Positions 1 to 64,000 of a stretch of 64,000 nt of DNA are shown one piece after another. The first letter of the stretch is position 1; each line of letters starts with the position of its first letter. The DNA is from Callorhinchus milii. Lineage: Eukaryota. The stretch is from contig NW_024704742.1 in NCBI RefSeq assembly GCF_018977255.1, forward strand, positions 121,646,001 through 121,710,000. The letters are read 5' to 3'. The position numbers and the translations under genes are program-made. The notes below the pieces were generated by a model, which saw only the letters and a program-made list of their open reading frames with translations, was not told where the DNA came from and did no database searches.

Positions 1-268
1 GCTAACTTCCATATCTTTGGGTCTTTATCTGTTACTTCCTGTGTTGAGGTCCAGCAATACTGATGTTACTTTGTGAAACAAGGGGACATTGCAAATTGGT
101 TGCCGAGTTGGCTCACAATGCACACAATCACTGCACTTTACAGTATATCCTGTGAAGCGATTTGAGATGTCCTCTTGATGTGAAAACTGCTACGCTAAAT
201 CTGAAGATCAGCAGTGCTTGTTATCCATGGTGCTCATGTGCAGGTGTGGAAAATGATGTTCGTGCTGT

Positions 269-579
269 ATGAAGTCCTGTAGCTCAGTGGTTAGAGCACT
301 TGCCTCGCAAGCGAGAGACCTGGGTTCGATTCGCGACAGGGCGAAACCTTGGGCAAGTTTCCTTACTCCACCCCTGATAATAATCCCTCAAGAAAAAAAA
401 ACAATAATAAAATTGGTCACTTCAATCCACGACTGTTTGTGGGACACTGCTATGTGCAATTGGCTCCACTTTTCGCCCATAAATATACAGTCAATTCACC
501 TTACAGTATATTCTGTGAAGCGCTTTGAGATGTCTCGAAGACGTGAAAAGCGCTACATTAAATGCAAAGATTATTATTA
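269..579 (+). mobile_element. tRNA-Ala-derived SINE (short variant) with Deu-type 3' body and L2-type tail
   Basis: A box gtagctcagtggttagagc, anticodon arm ttgc-ctcgcaa-gcga, B box ggttcgattc; body ctgtttgtgggacactgctatgtgcaattggc; ATT-repeat tail. Confidence 0.9.
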
Positions 580-725
580 CAATGTGTAGAATATAACACT
601 AGCAGGGACAGACATTTTTTCATGATATTGGTTCCAGGTAATTCCTGGATCAAGGCAACAGTGCTATAAATGGTTGCCCTGTATGTAAATATGTTGATTC
701 TACGATTATACATTTTTTTCTTTAG

Positions 726-864
726 ATTTCCTCCATCATCTCCTCTTAAGCCCTATCCAAAAAAGACAACACGTTTAGTCCGTGACTTAAATCCCATATT
801 TCCAGACTGGAATGACTACGATGTTCCAAGACAGGGTCCTGTCCTGGTGAGACCTGTAATTTTG
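726..864 (+). CDS. DEPDC1B: DEPDC1B coding exon ([14 protein letters not shown]...VRPVIL)
   Basis: Acceptor tttttttctttag|A at 725/726; donor TTG|gtaaga at 864/865; 139 nt. Confidence 0.93.
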
Positions 865-3800
865 GTAAGACACGTTGAAATACTGTAATTTGTAGATATA
901 TGATTTGTATTGTTCAGTAGCGATTGAAATACATTAAGGGCATAAAGTGCACTCGTGATTTTTTTCTGCTACAAAGATAGCTTTGAGCAGCATATTGTAG
1001 GGTTCTGGATCATAGATGGATCTACCCGTTTTCAATTTTAATTAATTAAAAATTATTTATCGAGTCTTTCAATTTTCTGCAGAACCGAGGAAAATGAATT
1101 CCTATTGTTGACAATTTTAAAAAATTGTTTTGAACTACAAAAATGGCTGACAACGTGTGTGACATTGCCTGCGCAAAGCGCACATGTGCAGTGTGATATC
1201 TATTGTGCCTTCACATCCTGGAGGTTGGCCATTTTTGTTGTCAGAGATTACTAGCCATATATTTTTTCAGATGTTTTTCAATTTTTATTATTGGGGAAAT
1301 TTTTTAATCAAATTGTATATTTCTCTTTTCTATAATTAAAGAACATAAAAACTATAGAATTAAGACATGTACAATTATTATTACTAGAAATGGTAAAAAT
1401 GGGTAAAATATACACAAACATATTAAAAGTTCTGTTTCACTAATTATGTTTGTTTCGCGCTACAATATATTAAACTGAATGCTGAAGATGTAAAACGTGC
1501 ATCGTCTTGCATTAAATATGGGATTTTAAATTGTAAAATGCTTTATCTTTGGGGGCCCCAAATAATTATGCCTGGAAGACTTTGTTTTACCTGAATTTAT
1601 TGGCTTTGGTTGCAATGGCTCATAAAAACTATACAGTTTCTTATGCCACAAATAACCTGAATAGGAAAAGTCGACTATAATGAAATTTCACTTTTGTGGA
1701 TAGCTGGCATTTCTGTTGTACACACTACTCAAAGCTTTATGTAGCATTTTTGATATCCATTCATCTCTATCATGAGATCTCTGCCATGCAAAACACTCAA
1801 GTATCAAAGATTGGATTAATTACAATTTAAAAAGTAATTATCTTAGTCTATTTAAGTAAGTAGTACTTGATGTTTGATATGTAGTAATGGAACCACTTGA
1901 TTGTGTTTCCCTGTCTGATATATAGACATCAATGTATGAATTAGTTATTTCTGCTTTGTGTCAATCTTCAATGTTGTGTGAAAATTCTTACCGAATAGTA
2001 CATATCTAATCCTGTTAAATTCTCATTAAATTCTTAACGTTAATTTTGTGTGTATACAAACCACTTAATTCAATAAATGTTGTTTGAAAGTGTGTTGGAA
2101 GCTCTGATTTAACAGTAGCATAATGTACTTTGTGATGTATTGTAAGTTTCTACATTCACTTGACTGTTTTTATTGCGATGTGTTCTAGAATGCTGATTTG
2201 TGGCAGAAGCGGCACAGCATTGCAATTGGGGAAGTACCCGAGTGTCGAATAATATACAGGAAAGAGATTTCAAAAGGAACTATGGAAGAAATTTGGAAAT
2301 CAATTACACTATCAAAGTAGGTGAAACGTGTTTGTGCTTTCTCTTCCCCGAGTTTCCCCACTTCTCATTTCCAAAATAAATAACATTAGATTCCTAAAAA
2401 TCATGATTGTATAGTGTGACTTTTAATGGGGCCATTTACTCAAATGCTGCTTTATTCCCCATATGTTGTATATTCTATTTTATAGCTTAATACAGTGAAA
2501 TTCTGTTAATTGAATATCAGATAATTGAATAATTTGGTTTATTCAATAGAATTTAGAAATCCCAAATCCCTTCTGCACGTTTAATCTAAGAATACAGATT
2601 GGGTAATTTGAATACCGGGTATATGAATAATTTGGTTTATTGAACAATTTTCTCGTGTCTGCCCGTATAAAACCATTAATCTTAGTACGGATAAACACGT
2701 AATCCCAAATCATTACCTTCATGGTATAGCGAGAACATCATCAGCTTCTTCTCCTCCTTCCCCCTCATGTCCTCTCGCTCCCTGGAGAGGTCGTTGGCGA
2801 TTGACTGGTTCCACACGTGAATGAAGATGCGTCCGAATGGGGAGAGTGTTTCCAGTTACAGTGTGGTTGGAGGCTGCATGCCTCAATCTCTGGGAGATGA
2901 GTCTCCTTATGTTTAGTCTAGTTAAATGAATAGTTTGGTTTACTGAATAATTTTTGCTGCCAAATTCAGTCTTCGATTAGCAAAACTTCATTGTAAATTG
3001 TATATTAACAACAACAACTTGCAATTATATAGTGCCCTCCACGCAGGGTGGTGTCTCAGCGTGCTTAATATCATTTCTAAAGAGGGTATTTCTTTTCAAT
3101 GGCTCCCACTTTCTCACATTGTTGCTGACATCACTCCCACTGTGATCCTCAAGTCTCCTTCCAACCTTTCATTGAGGCGCTGACCAAGTCTGCTTCCTTT
3201 AACCTTCTTAGCTCCACTATTACTTCATTCCCAACACAGCCAAAACTCTCACCCATGTCTTTTGTCGTGGTCAGGGGTCACTTTCAGACCCAATTTTTTC
3301 CACCTTGGGTTGATACCCAAATCTGGCCTAGAACCTGGAGTTCAACCAACTGAACCAAATTGATACACATGATCAGCTTGTTGATCCTGTTCTAAAATTG
3401 TTTTCTTGGTTCATTGGAAGAGTTAGCTGAAATACCTATTTTATATTTGCTCTAAATGGTAACTGTGTATTTACTATAAGAGCAATATATTTTTCCTCAA
3501 AATGCAAGAATACTCAAAGTTCTATTGTTCAAATTTCTTTTGACTTCCAGGTTGCAGAAGATCCTAGGGCTGGATTCCCTGGATGGAGTGCTTGATGCTA
3601 AACTAGTCAACCCGAAACACATCATGTATAATGTACATTATATTAATAAGCAAGGAATAGTAATTCTAGAGAACAAATCAGGTATCTTTGTGTTCATTGC
3701 TTTTCACAATTGTTTAATTTTAAAAATCCTTTTTTTTGGTGTGACATATTCGGAAACGATGCTTAAGAGTATCCAAAACAAACTGAGAATTCCATGCATC

Positions 3801-6800
3801 TCACATATGCATGGGAATTATAGAGATTGATTATTGGAATGGAATGCGCGCACTCCCTAGAGGAATGCATCCTGCTTAATTCTGGAAAGCATTAGGTGCA
3901 GATTGCCAGGATCCAAGGCTTGGGGACCCCAGAGTGTGCATTGGGTCTAACCAGCTAAAACCGCATACCTTGCCATTGATAGCACTGTTTGGCAAACTTT
4001 GCCGCTGCTTATCCAGCTACGATCTTCTTACCCGTTAGGACTTTGACTTGCAAAAGCCCTATGGTTAAGGTGGTCCTACCCTTGCTTGCTGACAATAGCT
4101 GTGTGGGAGAATTCCCTACCCCCAGTGACAGGAGCTGTGTGGGAAAATTCCCTACCCCCAGTGACAGGAGCTGTGTGGGAGCACCCAGTGTCTGTCCTTC
4201 CAAGTCCTTCCGATGAGCCAAGCTGGCTGTGCTGTCATCACCAGTGCGTGCCATGGAGTACTGTGAGTCTGCCTGGCTCAGGATCCGGACTACCAAGACC
4301 ACCACAGGGGGTTGGTTCAAACACCTTGGAGACAGTTCAGCTCAAAGAGACGCTGATTACACCCCAGGAGGACTTTAAGATTGCTCCTTTTTAGGATTTA
4401 ACTCTTAATTTGTAATGTCTAAAAAAGGGCCTAAATAATTTTCCTTTTCCAAACAGAAGAACTTCCACATTGGGTTCTGTCAGCAATGAGGTGTCTTGCA
4501 AACTGTAAGTATCAAGCATCCTTTATAAAAGATTTTGTAGATATGAACCATAACTATATGGTACACCTACACACTGAGGAATTAGTTTGCTCAGTACACG
4601 CAATCCATCAACTTAGTTGAAATTGCAATTGGGAATACATAAAACCATTTGCGATTTGGCAAGAAGTAATAAAATAAGCATGAGAGTTAAGGAACTCAGC
4701 ACTCTGCTTGCTTTCATATTGATCTACAATGCAGCCAAGTATCTGCTAAATTTCTTAGTTACTGTTGAGTTTCTAGATTGGAGAAAGATGCAATATAGTC
4801 ATATCTGATATTACTATTTTTCATATAGCAAATTGATGACTGTGTTTGTTTAAAGGATTTTTATATTTAGATATTTGTTTATTTATAAATAGCCTTACAA
4901 TCAGAAATAGATTCTGAAAATAAATTAAGGATGTCTTAATAAATTAAGTAGTTGTTGGAATATTCTTCACACATTCCAGAAACAGCCTTGATGATTGAAG
5001 GGGAAACAAAAAAAAAAAGTCTATGATGTTAAACAGCACAACTTCATCTCCAATTAAATAACCTGAAAGGACCAAGAATAATCTAGATCCATCAGTACTC
5101 CCGTCTGCTTCACATTCAAAGGTTGACTAGAAAGTGTCTTTTTATCAGAGTTTATAATCTTCCTAGATCTGCAATAATTGAATAAACCACCCTGACTTTC
5201 AACATGGTAACAAATCAGATCATTCAAGCAGCATTCTCAGGAGATATATTAGCTGTGATAAACCTAAATAAAAAAAAGTCAAGCGTCAGTATGCTTGTGG
5301 CACAGGCAATTCTTGGTGTTGCTCTTTCACAGAATACAAGGTGCCCTTTTCAGCCTTATCTTTGTCCTTTGATGTTTACTCAAAACATCTCAGGTTCTAA
5401 ATTCAGATACTGGGAGGTTTTCCTTGTTACTGGCTGAGACAACTTACCTTTCTGTTATGGGTTAATCAGGTAAAGCAAATATGATTTATCCATGAAGATG
5501 GTCCTAACTTTAGAAAATGGAAAGTACTTTTTGAGTAAGCAAGAAGGATCCTTAAGCCGTTGTGGATCCTGTCTGTACTTCTTTTGATATTGTTTTATTA
5601 CCTCACAATTGAAATTCTCAATACAATGCAAAATTAAATTTGTATAGCACCTTTCATGTCGATGTGATCAATCAATAGTTGATTTGATGTATTTATATAC
5701 TTCATTTGCCCTACTTTAACATAGCTCCACAGTTACAGAAATTTGCGCACAACAATATCCCATAAGCAGCATTAAGTGAGTGACCAATTTTCTTTGGGAT
5801 TATTGGCCAAGGGCAACATGACAAACTCCCTTTTCTTTTGGAATAGTGCCACAGGATCTTTAACATCCAGCTGAAGAGGTAGATGGGACCTTGGTTTAAC
5901 ATTTCATTTGAAGAATGGTACTTCTGAAAATGCAGCACACTCCTCCAGCACTATACTGAAGTGTCATGAATTATGCATGAAACGTCAGGGGCTTTATTCA
6001 TAAGCCATTTCAAGCCTGTGTTCTTGCTCTTCACAAAATAATGATTGCTCGTCCTTATTTCAACAATTGATTAGTTGAATGCTTTAATGCAATTACTATT
6101 TGTTTTTGTGTGTTTTCCTCACCTAGGGCCAAATGGAAGTGATCTAAACCAGCCTATGTATCCAGGATTTGAAAGAGATGTGTTCAAAACCATAGCAGAT
6201 TACTTTCAGAAGTTAAAGGAGCCATTGCTCACATTTGAGTTTTATGAACTCTTCATCAATATATTAGGTGAGTTTTTAAACCATCAATTTGTCTTACAGT
6301 AAACATTTTGTAAGTATTGAATTGAAGAAATCTTGTTTGTCGTTATGGTGAATGTATGATACTTTTTTTTATTCTTGAACATCTTTGGGGGTCATAAAAA
6401 TACTTGAATCAGGACACTTCTATGTTGTTTTTCCAAGGGGCATTAGGGAGATGATTTCGGTGAAGCTGGCCAATTCTTTAGAAATTGCAAGTAAACTGGC
6501 AAAGGAAATTGTGATTTTTTCACAAATTGTTCAGGCCTACGACGCAGAGACCAACTTTGCTGGTACTAACTGTAGATTCATATTTGTCATTCTTTACTTA
6601 GATCTTTCAACCTAGCTGGTAGCCATAGCAATCCTAAAAATGAGAGTCTTAGAGCTTCATTTGTGGGGGTTCTAACCTCCGATGGTGCCTTCCACTGACA
6701 TTTTACAATAAATGGAAGAGGTTCATTGAGAGAGCCGTTGCTCAAGAACCAAGGTCTTTGAGAGAGCTGTTGCCTCCCAGCGTTGCTTTTTTCTCTCCTC

Positions 6801-9800
6801 TCACTCCTTCCATGAACCCCTCCAATCAGGTTTCCGTGCTGCCCACAGTACGGAAACTGCTCTGGTCAAGGTCACAAACGACATCCTGACCATGTGTGAC
6901 CAGGGCTCCCTCTGCCTCCTCATCCTCCTCGACCTCTCCGCCGCCTTTGACACCGTAGACCATTCAGTCCTCCTTCACCTCCTCTCCTCCCACCTCAACC
7001 TTCAAGGTTCTGTCCTTGATTGGTTCAGGTCCTCCTTTCACACCGCCTCCACTTCGTCGCGGCAAACGGTTTCTCCTCTAGCCCCTGCACTGTCTCGTGC
7101 AGTGTTCCTCAGGGCTCTGTCCTCAGTTCCCTCCTTTTTACCCTCTACATGCTCCCCCTGTGATGTCATCTGCAGACATAGGATAAATTTCCACGGATGA
7201 CACCAAACTCTACCTCTCTGCCTTCACCCTGAACTCCAGGACTACTGACGTCCTGACCGACTGCCTGTCCGACATCAAGTCCTGGACGAGGGCCAACTTT
7301 CTCCAACTGAACGTCAGCAAGACCGAGGCCCTCCTGATTGGCTTGCGCCAGCGCCTCTGCACTCAACCTCACTAAGCCAGTCAGGAACCTGGTGTCTTGT
7401 TTGACCCTGAACTTTCCTTTCTCCCATGACCATGACCGGTGCTACCTACTACCACCTCCTCAACATTGCCACTGCCTCACCCCTCAGGCTGCCGAAACCG
7501 TCACCCACGCATTCGTCATATCAAGGCTTGATTACGGGAACTCCCTCCTCATCGGCCTTACGAATTCTTCCTTTCACAAGCTGCAGATCATCCAAAATTC
7601 TGCAGCCCGTGTACTCTCACGCACCAGGCTCCGTGATCCCATCACTCCCACCCTCGCCCGACTCCACTGGCTCCCAATCCCTTAGAGGATCGAGTTCAAG
7701 ATCCTCGTCCTCACCTTTAAGGCCATCCATGGCCTTGCCCCCTCCTACCTCTCTGACCTGCTAACTCCCTACCAACCTGTCCACTCCCTCCGCTGATCAG
7801 GCTCCGGCCTGCTCCATGTCTCCCGCCCGACCCACCCTACCATCGGTAGCCGGGCTTTCAGCCTCTCTGCCCCAACACTCTGGAACTCCATCCCATGGCT
7901 CTTCACCTCGCTTCTTCCCTTGCATCCTTGAAGGCCGGTCTCAAGACCCTTCTCTTAGACCGTGCCTTTGGTCTCCCTCCCACCTCTCTGCCTTCCCTCA
8001 CCCCTACACCACCCCTCCCCCATGCTCAGGCCCTGACATCTGATTGTTCAGCGCTTTGGGACGTCCTCCCAACGTGAAAGGCGCTCTACAAATGTAATTT
8101 CGTTGTTGTTGTATCCCTAGATATTGGACTCAAGTCTTTAATTCTATTTTGATACCCTTATTTCCTCTAAGGAGACCCACACTTGATCAGCTTAGAGGAA
8201 CTCTTGCTGTTGATTTCTCAACTACTGACTTTGCTCAGCCTTTTCTCTCAATTTGTTCTTTATCCACTCCAATCATTTTCCTCTACTAATCATCCTACTC
8301 TATCCACTGTTATGTTAATGAATCCATTCTATTCATCAATCTCTTTCAGATCACATTGCCTTTATTCCTGAGCAATGCATTGGCTGAGTCTTTAAAAATT
8401 GATTTACTCTATGCTCTTTGACAGGACAATACAAGTACTTTTTTCTCCTTGTCTTAGAAATCAAGCTATCACTTGCCATCTCTTACACTAATATATATGA
8501 ATCATTTTGCTAACAATTGATTAATGGTTATTTTGCTAACAATTGATAAATGCTAACTTACACTAATATACAATAGTCATTTTGCTAACAATTGATCAAT
8601 GGTTATTTTGCTAACAATTGATTAATGCTAACAATTGATTAATGGTTATTTTGACGGGACAATACAAGTACTTTTTTATCCTTGTCTTAGAAATCAAGCT
8701 ATCACTTGCCACCTCTTACACTAATATGCAATAATAATAATAATAATAATAATCCTTGCATTTGATATAGCGCTTTTCACGTCGGGAGGACGTCCCAAAG
8801 CGCTTCACAGAACACACTGTAAAGTGAATTGACTGTATATTTGTGGGCGAACGCGGCAGCCAATTGCGCACAGCAATGTCCCACAAACAGTCGTAGATTG
8901 AAAATGACCAATTTATTATTGGTTTTTTTGGTTTTGGAGGGATTATTATTAGGCTCTGTGTGGAGTAAGGAAACTTGCCCAAGGTTTCGCCCTCTGCCTG
9001 GAATTGAACTCAGGTCTCTCACTTGCAAAGCGAGTGCTCTAACCACTGAGCTACAGGACTCCACATTTTGCTAACAATTGATTAATAGATCTATTCCTGA
9101 ACCCGTGTTGGTACATACTGTGCCACCAGAAATTATTTATGACCAACAAGATATACTTAAACACAATCTTTCCCAAGACACTTAGACTTCAAATTCACTT
9201 AACCTTCCCAATATTGTACAACTTATAGAATTGTAAAATCTAAGTGTGGCATCACATAACAACTCCATCCTGACATATCTTATTCTGTTCTATTCTATTC
9301 TTTCTAACCCTGATATATGTTAAATTTGACCTTTTACATAGCATTAAAGTGCAATAAAGTTTGTCCAGAGCATGTTATAAATGGAATAGTTATGCAAACA
9401 TTGAAGTATTGTCTGCTGTAGCACAATGGTTGTAATGGCAACTGTTACCGTGCTATCTGAAGAAGTTTAGAGTTATTAACCTTTTCTAGAGGATTAATAG
9501 AACTAATACATTATTCAGTACTTATGAAGAAGAGGCAATCGATGTAAAGGGTTCTGAGGAAGGTACAGTATCATGCAAAGATTAACTTAATTCAAAAACT
9601 ACGGTAACTACTGCAGAAAATAAGTTGGCTCCTTTACAGGATGATCACAATTGTCAATAAATTCTGCTTAAATAGCAATAATCTGATAAATGGAGTGCGT
9701 TTCTTTCATCTGAGTTATCCATTGAACATTGGTTCACATGTTTTATTTTCATGTTCCTTTTTTGTGCATTCATTCCAACTTTTTGGCCTGTCTTTTGAGA

Positions 9801-12800
9801 TGAGTCGTGTTAACATCTTTAATTATTTCTCTGTTCAGATTAAGTTTGTATCGTTTGTCGTATCTTATGATTTGCATGCTTTCAAATATCATAATTGAGG
9901 GAGTCAACTAACCACATGTCACTTTCTCTTCAATGTACATATCCATTGTCATGTTTCAGTCCAATTGTAACATTAATTGTTTTTTGTTACCTATCATCTT
10001 GTTGCACTTCATGCAGCACTCTCAGGGTTTATTACACTTCCCTGCCAAACTTCCAAAACTGAAGAACGACAAAGGGAACCACTTTGTATACAAGAATCAT
10101 TGACTCGTGACACAGCAAGCCAGGCCATACTCTCCTCGTTTATTTCAATTGAAAATCTTATGTTAAGTCTGGGTAGAAAAGAAGAATTTTCAGAATATTC
10201 TCCTGAAATCTTACAACAGTCATCACATCGAACTCTAGAATTGAAGTGTTGCATGCAGTCTTTCAAAATTATGAATGACCAATGTGTAAAAAAAGGTCAT
10301 GGGAGCCTATCTAGCTTAGTGCATCCTGAAGTTCATAATCATTTTATTAACAACCAATTGAGGGACAGATCCATTTCTCAACCTTCGTTGATGCACACTT
10401 CCACAAATGACCTGGGTCAACAAGATGCTACAAACCCTTTGATGGAAAGCAAGGGTGATGTCAAGATGAATCGAGGCAGTAGCCTTGCAAATCTCAGACA
10501 ACTGAAAGACGAGGCTGTAAATCCCTGGGTCTCCACATATCGGTATTGCTCATTAGAAGACCTTAACATGACAGTAAATGGAAATAAAACTGAAAGACAT
10601 CCTTCTTCCTTCTTTAATTCAAATACAAAGTTGGTGTTTAAAAAAGAAAAGCTGGAAAATGAGAAGTCGCAAACTTGCCTAGTTCAGCAAAGAAAGCAGT
10701 CATTGTGTAGTTTATCATCAAAATGGAAAGATTCTGGATTTGTTCGAACTGAGTCAAATTCTCAGTGTGAAGATAGATTGAATCGTGTCTACTCTGAACC
10801 AATAAAAGAAGGAAAAGGAGAAAATTATAGATGTAACCAAAGAAAAGAACATCAGTGGTTTAAATCTTCAACAAAGATTCAATGTTGTAATGATCAGTGT
10901 TTCAAGCAATCGACAATTGATCTAGCTGAGAATGGATCGGCTTTCCAATCTATTGCTCACTGTTTCAATAGACTAAAGTCTAGCTCTCCAAGCAAGGTGT
11001 TAAAGGATTTGAATAATATTCAAAATACTTGGGCAGGAGACCTACCTTCTAAGGCTAGTTCAGGGAGTGATCTTGATAATCCATACACCTTTTCTACTAA
11101 CCCACGTGGAGCTGCTCTCCAAGTACTGCTCAAGCCTAGCAGCATGCCAAGTAAGCACTCTTCAATATGTACAGATGATTCCTGTCTGGTTTGCTTTCAG
11201 GAATGATCTGCTAGCTTTTGTTGAATTGGTCTTGGTGGCTGGTGGCTTATGCTTTCTCATGATCTACTTCTATTAATTTGCTTTAAGTATAAAGGTACAA
11301 TGGGATTATGAACAAAACAGTGTGTGGCAGTCTGCTTTGAATTATACAAATCAAACAAAAGCTACTGATTAAAGATGGTGTGTCATAAAGGTAGGATGAT
11401 TGTACGGGTTTATATGGCGAAGGATTTGCTGATGAATTCTGTGCTTTTTTAAAATATTTTGCTGAAACCATTTTCCTTTTTGGTCTACCAATTTTTTTTA
11501 AACTGAAAGATTTATAAATGGGCTTGACATTTATTATTTTTGGAGATGATAAGGGGAGTTACAGTTGTAGTTGTTGTTTTTACTTTAACCATGATTCTCT
11601 TTGGAAACCTAGGTCTTTTGCAACAACAGCATGTTGGTATCGAAGCACTGCAGGTTTGTTGCCTCCTCTTACCTCCGGAAAATCGTCGAAAGCTTCAGCT
11701 TCTGATGAGAATGATGGCTCGAATTGTTCAAAATACTGAAATGCCAGCTCTACACAATGCTATTGGAGCTAGAATGCTGGTGAGTTTAATAATATTCCTT
11801 ATATTTGATATAGAGCCTTTCACATCGGGAAGACTTCTAAAGGCAGTTCATAGGATACGCTGTAAAATGTGACTATGTTATAAGTGGAGGCACCAATGTC
11901 CCAAAAGATGATTCATTTTAATTTGGGGAGATTCTTGGCCAGGGCACCAGGAGAAACTCCTTTGATGGCTTCACATTCAACTTACTTGTGGCTCCTAAAG
12001 TTTGAATTGGGCAATAGTTTGCTGGACATGTACCTTTCAGTGTAGTGTAGCGCCACAATCTACACACTCTCACTGTAACGAGTTGCCTTATAATGGGTGT
12101 AACAATGAGCTGTAAATCAAAATCTTCATGGGAATTATCTTGGTCAGTTTTTAAAATATTTTTGTAGGTTCTCCACCTCACATCAAGTACTGTTTTATGG
12201 AAATCTTTTTTTTTATACTCACCCCAAAGTATTTCCAGTAGGAAAGTATATTAAGTATAAAGACTTATTAAGTGGTGAGGAGACAGGGGTGGCAGATATA
12301 GAAACTTTTATGTAGCTTGTTAATATCTCTTCAAATGTATCTTAATTACATTGTTTTTTTTAATAGATCCATGAGTCAAACTAGAGGAACAGGTGCAAAT
12401 CAGCTTCAATTTATTTCTTAATACATAGGTTTATATAGAGAAATAACAACTAACATATTCTTAAAACATTATTGCAGATGGTTCAAACTTTCTCTCGTTG
12501 TATCCTCTGTTCCGAGGATGAGGTGGATCTTGATGAGTTGCTAGCAGCTAGACTAGTCAGCTTTATGATGGATCATTACCAGGATGTTCTAAGAATTCCT
12601 GACCATCTGCAGGGTGCAGTAGAGGAACACTTGGCTCACCTCCGAAGAGTTCAGGTAGATTGTTTAATGGATGACTATTAATGATGCCTAAATGTCACTA
12701 AAATGATGACTTTTATTTTGCTTCAGTAATTCTAAAAATTTACTCCATTATTGACCACCTGCAATGAATGTAAAATCTGCAGCTTCAGAAGGAAATAAGT

Positions 12801-14339
12801 CACTCCTAGGCAGCTGCAAATTGTTTGAATTCAGTTGTAGAGGTTACAACTAAGTCTTTCTTCCTTTTCTTACCAAATCACTACCAGATAAAGTACCAAG
12901 GCGCTGATGCTGATGCTACACTAGCTTCCTACTCTTGCCATCAGATTATTGCTGAGGAATTTAAGGAACCAAGAACAAGTGCCCAAAAATCAATTGCTTG
13001 TTTGCTGGAAGAAATAATAATGGACAAAAGCACGTCTGTCAAAGAGAAAAAGAGGAAACTAAAGCAGGTAGAATGAATTAAGGATTCTGTCACATTTGTT
13101 TTACAACTGTACAATAATCTTTACAAATAGATATTATGTATTGAATATTAAATATCTATTGAATAGTTTATGTTTTATTGTGGAGTCCTGTAGCTCAGTG
13201 GTTAGAGCACTCGCTTTGCAAGTGAGAGACCTGAGTTCAATTCCAGGCAGAGGGCGAAACCTTGGGCAAGTTTCCTTACTCCACACGCCTAATAATAATC
13301 CCTCCAAAAAACAAAAACAATAATTAAATTGGCCATTTTCAATCTACGACTGTTTGTGGGACATTGCTGTGCGCAATTGGCTGCCGCGTTCGCCCACAAA
13401 TATACAGTCAATTCACTTTACAGTGTGTTCTGTGAAGCGCTTTGGGACGTCCTCCCGACGTGAAAAGCGCTATATCAAATGCAAGGATTATTATTATTAT
13501 TATTATTGCCTTAACATTACTGTAAATACTTTGCTCCAGATTTTCCACAATTGCAGCAAACTTATATAAACTGCAACCTTGGATCCAACATGATATTTTA
13601 TTTAATCTGCCACCAAGAAGTTGCTTGGAATCTAAAATCCTCCTGGCGTGATGTAAATGTAAATTTGTTCTTGTGAAGGTTAACCTTCATGGCTCGGGCT
13701 AGTGAATAATACCAATGCTGTACGAATATTCAGAAATGTTCAACATAAGAGCTGTTCCTCATTTGTTTATCCTCGTGTTTATATTGTGTGAGCCTATCAC
13801 CCCACTAGCTCCGCACCCTCCAAAGGATCGAGTCCAAGATTCTTGTGTTTAAATCCTACAACTCTATCAACTGGCCTAGTTCATGTCCCCGTTCAATCTG
13901 CCAACTGTTGGCAGACAACCTATCAGCCATTCTGCTTCACTCTCTGGAATTCCATTTTGAAGTCCCTTTGACTTGTGCCCCCAACCTACCTCAAAGTTAC
14001 CTCTGACCATGTTTTGGGTCATGTTTCCCCCTCACTAAACTTTTTGGTTCCATCTCCGAGCTTGGGACATAGCCAGCAATGTGGAGTGCTTTGAGATGTC
14101 CTGCTGATGTGAATGATGTAATATGAATATGATTTTATTGTATTGTTTCATTTTTTAAATTGCTTTTTTTGCTTCAGTTTCAGAAATCTTATCCTGACGT
14201 ATATCAAAATCGATTTCCAACAACCGAGAGTGAGGCACTGCTGTTTCCTGAAAAACCAAAACTCAAACCACAGCTCATGTTTTTCACCATGAAGAAGTCA
14301 TTCCAGCCATTTCAACGAACCCGGAGTTTTCGGATGTAA
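726..14339 (+). CDS. DEPDC1B: DEP domain-containing protein 1B, 5'-partial multi-exon CDS: join(726..864,2189..2316,3551..3681,4457..4504,6127..6267,[10017..11150 cassette],11613..11779,12478..12654,12888..13067,14178..14339)
   Basis: Hand-spliced at GT-AG junctions with consistent phases. The translation includes [74 protein letters not shown] and ends [12 protein letters not shown], which I recognise as the DEPDC1B (not DEPDC1A) C-terminus. Confidence 0.96.
2189..2316 (+). CDS. DEPDC1B: DEPDC1B coding exon ([20 protein letters not shown]...WKSITLSK)
   Basis: Acceptor tgttctag|; donor AA|gtaggt; 128 nt; frame continuous with neighbours. Confidence 0.93.
2493..2993. mobile_element. Tigger/pogo-like non-autonomous DNA transposon (MITE)
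   Basis: TA on both sides (2491-2492, 2994-2995). Imperfect TIRs: left cagtgaaattctgttaattgaa, right reverse complement caatgaagttttgctaatcgaa. Three internal tgaata(a/g)tttggttta repeats. Confidence 0.7.
3551..3681 (+). CDS. DEPDC1B: DEPDC1B coding exon ([15 protein letters not shown]...VILENKS)
   Basis: Acceptor ttgacttccag|; donor G|gtatct; 131 nt. Confidence 0.93.
3835..4325. repeat. Longest copy of an unclassified interspersed repeat; contains a 36-nt tandem duplication (4097-4181)
   Basis: Related segments at ~17800-18030 (opposite strand), ~23935-24275, ~26254-26490 and ~51500-51692. Confidence 0.75.
4457..4504 (+). CDS. DEPDC1B: DEPDC1B coding exon ([16 protein letters not shown])
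   Basis: Acceptor ttttccaaacag|; donor T|gtaagt; 48 nt. Confidence 0.93.
5620..5975 (-). mobile_element. Older DeuSINE-type SINE, diverged
   Basis: Reverse complement of the Deu-type body (ggatctttaacatccagctgaagaggtagatgggacc on +). Confidence 0.75.
6127..6267 (+). CDS. DEPDC1B: DEPDC1B coding exon ([27 protein letters not shown]...FINIL), start of RhoGAP-like region
   Basis: Acceptor ttcctcacctag|; donor G|gtgagt; 141 nt. Confidence 0.94.
6749..8111 (+). mobile_element. L2 LINE, 5'-truncated (RT remnants, 3' UTR, GTT tail)
   Basis: Peptides [25 protein letters not shown] and LHWLPI; tail cagcgctttgggacgtcctcccaacgtgaaaggcgc...gttgttgttg. Confidence 0.93.
8417..8729. repeat. Local complex tandem duplication (~78-nt unit twice plus GCTAACAATTGAT repeats)
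   Basis: ttgac(a/g)ggacaatacaagtac...cttacactaatat at ~8417-8495 and ~8650-8727; gctaacaattgat five times here and once at ~9070. Confidence 0.85.
8730..9064 (-). mobile_element. Young tRNA-Ala SINE (short variant)
   Basis: Nearly identical to the 13180-13507 copy; long ATT tail. Confidence 0.93.
10017..11150 (+). CDS. DEPDC1B: Large in-frame cassette exon of DEPDC1B (378 codons), resembling the large alternative exon of DEPDC1A
   Basis: Lies inside the 409-codon ORF 9977-11206. Acceptor atgcag|CA at 10016/10017 and donor CCAA|gtaagc at 11150/11151 are both phase 1, matching the flanking exons. Motifs [27 protein letters not shown] and [10 protein letters not shown] resemble the DEPDC1A insert as I recall it. 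Confidence 0.8.
11613..11779 (+). CDS. DEPDC1B: DEPDC1B coding exon ([37 protein letters not shown]...GARML)
   Basis: Acceptor aaacctag|; donor CTG|gtgagt; 167 nt. Confidence 0.95.
12478..12654 (+). CDS. DEPDC1B: DEPDC1B coding exon ([26 protein letters not shown]...HLRRVQ)
   Basis: Acceptor attgcag|; donor CAG|gtagat; 177 nt. Confidence 0.95.
12888..13067 (+). CDS. DEPDC1B: DEPDC1B coding exon (IKYQGADAD...KEKKRKLKQ)
   Basis: Acceptor ctaccag| after a pyrimidine tract; donor CAG|gtagaa; 180 nt. Confidence 0.93.
13180..13507 (+). mobile_element. Young tRNA-Ala SINE (short variant)
   Basis: Head gtggagtcctgtagctcagtggttagagcactcgctttgcaagtgagag (TGC anticodon); L2-like tail with ATT repeats. 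Confidence 0.93.
13800..14130 (+). mobile_element. Degraded L2 3' fragment
   Basis: aggatcgagtccaagattcttg and ctctggaattcc motifs; decayed tail. Confidence 0.6.
14178..14339 (+). CDS. DEPDC1B: DEPDC1B last coding exon ([28 protein letters not shown]...FQRTRSFRM*)
   Basis: Acceptor tttttttgcttcag|; stop TAA at 14337-14339. Confidence 0.95.
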
Positions 14340-16850
14340 AATCTTATTGCTGAGGATTGCTGCTGCTGCCACTAGAAGATTGTCTCTAAATGTCCTCAAT
14401 TTTCAATTATGTCAGGAGATTTGGAGCTGTTGAATGCTGAAAATATCCATATTGCTGTATCTGAAAATATCCATGTTACTGTGTATGACCCCTTGCAATG
14501 TTATGTAGATTGTAGTTTCCAGAATTCTTGTTGCGTGGTAGATGTGCAAGGTTAATTGAGTCTGAGACTTAATGAGAAAATATTCACTGGATACTGCACA
14601 AAAACATTTTAGTCTGATTTGTATCCATTAAGTGGTAAGGTCAAACCTTTTATAAGAGATTTAAAACTAAGGCAGAAATGGAATTTTTTTTGAGTATTGT
14701 ATGATTATTGCTGTAGTTACTGAGAAATAAATAATCGAGTTGGTGTGTTAGGGGTCAGCTGTTATTTACTGAATCTTGTGGGTTTTTTAAGCAGGACTTG
14801 ACCATAGCTAGATAAGAGTTAGTTATACCATAGTTATTTGTTTTATGTTACCTGTACTGTGTTATGTTTGGACCAGATTTGCTTCAATGGATGTTGAATT
14901 AAATTCTATTGCTTTGGCTGACAGAATGGACAATCCTATTGTTCTTACCTAAAGAAGAGCAGAGTAAACGATTGCCATGTGAAGTTTAGATAAAAGCTTA
15001 AATTTGGTATTGGTGTATAAACATCCAATGTCAATATTGCCTAGATGTGTCACAAGAGGCTCGATTCTGAGGTCATGATGAACTAAGTCAATGTCTGAAT
15101 TGAGGCTTCAGTGACTCTAGCTATTTCTCTTCAGCAATAAAATTAACGTAAATCATCAATTTATTGATTATTCCAGGGATTACGAGTGACCTTTATTGGT
15201 ATTAACTGACCATAATGCCCATCTCTGTTCAGGAAATGTTGCACCATTGGAAGGTGAGTGACAGGAGTAAAGATTTTTTTTTGCTCTGCTCTTGAGTGCT
15301 TAAAGTGGTAGAGAAATGTGTATGTTATCACTCAATTTGATTTCAACACCACCAGCTTTAATGGCCTTTTATTTTCTCAATACACTAGTTGTTGACGCTC
15401 AGAATAAAAGACCCTCCAGGTTCCTGGTCTGAACCTACAATTCATTTATCTTGAACCAGCCTTTATTATTGTAGAGTGTAATTTTATTGTTGGTCTGAAA
15501 CATTTCTTTGTGTTTCTTCCTTTCTCCTCCATCTAACTTTGCAAAACCCGTTTGCCTTTACTTTTTCTGTACAAAAGCCCCAAATAAAGATTGACCTCTG
15601 GGCCTGGGAAACCACTGTGCAGTAGCTTAATGTAAATAGTTTTAACTTTCAATGTTAATTACCACCATGTTGTGTGCAAAAGTGATTTTTAAAAATTAGT
15701 TTACTACTTGATAACCATTTTTCCTCTTTTGAGAGTTTGTACAGCTTATAACATTTACTGTATTTTTAATTTGGAGCTGCAAATTCTCTGTATTTGAAGC
15801 CAGTAACTAAATGGTGCCATCTACTGTCATCAGTTGCCCCCACTTCATATAAGTTGTTTTATTACTTTTATCGTCTTGTGTATTTTCATTTTATGTGTTA
15901 TCTCAGAAGTAGCCTACATAATTTATACCATATTTTGATAATAATCCTTGTATTTGATATTGCGCCTTATGTCTTCGAGACGTCTCACATAATATACTGT
16001 AAAGTGAATTGAGTGTACATTTTCTGGGCGATCCGTGGCAGTCAATTGCACACAGCAGTATCCCACAAACAGTCGTGGATTGAGTAACCAAATTATTATG
16101 ATTTTTTTAAAAAAAGGATTATGACCCCTAGAAAAGCGATCCACCAATTGATTAATACCGGGTTCCTACTTACTGTTGGGTGAACAGAGGCGTGTGGAGT
16201 AAGGAAACTTGCCCAAAGTTTTGCCCTGCCCAGGAATTGAGCCCAGATACTCTCGCTTGAGGGCGAGTGCTCTAAACGCTAAGCTATAGGACTAATTTCA
16301 CATAACAATATGGTGTAAAATGTGAGTGAATGGAGGATTCTTGTAAACTTGTCTTTATATGATTTATTTCTTTTTCTGCACTGTCTGCAGTCAAAAGGTT
16401 AATCAATTCTGAAACTTCTGTCGTTTCTGAGAAAGGTATTAGATGGTGGGCAAAATATACAATACAAATTAAATATGGATTAATTCCACAGTTCCTTTTC
16501 TTTGTGGGGAAAGCACACTCCTAACTGTGGCTGAGATTGGGGGATACTCAGCCCTGGAGGGAAGAGTAAGTTCTGTATCTCTGAATCAGTCAATTCACAG
16601 ACGTCTTCTATAATTCATTATAATTCTTGTGTTTGATAGGGCCTTATGCCTTAACACATCATCAAAACCTCAAAGATTTACTGTAAAATGTTTGGACTAC
16701 TTGTAGTTGAATAATACATTATGTTGATGCAACAAATGTAAGATTTAAAAAAAATCGATGGCACTGTCAACTGGATTGTGTTTTTCATGTAACACCTGAA
16801 GACTTGTTCTCCAATAAAGTCCTTGAACAAATGTTATTTCTCAAACTCTT
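14340..16850 (+). other. DEPDC1B: Probable DEPDC1B 3' UTR with candidate polyadenylation signals
   Basis: AATAAA at 14726, 15136, 15403, 15583 and 16813. The true 3' end cannot be fixed from sequence alone. Confidence 0.5.
15938..16293 (-). mobile_element. tRNA-Ala SINE (long variant)
   Basis: Contains the internal segment gcctctgttcacccaacagtaagtaggaacccgg (minus strand) that the short variants lack. Confidence 0.9.
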
Positions 16851-19204
16851 CAGTTACTAAGGTGTAATTTTAGACCAAAGTGATCCTATTGATTATTTTA
16901 GAAGTGAATCAATGTTTATTTTTATGTGAAAGGCACTACATAGGTGCGGTTATTATAAGTCATAATACTATTCTTGTATTAAACACCGATAGGACCATAT
17001 TTGCAATATTGTGTGCATCCCTTTGATGAACCACCATTCCTTCAGGTGGGGTAGCATTCTGACGATGACGATAAAGATTAAAGATGATCATTAGAACTTA
17101 GAACTTTTTAGGGTCAAGGAAAGGTTCACAGAGATTCAAAGTGGACATCTCGGTCTCTTAAAAATGGTAAAATATATGAGGTAGTTTTAAGGATATTTGA
17201 CTTGGGATTGTGAGAAGAGAGCAGTGTCTGGAGAGATCATGTTTGAATACTGCAACAATAAAAATGATATATGGAATTTATCATGATTGAGTTTTCAGGG
17301 TTTGTTATAGGAGTTTTTCTCCAGTAGATCATGCAAATGGGTGAAGTCTGATTGGGTAGATTTTATATGGGTTGTGGAGGAAATGGACTTTGTAGGCCAA
17401 ATTATGTTTACTCATTCTGTGTGTTTTTACACATCTACAAATCCTCCCACCAATTTGCTGATATAATTCATTTATAATAGTGTTCTGATGCTCTCCTCAA
17501 CTTAATATTGCATTGATATAGAACCTCTGTTCACAGCCACAGGTTCAACCCTGGTGACAGGCCCATGTTTCTAGGAGATATAAGAGGGTTTATGATCTGA
17601 ATTCTTCCCCCTGCAGCTCCCCCCGCCCCCGCCTCGACCAAAAACTAACCTGATCTGTAAGTTAACAACCTACATTTTGAAGTGTCTGATTAATGCATAT
17701 GGATGAAAAGGCATTCCCAGAAATGGAAACTCTTTGGAGCAGGGTTGAGCTGAGCTCCAAGGTGATGTGCTTGACAACAGAATGTCAGAATCAAGTGAGT
17801 CCTCTAACAGACTTGATAGTCCAGTTACTGAGCTAGGGGATCCAAAGTACCATGTTGATGACAGACCAGCCAGCCTGGCTCTTTCCTGAACAAAATTCTA
17901 AACTTAATTGATACTACAATGTACACTGGAGTCTTGAAGTCTTGGCTTTAGCCAACTTGCACCTAATACTCTGGATTTAGGGATGCAATGTGCTTTCCTC
18001 CAGGGACAGAGTGCGTATTCCATTTCAAACACTGGAAATCTTCCATGTGTAGGATCCATACATATGCGGAATTCTCATTCTGATTTGGATACTCTGAAGC
18101 AGGATATGTATCAGATGACCAAAGCAAAAGTGTTTTGCAAAGGATAATGAATATTTTCTGCCTTAGCAACATTGCTTTATTGAGCAACAATTAATAGTCT
18201 AGGTTTGATAATCATGAAGTCCAATTTGTGGGATTTCGTAACAGGAAAAGTAAAAATTGTAACACAATAATTAGTTAGTTGTGGAAGCATATTTAGTATA
18301 ATTTATCAGGAATATTACATCACATTAAAATTACTCTTACTAGTGATGACATGTTTTAAAATTTTCAACACATTGTGCCAGCCCATCTTGCTCTGACTCT
18401 AAATCTTTCTAAGACTGTTTCTTTCTGAAACGCTCTATCTTTCTGTGCCTCTTTCTTTTTCTCTGATTCTCAGTTAACTGTTCATTAACACTTTCATTTT
18501 TCTATTTGTCTCTGACTTTCTTTCTGTTAACAAATATCTTTGTGCTACCAGTAAAAAAAATTGCAGATGCATGAGGTAAGTAAAATTGGATTTTGTTTGC
18601 CTATTTCTTGCATCTCTGTGATGTTCCACATTTTGCTTAAGACCATGAATATAAGGTGAGAAAAAATCCTTCATATCATATAGAACCTCAAAAAATAATT
18701 TCGAGGCAACGGAAGAGGTCACAGGTTCAGAGTTGCGGAGATTAATTTTTGCACAAATTCGAAGGAAGTATTCTTTTACCCAGAGGGTAATTAACAGTTG
18801 GAACGGGTGATCAGGAAGGGTGGTAGGAACCAGATCACTGGCCTCCTATTAGAAACAGCTTGAGTGTTGATATTCTGAAAGGAGAAAATCAAATGGGTCA
18901 ATGCATTGTCTTCATCCAAATCTCTCCAACTCTGGAAAATAAATTGCAAAAGCTAATCATGTTACTTGCCACTAGAGGTCACATTTGTGACTTGAAAAAA
19001 AATCATTCAGCACCATTTACAAATAACTCAATGCACTGTTAATAGTGATTTTAATACAACTTTTGTTAAGTCAAGAAATGTAGATACTCAGATTGTTAAA
19101 GTGTACCAACACCGTTTTCCAAAAATAGATTTATTATTTTAAAAAAGGTTCTCTGTATAGGTGTGTGTGTGTAATGAAACAATTAATTTCATGTCAGTTC
19201 AAAG

Positions 19205-19681
19205 ATGACCAGGACTGCTTTATTCCATCTCTGTCATGTTGCCCGCCTCAGTACGTACCTCACAACCGACGCAGCCAAAATCCTCGTCCATGACTTCGTC
19301 ACTTCCCGGCTGGACTTTTCCAATACCCTCCTCGCTGGTTTCCACAGCTCCACCATACACAAAATCCAATTAATCCAAAACTCCTCCGCCCAGATACTCA
19401 TTTGCACAAAACTCCATACCCCCATCACACCAGTGCTTGCCAGGCTCCACTGGCTTCTAATTACTGAATGGGATTGATTTCAAAATCCTCTTACTCGTTT
19501 TCAAAACCTTTCATGCCCTCCAACCTCCCTATCTATCCAATCTGCTTACCCTCTACTCTGCCTGGCTGGCTCCGGTCTCCTGTTTGTCCGTCCCCCTGGC
19601 TTGGGGTCAGACTCTGCTGCTGTCAAGTGCTCCGGGAACTTATGTACGTGAAAGGAGCTATAAAAATGCATGTTGTTGTTC
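19205..19681 (+). mobile_element. Old L2 3' fragment
   Basis: Peptides SRLDFSNTLL and ARLHWLL; GTT tail. Confidence 0.85.
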
Positions 19682-21551
19682 TTCCTAATAAATCACAAAT
19701 TTCTGAAGATATGTCTGAAACAAAAGTAGAATATTTGTGAAATATTTAACAGTGTCATTCACACAAAGATTATTATTTTAAAAAGGTTCTTTGTGTAAGT
19801 GTGCATGTGTGTGATTAAACAATTACAGGAATTGCATATCAGTTCAGAGATGAACAAATACAGTCTCAGTTTGGTACAGAAGAACTGTACACTGAAGTAC
19901 TGCAAATTGGACAACCCTTCATTTTTACTCTGATTAAGTTGCAAATAAAGAGAATTGTCATCCATCTAAATGCATATTGTTCATCTAGGCTGGATGAGGA
20001 GAATGCTGCATGGCACTCCAGATTTACCATACATTTCAGGGTGTGTGAATATGCCCTGAAATGCCCTTGATATAATATTTCAGATACGATCATTGATGAA
20101 CGTTTTCAATATGAGGCCCTCGAAGGTGAAATTTTCAACTGCCAAACCAATATAATGTACTACAGTATAAAAAAAATGTTTGTCAGTCTCTTATAATGTG
20201 TGGAATATATTTCTTATATCCCTATGGATAAGCACCCAATCAGTAATTACATTAAGGGATATGAGGGATGAGGTGGATAAGGAAATAATTTAAAAAATTA
20301 GAAGCATGAATAAAAGTAACATCGTATATAATGAGCAAATGAACCTCTTCAATGGTGAAAATTTCTGTCCATCCATGTAATCCAGATTGTCATACCCACC
20401 TTGAACTTTATAGTTCAGACTATTATCAGAATTAATTGTTAGATGTGTCATGTTTACCATTCATCTGTGTTCCATTGAATCTAAATGATGGTTTGAAAAT
20501 AATAATCCTATTGTTTGGATAAGTAAATTCTAATAAGGTTGCAATATGAACATTTGAATATAAATCGGAAGGAAGTTCTACCCTTCTGTATAATATATCA
20601 AATGCAAGAATTGTTGTTATTATGTAAAATACTGTATATTTTTGTATGTCCTCCTTTAAAAAAATCAGGATGTTAAATGGATAGGGTTAGAGAAGATGCT
20701 GAGACGAGAGTAATGCTGAGATTTGTAGATCATTTTCATTCTTGTTTTCATTGGAGAAAAGATTGAGGCAGGACATGACCTAAATCTTTAAAATGCTGTG
20801 AAGCATAAAAGATATAGATGTAAGCAGGCTATTTGACGTAGACTGCGATCATAGAATCCAAAGTACACAGCTTTAAAATGAACATGCAAGGAATTATCTA
20901 GCAAGCATAGAGATTAGAACAAATTTTTCTCCATAAATGAGTCGATATTTAGAATATCAGTAGTACTTTTCAAGTAAAGGACAGTCTCAAAGTGGTTCAA
21001 GAAAGAACTGCAGAAGTAACTGGTTGAGAAGAAATAGTATTGGAGATTAAAGAGCTATGGCCTTTAAAAAGGTGGGTTATGTGAGTTATACACTGTATTT
21101 TCTAGTAATGATAAAACAGTTGTAAAAAATGGCCATTTTCTCTACGTGTTTATGAGTTTTTTTTATTTAAAACGTGTTCCAACAAAATGTTCATAATGTT
21201 TCAACTTACTTTACTAAATGAATTTGTTACTTATTGTACCAGTTTCTGCACCTAATGTATTTTCATACCCATTCACTAACATTACTTTGCTTAATAGTTT
21301 GATCTCTTTATTTTTTATCTCTAATGAAGGTTTGATGTAGGAGTTCTTTGTCTGATGTGCAATGGATAGTCTTTATGATTGGTAGTGATGGTGTTATTCT
21401 ATGCTGTTGGATGGATCTGAATGGTGGATCTTCCCAATGCTATCATCATTATCCATGAGTGGGTGGTCTGCTCTGTATTTCTTGACACCAGGATTTGACT
21501 ATAAGAGGAGAAGCCGAAAGGAACTAGTGTTTATCTTGAGCTATTATATTT

Positions 21552-21777
21552 ATAATAATAATATTAATAATCCTCGCATTTGATACAAGAGCTTCACAGA
21601 ATATACTGTAAAGTGAATTGTCTGTATATTTGTGGGCAAAACGTGGCAGCCAATTTCACACAGCAGTGTCCCACAAACAGTCGTGGATTGAGGCCTAAGG
21701 TTTCGACCTGCCTGAGAATCGAACCTGGATCCTCTCGCTTGTGAGGCGAGCACTTTAACCACTAAGCTACAAGACCC
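21552..21777 (-). mobile_element. tRNA-Ala SINE, internally deleted
   Basis: Head and tail match the family; middle is missing. Confidence 0.85.
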
Positions 21778-23286
21778 CGACCTGTTAAGTATCTTGGGAC
21801 ATCCTCCCAATGGGAAAGGCAAATGTGAGTTTTGTTTTAAACAACCTACACATTATCTGCATCATGTTAGCACAGTACTCAGTGTAGAAAGGTGCAGAGG
21901 AGAGCCAACGTGTACTAGCTTTAGTTAACAAACCGCATGGTTTACCACTAGTACTGGCAAACTTATCTTAGGAGCTTATGTTTTTGCTGATGTATTTCTT
22001 CCTGAAAAGGTGGTCTCCATAAGATATTTGTCATTCATGTAGTTTTTCATATCATTAATTCTCTCAAGTGAGAATTGCTATTGGTCACAGTGCAGTAGAA
22101 GTGTTGGTGGGATGAAGAGTATGGTATTATATTCAGATCCCTTTGGTTACGTGTAGGGAACAATGTGCTTGAACGTTGCAGTGATCAACAATTGATTGTC
22201 ACAGCTCTGCTGCCGCATGACTTTTATCATCCTGGGTGAGGCTTTGTCCTAGGTGCAAAGATTCACTCATTCATTCCTGATGGAGAACTGTTTGAAATGT
22301 TGGTTTAAATATTGCAACTCAGTATAAATGAGTTCAGTGCAAAGCTCAAAGCATCAATGCTGCCTGCTCGCTTATGCTTCAAAACTGGTAGTATTCTTAC
22401 TAGTTTTGACAACCCCTTGATAAAAGTGATTGAAAATAGGTTGGACAGGATGACTCTGTTTGTATCAGCCTGTTCTTCCTTAAAGTCTTCTTACCGAGTG
22501 TGCTTGTGCCTTGTGAAGCTTCTCAATGAATGACAAGCCTAGTTTTGTCAACATAGTGGTAAAATCTAGCCCAGAACCCCTCCTGTCAGTCTGAGCAGAG
22601 CTTGTTTAATGTTGACACAAGTTGGGTACAATTTGGCTTTCTTCAATCTTGTGTCAGCAGTTTAACTGATGACAATTGGTGCATGCTCAGATGCTTTCTT
22701 CTGCTATCAGCCTGATTATAGTTGAATTCACCTGCAAAACCAGCGAGTGTTTTGTCAGAAAGCATAAGGGTCAAAGACCAAAAGACTGATGTCTTTGTAA
22801 TTGTTGCAAATGTTTTCACACAGCAAGTTGTTCGGATCTGGAATGCATTGCCTAAAAAGGGTGGTGGAAGCAGATTCGATAACAACTTTCAAGAGAGAAG
22901 GGGATAGATATTTGGGGGGGACAAATTTGCAAGGTTATGGGAACTCGGGTTTTAGAAGTCTTTTACTGTGGCTGAGAACTAATCACTTGGTATTCTGTGT
23001 GGACCCAAATGTTATTAGCAAGTCTGTATTGTGGTTTGAACATCTTTGACTTTTTACCTCCTTTTACCTTCCACCCTGATAGCTTTCCTAGTCTTGTGAT
23101 GAATTTCAGTTTGCCTTTAAGTATACAGCTATGATTGGCTAGAAAGTCCATGAGGAGCACATAGTTTCTTTCAGCATTGTCATGGAAGTCAGGATCCGAT
23201 AGTTTTTTTGAGGTGTTATTTCAATGTTTATTATTTTTTCTGGGTCTTCCACCATCTTCATTTTGGTCAGCTGGGTTTCTGACACA

Positions 23287-23852
23287 TTTATAAAACACTG
23301 GTTAGGTCTCAGCTAGAGTACTGTATTCAATTCTGTGCATCACCCTTTAGGATGTCATTCATGGCTTTGGAGAGGGTGCAAATGAGATTTACCAGGATAG
23401 TACCAGAAATGGGGGGTTTAAGTTATGTGGAGAGATTAGAGAAACTGGGATTGTTCTCCTTGGAGCAGAGAAGATTAAGGGGAGATTTAATAGAGGTGTT
23501 CAAAATTATGAGGGGATTTGATAGAGTGAGCAGGAAGAAATTGTTTCCACTGGTGGGTGAGCTGGTAACCCGAGGATACAGATTTAAAATAGTTGTTAAA
23601 AGAACCCGAGGGAAGGAGAAATGTTTTCACACAGTGCGTTGTTTGGATCTGGAATGCCTGAAAGGGTGGTGGAAGCAGATTCGATAACAACTTTCAAGAG
23701 AGAAGTGGATAGGTATTTGGGATAGACAAATTTGCAAGGCTATGGGGAGAGAGCAGAGAGTGGGGTTAATTTGGACAGCTTTTTCACAGAGCCGGCACAG
23801 GCGCGATGGGCTGAATAGCCTCCTACTGTGTTGTATGATTCTACGATTCTAT
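23287..23852 (+). mobile_element. CR1 LINE 3' fragment
   Basis: Peptides LERVQMRFTR and LGLFSLEQRRLRGDLIEVFKI; ATTCTA(C/T)G tail. Further decayed CR1 pieces at ~18720-18900, 20700-21050, 22760-22945, 24055-24146 and 29130-29380. Confidence 0.92.
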
Positions 23853-25574
23853 GTGTAAACACATCGCAATGCTTAACAGTATCTAAACCAAGTGAGAATT
23901 CCACATATGTATGTCACCTACACCACAGAAAAACTCCCAACTTTCCGTGGAGGGACACACTCTGCTAACCTAATTCTGGAGAGCATGAGGTGAAGGTTGG
24001 TGAGGACAAGTGCTCTGGGATGCTACCCTGTGTAAAGGACTCTATATAAATTGTTGAGATTGAATTGGATAGCTCTTTTCAAAGAGCTGGCACAGACACG
24101 ATCGGCCAAATGGCCTCCTTCTGTGCTGTATAATTCTATGATTCTAATTTGCACCTCCAAGTCCTGCTGATGGAGCCAGGCTATCCGGTTTGTCAACAGC
24201 AGTGCCCTTGAGTACTATGGGCAACTTTGACTCAGGAACCAAACCACTGAGACCACCACAGAAGGTTGACCCAATTCCAATATTATATTGAGAAACATGT
24301 CGCTATTGAGATACATATCATTCTATTGAGAGAGAAACAAAGACCCCACTTACTTTTCCATACCCACTGAGCATGCTCTCACCTTTTGGATGTGTAGAAC
24401 TTGAGCAGCAGTTGCAGCTTAACTTTGCACACCAATCAAGATGGATTCCAAGTCGTAAATGTATAAGCATCCTCAAAATAAATTGCTGTGAGAAGCGCGG
24501 AAACACGATTGGAAGGGCTCGTGAAGGGAGTAGTAACAGAGGAAGGAGCGAAGCTGGGAAGCAACGACTCTTTCAAGGAGCTTGAAATATCATATTTATT
24601 GTGCGTGTGTGTGAAACAATGCTCCCTTAATGCATGATTTTGAGTTTAATTATTGCCGGTTCACCACCAGCCAAAATGACATTTTCCCATTAACACTCTC
24701 AAACCCTTTCATAATTTTGAACCTTTAAGTATAAATATTCCACAATGTACTTTACTGAAAGCAATGCACAGCGAATCCCATCAGATCCCAATCACCAGGG
24801 CAATTAGGCAGCTCAACAAACCACTTAGCCTAAGCAATTTACCCAATACCCCCACCCAATGATATCTAGTGACCAATTTTAATTTTAATTGACATCATAT
24901 TCATCAGGAACAATTTAATCTGGTGCTAAAATACCAAAGGTCCTGCAGCAAATCAGAAAATAGTTTTAGAATAAAATGTTCTTATGCTATTACATTAATC
25001 ACCATTACTTTAATTGTTTGTGAAACGTTCCAGCGCTTTGGGACGTCCTCCCGACGTGAAAGGCGCTCTATAAATGTAATTTTGTTGTTTACAAAAGCTA
25101 TTTAATTTGAACCATTAAAACAAAATTGCTTGTTCTTAATGTTTTAAACAGTATTTTACTTCCATATGTAATACAGTGAAATTTAATTACAATTTAATAA
25201 CATATGGAATCAAATTTGCCGTATTTCTTAATAGCAATTCTTAGGTAATCTGAGAGTCCATGAGCCAACTTAATCCAATTTAACAAAAAGCTCCACTATT
25301 CAGAATATGTTTCCCTCAGGCTAGAATGACAAGTGGGATGTACTTCCAGAAAGAGTCCCCGCTCAAATTTCTTAATTAAGACAGATGGTAAAGAAATATT
25401 GTAAAATTTATCCCTATATTTTAGAAGAGAAGGAAGATATCTATTTACTGTGGAATTTTATAGTAATTTGAATATACAATTTTATATTATTTCTTGATTC
25501 ACTGTTTTCTTCTGTATTTCTCTTCCATGATTCCTCCACCTTGCCCCCTCCCTCCCCACCTTCAAATCCCGCCT

Positions 25575-25852
25575 TAAGCCGAGGTCCCATTTGCCTGTTC
25601 AGATGGACGTTAAAGATCCATGGCACTATTCATTAGAGAAGTGAGTTTCTCCCTGTGCCTTGGTCAACAACCCCCAGCCCCCACTACCACAGATTAATTT
25701 GGTCATTTATTTCATAGGGACATTGCTGTGTGCAGATTATCTTCCACATTTGCCTGCAAATACATAGTTACTATTACAGTAATTTCTATGAGGATTTTGA
25801 GACATCTTGATGATGTTTTCAACTGTGATATCAAATGTAAGATTTATTATTG
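25575..25852 (+). mobile_element. DeuSINE-type SINE, central and 3' part
   Basis: gcctgttcagatggacgttaaagatccatggcactatt is the Deu-type domain motif; decayed tail. Confidence 0.75.
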
Positions 25853-28800
25853 TACATTTTACAACGAACCTAAAACAGGTATTCAAATTGTTGCAATGAA
25901 ATGATGCAATTCAATGTAATTTATTGCGCATATTGATATAGAAAGAAATTATGGAAACTCCTTAGTATTGCCTCATGTTACATTGTGTTGCATCTTTAGG
26001 ATTGATACATTCATTCTGAATTAGAATTTCTGTCAGGTTTTAACTGCAGGTTAAAACTACATTACCACATTGGCTGAGACTAATGGTGGAAATAAAACCA
26101 GATTGAATTGATGCAATTAGGATATAAAGATTAGCTGCTTATCAGTTCCACTCCTTCCTCAATAACTGATGTTTTAGTTCCTGGTGATACTAATTTACTG
26201 TTAGGTGCACCTGTATTAGCAAACAGAGTGTTATTATGGAAAGTTCCCTGTGTCTGGAACGCAATGCACATTCTGTCCCTTGGGGGACGCACCCTGCATA
26301 CTTAATTTCAGAGAGTGTTACATGTTGTTTGGCAAGAGCCAAGGCTTGGGGACCTAGAGGGTGCATTAGAGAGCTACTGAAGTTTAACCAGCTAAAACAG
26401 CATAGCTTGCCATTGAAAGCATAGTCTGGCAAGCTTTCCCACTGCTTGTCAAGCTAGGACCACACTACCTGTTAGGGGTTTGCTTGCTGGGTTCAAAGGA
26501 GCTGAGTGGAAAGAATCCATGCTCCTAGCAGGTTTCGATGGGTACTAAAGTTACAATATGAATATCTAAAAAGAATTCGGAGTAAAGAACTCTGGAGAGA
26601 ATCATTTAAAATGTTAGGAAAACAGAGCTGAGTGTGGAGCTAAGTAGGAAACAATTTGTGCAACTTGCTGAGGAGCAAGTGGCATGTGCTATCATGAAAA
26701 TAGCTTTAGTGTGTCAGACCACAAGTTCAAAAAATGCCTGTCATAAAACAGGAGTCAGACAAAAAAGAAAGAACTTGCATTGTTGCCAGATCTTATTCTG
26801 TTTAATTACAGTATAATGAAAGATATTAAAATTGCTCAATTTACGAAAAGGCGCCTATGATATGTCTTCCACTGCTGTTGTGTTTGTTTTTACAGCACTT
26901 TATCATCTCAAAATATCTTAAAATGCTTCACCATAACTGTGGTCAAGTTGTAACAAGTGTTTTTGCAGGGAAATGTGGCAACCATTTTACTCACACAGCA
27001 AGATCCAGGAAACAGCCATGAGGTGAATAATCATTAAATCTGGAGGATTATTGGCCAGGATACTGGAATAAACTCCCTCTTTTTGAATAGTGTCTTTAAC
27101 ATCTCCTGGAAAACAAGTAGCCAATGAACTTAATAATAAAGATCTGATAATAAAATGCTGATTTTATCTGGAACTTTAGAATTAGATTGAGCCTTAGATT
27201 AAATTCTTGCACACAGTAAATGTTTCAGTTTTATGAGTTTTTATTATAGTAATTAGGATGTACCCAGTTACCAACACACTTACATTCATCATTTCTTTCT
27301 GTGATTGTGCATGTAATTTTCAAACACAAATACGTAACAAAATGTAAAGTGCTTCTCAGCGAGAACAATTTAGAGCTTGAAGGCAATTGTTTATCTTTTG
27401 TCAAAGGCCTTTTCTATAACACAATGAAACAACCTATACCATTTTAAGATTTGAATTGCTGAGTATTTGCTGTATGAACGTTTCATAGATTTATAATGCA
27501 GGCCATTTTCAACCTTAAAAAGATGAATTACAAACAATACAATACAAAATTACATTTTGCATAGTGCCATACAATTCATACAATTTGTTGAAATGCAGGT
27601 CAATAGGGCATTCTGAATTGAATTGTAAGACAAGAACAATATATAAATGTTTGAGTTTCACAAAAGCAAACTAGTTTTTCAATGATATTGACACGTGTAC
27701 AACTATTTGTTTCTTCTCCTTATATTAATAATAATAATTTCATTTGCTGTAGCGCTTGTCAAGTCATTGAGACATCTCAAAGCATTTCACAGAATATATT
27801 GTAAATGGATTGACTATGTATTTTGTGGGTGAAAAAGCAGCAGCCAATTGTGCACAGCAGTGTCCCACACACAGTCGTGGATTGAATAACCAAACCATGC
27901 TAAAAAGTTCATAATACATCTTGCTGTTGCCATCAGAAATCTGCAACGTCAATAAATTCGAAGAATTTGCATGAGTTTTGTGAGATATTATACTCCTAGA
28001 TCTCATGTGAATGTTATGCTTGATTTGAAAATTATCACCCTCAAGGAATGCTTTTGAATGCTCGGAGCAAGTTATTTGTAAACCACAAATTTTCTTTTCT
28101 CTGGCAGTATTTCCCCATAGCAATATTATGTACTATCTTCTGGCAATAGACGTTTGTTTTATCTCTGCACCTCGGTTAAAAATAATTGCTGCGAAAGACA
28201 TTCATTGATGTATTGATTTTACCTCTTGTGTTGTTTACCATTCATAGATTTGGCCACTGTGATACATAACAGTTTACAACCTGTTCTAGAGCTGTGTCAT
28301 AATGAGCCCAGTTTCTGTGGTTGCTAGTTATTTTCTCTCTCGTTCTGCAATTAAAACCCCATCTTTCTTAAAAAAAACATTCTTTGCCTTGGCTCTTGGA
28401 TTTCTAGCGTCTCTTTTGTTCTGACTATCTTTGAAGCTGGATGAATGACTTGTTGCTACTATTAGAAAGATGAATGAGTGAGTAATGCACTGTTTGAAAA
28501 GCAACTAACAACAACAACAGTTTGCACCCCTCACGCAAGGGTAGCATCCCAGAGCACTTGACAGTGGTGGAGCATGATGCTGAACCGGGGAAGGGGGAGT
28601 TTACTGTAGGCACGGTCGAAGAGGAAGGTCTTCAGGCATGACCTGAAGATGGGGAAGGAGGGGGCAAGGCGGAGGGATAGAGGGAGAGAGTTTCAGCGAA
28701 TTTATTTGAAACTCATTAGTTGTACTTTTTAAAAGCAGAGTCCTACATTGCACTAACACTTGAGGTCAGTTCGTAGGTTTATTTAAGAGCAATGCAGCAA

Positions 28801-31734
28801 AACTTCCTGGAAACTTTTTGCATTCTTCCATCTAAACCCTCTTCCGTGCAGTAGATAAGGTTAAGCTCATGTTGCCTAAGAATGGGCAGGGAGTTACCAG
28901 CCCAGCTGCTCATATCTGCAGTGCGCAATACTCTTCCCAAGGATAGAGTAAGAGATGAAAACTGAGAGCTCAAAAGAACAAAAATAAGTTGCACACACAT
29001 GTGTGCATTTCACACATAGGGAAACATCTCAAAGTCCTTTGCAGAGATGGATTGGGAGTCTGAGCAGAGTGAAAGATAGTGGGGTAAATGGAAGTGGACC
29101 AAAGGCAGAGTCAGAAGAGATTAGTTCAGAACAAATCTACAGAAACACTATTTCAGTGAGTGAATAGTGAACCTGTGGAACAGGCTCCCTAGGGAGACAG
29201 TTGAAGCAGGAAGTGTTGATTCCTTCAAACACAGATTAGATAGTTTTCCTTTAGGAAATAACATTATGGAATAACGTACATAGGTAGTTTGGGACATATG
29301 TGCGTGCGACAGCCAGGAAGGTGGAAGGCGGCAGACACATTTTGGTCTTTTTTTCATCTAGCATTTCTTGTGTTCTTAAGTAGTTTGAAAATCTTTTTGA
29401 AAACCTGAGTGTAGGGCTATGAGACACAGGGATTTAGTCAAAGATGGTGGGACAGAGGGGCCGGGATTGTGAATCAGGCCTGAGTTACAACAGCAACAGC
29501 AACAAATTGGATTTACATACATCTTTCACATCAGGAGGAAGTCCCATGCACCCGAGCTGGGGTTTGGAATCAGGAGGGGGGTGGAAAGCAAGTGGGGTGG
29601 TGATGGTTAGATGACCAAAGGCAAGTCAAAGAGGAATGTCTTGAGAGAGGTCATGAAGGAAGCACGGCAGGGGGCAAGGCAGAGAGATTCCCGCAACTCA
29701 CCTCAAACAATTGCAAAGCTTGTACAAACAACATATGCTGGTTGTTAGCGTAAAATCTTATTCCAAGCAATGAGAACAGTGATACAGTTTGGTGCTGTGC
29801 AATGAACTTTTATTACAACAAGGATCTAAATAAAGAAAGTCATGAGATCAGCGAATAGTGTGCTCTGTGAGAGTCTGATGATCTAAAACCTTACAAACAG
29901 CGCATGCATAGAAATTGCAAACCTTAACAATACTGTAGGCATACAAATAAGGAATGCCAATACTGGAAAGTGAGTGTACAAAGGCTTTAGAGATTATCCA
30001 CTACATGTACAGAAGCCTCAGCCCAGTGTCACCACAAAGCATAATAGCAGTAATAAATATACATATAGTCACTAATGGACATTTGTAAAACCTTTTATGG
30101 CTTAAATACAGACCACAATAGACCATTCTCGCTGAAGGCACATCTATTTGTGGGTATGCTTTCTATGGTTATACTCAATGAAGCTTTTAAATTGGCAGCA
30201 AACAGGAGCATCATCTCACATATCAAAGTTAAGTGCAGCAGAACATCATTCCAGTGTATACAAAGTTCAGTAAGTCCATTTATATTTCTTGAGCGCTGCA
30301 ATCTCAGGAAACTATATTCTGAAGTTGGTGAGGATCAGCAACAGGACAGGTGAAGTGGTTGGTTCTGTGAAACGTAAGTTGGGTACATCAGCAACAGCAA
30401 CAAAGGTTGTGCTGTTGTTGCATCTGTACTCAATCCCAGTGTCTGGCCCTGTCATTAAAGGCAAAGTAAGTGGAAATTCATCTGGAGCAATAGGGTTACC
30501 TCACACTCAGAATACAATTTTATACGATATGATTTACACTTACATAGCACCTTTCACATCAGGAGAACATACCAAATGCTTCACAATCTGTCTGGGTACC
30601 AGAGCTGAGGGTAGGAGCTGAGGGGGGTGAGGAGAAGAAAAGATGACCAAAAACACAGTTAAAGAAGCCCAAGACTTGGTATGGTATGGGTGTCCAGCAC
30701 CCCTCACTGTCTCTTGAAACTTCTTCGATGCCTCAGAAGAGGCCTCCAGGGAGATTGTTGCAGGCACTGGTGATCTGATATCACGAAAAGCCTCTGTGTG
30801 TCTGAACATACCAAAATTCCCCGAACGCCACTGTTGTCCGAAAAATGGTCCCCACAGAGTAAAACGAGATGACATTTTATGGCCTCTGGGGTTTATAGGA
30901 GCAGAAAAGCAAAAAATGTTATTTTCAATCGGGCTCATCCATTGCAAGAAGTTCCTTTCTCTGGTACTGACAACTGTGTAAAAAATTCATATCAAATTCT
31001 ATGCTTTTCTGATCATTTTTTGGCACAAAAGAAATGTTTAAAATCTTCTCCAAACAGTACTTAAACAGAGCTCCCGATGAATCCTTTGCTGTTTCACATT
31101 CTGCATCGGGAAAAAAATTGTTTGGGATAATCCTCTCACAGCAGTCCACCTTAACTGGGAATTTGACAGCTTGCAAAGCAGCAAATGCAAATAGAAGTCT
31201 GCATTCAGTAGAATGTAAAATCTCTACCTGCGCAATGTGCTGAAGATTGCACGAACAGAATATCTTTTCCTTTGAAACGAGGGAAGGTGAAAAGAGCTGC
31301 CAAAGTAAATAAGAAAGGAGTTTAAAATGTAGGTAAATCATTACTAAAATTATTGTGAGCTTGGATATATTATTTTGCTCTTGTTTTATTCTTCTTCCTT
31401 CATATTATTCCTGATTGTGACTTGTTTTTTGTCTTGCAATGTTTTTATTTCCCTTTGCATATTTCTTTATAGTATTTGTAGATTTTTTCCTTCCAATCCC
31501 TTTTTTATTTCTTTTTCCATTGTTTATAATACAATTGATACTTATATAGCGCGTTTTAGATCGGTTAGATATCCCAAAAGCTTGACAATTCTGGCTAAGC
31601 ACCAGAGCTCAGGCTTTCCTTTTTGAAACATTTCTTGTGTAAAAAAAAATCATTTTAGATTTTTCTTTTTTATGCTACCTTTCCTCAATGCTTTCTGCCT
31701 CTTTTTTCCTCTTTTTCTTTCCTCACTCTTTCAT

Positions 31735-33496
31735 TCCTGTAGCTTATTGGTTAGAGTACTCGCCTCACAAGCGAGAGGATCCGGGTTTGATTTACGGGCA
31801 AAGCGAAACCTTAGGCAAGTTTCCTTAATCCACATGCCTCTGTTTACCTAGCAGTAAATTGGTTGTTAGTCAATTGGTGGATTGCTTTCCGGGGTCAATA
31901 ATCCCTTCTAAAAAACAATAATAATAATTTGGTCACTCAATCCACCACTGTTTGTGGGACATTGCTATGCACATTTGGCTGTCCCGTTTCACAACAACAA
32001 CATTACATTTGTATAGCACATTTCACGTTGGGAGGACGTCCCAAGGTGCTGGACAGTCAGTGTTTCGGATCCAAGCTGGGTGTTGGGATTGGGGAGGGTG
32101 GAGGGCAGGGGGGAAGCAGAGTGATCAAAATGGTCGAAGAGGAAGGTCTTGAGATGGGTTTTGAAGGAGGCAAGGGAGGGGGGGAGGCGGAGGGACTGCA
32201 TGATGGAGTTCCAGAGGGTGGGGTAGAGTGGCAGAATGCCCACTCACCAATGGTGGAGCAGGCGAGGACGGGGATGTGAAGCAGGCCGGAGCCCGCTGAG
32301 CGGAGGAAGCGGGCAGGATGATAGTGGGTTAGGAGGTCACAGAAGTAAGGGGAAGCAAGTCAACAGAGGGCTTTGAAGGTGAGGACCAGAATCTTGAACT
32401 GTATTCTCTGTGTGATGGAAAGCCAGTGGAGTCAGGCGAGGATGGGGCTGATAGGATCTCGGAGCCTGGTGCGGGAGAGGACATGGGCTGCAGAGGTCTG
32501 GATGATCTGCAGCCTATGGAGGGAGCAGTTGGGGAGGCCGACAAGCAAGGAGTTTGCATAGTCAAGCCTGGATGTTATGATTGCATGTATGAGGGTTTTG
32601 GTGGTCTGCGGTGTGAGACAGTGGTGGAGTCGGGCGATGTTGCGGAGGTTGGGGAAGGCGGAGCTGATCATGGCGCAGATGTGGGGTAGAAAGGATAGTT
32701 GTGGGTCAAACAAAACGCCACGGTTCCGGACTGGCTTAGCAAGGTGGAGTGTGCAACCATGGATGGTGATGCTGTCAGTGCCTGAGGTGTGGAGGAGCTG
32801 ACGGGAGCCAATCAGGAGAGCCTCGGTCTTGTTGACGTTCAACTGAAGAAAGTTAGCTCTCATCCAGAACTTGATGTCTGACAGACATTCTATCAGCACA
32901 GCAATGGTCCTGGAATCAAGGGTGGAGGCAGAGAGGTAGAGTTGAGTGTCATCTGCGTACATGTGGAAGTTGACCCCATGTCTGCGGATGATGTCACTAA
33001 GGGGGAGACATCAGCATATAGATGTTGAAGAGAAGAGGACCAAGGACAGAGCCTTGAGGACCTCCGCATGAGATGTTGTGGGGCCTAGAGGAGAAACCGT
33101 TTGTGGAGATGAAATGGAGGCAGTTTGAGAGGTAGGATTTGAACTATTCAAGGACAGAACCATGAAGATTAAGGTGTGAGGGGAGGCGTTGGATGAGGGT
33201 AAAGTGGTCAGTGGTGTCAAAGGCAGCAGAGAGGTCAAGGAGGACGAGGAGGCAGAAGGAGCCCTGGTCGCAGATGAACAGAATGTCATTTGTCACTTTG
33301 ACCAGGGCTGTTTCTGTGCTGTGGGCGGCATGGAAACCCTATTGGAGCGTTTCGTGAAGGGTTAGGATTCATTGTATATGTTCACCTACAAAATATACAA
33401 TTAATTCACTTTACAGGATATTCTGTAAAGCACTTTGAGACATCTTAACAACGTGATAAGGCACTATATCAAATGCAAGGAATATTATTATTATTT
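31735..33496 (+). mobile_element. tRNA-Ala SINE (long variant) split into 31735-31990 and ~33381-33496 by an L2 insertion
   Basis: SINE stops at ggctgtcccgtttc and resumes at ttcacctacaaaatatac. Confidence 0.85.
31991..33361 (-). mobile_element. L2 LINE, 5'-truncated
   Basis: Peptides [21 protein letters not shown] and SRLDYANSLL; CAA-repeat tail on +. Confidence 0.93.
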
Positions 33497-33599
33497 TCCT
33501 CTCTCTGAAAGTTTTGTATTTCCCTCCAGTCTTCTCCCCTTGTCTCTTCAAGGGGAGAAGACTGATTTGAAGAAGCAAGGGGATGTATGTGGATGTCAA

Positions 33600-33930
33600 C
33601 CACCCTTCAGTGCTGTGCTCAAATGTACCCTCTTCATGTGTTAGCCAGGCACTGAAGGTGATCAGGCTATTGGATTGTGAATAACATCACAACTCATTTT
33701 TGTCCTCAGCCAGCATCCAGGCCATGTGTTTTCTAGTGAGGGGTTTATTGGCTAGAGGTCAGGAGCTGAAATTTTGACCCTACCCAGGACACTGAGCCCA
33801 ATTGTTGCACCCTTACAGCTGCCCTGACTACAATCATCTAACATTGCATAGATAGGAGGATCAAACCTGACCCTTCTGGGACTGTGTACCTCAGTTTCAC
33901 TGTTGCAATGGCTTTACCAACTGAACAATT
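33600..33930 (-). mobile_element. Ancient tRNA-derived SINE of a different family, diverged
   Basis: Minus strand begins ttgttcagttggtaaag (A-box-like) and has ggtttgatcc (B-box-like); body unrelated to the Ala SINE. Confidence 0.5.
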
Positions 33931-34419
33931 GGGCAGTTTTTACTGTAATAAGTTGATCTATTCATTCACTCAGAAAATACACGGTCACTGCACTCTACAC
34001 TAAATCCTGTGGAGCACTTTGAGATGTCTCGATGACATGATAAAGCACTACATCAAATTCAAGGATTATTACTATTATTTATTATTGACTAATTTGTTTT
34101 TAATGAGAATTGAAAGGACTGAGTACTGTCCATCTGTGTATCACTGTGTCTTTGGAATAGATTCAAATAACTTGTGAAACAGCAAGCGCACTTGGAATCA
34201 TTTCTGTCATTCCTCATATTATGCAGTAAAGGGATAGGATTAATCATGTGCTGTTCAACTCAAAAATAAGGTTTAAAATGTTTATTAAATGGGGTAATAG
34301 GACCAGTGCTGATCAAAGGGTTAGATTATGCCTGAAGTACCATGGTGAATCTATAGAAATTACAACACAGAAAAAGGCTGTGCTGGCTCTATGCATAATT
34401 TGCCAGGAGTACTCTCCAG

Positions 34420-35530
34420 CTATCGGGTAGAAAGCAGAGAGTAGTGATAAACGGATCATTCTCGAATTGGCAGGATGTAACTAGTGGAGTGCCACAAGGA
34501 TCAGTGCTTGGGCCTCAGCTATTTACCATTTACATCAATGATCTGGACGAGGACATTTAATGTAATGTGTCTAAATTGGCGGATGATACTAAACTAGGTA
34601 GCAGAGTGAGCTCTCAGGATGATGCAAAAAGATTGCATCAAGATATAGATAGGCTCGGGGAGTGGGCAAGTAGGTGGCAGATGGAATTCAATGTTAGCAA
34701 GTGTGAAATTATTCACCTAGGTAGCAAGAATAAAAGAACAGATTATTTTCTGGAAGGGGAGAAGTTAGATAGAGTTAGTATTCAAAGGGATTTGGGTGTC
34801 CTTGTACACCAGTCCCAAAAAGTTAGTTGCAGCAAGCAACTAAGAAGGCGAACGGCATGTTAGCGTACATTTCGAAAGGTTTAGAATATAAGAGTAGGGA
34901 AGTCTTGCTGCAACTGTATAGGGCTTTGGTGAGACCGCACCTAGAGTATTGTGTGCAGTTTTGGTCTCCTTATTTAAAAAAGGACACACTTGCCCTAGAG
35001 AGGGGTGCAGCGTAGATTCACTCGGTCAGTTCCTGGGATGAGGGGACTGACCTATGAGGATAGGCTGAATAAACTAGGGCTGTATTCTCTAGAGTACAGA
35101 AGAATTAGGGGGGATCTTATTGAAACTTATAAGATTCTTAAAGGGCTGATAAAGTAGACACTGAGGGACTGTTTCCCCTGGTAGGAGAATCTATAACCAG
35201 GGGTCACAATCTTAAAATTAAGGGTCAGCCTCTTAGAACAGAGTTGAGGAAACATTTCTTCACTCAGAGGGTAGTGAACTTATGGAATTCACCAGCCCAG
35301 AGTAGTGAAGGCTGTAGATGCTCAGTCCTTGAACATTTTCAAGGCTGAGACTGATAGATTCTTGAAAAATAGAGTGATTAGGGGATATGGGGATAGGGCA
35401 GGTAATCAGAGTTAGGTGAGAAGATCAGCCATGATCTTATTGAATGGCGGAGCAGGCACGAAGGGCCGAATGGCCTACTCCTGCTCCTAATTCTTATGTT
35501 CTTATGTTCTTATGTTCTTATGTTCTTATG
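34420..35530 (+). mobile_element. CR1 LINE, 5'-truncated, with TTCTTATG-repeat tail
   Basis: Peptides [20 protein letters not shown] and [15 protein letters not shown]; octamer tail. Confidence 0.95.
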
Positions 35531-35744
35531 TAATGCTGCTAATACCTGGGATCTAAAACGTGATATTTCTAATGGAATTTCTAATGGGGTCACTGACCTG
35601 TGGGAACTACTTTGAAAGTCAGTGATGTTCAAATGGAGTTGCCATGGGTTGGTGTGATGTATGTCAGGTTTCTGGAAGAAGTCCCCATATATGCCATGAT
35701 TCCTTATTCAATAATCCTGTTACAAATCCCACATTTTAGAGCCC

Positions 35745-36490
35745 AATGCTGTATGTGGCAGTTGTGGAAGGTCTGAGTCAGAAGGTCGCGGATTCAAGCC
35801 CCACTCAGAAACTTTGAACTCGCACTCTTGGTTGATAGTCCAATACAGTGCTTGCGGAATGCTATATTGTGAGCACTCACTTTGCAAGCGAGAGGACTTG
35901 GATTCGATTCCCGATAGGGTGAAACGTTGGACAAGTTTCCTTATTCCACACGCCTCTATTTACCCAGCATTAAGTAGGAACCCGGATGTTAGTTGAATGG
36001 CAGATTGCTATTCTGGGGGTAACAATCCCATAAATTAAAAAAAAATAATTTGGTCACTTAATCCACGATTGTTTGTGGGACACTGCTGTGCACAATTGAC
36101 TGCTGTGTTTCGCCCACATAATATACAGTCAATTCACTTTACGGTGTATTCTATGAAGCTTTTTGAGACATCTAGAAGATGTGAAAAGGCACTATATCAC
36201 ATGCAAGGATTATTATTGTTGTTGGAAGAGCCGTTCTTAGTATGAAATGTTAAACCAAGGTCCTGTTTGCCTGTTCAGGTGGACGTTAAAGATCCCAAGG
36301 CTCTAGTTAAAAACTTTCTCCTGATATCATGGCCAATAATCACCCAGATAAAATTCCTCATTCACTTCATGTCTGTTTGTGGGACATTGCTCTGTGCAAA
36401 TCTGTTATTATATTCACCTACAGTCGCTACACTTTACAGTAAAATCATGTGAAGTATTTTCAGACATCTTCCTGATGTGAAAGTCACCAT
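35745..36490 (+). mobile_element. Older DeuSINE interrupted by a tRNA-Ala SINE (~35870-36220)
   Basis: Outer head ctgagtcagaaggtcgcggattcaagcccc resumes at tggaagagccg...gcctgttcaggtggacgttaaagatccc after the inner SINE tail. Confidence 0.8.
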
Positions 36491-36494
36491 ATCA

Positions 36495-37200
36495 ACAACA
36501 ATAAGATTACATTTGTATAGTGCTTTTCACATTGGGAGGACGTCCCAAGGCGCTGGACAGAGTACAGCATTTCAGACCCAAGCTGGGGTTAAGGGGGTAA
36601 GGCAGGGGAAGAGGGATGGCCAATGGCATGGTCGAAGAGGAGGGTCTTGAGGCGGGACTTGAAGGAGGCTAAGGAGGGGGCGAGGCGGAGTGACTGGGGG
36701 TTGGAGTTCCAGAGGTTGGGGGCAGAGTGGCTAAAGGCTCTCCCTCCAATGGTGAGGCGGGTGGACAAGACAGAAGCCATACTCCTTGATTCCCATCAAC
36801 GTCTTCGCTCCTGTGAATCTGAAGTCCTCAACCTCCCTGGGCTCTCCCTCAGATTCACCAAACTAGTGTGCAATCGAGGTTTCTGGTTCAATGCTCATCG
36901 CCCGACTCCGCCACTACCTCACCCATCAGGTTGCTGAAACTCTTATTCATGCCTTCATCACCTCCAGGCTCGACTATGCAAACGCCCTGCTTGTCGGCTT
37001 TCCCAGCTCCTCCCTCCACAGGCTGCAGACAATCCAGAACTCTGCAGCCCATGTCCTCTCCCGCACCAAACTCTGTGATCCCATCTCCCCCACTCTCGTC
37101 CTACTCCACTGGCTCCCTGTCCTTCAGAGGATCCAGTTCAAGATCCTGGTCCTCACATACAAAGCCCTCCATGGCCTCGCCCCACCCTACCTCTGCGATC
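36495..37200 (-). mobile_element. L2 insertion with inverted 5' segment (3' end on minus 36495-~36765; upstream ORF2 piece on plus ~36766-37200)
   Basis: Orientation switches at ggtgaggcgggtgg|acaagacagaagcc. Confidence 0.85.
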
Positions 37201-37599
37201 TATCAAACATAAGTACTGCATTATTTTTTTAAAAAAGAATCAAAATGGGACAGCAGTGGTTTAGCAAAATCTTTAGGGTGGATTATGGACAAAGGGAAGT
37301 AACAAGAACAAAGAAAAGTGAAGTACGTTCAAACGAAAACAGAAATAACAAGTTATTGTATTAAACTCAGGAACAATGTAAAAGACCAGGAGGGGAGAAA
37401 AAGTGAGAGCAAGAGGAAAGAAAGACCGATGGGGAAAGAAAAAAAAGCGTTTACTGTGTTTAAAGTGAAAATAGGTCAGCATTTCAATCTCCGTATTCAG
37501 ATGCAACTTTTACCTAAATAGACTTGCCCCACTTTTACTGCATGCTCTCTGCAGTGTTTCTATGCCTTGCCTCTATATTAATTTGATCAGAAAATACAT

Positions 37600-38276
37600 A
37601 GCTGTCCTTCCTCCCCCACATCCGATCCCTGACCAGGACCACCTTCTTCCACCTCCACAACATTGCCTGCCTCCAACCCTACCTTACCCCAAATGCAGCT
37701 TAAACCCTCGTGCATGTGTTTGTCACCTCCCGTCTGGATTACTCAAACGCACTCCTCGCTGGCCTCCCCAGCTCCACTGTTCAAAAAATTCAGCTCATTC
37801 AGAACTCTGCCACCCGCGTACTGACCCGGACCAAACTCTGTACGCACATCTCACCAGTTCTAGTCAGGCTCCACTAGCTCCTCATCACCGAAAGAATCAA
37901 CTTCAAGATCCTCACACTCATATTCAAATCCCTTCATTCTCTGGCACCTCCCTACCTCTCCAACCTCCCCACTCCCCAATCTACCACCTGGTGCCTCCTC
38001 TCAACTGGCACCAGCCTCCTGTTCATCCCTCACCCCTCCGCCCCACCATCAGAGGTCGCCTTTTCAGCCACTACGACCCCAAAGTCTGGAACACTCTCCC
38101 TCAATCTCTGCGCCTTGTCCCCTCTCCCACCTGAAAACCTTCCTCTTCGACCATGCTTACGGCCACCGCCTCCCCTTCCCCTCCCACCACTGTGAAGTGC
38201 TCTAGGACTCTACAGTGTGTGTGTGTGTGTGTGTTTGTGTGGAGGACCTACATAAATGCAAGTTGTTGTTGTTGTT
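37600..38276 (+). mobile_element. Old L2 3' fragment with a GT microsatellite in the tail region
   Basis: cacctcccgtctggattactcaaacgcactcc ([11 protein letters not shown]); tail aaatgcaagttgttgttg. Confidence 0.85.
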
Positions 38277-39335
38277 TACACTATCACTGCTACTGAATTT
38301 GTTCTAGTATTAAAGCTTCTCCAAAGATGCATTACTGATAACCTGAGATCATTATAAATCAGATTGATTGGCTGACAGGTCTGCTCCAGGCTTTGATTGA
38401 TAGTGCAAACAGGTTAATATCTTCCAGTGAGACTTTACTATGGTCTGGTTCTAGTGCAGCATGTCTCTGTTCCATTTGTCTCAACATTGCTTGTTACTTA
38501 GTTGGTTAGCACTAGACATTGGGCTAGGAGATGCTGGGCTTGAACCAATCAATTAAATAAGTATATTGTCTCAAAAATATCCTTGGGAGGTAGCATGTTT
38601 ATGTGTTTGAGGAAATTAAGTGAGCCTCTATGGGATGATATTGTCTTCGAGGAGACTGGGAGCTCATCAGTAATCCAAGACATTGCTGAAACCAGGCAGA
38701 CCTGCAAATGTAAATGGCTGATCTCGTGACTGCGAGGTGTAGACGTGAAGCCCCGAATCTTATTATAATGGAACCTCCACCTGTGTAACTAAATTCTCCT
38801 GTTGGTTTCTACTCTACAGTTCCCTAAGTGCTTCTGAGAAATGTAGTTTGTTTTTAGCATTTGCTTCCAAAAATACAGATGTTTGTTTGCAGCATATAAA
38901 ACAGTACAATTTCTTACCATCAATTCAATTGATTCATTTTAAACACTTTGAGACATCTTAACAATGTGCTGTATCGAATGCAAATATTATTATTATTTAT
39001 TTGCTCTTTTGATGTTACAATATTTAAATAAATGTTAGTGTATGATTTGTACTGGAATATATTTTTTTAATATCCCTGTGAATTCAGGGTAATGCAGAAT
39101 ATGAGTCAACTATGGAAGGGGAAAGATCAGGATTTGGGTTTCCTGGCTGTAAACTAAACTACAGATCACAGCAGCCATTCTCTTTAAATTGTGATAAGTA
39201 TTAAGTCAAGCTTGTATTAAATTCCTCTTTATCGTCAAAAAGAATTATCCTCAGGCTCACAGAAATTTTTTTTCTCCACATTTAAGATTTCCAGGTATTT
39301 AGTAAAGGAAAGCTGAAAACCTGAATAAAATGACA

Positions 39336-39979
39336 AATAATAATAATAATAATCCTTGCATTTGATATAGTGCCTTATCACATCTGCGAGACGTCTCAGA
39401 AATTAAGAACGCTTCACAGAATATACTGTAAAGTGAATTGACTATATATTTTGTGGGTGAACAGCAGTGTTCCACAAACAGTCGTAGAATGAGTGACCAA
39501 ATTATTTATTTAAAAAAATATTTTGAAGGAATTATTACCCCCGGAAAAGTGATCCGCCAATCAACTAATAACCAGGTTCCTACTTACTATTAGACGTGTG
39601 GAGTAAGGAAACTTGCCCAACATTTCGCCCTGCCGGGAATCAAACGCAGATCCATTGCTTGAAATGATCAATAAATATCTCAAAGTGCTTCACAGAATAT
39701 ACTGTATAGTGAATTGACTGCATATTTGTTGGCAAATCGCAAGAGCCAATTGCACACAGCAGTGTCCCACAAACAGTCGTGGATTAAATGACAAAAAAAT
39801 TTTTAAGGAATAATTACCCCCGGAAAAGCGATCCGCAAATCGACGAACAACTGGGTTCCTACTTACTGCTGGGTATACAGAGGAGTGTTGAGTAAGGAAA
39901 CTTGCCCAACGTTTTGCCCTGGAAATCAAACCCAGGTCCTCTCGAATGCGGGGCGAGTGCACTAACCACAGAGCTACAG
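39336..39979 (-). mobile_element. Two tandem tRNA-Ala SINEs (long variants; ~39336-39662 and ~39678-39979)
   Basis: Both match the family in reverse complement. Confidence 0.88.
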
Positions 39980-40296
39980 AATTAACCAATATTAAGAAAT
40001 TTGCACTGTTAGATATGCTGCAATTAAAGGTCTCCATCCAAGACTGTGAACCAGACAAACATTTGGCAGATAACGTTTATATGCGATTGTACAGATATTC
40101 ACATTGTGCAACTGTGGAGCTTGAAAGACGACCTAGAAGTACAAAATGTACAAAATCATTGACAACAGTAGGGACCTCAGCAGTTGAAGTGGAAGCAAAT
40201 TCATATCGGAATTAAAATTTTAAAAAAATACAGGCTATTTTCTTTTGTCTGTTTTCATAGTTTGGGGGCTGGAGGGTGGGGTGGGGAGGGAGAGGG

Positions 40297-43200
40297 AACA
40301 ACAACAACAACAAAATTACATTTATAGAGCGCCTTTCACGTCGGGACAGTCAGGGGTCGGGACCCAAGCATGGGGGAGGGGTGGGGTAGCGGTGAGGGAA
40401 GGGAGAGAGGTGGGAGGGTGACCAAAGCCATGATCGAAGAGAAGGGTCTTGAGACCGGCCTTGAAGGAGGCAAGGGAGGAAGCAAGGTGAAGGGACCGTG
40501 GGATGGAGTTCCAGAGTATGGGGGCAGAGAGGTGAAAGCCCGGCCACTGATGATAGGGAGGGTCGGGCGGGAGACATGGAGCAGACCGGAGGCCGCTGAA
40601 TGGAGGGAGCGGGCAGGTTGGTAGGGAGTCCGCAGGTCAGAGAGGTAGGAGGGAGCAAGGCTATGGATGGGGTCACGGAGCCTGGTGCACAAGAGTACAC
40701 GAGCTGCAGAGTTTACGATGATCTGCAGCTTGTGAAGGGAAGAGTTGGGAAGGCCGATGAGGAGGGAGTTCCCGTAATTGATCCTTGATGTGACGAATGC
40801 ATATGTGAGGGTTTTGGCAGCCTGAAAGGTGAGGCAGTGGCGGAGTCTGGCAATGTTGCGGAGGTGGTGGTAGGCAGTGCTGGTCATGGCGCGAATGTGG
40901 GGGAGAAAGGACAGTTCAGAGTCAAATAAGACACCCAGGTTCCTGACTGGCTTAGTGAGGTTGAGTGTGCAGCCGTGGAGGCTGATGCTGCCAGCGCCTG
41001 AGTTGTGGAGGCGCTGGCGCGAGCCAATCAGGAGGGCCTCAGTCTTGCTGACGTTCAGTTGGAGAAAGTTGTCCCTCGTCCAGGACTTGATGTCAGACAG
41101 GCAGTCGGTCAGGACGTCATTAATCCTGGAGTTGAGGGTGGAGACAGAGAGATAGAGTTGGGTGTCATCCGCATACATGTGGAAATTTACCCCGTGTATG
41201 CGGATGATATCACCAATGTAGAGGGTGAAGAGGAGGGGACCCAGGATAGAGCCCTGAACGAAACTAAGAGGAGACTGGAGGATAAGTTGTTTGCTGCGAC
41301 GAAGTGGAGGCGGTGTGAAAGGTAGGACCTGAACCAGTCGAAGACAGAACCTTGAAGGTTGAGGTGGGAGGAGAGGCGGTGGAGGAGGATTGAGCGGTCC
41401 ACAGTGTCAAAGGCAGTGGAGAGGTCGAAGAGGACGAGGAGGCAGAGGGAGCCCTGGTTGTAACCGTGACCAGAGCAGTTTGAGAAGTTGGCAGACCAGA
41501 GAAACCAGATTGGAGGGGTTCATGGAGGGAATGAGGAGTGGAAAGAGCGAAGCTGGGAGGTAACAGCTCTCTCAAGGACCTTGGATAGGAAAGGAAGGTT
41601 TATGGGCCGGTAGCTGGATAGCTGTGATGGGTCAATGGAAGATTTCTTCAAGGTGGGGGTGATAGTGGCTGTTTTGAGGGGTGTAGGAACATGCCAGATG
41701 ACAGGGAGAGATTGATTATGTTGCTGATAGTGGGGCAAGGGTGTGGAGCTGGGATTTAAGGAGAGGGGTGGGATGGGGTCCAGGGAGCAGATGGTGGGCT
41801 TCATGGAGGATATGGTGGTGAAAACAGAGGAGGGGGTGACAGGTTCAAAGGTGTGGAAGGAGGGATGGGTAGTTATCGGAGTGTGGGCGGAGGGGGTAAG
41901 TAGGGGATGGAAGTTGGGAGAGCAGTGGCAGCTGAGCGGATTCCTCGATTTTGGATTCAAGGAAGTTCAGGATTTTTTTGCAGTGGGAGTCAGGGGAAAG
42001 AATCTACGTGGCGTGGAGGGCCGGGTAGCCGGTTGGTGGTTGAGAATAGGAGCCTGGGGTTGCTCTTCGCCTCCAGGAATAACCTGGAATAGAAGAAGGA
42101 TTTGGGTGAGGTGAGAGTGGAGCGGTAGGTTTTAATGAGGTCCAGCCAGATGTGGCGGTGGACCGTTAGGCTGGATTTGAGCTGTGCATTCGGCAGACCG
42201 CACCTGGCCCCTAAGCGAGTGGAGACGGCTGGTGAACCAGGGTGAGGATCGGGAATAGAAGGCAGTTCGGGAGGCGAGGGGGGCAAGGGCGTCGAGTGTG
42301 GTGGAGAGGGTGCTGTGGAGGAGAGTAAGCGCAGCAAATGGGTTGATGCAAGAGGTGGGCCAGAAAGGGAGGAATTCAGAGAACTCCAGGGCAGAGGAGA
42401 TGGATTGCGGGGAGATCTTCTTCCACGGGCGGTAGAAGATGGTGGTAGGTTTGGAGGCAGTGGGGAGAGGGATATGGGAGTTGAGGGAGATGAAATGGTG
42501 GTCAGAGATGACCTTATCAGTGATGGTGACATCCGAGACACTGAGACCCCGGGTGATCAACAGGTCAAGCTGGTGACAATGAACATGGGTAGCAGAGTGG
42601 ATGTGGAGGGAGAGGTTGAGAGAGGAGAAGTTTGAGGAGGTGGAGCAGGAGGGGGTGAAGTAGAGGTTGCAGTCGCCTAGGATGATGAGGCAGTCGGAGC
42701 AGAGGCAGAGGGAAGCTAGGAGAGTGGAGATGTCAGAGATGAAGGTGGGGGAGGATTTTGAGCGGCGGTAAATTAGGAGAATTTTTAGAGAGAGGTGGGA
42801 GGAATGTCAGAGGGTAAGGTGTTTGAAAGAGGGGACTGAGCCAGTGGAGTAGGGGATAGGGCAAGTGATGCCCTGGATATGAGGGCCACACCACCGCCAC
42901 GACGGTTGGCGCGTGGGGCATGGTGGTAGGTGTAGCCGGGTGGTGTGGCCTCATGTGAGGGGGAGGGTATCACCTGGGGTGATCCAGGTTTCCATGAGGG
43001 CCATAATGCCAATGTTCTCATCAAGGATGAGATCATTAATGGCCAGGGATTTGTTGGAGATGGAGTGGACATTTTCAAGGCCAATGCGGAGTGGACAGTT
43101 GGCAGAGGGATGTGTAGGATGGGAGGGGGTAGTGGATTGGTTGGCAGGGAGGGTGGGGATGTGGATGAGGGAGGAGATGTTAGCCCCTGGGGTCTGGGCC

Positions 43201-43560
43201 CGGGGTGACTTGCGGTGGTAGTGGGGAATGGGGCAGTCGGAGTGGTTGCTGCTGGACAGCCAACGCTGAGTACCGCAATGAGCCTAGTGGAGGATTCCCA
43301 GGCTGGAGCAGAGGGAGGCAGTGGGGGGTGGGGTCAAGCAGAGATAGGAACCGGGGAGGGCGGAGAGAGAGCAGGACAGAGCGGGAGAGTTGCATTTTGA
43401 GGGAGGGCCAACTCGGGTTGGGGGCGGCAGCCAAGATGCACACGCTGGGATGAGAGGCGACGGGTTAGTGGGACATTGTCAGCCTGCAGGAGGCTGTGGG
43501 GGCTAGAGGTGGCGCAGAGTGAGGAGGGCACTCATTGTGGGTAGTTGTTGGTCTCTTGGG
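40297..43560 (-). mobile_element. Near full-length decayed L2 LINE (APE endonuclease plus reverse transcriptase, frameshifted)
   Basis: Endonuclease motifs LRIGLENVHSISNK, MALMETWI, RRGGGVAL and ISDHHFI; RT motifs SYRPINLPFLSKVLE and [11 protein letters not shown]-repeat tail at 40297. The 5' boundary is approximate. Confidence 0.93.
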
Positions 43561-43689
43561 TGTGACATCACGATAATGTTACTTGTGATTTTTCTACAGA
43601 TGCCCCGCTCTGCCTCGACTCCTCCCCACGCTGCCCCCATTCCATCCTCCGAATCTATCACCACAAGGATACAAGGCCTACTGCTGTGT

Positions 43690-43999
43690 TACTAAAAATT
43701 AATTAGGGATAAAGTGGTGCGTAGTTCTGATGCTTCCAAATTTAAGGCGCGTGTCAAATTTGTACAAATGTCATTTGTATTGCATTCCTCTGCCCCAGAT
43801 GAGGATAGCACTCCTTTCACAAATATTGACAATATGTGCAGAGGAAACCTATAATTTTATTTTTTCGTGTACAGAGAGAAATGGTGATTTTCGTGCAGAC
43901 TCTTTGGATTTTTTTGCACAGCAGCTCTCTCAGTTAAGCACAGCCAGTAAGACTTTTTACAGGAAGTACAGTGATAGGTTGGCTTCTTAGCCGAGGTTC
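43690..43999 (+). promoter_or_regulatory. Candidate PDE4D7-type proximal promoter
   Basis: Unique sequence directly upstream of the putative first exon; ETS-like acaggaagta at ~43959-43968. Inferred from position. Confidence 0.4.
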
Positions 44000-44170
44000 A
44001 TAAATTCTAGGCAAGCGTGTATGAGCATGAATCCTATAGTTGCAGGCAACCCAGAGGCCTGGCCGAGTCTGACTTCTTGCCTGTTTATTGTTCATTAGGG
44101 TTTTTGATACGGCTTTTGGATTTTCTGTTCCAAATCGATCGACGTTAGCAGCAGCCTGAGGGGCAAAACA
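44000..44170 (+). other. PDE4D: Probable non-coding first exon of a long PDE4D isoform (PDE4D7-like 5' UTR exon)
   Basis: Ends in a strong donor AACA|gtaagt at 44170/44171. Segments gagcatgaatcctatagttgc...cccagaggcctggcc and ttttgatacggcttttggattttctgttccaaat resemble the human PDE4D7 5' UTR as I recall it (unverified). DEPDC1B followed by PDE4D on the same strand is the human gene order. Start is approximate. Confidence 0.65.
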
Positions 44171-45619
44171 GTAAGTCGCTACCTTTCTCAGACAGAAATA
44201 TTTTGCTTAAAAACAATACTGATTTATTTAACGTACAATGTGAGTTTGTGTTTAGGAGTGTTTGAAACTGACTGCTATTTGTGGGAGTGCATGCTGTGAT
44301 TAATTTGTGCAATGATGCTATAGTAATACAACATTAGAGATATAATCCAAAAATATTTTTCATAACAGTTTATCGTACAAAGATATAGTATCTGTACAGC
44401 ATGCTCTAAGTTAATCCATGACTTTATTCGTTTGAATCTATGTGATAATTAGATTGAAAACCTAATCTATATTCCACATGCAGTGATCTTTTAGAATGTT
44501 AACCTCCAATGCTGAACTGTATTACCATGAAGCCACTGTTTTTAATTTTATTCCCATTGGGCAGACAGCAGGGGCAAATTTACAAAACTATGCAAACGAC
44601 CATGGTAGCTATATATTTTTAGCAATGTCTAGGTCTGCTGTTCTGATTGGGATTAGCACAGAATGACAGCACCCAGTGAATCTATAGGTGAGGCATAAAT
44701 TTACCGTCTTATTTTAAAGACAATGCTCACAGTTTCTCTTTCAAGAATGTGTCTTAATTCTGGGTTTAGTGTAGAATCCTTACGAGGAGGCTGACCAGTG
44801 TTTTTGCTGGGCTTCTAAGCATGAAATATCCTTCACGAAACACTATGATTCCACAAATGCTTTCATTTCCAGCTGAAAATGCCTACAGACAAAGAGAGAA
44901 AATAGTTATTGCTTTTAGGATTTTTAATGTTTTCAGTACATATGTTAAAACATAATTTTACTTTTGAGCTGTAAATACTGTGTGATTTATCCAAGTATAT
45001 TTATATAATATTGTTTGTCACATAAAATAGCTCCAATGTTCTGTTTTTAGCGAGCTCCCACATGATCACCTGCAGAGTGGAAAGGTTTCAATTAAGTTAG
45101 TCTATTATTATATCAGCAATTGTTGTGGGGAGACATTTATTATTCCATTTGCCCTGAAACACTTTGGATTCTGTGTTACGTGCTTCACGGGGGAAACTAG
45201 GGCAAAGTTTCCTGCAAACTAAAATGGAAATTAAAAAAGGATAGTTCACAGAATAGGTGTAAAACTGTCAGTGAAAATGCAGTGTAACAGTTATTTGATG
45301 AAGTTGGTCACTTCCACTTGCAGCATATACATACCTTCAGATTTGATTCTAGATAAAGATATAAAAAAAGTCATGTTACCAATGTAAAATTGCAGCACTG
45401 GTCTTACAAGGTGAAACTAAAATACACTACAGCAACTGCCTGACTTGCCATCCAGAATACCTTCCACAGTAAGCAACCTAGTCTAGGTGATTTCAGGATG
45501 TTGAAGGTTAATGTTCGTCAATGACTGAATAGGAAACTTGGAGGTACGGGATGACAACTACTGAAGGCATAACTTGGAACTTAAGTTTGTGAACATGTGG
45601 TCTTATATCCGGCATATAA

Positions 45620-46200
45620 TAATAAAATAATAATGCTCCTTGCATTTGGTATAGCGTCTTATCGTGTCATCAAGAGGTATCAAAGCACTTCACATGATAC
45701 ACTGTGTGGAATGACTATAAATTTTGTTCACAAACACAACAGCCAATTTGCACACAGCAATGTCCCATAAACAGCCAAAGAGTGAATGAAAAATTTTATT
45801 TGGGGAATTGTTAGCCAGGACACCAGGGGAAACTCCCTTCTCTTTTCGAATAGTGTGTGAGATCTTTAACGTCCAACTGAACGAAATCAGGAAGCATTTT
45901 TTTACTCAAAAGGAAACGTTATTGCATATGGTTTCTCTCCTCCAAAAGGCCGTGGACACTGGTTCCACCCACACCTTCAAGAGTGAGGTTGATAGATTTT
46001 TGGTAGGTCAGGTATTAAGGGATATGGGGAGAAAGTGGGAAATTGGAATTGAAAGGATTAGTTGAGAACAGCCATGATCTAATTAAATGGCGGAACAGGC
46101 TCGAAGGGCTGAATGGCCTATTCCTGTTCCTGTGTTCCTATGTTCCTGAAGAGGCAGACGGGACCTCGAGCTAATGTCTCAACCGAAGGATATTCAGCAT
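45620..46200 (-). mobile_element. DeuSINE with a nested CR1 3' fragment (+, 45882-46145)
   Basis: SINE breaks at aacgtccaactgaa and resumes at ctgaagaggcagacgggacc; ctgaa is duplicated at 45877-45881 and 46146-46150; CR1 tail gttcctgtgttcctatgttcc. Confidence 0.85.
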
Positions 46201-46244
46201 ATATCTGTGTTTACCTTAGTTTCTCTGAAGAATGGTTAGGTATC

Positions 46245-46655
46245 AGCTGAGCTCAGTTGTTATACTCTTGCCTCTGAATCAGACGGTTATAAGTTCAAGC
46301 CTCCTGTCAGGACTTTGAGATTGTAGTCAAGGATGACATTCCAGTACAGTGCTGGGGGAGCACTGCATTGTCACAGGTACTGTCCTTTCTTTGTATGAAA
46401 CAATAAACTAAGTTCCATCTGCTGTTCAGGTGGACACTAACGATTCCATGGGACTATTTCAAAAGAGAGGGGAGTTTCTCCCGGCCGGCAATCTCTCAGA
46501 TAAAACTGATCATTCAATGCATGGCAGTTTGTGGGACAATTGTTGTGTGCAAATTGTCTGCCGTGTTCACCAACAAATACACAGTTAATACACTTTACAG
46601 CAAATCCTGTGAAGCACTTTGAGACTTTTCCCTAACATGCTGTTTCAAACCTGTG
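46245..46655 (+). mobile_element. Older DeuSINE, near full length
   Basis: tRNA-like head agctcagttgttatactcttgcctctgaatcag; Deu-type domain ctgttcaggtggacactaacgattccatgg; shared 3' body. Confidence 0.8.
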
Positions 46656-47091
46656 AAATTCTATATCTTCAACTGGTGGAATTGCTGTTTTATTTTAGTG
46701 AGCAAGGTTTTCCCCCTAACCCCTACTGGGCCAAATTAAACCTTAACCATCAAAAGATGGTGTGGACCCAATTCCTTGATCATGACCTCCTGAGCAAGTC
46801 AGGTGCTGGATAACCTCTCCGACCAGGCAAGCCTGGTCTCTGCCGATGACTAAGGGCTAAAGGTAGTTTCGTATTCCAGTTTTTCCACTCCTCTTTGTGA
46901 GGGCCGTTCAAACTCCTCAGATCAGAACCTCTGACATCCCAATCCCAGCCAACAGATGTCTGAAAGCATATCGTTCCTGGCAGTAGCTGTACTCCCCTCA
47001 CAAATAAATCATGGGGAGATTTGTGTTGTGGTATCTCTACATGATCCAGACCTCAAAGGGAGAATACGGGCAGGCACACAGTCCAAAGAGT

Positions 47092-47138
47092 AACTGATAA
47101 GAACAGATACTATAGTTGATCTTAGCCAAAAGGCTGAG
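47092..47138 (-). pseudogene. U2 snRNA 5' fragment (about nt 8-54)
   Basis: Reverse complement CTCAGCCTTTTGGCTAAGATCAACTATAGTATCTGTTCTTATCAGTT matches vertebrate U2 nt 8-54 at 44/47 by hand alignment to the sequence as I recall it. Confidence 0.9.
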
Positions 47139-47997
47139 TGGAATCACTGTTTGACTTTTTTTTAACTGTTTGATGGGCCATAGAATTAGTTCTGACTGTA
47201 GACTAGAGAATGGTAGCCCTTGCCCACTACATGATACGCAGTGTTGCTCACCTTAAGCTCAAATGGAGTTCTCAGTACCTATTAGCTGTTGAGCAATAGT
47301 TCATACTAGTCTGATGTAGTTTCCTGACATAATCTGTCATTACGGTCTTGGGAGTACTACATAGGGTTAGCTGTCTTACTACCTCATTTTCAATCCCTGA
47401 CCAAGACTGCTTTCATTTACCTCTGCCATATTGCCTGCCTCCTCCAACACCTCACACCAAATGCCACCGAAACCCTCATTCATAGTTTGTCACCTCCTGC
47501 CAGGATTTATCAAATGCAATCCACTCTTATCACCCCTGTTCCACTATCCACTAGATCCAACTATTTCAATATTCCATCACCTGTATCTTCACCTGCACCA
47601 AACGCTGCATGCTCATCATTCCAATCCTCGCCAGGCTGCACTGTCTCCCTGACTCTGCTGTGCATCCCCCACCCACTCCATACCACCATTGGTGACCAAG
47701 CTTTCATTCATTACATCACGTAGGATAAGTTCTTCAGAATGTTTTGAAGTCACAGATTAAAGACTCAAAGCAGAGGGATTTTCAGAGAGTTTCAATGATC
47801 ATGGGCATAATGGGTAAAAACTCATCCACTAATGATGGAACAGGGCGTGAGGAGTGAGAAGTGAGCAGCAGAGTGGAATTGGAAGAGCAGAACGTACCTC
47901 TATCTAAATGGCCTGTTATTCCATATGATTTTGTGAAGGCACAAACATCATTGAACACTGAACATATGGGAATACGCTTTCTGCATACTCACTATAA

Positions 47998-48724
47998 TCT
48001 ATACTAATAAAGACGAAATGTCTGTCTGTGTGTCTATCCGCCAATAACGCAATAACCGATTGACGTAGAGACATGATTTATACCTCATTGGAAAGGTCTT
48101 GCATGGGGGAGTATCAATGGCATATTTGTTGGGGGGGAATCTCCTTTCATTGATGACCTATGACCTAAACAAGCCCAGTTTTGCTTAAGGTGTGTACTCA
48201 GGGTTTATGGCATGTAATATGGTTTGTGAGTGGTATCACTGAAAACGCGAGCTCTAAAAACGAGCATTAAAAAAGTTGTACAGTCATTATCTACAATCAT
48301 TGGCGAGATAATACCAAAATATGTCTTACTATAACATATGAGAAATACGTGACGTCAGACATCGTACTATCTGTACGAGTTCAATAGCACTTTTTCTTAA
48401 GATGCCTAAGAAGCGAAAATCAAGCCTTTCAAGGGCAAATAAAATGTCAGACCAAAGAGAGAAGGCTGATTAAATGAAACAGGAGAACAAAGAACAGCAC
48501 GGTTGACATTGGACGCAGAAAGGCATGCAAGAGCACGGCAAAATGAATTGCCCGCTCAAAGAACAGCACGGCTGGACTTGGATGCAGAAAGGATTGCAAG
48601 AATATGGCTAAGGTGTACACACAGTGTTTATGGCACGTTAAGTGGTTTGTGAGTGGTATCACTGAAATCTACATTCCATATTGGAGCCTTTGGTTGCAAG
48701 TGTAGATGCAATGGGTACCACTAG
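47998..48724 (+). mobile_element. Non-autonomous Helitron (deletion derivative retaining a probable RepHel N-terminal remnant)
   Basis: 5' A|TCTATACTAATAAA; 3' GGGTACCACTAG|T; subterminal hairpin gttgca-N8-tgcaat at 48693-48712; no TSD; internal MPKKRKS... and 23-aa repeats. Confidence 0.88.
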
Positions 48725-49251
48725 TCTGTAATAAACAGAATGATCCTGGTGTTGATAATGTAAAGAAAACCTTAACAGTCTGGAAATTAAGAGTATAGAG
48801 GGATCAATTATGTGGAACTTGGGTAATAATGAAACTTTATTTGTAATGAACAGCTTTCAGTGCGTTGCTTCTCTTTCCATGCAAGTAAATGGCATATCAT
48901 GTTTGCTGTAATGAAAATATTGCCAGTTTACAGTGAAACTCTGAGCGGTATTCTTTCATTTTTTAGTTTCTAGAAGCAGCATTTTGCACCTCAATTGAAA
49001 TTATTTCCCTGGGTCAGCATGCTCCTAATCTCTAACTGAAACTTTTAAATTACACTTTTGAAAAAGAGTTTACTTCAGTTCAAATGCAGGAAATTTGGTC
49101 TCAGAATGAAAATACTTTTCACAAAGTATTGCAATTGTTCTCGGGTTCAGATTCACAACCTGAATATGCTGAAAATATCGGACATTCAAATAGAATTGAG
49201 GAAAGTCTTGGGTTTCCACGTTGTCTGAGAGTGAATGTTTGTGTGTGTGTA

Positions 49252-49537
49252 CAGGGTGGACTGGCTCTATAAGTAATTGGGAAATTTCCCAAATGCCCCC
49301 ATGAATGGTTCCTGATGCCCCTGTGGTTGGCTCTTGATACTTACCACCTCAGAGCCCCACATTGGGTGAGTGACAGCTTGGACCAGCCAATCGTTGACCA
49401 GAGCTTGCCCTCCCTGATGAGTGACAGCTATGATAGCCAATCATTGCCTGGATTCTGCCCTTGGTTCCCTCACAAATCTGAGCCCTCATTTTACCTGAAA
49501 ATCCTGAGCCCTTTCAAGGACCCAGTCCACCACTCTG
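49252..49537. mobile_element. hAT-like MITE inserted into a TG-rich tract
   Basis: Termini cagggtggactgg and ccagtccacc(act)ctg form an imperfect TIR; internal duplicated tgagtgacagct...agccaatc; TSD unclear. Confidence 0.55.
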
Positions 49538-49765
49538 TGTGAATGTGTGTGGTTTATGTATGCGTTTATGTATACAGTATGTGTTTATGTATATCAAACT
49601 GTCTTTATGTATATATGTGAGTGTGCATGTATTTTTTAATATTTGCGTGTCTCTGGATACGAATATCCATGTGTATGTATTTCTACGTGTGTACGTGTGT
49701 TTATATCTGTATACCTCTATGTGTTTTATATATATATATGTGTATATGTGTGTGCATGTTTATAA
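49538..49765. repeat. Degenerate TG/TA low-complexity tract
   Basis: Alternating purine-pyrimidine sequence, directly visible. Confidence 0.85.
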
Positions 49766-51810
49766 GGCATGAACAACCCAGCCACTGTTACAATGCCAGT
49801 TTCTTTTCTTCAAGTTATTAATGAGTAATGATTAATCAGACTGTTCTTCATTGTGATTTGTGACGACCTTCATGAAAACAAATAAATTCTAAACGCAATA
49901 ACAATACTGGTCTGAGTTTTCAAAAAAATTAAATCTGTGCCTGTTTCCCCTTTCTCGTCTCCTCAAGTCATTTCTCCATATATACTGGAAGCACTTTCTG
50001 TGCTTGATGATCAGTTTAAACTATTCGAGGTGGAGTGATATTCCTGTATGACGACAAAATAAAATAAAGGAAGGGGCTGTCATGCTCAAGCTAGCCTGAC
50101 TGACTTTCAGAATACATAACTGAGCCAGTGGAAAGTGGACAATTTTAGCTCATTTTAAAGAAGATGGGCCAAAATGGAGAATAAACTGGAGGTATAATTG
50201 AAGAAAAATTGCCCTTGCTTAAACCAAACTTTTCAGGTAGAGCAGACATTGTGGAGAACTATTCCAGAAGTAATTGTCTGTGAGTTGTCAAGGTCATTGG
50301 AGTGAGAGATGCTGTACAGTATAATTTAGTGTAAAAAGTGCAGTCGAAGTTATTGGACTCACCACATCAATGTGGCTGATACACATGACTTCACTGTATG
50401 GTACTCTGGAATAACTCACAAACTCCAGCTACTTTATGAATAAAGTGGTTACCTGAAAATTTGGCATGAAGAATAACTGCGTAATGTACAGGATTGAGAC
50501 AGAGATACTCCACTGTACACATTTGAATCTCACTTGGTTCTGTAAAATGAGGTGCTTTGCAGCAGTTTATATTTCTGAGATCTGTAAAAAGATTTAGAAA
50601 CACATAAGATGATATTGTAAAGAAGAAGTGTTTGGAAGCTGTCTCTGGACATTGTGATTTGGGTAAGAATCCTACCTTCTACTTTCTGTCTTGTGCAGAG
50701 ACACTGCCATAGAGTCATAGAGTCTACATGAATGGTCCTCTTTGTGCTTCTAAAGACAAAAGGATGCATTAGTACTTCATAGAAAAAAATGTGGCAACAA
50801 GTTTGACATAAGTGGATTCCCGCGTTCAATCATAGCTAATCAAACTCTCGTGGCCTGTGCTAATCTGGAAGATTTAGCTCACAACAGAAAAAGATACATT
50901 GAATACATTATAATGGATATGGAAGCTGCTCACGATACACAGGACTGCCGATACATTGAGGTATAGTATTGTGGTAAGGATAGCAGTTAATGGTGTGTGT
51001 TTAATATGCGTTGATTTCTAAAAAGGAAACTGGAACTATGTCACGCTATGACAGAAGCTGCTAAAGACAATCTGCTGCCCCAGGCAAAATCAGTGTACCC
51101 ACCCTCCCCCCACCCCTTTAGATGTTCTATAGCTTTAAATTTACTTTAAAATCTCTCCAGGCTGCTGCTGGCACTACATGCTGCCCATTTCAATTTCGTC
51201 GGTTGAGCATTTAAAAAAAATTGCTTCTCTCAGAAATCTGCCGTCCTAGGCTGCAGGCTGAAAGCTGCTGAATTTGCCTATAGCTACAGCTGATTTGCGG
51301 AACTCTGCTCTGATAGCAATCTACCTTGAAGAAGTCTGGGGGGAGGTGGCAATTGTTTTTAGTCAGACAGGTGTCTGACATTTGCAGGAACCCATCACCA
51401 CGCATAAGAATATCTAACCCAGACTGTGAGTTCCACTGATGTATGCGCGGAGGGCGTTATATAAGTGCAAGTTGTTGCTGTTGTTGTATGCCACTCACAC
51501 GTGGAATGGAATGTGCACTCTCTCTGGAGGAACGTACCCTGCGCATTTAACTCCAGAGAGTATTAGGCACAGGTTAACAAGAGCCATGGATGCCGATAAG
51601 CCAGGCTGGCTGGTCTGTCACCAGCAGTGCCCTGGAGCGCTGTGGACTGGTGTGGCTCGGGAATCAAGATTGCCACAGAGGGTTGACTCGATTGTGACGT
51701 TACGTTTTCAAGCATGTCACCTTGGAGCCAACTCAGCTCTCTCTCCTACCACATCCCAAGGAAGTAAGACATGCCAGCATCCCACTGCTTACTGAAAGAA
51801 TCCCCACCTT

Positions 51811-52490
51811 ACAACAACAACAACAAGATTCCATTTATGGAGCGACTTTCATGTCGGGAGGACGTCCCAAAGCGCTGGATAGTTGGGTCAGGACCCAAGC
51901 AGGGGGGAAATGGTCAGGGTGAGGGGAGGGAAGGGAGGGAGCGAGGAGGGGGTAGAGAGTTGAGAGGGGAACTGAAGACACGGTCAAAGAGAAAGGTCTT
52001 GAGACCGGCCTTGAAGGAGGAAAGGGAGGAAGCGGCGAAGGCACTGGGGGATAGAGTTCCAGAGCCTCGGGGCTGAGAGGCTGAAGGCCCGGCCACCGAT
52101 GGGAGGGCGGTTGGGGCGGGGATGTGGAGCAGACCGGAGCCAGAGGAACGGAGGGTACGGGCAGGTAGGTAGGGGGATAGTAGGTCGGAGAGGTAGGAGG
52201 GAGCAAGGCCGTGAATGGCCTTGTAGGTGAGGATGAGGATCTTGAATTTGATCCTCTGGGGGATGGGGAGCCAGTGGAGGCGAGCGAGGGTGGGAGTGAT
52301 GTGGTCACGAAGCCTGGTGCGGGACAGTACACGAGCTGCAGAGTTCTGAATGACCTGCAGCTTGTGGAGGGAGGTGCCGGGAAGGCCGGCGAGGAGAGAG
52401 TTCCTGTAGTCCAGCCTTGAGGTGATAAAGGCGTGGATCAGTGTTTCAGCAGCGCGAGGGGCGAGGTAGTGCCGTAGTCTGGCGATGTTT
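51811..52490 (-). mobile_element. L2 3' fragment (CpG-rich, relatively young)
   Basis: CAA-repeat tail on +; ORF2 C-terminal LHWLPIPQRIKFKIL on minus. Confidence 0.92.
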
Positions 52491-52676
52491 CAGATAAGTT
52501 TTGTTATTAAGAAATCTCATTGTGATATCTGCACATTGGATTCATTGTTAGGTGGTTTGAGCGGCCTTTGAATATTAATATGATTGAAATGCATATGGTG
52601 TCCCAAAGTGGATTGTTATCACTGGAGGCTGAAATAAGAGATGTAACCCTAGATATTTTAGGAGGAAGTTTAACTT

Positions 52677-52988
52677 GTGGAGTCCTGTAGCTCAATGGTT
52701 AGAGCAGTCTCCTCGCAAGCGAGAGATCTGGGTTTGTTTCCCGGCAGGATGAAACCTTGGGTAGGTTTCCTTAATCCAAGCACCTGATAATAATCCCTCA
52801 AGAAAAAAAATAATAATTTGATTGTTCAATCCACGACTGTTTGTGGGACACTGCTGTGTGCAATTAGCTGCCGCGTTTCACCCACAAATATACAGTCAAT
52901 TCGCTTTACAGTATATTCCATGAAGCGCTTTGAGATGTCGAGAAGATATGAAAAGCGCTATATCAAATGCAAGGATTATTATTATTAT
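52677..52988 (+). mobile_element. tRNA-Ala SINE (short variant)
   Basis: Family head, body and ATT tail. Confidence 0.9.
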
Positions 52989-54996
52989 GTATGTCTTTAA
53001 TCTGATTCAACGTGTACTTTGAATTTGTGCCATTGTAATTTATTTTACAGACTATAATAATAGTCATTAATTAGGCTCTAACACTGTTTACTATTAGCAC
53101 AAAAGAATAGTATGGTTATCATGATATGGTTATGAATGTAAGATGGAGGTTTTGCATGGCTTGTCTGTCTCTGAGAATCTGAGGGAAAAATTTGTTTAAT
53201 GGGGATTGTTGTAAATCAGAAAATGTTTCAGTAAAGTTAAATGTTCCGAGTATTACATCCTAGAATTTCATAAATTACATTGAAAAAAATGGACATTATT
53301 CGTGATACATTTTTTCATTATTGAATGAAATCTGTTGAAAGAGTTGACTAAATACATTTTTTTTTGAGAAACAGACATAGTGTTATGTTCCCTACAAAAA
53401 TATTAATTTCCTACAGCTCAATGGAATTCCCACAGGCATTAATCTTTGAGTGTTATGGTTGCATTGCTCCCAAAAGTGGAAATATAAAATAGCAATGATA
53501 CTGCACTTTTAGAATTTATAATTTTAGCTGCCTTTTTGGAATCTATAATTAACTTTGATAAGAATTACCAATGGAAACATAATTTTGCAATACATTGTTA
53601 TAAAGTTGACATATGTTGCTAGAGTAACTGTTTTGTTTTTGTCCATCAGTCTTAGGGAGATTGTTACCTTATTATTAGTTTGGAAATGAATTCCTAATAC
53701 TGGGCAGTGACACTCTACAGGGGCTGCCTGGATTGCTGAGCACGGAGTTAAGGAGAATGCAAGTTAGTTACATGCATTGACTGGCTCATTGACAATGCAA
53801 AATGATATAAAACGCTTCAATGCTTTAGTGGATGGCTTGACGGAAGTAGAGATCCACACCCCCACCTCACCACTCCACATTCTGTATGTTTTCGAGAAAG
53901 GTTACCATTTCATGCGAATCCCAGAACGTCAAATCAGCACACTATTTATTCCTACATTAAACTTTACAGTGCTGGAGTCTTTTACATTTACATTTACATC
54001 CACAACACTGGGCTTGCCTGCTGTTAACTGGATCAACAGTGGTTACTTTAATTTCATAACTTCTAATTCCTTCTAAAAACGTGCATCAGTGGTCTACGGT
54101 CGATGGCCCTATTTAGTGATTTAGGAGTCTAGTCTTTAAAGGCAGTCTTTTCTGTGATGCTTTTCCTCATGGCCATTGAAATGCTAATGCTTTTTTTTAT
54201 TGTGTGAGATTGTGTTCAACTATTCGGGGAAATTCCCCATGTTTTTCTACAGGGGCATAGCTCAGTGTCCCAAACATAATGGTTAGCTTTCTTTTTAATG
54301 TTCTGTTATTCTGAAACAAAATTTGCTTCTTACTCTCTTTTCTATGGAAGTGAATTGTAGGTATTACCACGCAGTAACATATTTGGTTACAAAAACGTAT
54401 TCAGATTTGATGGCGTGAATTATCACACATACAAAGAAGTTCTTTTCCGAAGGCTTTGTAATGTAAATAGCTGATGTCAAAAACAGTTTTGTAGATAAGC
54501 TAAGTGTGTTTCTTTCAGTTCCTCTATTTGTCAGAGCGTGGTAAACAAAAAAAATCGTCAAAGACCGTGGCAAATTGGATAGAGAGGCACTATTACATAT
54601 AGTACATTATCCCATGAATTTGTAATAATGTTGGGAATACATTGACTGCATCTACCATCCCTCATAATATTTTAATTATTTTATAAACGATCGATGATGA
54701 AAGAAATGACTAATACTGACCATTGAGGGAAATGTGACATTTGTTCCTTTTTTTGCCTGGTGACAAATCTACTTCTGTCAGTTCAGACAGCTTTGGTTTC
54801 AACATTGTGTAGCTATACTCCCAAGGGCATTAACCTCTTCCTAATCTTTTCACACTCTCATGAACAAAACCTTTGCTCTCATGAACAATTGTGCACCGAG
54901 CTGAAAATAAAATTGAACCAAACTGCTGGATTTATCCACATCTCAATAATTTTACTTCAGAAGAATTGACACTGCCTGGAAATTATTGCTGCCTTT

Positions 54997-55430
54997 CACA
55001 ACAACAACAACAAAATTACATTTGTATAGCGCTTTTCATGTTGGGAGGATGTCCGAAGGCGCTGGACAGTCAGTGTTTTGGACTCAAGCTGGGGGTCAGG
55101 TTTGGGGAGGGTGGAGGGCAGGGAGGGAAGCAGGATGATCAAAAGCACGGTTGAAGAGGAGGGTCTTGAGATGGGTCTTGAATGAGGCAAGGGAGGGGGC
55201 AAGGCAGAGGGACTGCGGGGTGGAGTTCCAGAGGTGGGGTCAGAGTGGCAGAAGGTCTGCCTGCCAATGGTGGGGCAGGCGAGGTGGGTGACGTGAAGCA
55301 GCCCGGCCCCCGCTGAGCAGAGGGAGTGGGCAGATTGGTAGTGGATTAGGTGGTTGCAGAGGTAGGGGGGAGCAAGGCCATGGAGGGCTTTGAAGGTGAG
55401 GACCAGGATCTTGAACTGTATCCTCTGTGT
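54997..55430 (-). mobile_element. L2 3' fragment
   Basis: [23 protein letters not shown] on minus; CAA-repeat tail on +. Confidence 0.92.
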
Positions 55431-57214
55431 GGATGAGGTGTGTCCCTGGCTAAATTTACCCTGTCTTGAGTTCAGCAACAAACTCAGCTAGAACAATAAC
55501 ATTCTAAAGCAGATACACTCATCAGAGAAATACAACCATGAAACCAACAAGCTTCTCCAATAATTGCCAGCATCAGGAATTGTGGTGTGTTCAGTATCTT
55601 TTTATATACGTGTCCCCAGATTTGGTTTACAGAATATGATCACCCTAATATTGGTCAATCAAAGAAAAAATTATAGGTTTCACTTGGGTGGAAAACCAAG
55701 CAAGACCAATAAGTTGTTGTCATGCCCTAAGCACCAGCCATTCCTCCAACTACCTTGAAACATTGTTACATCCTAAAGTATTTCTAAAACATTCTTTAGC
55801 GCTGATTCCCTTCTAATTTCACCTGCAACAGTTACTCCCCTCAAATGCTGCCTGAAGTGTTGGGAGTTCTGTGCTCCAAAGCTTCTCTGAGTAATATTTA
55901 TATTGAGCCTGAAAAGAAGCATCTTCAAGTTTCTTTTAGTTTACGTTTCTCAAACAGTGCTTCTTGCCAGTGTGAAAGGCGAAAAATAGGTTCACAATAA
56001 TCTGCTTCTGTTATGCAACATTCCTGCGTCTTAAAAGAAATCCCCACTTCCTATTGGTGCATTCCTTCTGTTGCTCCTTGCCATATCCTTGAGTAATCCT
56101 CTTGCTTTGTGTTGCCTGCAAAGATCTTAACAAGTTCCTTCTGGAATTCTGTAGCCATGTGCGTCACTATAAAAGACGCGTGGTAACAAGCCTTGAATTG
56201 AGCACAGGTATTCATTCACATGAAATGGATAACTATTTGATTATGCAGAGAGAAGGCTTTTGTTGAGAAGTCGGATCCGTTGCACGTGGGAAAAGCATTA
56301 GAAGATCCATTGTATTAAATTCAACCCTGGATGGAAGTAGTTGTGTCAACTTGTACCAGACCAGGATTGAATGTACAAAAATCACATGAATTTCACCGAT
56401 GGGTCAGTGGATAAATGTCATGTGATATCGAAACCTCAGGGCAAATTGTTTTTCATCTATTTCATATTAACTCAGGTGGTACATTTCTATTGCATATTTG
56501 GCAATAACCCCACTTTCTTGGTAGCGATTCTCAGGAGCCTGACACTGTCTGGAGGAGAGTGAGGAGGTTTGTGGAGTGAAGTGATTCATCCCCATGTACT
56601 AAAATCTCCTGTTCACCTTTCAGAGCTTTTGTGTCATTTGTTCAAGGCCTGTGAACTTTCAACAGTGACTTATAAATAAAGAGTAATAAAGAGCCACTTA
56701 TGCACAGAGATTCTGTGAATGACAGATTATGATAATTCTAGTATTACAATAACAATATCACTCATAGCGCACAGCTTTATTACTGTAATATAATCCTTAA
56801 ACTATCGTAAATATTACTTTTATACTGCCTAATTTAATGCAACAATAACAACAACAACTTGTATTTATATAGCTCCCTTCATGCAGGATAGCGTCTCAGA
56901 ACCATTTGATCTTTTCTTGGTATCTTTTCTTCTCTTGGTATCCTGTTCAACAAATCCCCCAAATAAAATCGATCATTCACTTCTTGGCTGCTTGCGGGGC
57001 ATTGCTGTGCTCAAATTGGCAGCCGTGTTCACCTACAAAATACAATCACTACATTTTCCAGTAATTTCTGTGAAACACTTTGAGACGTACGTACCAATGA
57101 CATGATATATCAAACGCAAGGATTATTTTTTGTTAAAATGTAGCAGTCACGAAAGTCCATCATTGATGTGGAAAAATAAAGCAGAAACCTGGAAGTTTTG
57201 TTGTCCAGGAGCAT

Positions 57215-57400
57215 AATAATAAATTGGTTACTCAATCCTTGATTGTTTGCAGGACACTGATGTGGACAATTGGCTGCCACGTCTCGCCCACAAAATATAC
57301 AGCCAATTCATTTCACAGTGTATTCTGTGAAGCACTTCAAGATGTCTCGAAGACGTGATAAGGCGCTATATCAAATGCAAAGATTATTATTATTATTATT
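57215..57400 (+). mobile_element. 5'-truncated tRNA-Ala SINE (3' half)
   Basis: Family body and ATT tail; older fragments at ~56950-57130 and ~58500-58635. Confidence 0.8.
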
Positions 57401-60400
57401 GAAGTTCATTGTGGTTTTGAGAATGTTCCAGCCAGTAAATTCCACTGTTTCATTAGGAGTTAAAATCTAGAGCATTTGGCAAAGGATTTGATGGCAGGTT
57501 AGAAACCTCAGTTGACTACATAAATCTCTCTAATGTTCACCTAGAATTTTATTGACAATATCTAATTGTCAGATTGAATTCTTCTGCAAAAGAAACGTGT
57601 AATTGGCAGGTGTCGTGTCAGTTTTCATTTAGAAGATTGTACGCAAGGTTACAAACTCGCCTAGAGCTGTAGAAGATGACTGGACTTATCCAACCATTCC
57701 TTTTGAGGGCAACAATGTTGATAGGATTTTCCAACCGCTCAGTCAGTGATGGACAATGTTCCTTTGAGGATGTGAAATCTGTCTTCATGATGAGAAGTGC
57801 TTGTCAGTGTGTTCTGACAAACAGGACATGTTTCACGCAAGGGAGCGTGTTGAATCAAGCGCACTGCCTCCCTTGTGTGCTTTAAAGGATTAGATTGATT
57901 CTCTGTTAATGGAGGCCTGTTTGAGAATATATATACTCAACAGACCATTAGAAAGAAAGATTTTTTTTTAATAATGCCCTATGTCAAGACGTATCAAAGT
58001 GCTTGACGGTATTTACATCAAGTGTAGTGATATGTGCTGTAGGTGTGATTGGTTTGGATTGCAACAAGGATTGCTTTAAAAGGAATGGGCCAGTGGTAGC
58101 GGTGAATTGCCTCTCAAAAGTGCTCAGGATTGTCAGGTAATAGGGGGGGATTCGTGAGGGAGGCATTTGTGAGGGCGCTGATTCATGGGGGATAGTGGCA
58201 AAAAGCATAAAACATCCGCGTGTTTAAAACTTTTTCGGGCTTAAATTGAACTTCTAAATGGTAAGCATCGGGATCCATTCACTGGAGCACTTGAGAAATT
58301 TCCTGATTTCTCATATACTCAATCTGCAGTTGTCAGGCTGGTTGGAAGAAAGGGTCACCATCAGCTCTCTCCAGTTCAATTGTTCCAGTGGAAGGTAATT
58401 AATTGTAAATGGCAAACTCTACAAGTACCCCTATAAATCTCAGGTTGACTCTCTGGAACTCCATTTTAGATACTGGCCTCCTCCCCAGAATGTTCTTTGG
58501 ACAAAATTTGGCCAAGTTTGTCTACAAATGCACAGTCACTACACTGTACATCCAGTGAAGTAAAACCTGTGAAGCCTTTTGAGACGTCCCCCTAGTGTGA
58601 CTGGTTCTATATCGAAATGCACGGGTTATAATAATCCGTCTTCAGGGAAGTTGAAAGTCGGGACTGCGTCTGAGAGGAGTTCTACTGGTTACATCTGGAT
58701 TCCTTGAGGATTTGACTGCTTATAAACAAATTTGGGCCAGATTATGGAAAGTTTGATGCCGTGAACCCACACTTTCTCTACAGAACTGAGGCTAGGGAAA
58801 TATCAGCCTAAAGACATCCTCTCACACACCCACCAACTGATTCACAACTGAGAGAAGGTCATCTAAATGCTCTGTCATCCACAGCTGGTGTGTACACTGG
58901 GAAGCCACAGGAGAGGGCAAAAATGGACTGAGTCATCCTGAAATTTAAAAATAAGTAAAAATAAAAAGTGTTAAAAGAAAAGCAGGGTTGATCATACGTC
59001 AAAGCATGAATTTAACAAAAGGCACACTATATTATTGCAAAATGGATTTGAGTCCTGCAAAGCCTTTACAAATTTTGCTATTTAATGCCTGTTTTCATTT
59101 AGTTATTTGCAGCACCCCTATGAGGATTTAGAGTATGGTTCAATCTAAATACATGGATCATTTTTCTCTATCTTTGGACTAGTGGCAACCTGTAATAACA
59201 TTAGATTACATGTCATGTGGGCAGGAAGTAATTGCTTAACCATAGGGCACCTAGCATCACTGTACAATTACTATCATGTGTCAACCTCTAAATACATGGT
59301 AGGAAGTATGATCAGTGCCGTTCTTATTTTTTTAAACTTATTTTTACATTGCAGGATGACTCACTCTATTTGTCATCCTATCCTGTGGCTTCCCAATGTA
59401 CACACCAATTGTGGATGACAGGGAGATTGGATGACCTTTTCTCAGCTGTGAGCCTGTTGTTAGGATGTGTGAGAGGATGCCATGGGAGTGATATTTCCCT
59501 TCTTCACGTAGCCTCGGTTGTATGGTTCATGGAATAATAATTCCCACAGTCTAGTGCAGATTGGTTTCAGTTTGACAACTGCACTGAGGCCACTATGATG
59601 GTTAATGTGGAAACAGAAATCTCACTCTGATTAAGAAGTGCTACTCTTTAGTATTTATTGTAGACTAACCAAACTTGTAGCATTTCAGGACAGATTCAAT
59701 CACAATGGGATAAAACATCCACCCTAATTTCATCCCATTGATTGCAAAATATAGAACCATAGGAACTTACATCATAGAAGAAGGACACTCGGCCCATTGT
59801 GGCTGTGCCGGTTTCTTTAAGAGCAATCCTTTCAGACCCATTTACCTGTCCAACCCCTGTAGCTGACTCCTTTTTAGGGATTTATCTGGTTTCCTTCTGG
59901 AAGGTAAAATTGTTTCAGTCCTGGTTTAGCAATAACTTTCCTCACCTTCATAAAAACAAAGCATTCCCCCACAATCAACTCCTCTTCTGCACCCTCCACC
60001 CCACCCCCGCGCCCCCTAAAAAAGAACTAGTTTGAAATATTAGGTCCACGTAAATGCAATTACAGCGGTTTTCCATCATGAGTTACACAGTTAAAAGACT
60101 AAGGTTTAAACGATGTGCACAATAATGTTGAGGTGATGTTGGGAGAAACAGCAGCAGCAACAGCAGCTGTGATTGCAGTGGCAGTAGCATGAATGCACCA
60201 GCATTGGGAGCTGCCCAAGACTGTGCAGTGTTGGAGATAAAAAAGAACAAGGATGAGCCGGGGATTGTGAGAACGGAAGGGACGAGAAGAGACCGATAGT
60301 GGAGAAATTAAAAGAAAGAGAAGACCAAAAAAAGGGGAAAATGTGATTAATTTTAAATATTCAATTTAAAAAAAATTAGTTGTCCCAGTCTATAGGCTCG

Positions 60401-61572
60401 CTATAATTTCACTTGCATCCTAAGCAGCTGACAGGATGTTTGATTACTGCAGAGCCATATGGTCAATGTCAGTTTTTATTCTCCCTGAGGTAGGTAAAAA
60501 GCTCTGGCTGAGACCTGACAAAACTCATTGTATGTATTGCTGACAGATTCGAGCAGGCACATGTAGATGCACTTCTCACATATACTGCGATTGTAAAACA
60601 GTAAAGAAACATTCATACCTAAATATATTGTTGACCTTGTGCATTTTGTTAAGACATTCAAAGGCACCGGTCTGCTGAAAACTATTTACAATGTAAATAT
60701 TTTTCACCGTTGCTTCTCAAATTATATTTCAGCGAGATTATCGAGGAATTTAAAGACCATCCTCATTACACAAAAAAGTTTAGACTTTAAGTAGTTAAAA
60801 GCACGACTTGATGAAATAGTTTCTGCAAATGGCATTTCTGAAATATACATACCTTTTTTACATTAAAAAAGGACATGAATGAGCTTATTCAAAATTATCG
60901 CTTGGTTATATGATTTAAAATAATTGGTTAAGATTTAGTTTCTTAGGGTAATTTTACAATTTGCTGTGTCGGGATTCAGTGATTCACTGTTATTTGTGAT
61001 TTGCCTGATCACATGTGACCTGTAAACATGTCAAGCCAAATGAGATGATAAATAATCCTGCGATTATTCTACACATTACTCAGGCCTCTACTGTACTGTA
61101 GCTTCCAAGGTGCTTTTTGGAATTTCAGAAATATTTGTTCAAAATAACCTTGCGATGTCGTCAATATTGTACATGTTTTTATTCCAACCCACAATTCCTC
61201 TTCAGAGGGAAAAGGATAGCTTTCCCCAATGACTGCAAAGCTCAGATTTATAGCATGTATATGCGTGTGAATCATTTCAAGTCACTGATTGCATTAAAGG
61301 GGTTATAAATTGCTCATGTGTTATATTCTACTCTAATAGCAGCTGACCTCATTGATGGTTTTAGTACCTTGTAATCACTGCTAGGTATCCATTATTCTCA
61401 GTTGAATGTTTGGCTTTTGGCTTAATACTGTACAATTTCAAGTCTTCAAAGGCTCAGAAGTGGCCATTCATAATTTGTTACAATTTATAATAATTTTCAG
61501 TAATGCACTAATTATAGGGGAAGAAATAGCAAAAATACAGGCGGAGCACTGAATGGTACATAAGTACATGTA

Positions 61573-61905
61573 CAGGATGTCCACAAAGTCATCTTATCCC
61601 CTGTTACAAAACAGCGATATGAGACTAAGGAGGAGCTGAAACAAGGTTTCAGAGATGCATTTCACCTTGTTACTCTATCATGTTACGGAAGATGTCACAC
61701 TGAACATGGTGATGGATCATTATCTGCCATGAAAACGATGGCGCTCACACTGATCCTCTGTCCATCTAAATACAGCTAAACACTTGTATTGAATACATTT
61801 AAGTGCTTCTTAATACAATTATCATCGTTCTTCCATATGTTTCAGTTATTGGTCAGTGCTCTGTAGCAAAAAACATGGAGGTAACAGGACTTTGTGGACA
61901 ACCTG
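61573..61905 (+). mobile_element. Tc1/mariner-superfamily deletion derivative (MITE) with transposase C-terminal remnant
   Basis: TA TSDs at 61571-61572 and 61906-61907. TIRs caggatgtccacaaagtc and gactttgtggacaacctg match at 17/18. Internal ETKEELKQGFRDAF...CHENDGAHTDPL. Confidence 0.88.
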
Positions 61906-63069
61906 TAGAAAGCTAAATAAACAGGTAGTCAGAAAACTGTACTGTTAAATCAAATGCTTCTCTGTATTGCAAATGTATTGAAGTCTAATTTACAGTATTT
62001 CATAAAAGATTTCTTATTAATAAATGTCTAACTTTCTTGAACATTAAATGTTCTGAAAATGCGGTTTCACATTTTTTTGAGACTGTGATAGTTCTAAGGA
62101 AAAATCACATAAAAAATACCACAATTCATACCACAAGTTATACTACAGTGTATTCTTAGTCTTCTGTTCCTCACTCACTTTACAGGCAATTAAAATCCAG
62201 GCTTGGCATTATCTAACCATGTTAGGTTCCTGTGGTGATGGTTTTAACCTTGGCTATGGGTGCACTATCTCTTAGTCTTTCACCCAGGTTCACATTAATA
62301 CAAAAACACATGAAGAAATGGGCCAGATTTTGATGAAAATTATATCTTCTTTTTATTACATCAGGATCAGGGAAGAATAAAGACAAGTATACTTAAATGG
62401 TCTTGTACCAAATATTATTAGCAGAAATATTAAAGTCCAATTTTTAACAAGCGCTCCAAGATGCTATCCGGCATGAAGGGCAATATTTAAATGCAAGTTG
62501 TTGTAGTTTTGGCTGTTCAGTGACCTATTAATGGCGATGATGTTGGGTTTGGGGCATTCCAATTAACAGTAGCAAGTTAAGTCTGTGTTCCTCGTGAATT
62601 CAAAATGTTTCTTTCAATTGTTCATCTCAATTGGCTGTTTGTTGAATATTGCTGTGGGCAAATCGGCAGACACATTTACCTACAAAATACAGATGGATTA
62701 TTTTTATCTGGCAGTTCATGCTCTGTCATGAGGTTTCAGAGTGTCTAATATGTTGCAATCTATTGATCTGTTGTTTTGTCATTGGAACGGGTAAGTTCCC
62801 ATTATAAAAATATAGTGAAACATGTCAGACCGCTTTGTGCCATTTTATTCCTTTTGGGAGAACGCTACAACTTAAGGGTTAAGGATCTTGTTAGAATTAG
62901 TCCTGGTTGAGCTTGGGTTTGGTTAGAGCTCATGTCTATCATGCACCCAGATTATACTGAAAGCCAGCTACATCTGATTTCTGGCACAAGCCAGCTTTTT
63001 ACATTAAAAAAGTTTGACTTCTGGGTTGTCAGGTCAATTCCTGAGTTGCATGCATGTGCACTGGGCAAG

Positions 63070-63415
63070 AACAACAACAACAACAACACAATCACATTTG
63101 TATAGCGCCTTTCATGTCGGGAGGATGTTCCAAGGCGCTGGACAGTCAAAGTTTTGGACCCGAGCTGGGGTTTGGGATTGGGGAGGGTAGAGGGCAGGGG
63201 GGAAGCAGGGAGGTCGAAGAGGAGGGTCTTGAGATGGGTCTTGAAGGAGGTGAGGGAGAGGGTGAGGCGGAGGGACTGCGGGAGTTCCAGAGGGTGGAGA
63301 CAGAGTGGCAGAAGGCCCACCCGCTAATGGCGGGGCGAGTGAGATGGGGAATATGAAGTAGGCCGGAGTCTGCTGAATGGAGGGAGGGGGCAGGATGCTA
63401 GGTGTTAGTGATGTC
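63070..63415 (-). mobile_element. L2 3' fragment
   Basis: CAA-repeat tail on + and the same L2 3' UTR as the other copies. Confidence 0.9.
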
Positions 63416-64000
63416 ACTCCCTATGTAGTATGCACAGAAAATGCTTCTAATGTCACTTCCTGGGTATCAGGGGTGCCTCCTACCAAAGTGAAAACAATTT
63501 AGCAAAAGTTCGTCCCATTAACTTGTTTTTTCTAAATCAAATTCTTACTGTTTTTTGCGTATCCACATGGGTTCCTTTTCATGTATGTCAAAAGTTCACT
63601 CAAGTAGTTTTGTGTGAATGTATTTGTACTTGCAGGTATATCTGTAATATTCTGCTTTACCTGATTACATAATTGGAAAATGAACCAGGGAAAATGGAAA
63701 GGAAAGGGTGTCCATCAGCAAAGGTGGAAAGAAAAAGGATTTGTAATAATTATTGATTAATCATTTGAAAGTTTCAAGCCTCGTGAAGCTGTTAGAAAAG
63801 GTAATTGGGGCACATCTCAAGGGCATTTGTAAAATGCAAGTTACTCTAACCTTGTATAGCTTATTGGCAGAGCTTCATTTGGAATAATGGGGGGAAAGTT
63901 GTGACCTGCGATCTGTTCATATCTTATCCCCGTGATAAGAATCCCATTGTTGATAAATGTGCTCAAGAAGGCTAGTTGATCTCTAATGACTGGCTGTGGG

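Follow-up and report, generated by a model that had tools for sequence, protein, structure and literature searches.

A described counterpart of the exon reported here is exon 8 of DEPDC1A. Human DEPDC1 comes in two splice forms, V1 with 811 amino acids encoded by 12 exons and V2 with 527 amino acids, which lacks exon 8 (PMC11409430). RT-PCR confirmed exon 8 as a cassette exon; DEPDC1A is usually modelled in its long form, and in human muscle inclusion exceeds skipping with ratios of 2.4-3.8 (PMC5803615). Both isoforms peak in mitosis (PMC4577292). Human DEPDC1A is a cancer target and a cancer-testis antigen, and the accessible portions of the literature assign no difference to its isoforms.

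Human DEPDC1B has 529 amino acids (PMC6985657), and the exon structure of zebrafish depdc1b is said to match that of the human gene (PMC4250264). In both species the described protein corresponds to a skipped form, consisting of a DEP domain and a RhoGAP-like domain; a long isoform is not mentioned in the accessible text of these reports (PMC4250264, PMC6985657, PMC7613278). According to the same excerpts DEPDC1B is a pseudo-RhoGAP and a PTPRF/RhoA de-adhesion factor (PMC4250264, PMC6985657, PMC7613278), whose RhoGAP-like domain has no GAP activity and works through binding of PTPRF (PMC4250264).

The cassette exon of C. milii DEPDC1B

We analysed a window of 64,000 nucleotides of the Callorhinchus milii genome (C1:121646001-121710000). 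Between exons 7 and 9 of the DEPDC1B gene in this window (Table 1) lies a real, ancient exon that is unannotated in C. milii. An earlier note on this DNA, made from the sequence alone, had proposed an open exon with phase-1 acceptor and donor at this place, and a direct check of the sequence reproduced its coordinates, phases and open frame exactly. The stretch of 1134 nt has no in-frame stop. Its acceptor reads ...catgcag/C and its donor CAA/gtaagc, and the phase of 1 at both ends is that of the donor after 6267 and of the acceptor before 11613. The remaining five frames of the same stretch contain 14-41 stops each, and 20,000 base-shuffled versions averaged 25.5 stops and never had fewer than 9. 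The longest stop-free frames of seven intronic or downstream control stretches were 70-156 codons, the 156-codon case being a LINE piece. The pyrimidine content of the acceptor falls in the range of the other acceptors of the gene (about 52-78%). A second in-frame AG 9 nt further 3' would offer an alternative start at 10026; the homologs agree with the first AG (axolotl, sterlet and caecilians read ALSGF). The donor is near consensus and in phase. If it were left unused, translation would continue for 18 more codons until a stop whose last base is 11206.

The nine window exons joined without the cassette yielded exactly the last 423 amino acids of XP_007890345.1, a C. milii protein of 528 amino acids. 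The C. milii models of DEPDC1B are short only, and the 528-residue model omits the cassette. With the cassette included the frame stayed open throughout, giving 801 amino acids within the window and 906 for the full protein. Pfam placed a DEP domain at residues 27-106 and a RhoGAP domain at 272-343 of XP_007890345.1; the RhoGAP match spans the exon junction at residue 301.

Table 1. Positions of the gene parts and insert blocks discussed in the text; plain numbers count from the first letter of the window.
Feature	Position	Strand	Remarks
DEPDC1B exons 1, 2	C1:121635827-121635874 and C1:121645345-121645611		upstream of window
DEPDC1B exon 3	726..864	+	
DEPDC1B exon 4	2189..2316	+	
DEPDC1B exon 5	3551..3681	+	
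DEPDC1B exon 6	4457..4504	+	
DEPDC1B exon 7	6127..6267	+	constitutive, 5' of cassette; ends ...FINIL + G
3' splice site of cassette	9987..10016	+	pyrimidine-rich, ends in CAG; 70% pyrimidine at -30..-4
DEPDC1B cassette exon	10017..11150	+	prospective coding exon 8 of 12; 378 codons, phase 1/1
Insert blocks 1 and 2 (LSGF...; SIENLMLSL)	10019..10180	+	colinear with DEPDC1A LCGY... and KSTECLLLSL
Best-conserved block (K.N.G.SL.NL ... [15 protein letters not shown])	10463..10567	+	matches DEPDC1A GGSCQNL ... RCYSLEG
R-x-x-S-x-x-x-hydrophobic site RKQSLCSL	10682..10714	+	at this place in 6/6 DEPDC1B inserts
5' splice site of cassette, gtaagca	11151..11157	+	sole GTRAG in 10017-11260
DEPDC1B exon 9	11613..11779	+	constitutive, 3' of cassette; LLQQQH...
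DEPDC1B exon 10	12478..12654	+	
DEPDC1B exon 11	12888..13067	+	
DEPDC1B exon 12, coding part to stop	14178..14339	+	...RTRSFRM, stop
C. milii DEPDC1A exon 8	C5:3180182-3181273		

The gene is DEPDC1B and does not group with DEPDC1A. A tree built without the cassette columns separated 16 DEPDC1B from 11 DEPDC1A proteins with 100% ultrafast bootstrap and placed the window gene among the former (27 chosen proteins, columns of the short form only, midpoint root without an outgroup), and the gene neighbourhood agrees. A search of the C. milii genome with exon 9 had two matches, the window locus and the DEPDC1A locus on C5. At 14 kb upstream of the window gene there is an exon that resembles the elongase-like portion of a Polypterus fusion model, and RPE65-family exons (Pfam PF03055) adjoin the C5 gene. 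PDE4 exons are found at about 0.7 Mb from DEPDC1B and about 0.4 Mb from DEPDC1A. We take these neighbours to be ELOVL7, upstream of DEPDC1B, and PDE4D and PDE4B, near the paralogs. The PDE4 linkage common to both paralogs would fit an origin by vertebrate genome duplication. Two further PDE4 loci were noted, at C29:3264267-3269833 and C21:8386532-8392541; the exon-9 search had no DEPDC1 match on either contig, which is consistent with the loss of two of four duplicates. Downstream of the DEPDC1B stop the window has a long AT-rich 3' region (14340-16830) with an AATAAA at about 16814, and a shallow search of the window from 17 to 64 kb identified no further protein-coding exon.

Orthologous inserts and RNA evidence

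The exon is not peculiar to the C. milii lineage. A search with the cassette peptide against 6,201 candidates gave a single match, isoform X1 of axolotl DEPDC1B (857 amino acids, E 4.6e-6); this search matched no long DEPDC1B protein of C. milii. The axolotl long protein then served as query, the best 120 of its 1,063 matches being used, and look-ups of clusters added more. The insert was present in 10 of 157 fetched DEPDC1B-like records from at least six species: axolotl, the caecilians Rhinatrema and Geotrypetes, sterlet, Chinese sturgeon and the bowfin Amia calva. In three of them long and short models coexist, namely axolotl (XP_069483427.1 with 857 amino acids; short model 529), sterlet (XP_058846209.1/XP_058868555.1 with 869; short model 531) and Rhinatrema (XP_029432488.1 with 792, and XP_029432498.1; short model 527). 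Geotrypetes seraphini carries the insert as last exon in XP_033786526.1 and three more models. The insert is also present in the DEPDC1B model MGH0186245.1 of Chinese sturgeon (Acipenser sinensis). The bowfin protein MBN3300503.1 is labelled DEP1A and groups with DEPDC1B in the tree; it was probably misnamed owing to the insert. Other long models under the name "DEPDC1B" (gar P0114, rabbit P0099, P0117 and P0264) were set aside, their extra sequence being unrelated to the insert, as was that of Polypterus (P0134), a fusion of neighbours whose extra sequence is likewise unrelated.

These long forms, all automated predictions, share with the C. milii exon the junction NIL/ALSG and the conserved blocks at an identity of 29-35%. 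The C. milii cassette is the longest with its 378 codons compared to about 265-340 in the other DEPDC1B inserts. Identity to the C. milii insert was 35% for sterlet, 33% for Rhinatrema, 30% for bowfin and 29% for axolotl, with local-score z values of 20-38 and none of 200 shuffles reaching the score in any case; the shuffled baseline was 21% (maximum 25). Matched pairs of DEPDC1A inserts, in the order sterlet, caecilian, bowfin and axolotl, had 39, 33, 39 and 33%, the caecilian, urodele, bowfin and sturgeon sequences coming from related, not identical, species. The DEPDC1B identities are near those of the matched DEPDC1A pairs and the DEPDC1B exon has thus diverged little more than its DEPDC1A counterpart. 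Judging from the sequences, conservation of this kind across the split of cartilaginous and bony fish would be difficult to account for if there were no long-term selection.

The C. milii copy extends the range of the exon in DEPDC1B to cartilaginous fish. It does not represent a new kind of system, as long DEPDC1B forms are already in automated annotations. Hence the claim of the earlier note that a long DEPDC1B would be undescribed holds for C. milii and for the searched literature, and does not hold for databases with automated models in six species. A literature search that scarcely covered subscription journals turned up nothing on long isoforms of DEPDC1B or on how this exon evolved. The insert was not in the fetched records of amniotes, frogs, teleosts, sharks, rays, gar, bichir, coelacanth and lungfish. 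If the absence from teleosts, frogs and amniotes is real, at least three separate losses would be required. Yet the C. milii models lack the exon although the genome keeps it intact, so that absence from models does not show loss. The gene model of C. milii, a key outgroup genome, is hereby corrected.

Four runs presumed to be RNA were placed on window positions 3400-13150, and two of them, X1 and X6 from one study, gave spliced contigs. The skip junction 6267>11613 was seen in a contig of 1,945 nt with a depth of 9.8 in run X1 and in a contig of 505 nt in run X6. Run X7 covered other DEPDC1B exons with neither junction among the matches listed, and run X8 had no exon piece among them. Two contigs of run X1 fall inside the cassette, at 10674-10842 (depth 2.5) and 10913-11110 (depth 5.1); neither touches a splice site, and they are not clearly above the intronic cover of that run (up to 3.0). 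The first 555 nt of the cassette had no contig cover in run X1. Consequently, of the long/short switch proposed in the earlier note the skipping branch was observed in two of four runs, and the inclusion junctions were absent among the matches listed, from contigs that lose rare forms and junction tables crowded by repeats.

Taken together we consider it probable that the DEPDC1B cassette is a functional ancestral cassette exon. It would descend, together with exon 8 of DEPDC1A, from the gene before duplication and would still be constrained. The short DEPDC1B presumably dominates in C. milii, and the 906-residue form would be a minor product, probably restricted to certain tissues or stages.

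A recently silenced relic, i.e. a true ortholog that is no longer spliced in C. milii and has a frame not yet broken, appears unlikely. The C. milii genome evolves slowly, on which this explanation leans, and it draws on the skip junction being the only one seen and on the short C. milii models. Against it stand the 378 open codons, the canonical splice sites, the intact blocks and the identity of 35% to sterlet over the full length, as well as the two RNA contigs within the cassette.

We regard it as quite improbable that the cassette is an alternative last exon, where reading through the donor to the early stop would yield a protein of DEP domain and half a GAP domain, or an RNA targeted for decay that lowers DEPDC1B. 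All four insert-bearing Geotrypetes models (X1, X4, X5 and X6) end soon after the exon, about 20 residues past the splice point of Rhinatrema and without the second GAP half; in the window a stop follows 18 codons after the donor, and the RNA contigs covering the cassette sit in its 3' half. Yet the models of axolotl, sterlet, Rhinatrema, Chinese sturgeon and bowfin splice in frame to exon 9, and the donor in the window keeps the phase and is close to consensus.

Relation to DEPDC1A exon 8

The C. milii DEPDC1A gene has an exon of 1092 nt (364 codons, phase 1/1) at the same junction, included in a model of 891 amino acids, and the donors of both paralogs read CAA/gtaag. Like the DEPDC1B cassette, DEPDC1A exon 8 is exon 8 of 12, lies at the same site in phase 1/1, is similar in length and has three colinear blocks in common with it. 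Unlike DEPDC1A, C. milii DEPDC1B has been seen only in the skipped form, and the overall identity of the inserts is near background. The frame of the C. milii DEPDC1A exon continues far past its donor into a repeat, and a UniRef model (P0139) differs in having another, shorter insert.

Single comparisons of the two inserts were weak: BLASTP of the C. milii pair gave an E of 0.025, and 2 of 25 single pairs beat all 200 shuffles. A comparison of profiles, built from 5 DEPDC1B and 28 non-mammalian DEPDC1A inserts, yielded an E of 6.3e-7 with a score of 54.8 over one block of 53 columns. None of 90 column shuffles reached this score (mean 13.3, maximum 30), and a reversed profile scored 16.2. The match fell to an E of 2.2e-5 after trimming the alignments by 12 columns and was 4.5e-8 in global mode. 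The profile match together with the common site, phase and exon number makes a shared origin the simplest reading. This upholds the homology to the DEPDC1A insert that the earlier note had proposed. Its further claim that the exon and its switch between long and short forms are older than the duplication is, on the strength of this homology, most likely correct; the sequences suggest that the switch probably predates the split of DEPDC1A and DEPDC1B, which would date the exon-8 switch of DEPDC1A accordingly and provide a case of splice forms partitioned after gene duplication.

The blocks themselves were compared with 28 non-mammalian DEPDC1A inserts. Invariant in five DEPDC1B inserts are LSG, S..S.EN..L, K...G.S...L, NPW.STYR..S and R..S. 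NPWVSTYR is specific to the DEPDC1B inserts, and PVAEITxKP to those of DEPDC1A. Profiles of three DEPDC1A blocks (1, 2 and 3a) picked the colinear place with matching spacing in all five DEPDC1B inserts; the profile of the RCYSLE block alone did so in two of five. A fourth block, QSTIDLAEN in C. milii compared to STMELSEN in DEPDC1A, scored in C. milii with 2 of 300 shuffles doing as well, as one of 30 tests, and the four other DEPDC1B inserts tested had no counterpart of QSTIDLAEN. Of the four DEPDC1A-type motifs expected in the same order, three colinear blocks were thus recovered and the fourth is confined to C. milii. The human DEPDC1A motifs used for orientation in that expectation include VVCGYITV, RCYSLEG and CKSTIELSEN.

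The profile of the five DEPDC1B inserts was also run against 1.84 billion representatives. It hit two proteins, both DEPDC1B, and no DEPDC1A, cyclostome or invertebrate protein at a library-wide E of 0.001; the negatives are weakened by the use of 50% clusters, whose representative may be a short form. This result, the weak pairwise scores and a best Atlas score of 0.76, which carries little information, would suit a separate origin of the two inserts at a permissive loop, with a likeness due to convergent short motifs. Such an origin is highly improbable given the shared junction, phase and exon number, the similar length, the matching order and spacing of three blocks in five of five DEPDC1B inserts and the profile E of 6.3e-7. 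LINE and SINE pieces abound in these introns, but a chance open frame or a transposon remnant is a negligible explanation, refuted by the orthology, as the cassette has no repeat-level depth, no Pfam hit and significant similarity to DEPDC1B inserts only.

Conserved motifs and a possible role of the insert

Pfam found no family on the C. milii DEPDC1B or DEPDC1A insert, and in long DEPDC1B forms its RhoGAP match is reduced to the downstream half. In the axolotl long form as modelled by AlphaFold (alignment of 46 sequences, pTM 0.46) residues 311-624 have a pLDDT below 50; the flanking helices are predicted with confidence, and order persists through roughly the first ten residues of the insert. 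Foldseek alone returned no significant GAP match (best E 0.19). On re-examination of its candidates, residues 232-722 of the model aligned as a single domain with RhoGAP domains of solved structure, that of ARHGAP15 giving Z 13.4 and rmsd 3.3 over 151 residues, which is near the caution level for helical folds. The model indicates that inclusion likely adds a disordered loop between two RhoGAP-like helices with the fold retained.

Against expected counts of 3.4 in six DEPDC1B inserts and 14 in 28 DEPDC1A inserts, R-x-x-S-x-x-x-[LIMVF] occurred 21 and 60 times, respectively, the pattern having been picked after viewing the alignment of mutually related sequences. Two sites of this pattern are present in six of six DEPDC1B inserts, one of which aligns with the RCYSLE site of DEPDC1A. 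R-x-x-S-x-x-x-hydrophobic is a pattern of the AMPK/MARK family and of the 14-3-3 type. Comparison of the paralogs reduces the roughly 300 residues of disordered sequence to a set of three short blocks plus a serine site common to both. A role as APC/C degron, for which the accessible part of 10.1101/387670 was the lead, was dropped with no KEN or D-box in the C. milii insert.

The loop may act via a handful of conserved short motifs, most likely sites for basophilic kinases, and these sites would tune localisation or partner binding of a catalytically dead GAP scaffold in the cell cycle. From the sequence motifs we put this phospho-switch forward tentatively, as one possible function of the insert. 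LET-99 of C. elegans is related to DEPDC1. Its RhoGAP-like region is degenerate, and, as far as the available text of the report goes, it is kept off the posterior cortex by PAR-1 (MARK) and PAR-5 (14-3-3) (PMC5576900). As a scaffold controlled by PAR-1 and PAR-5, LET-99 would fit the motif type of the insert. The widest scenario combines these elements: the switch would be ancestral in vertebrate DEPDC1 and kept in both duplicates for more than 400 million years, DEPDC1A favoring inclusion and DEPDC1B skipping, with repeated independent losses from DEPDC1B (in teleosts, frogs, amniotes and perhaps sharks), and the exon would be a MARK/14-3-3-type module for phospho-localisation akin to the control of LET-99. 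As a whole we find it doubtful. If it were true, the residues common to both paralogs would pinpoint the role of the human DEPDC1A long form.

Finally, repeats surround the exon. The intron before the cassette contains a decayed fragment of a LINE reverse transcriptase (window 6700-8100), and the window has many similar LINE fragments between 32 and 44 kb and between 51 and 55 kb. The cassette and exons 9-11 are flanked by an inverted pair of SINE-like copies that are nearly identical (8733-9090 and 13154-13507; 96% over 202 nt and 88% over 146 nt). If these copies paired in the pre-mRNA, they could influence splicing or promote circularisation.
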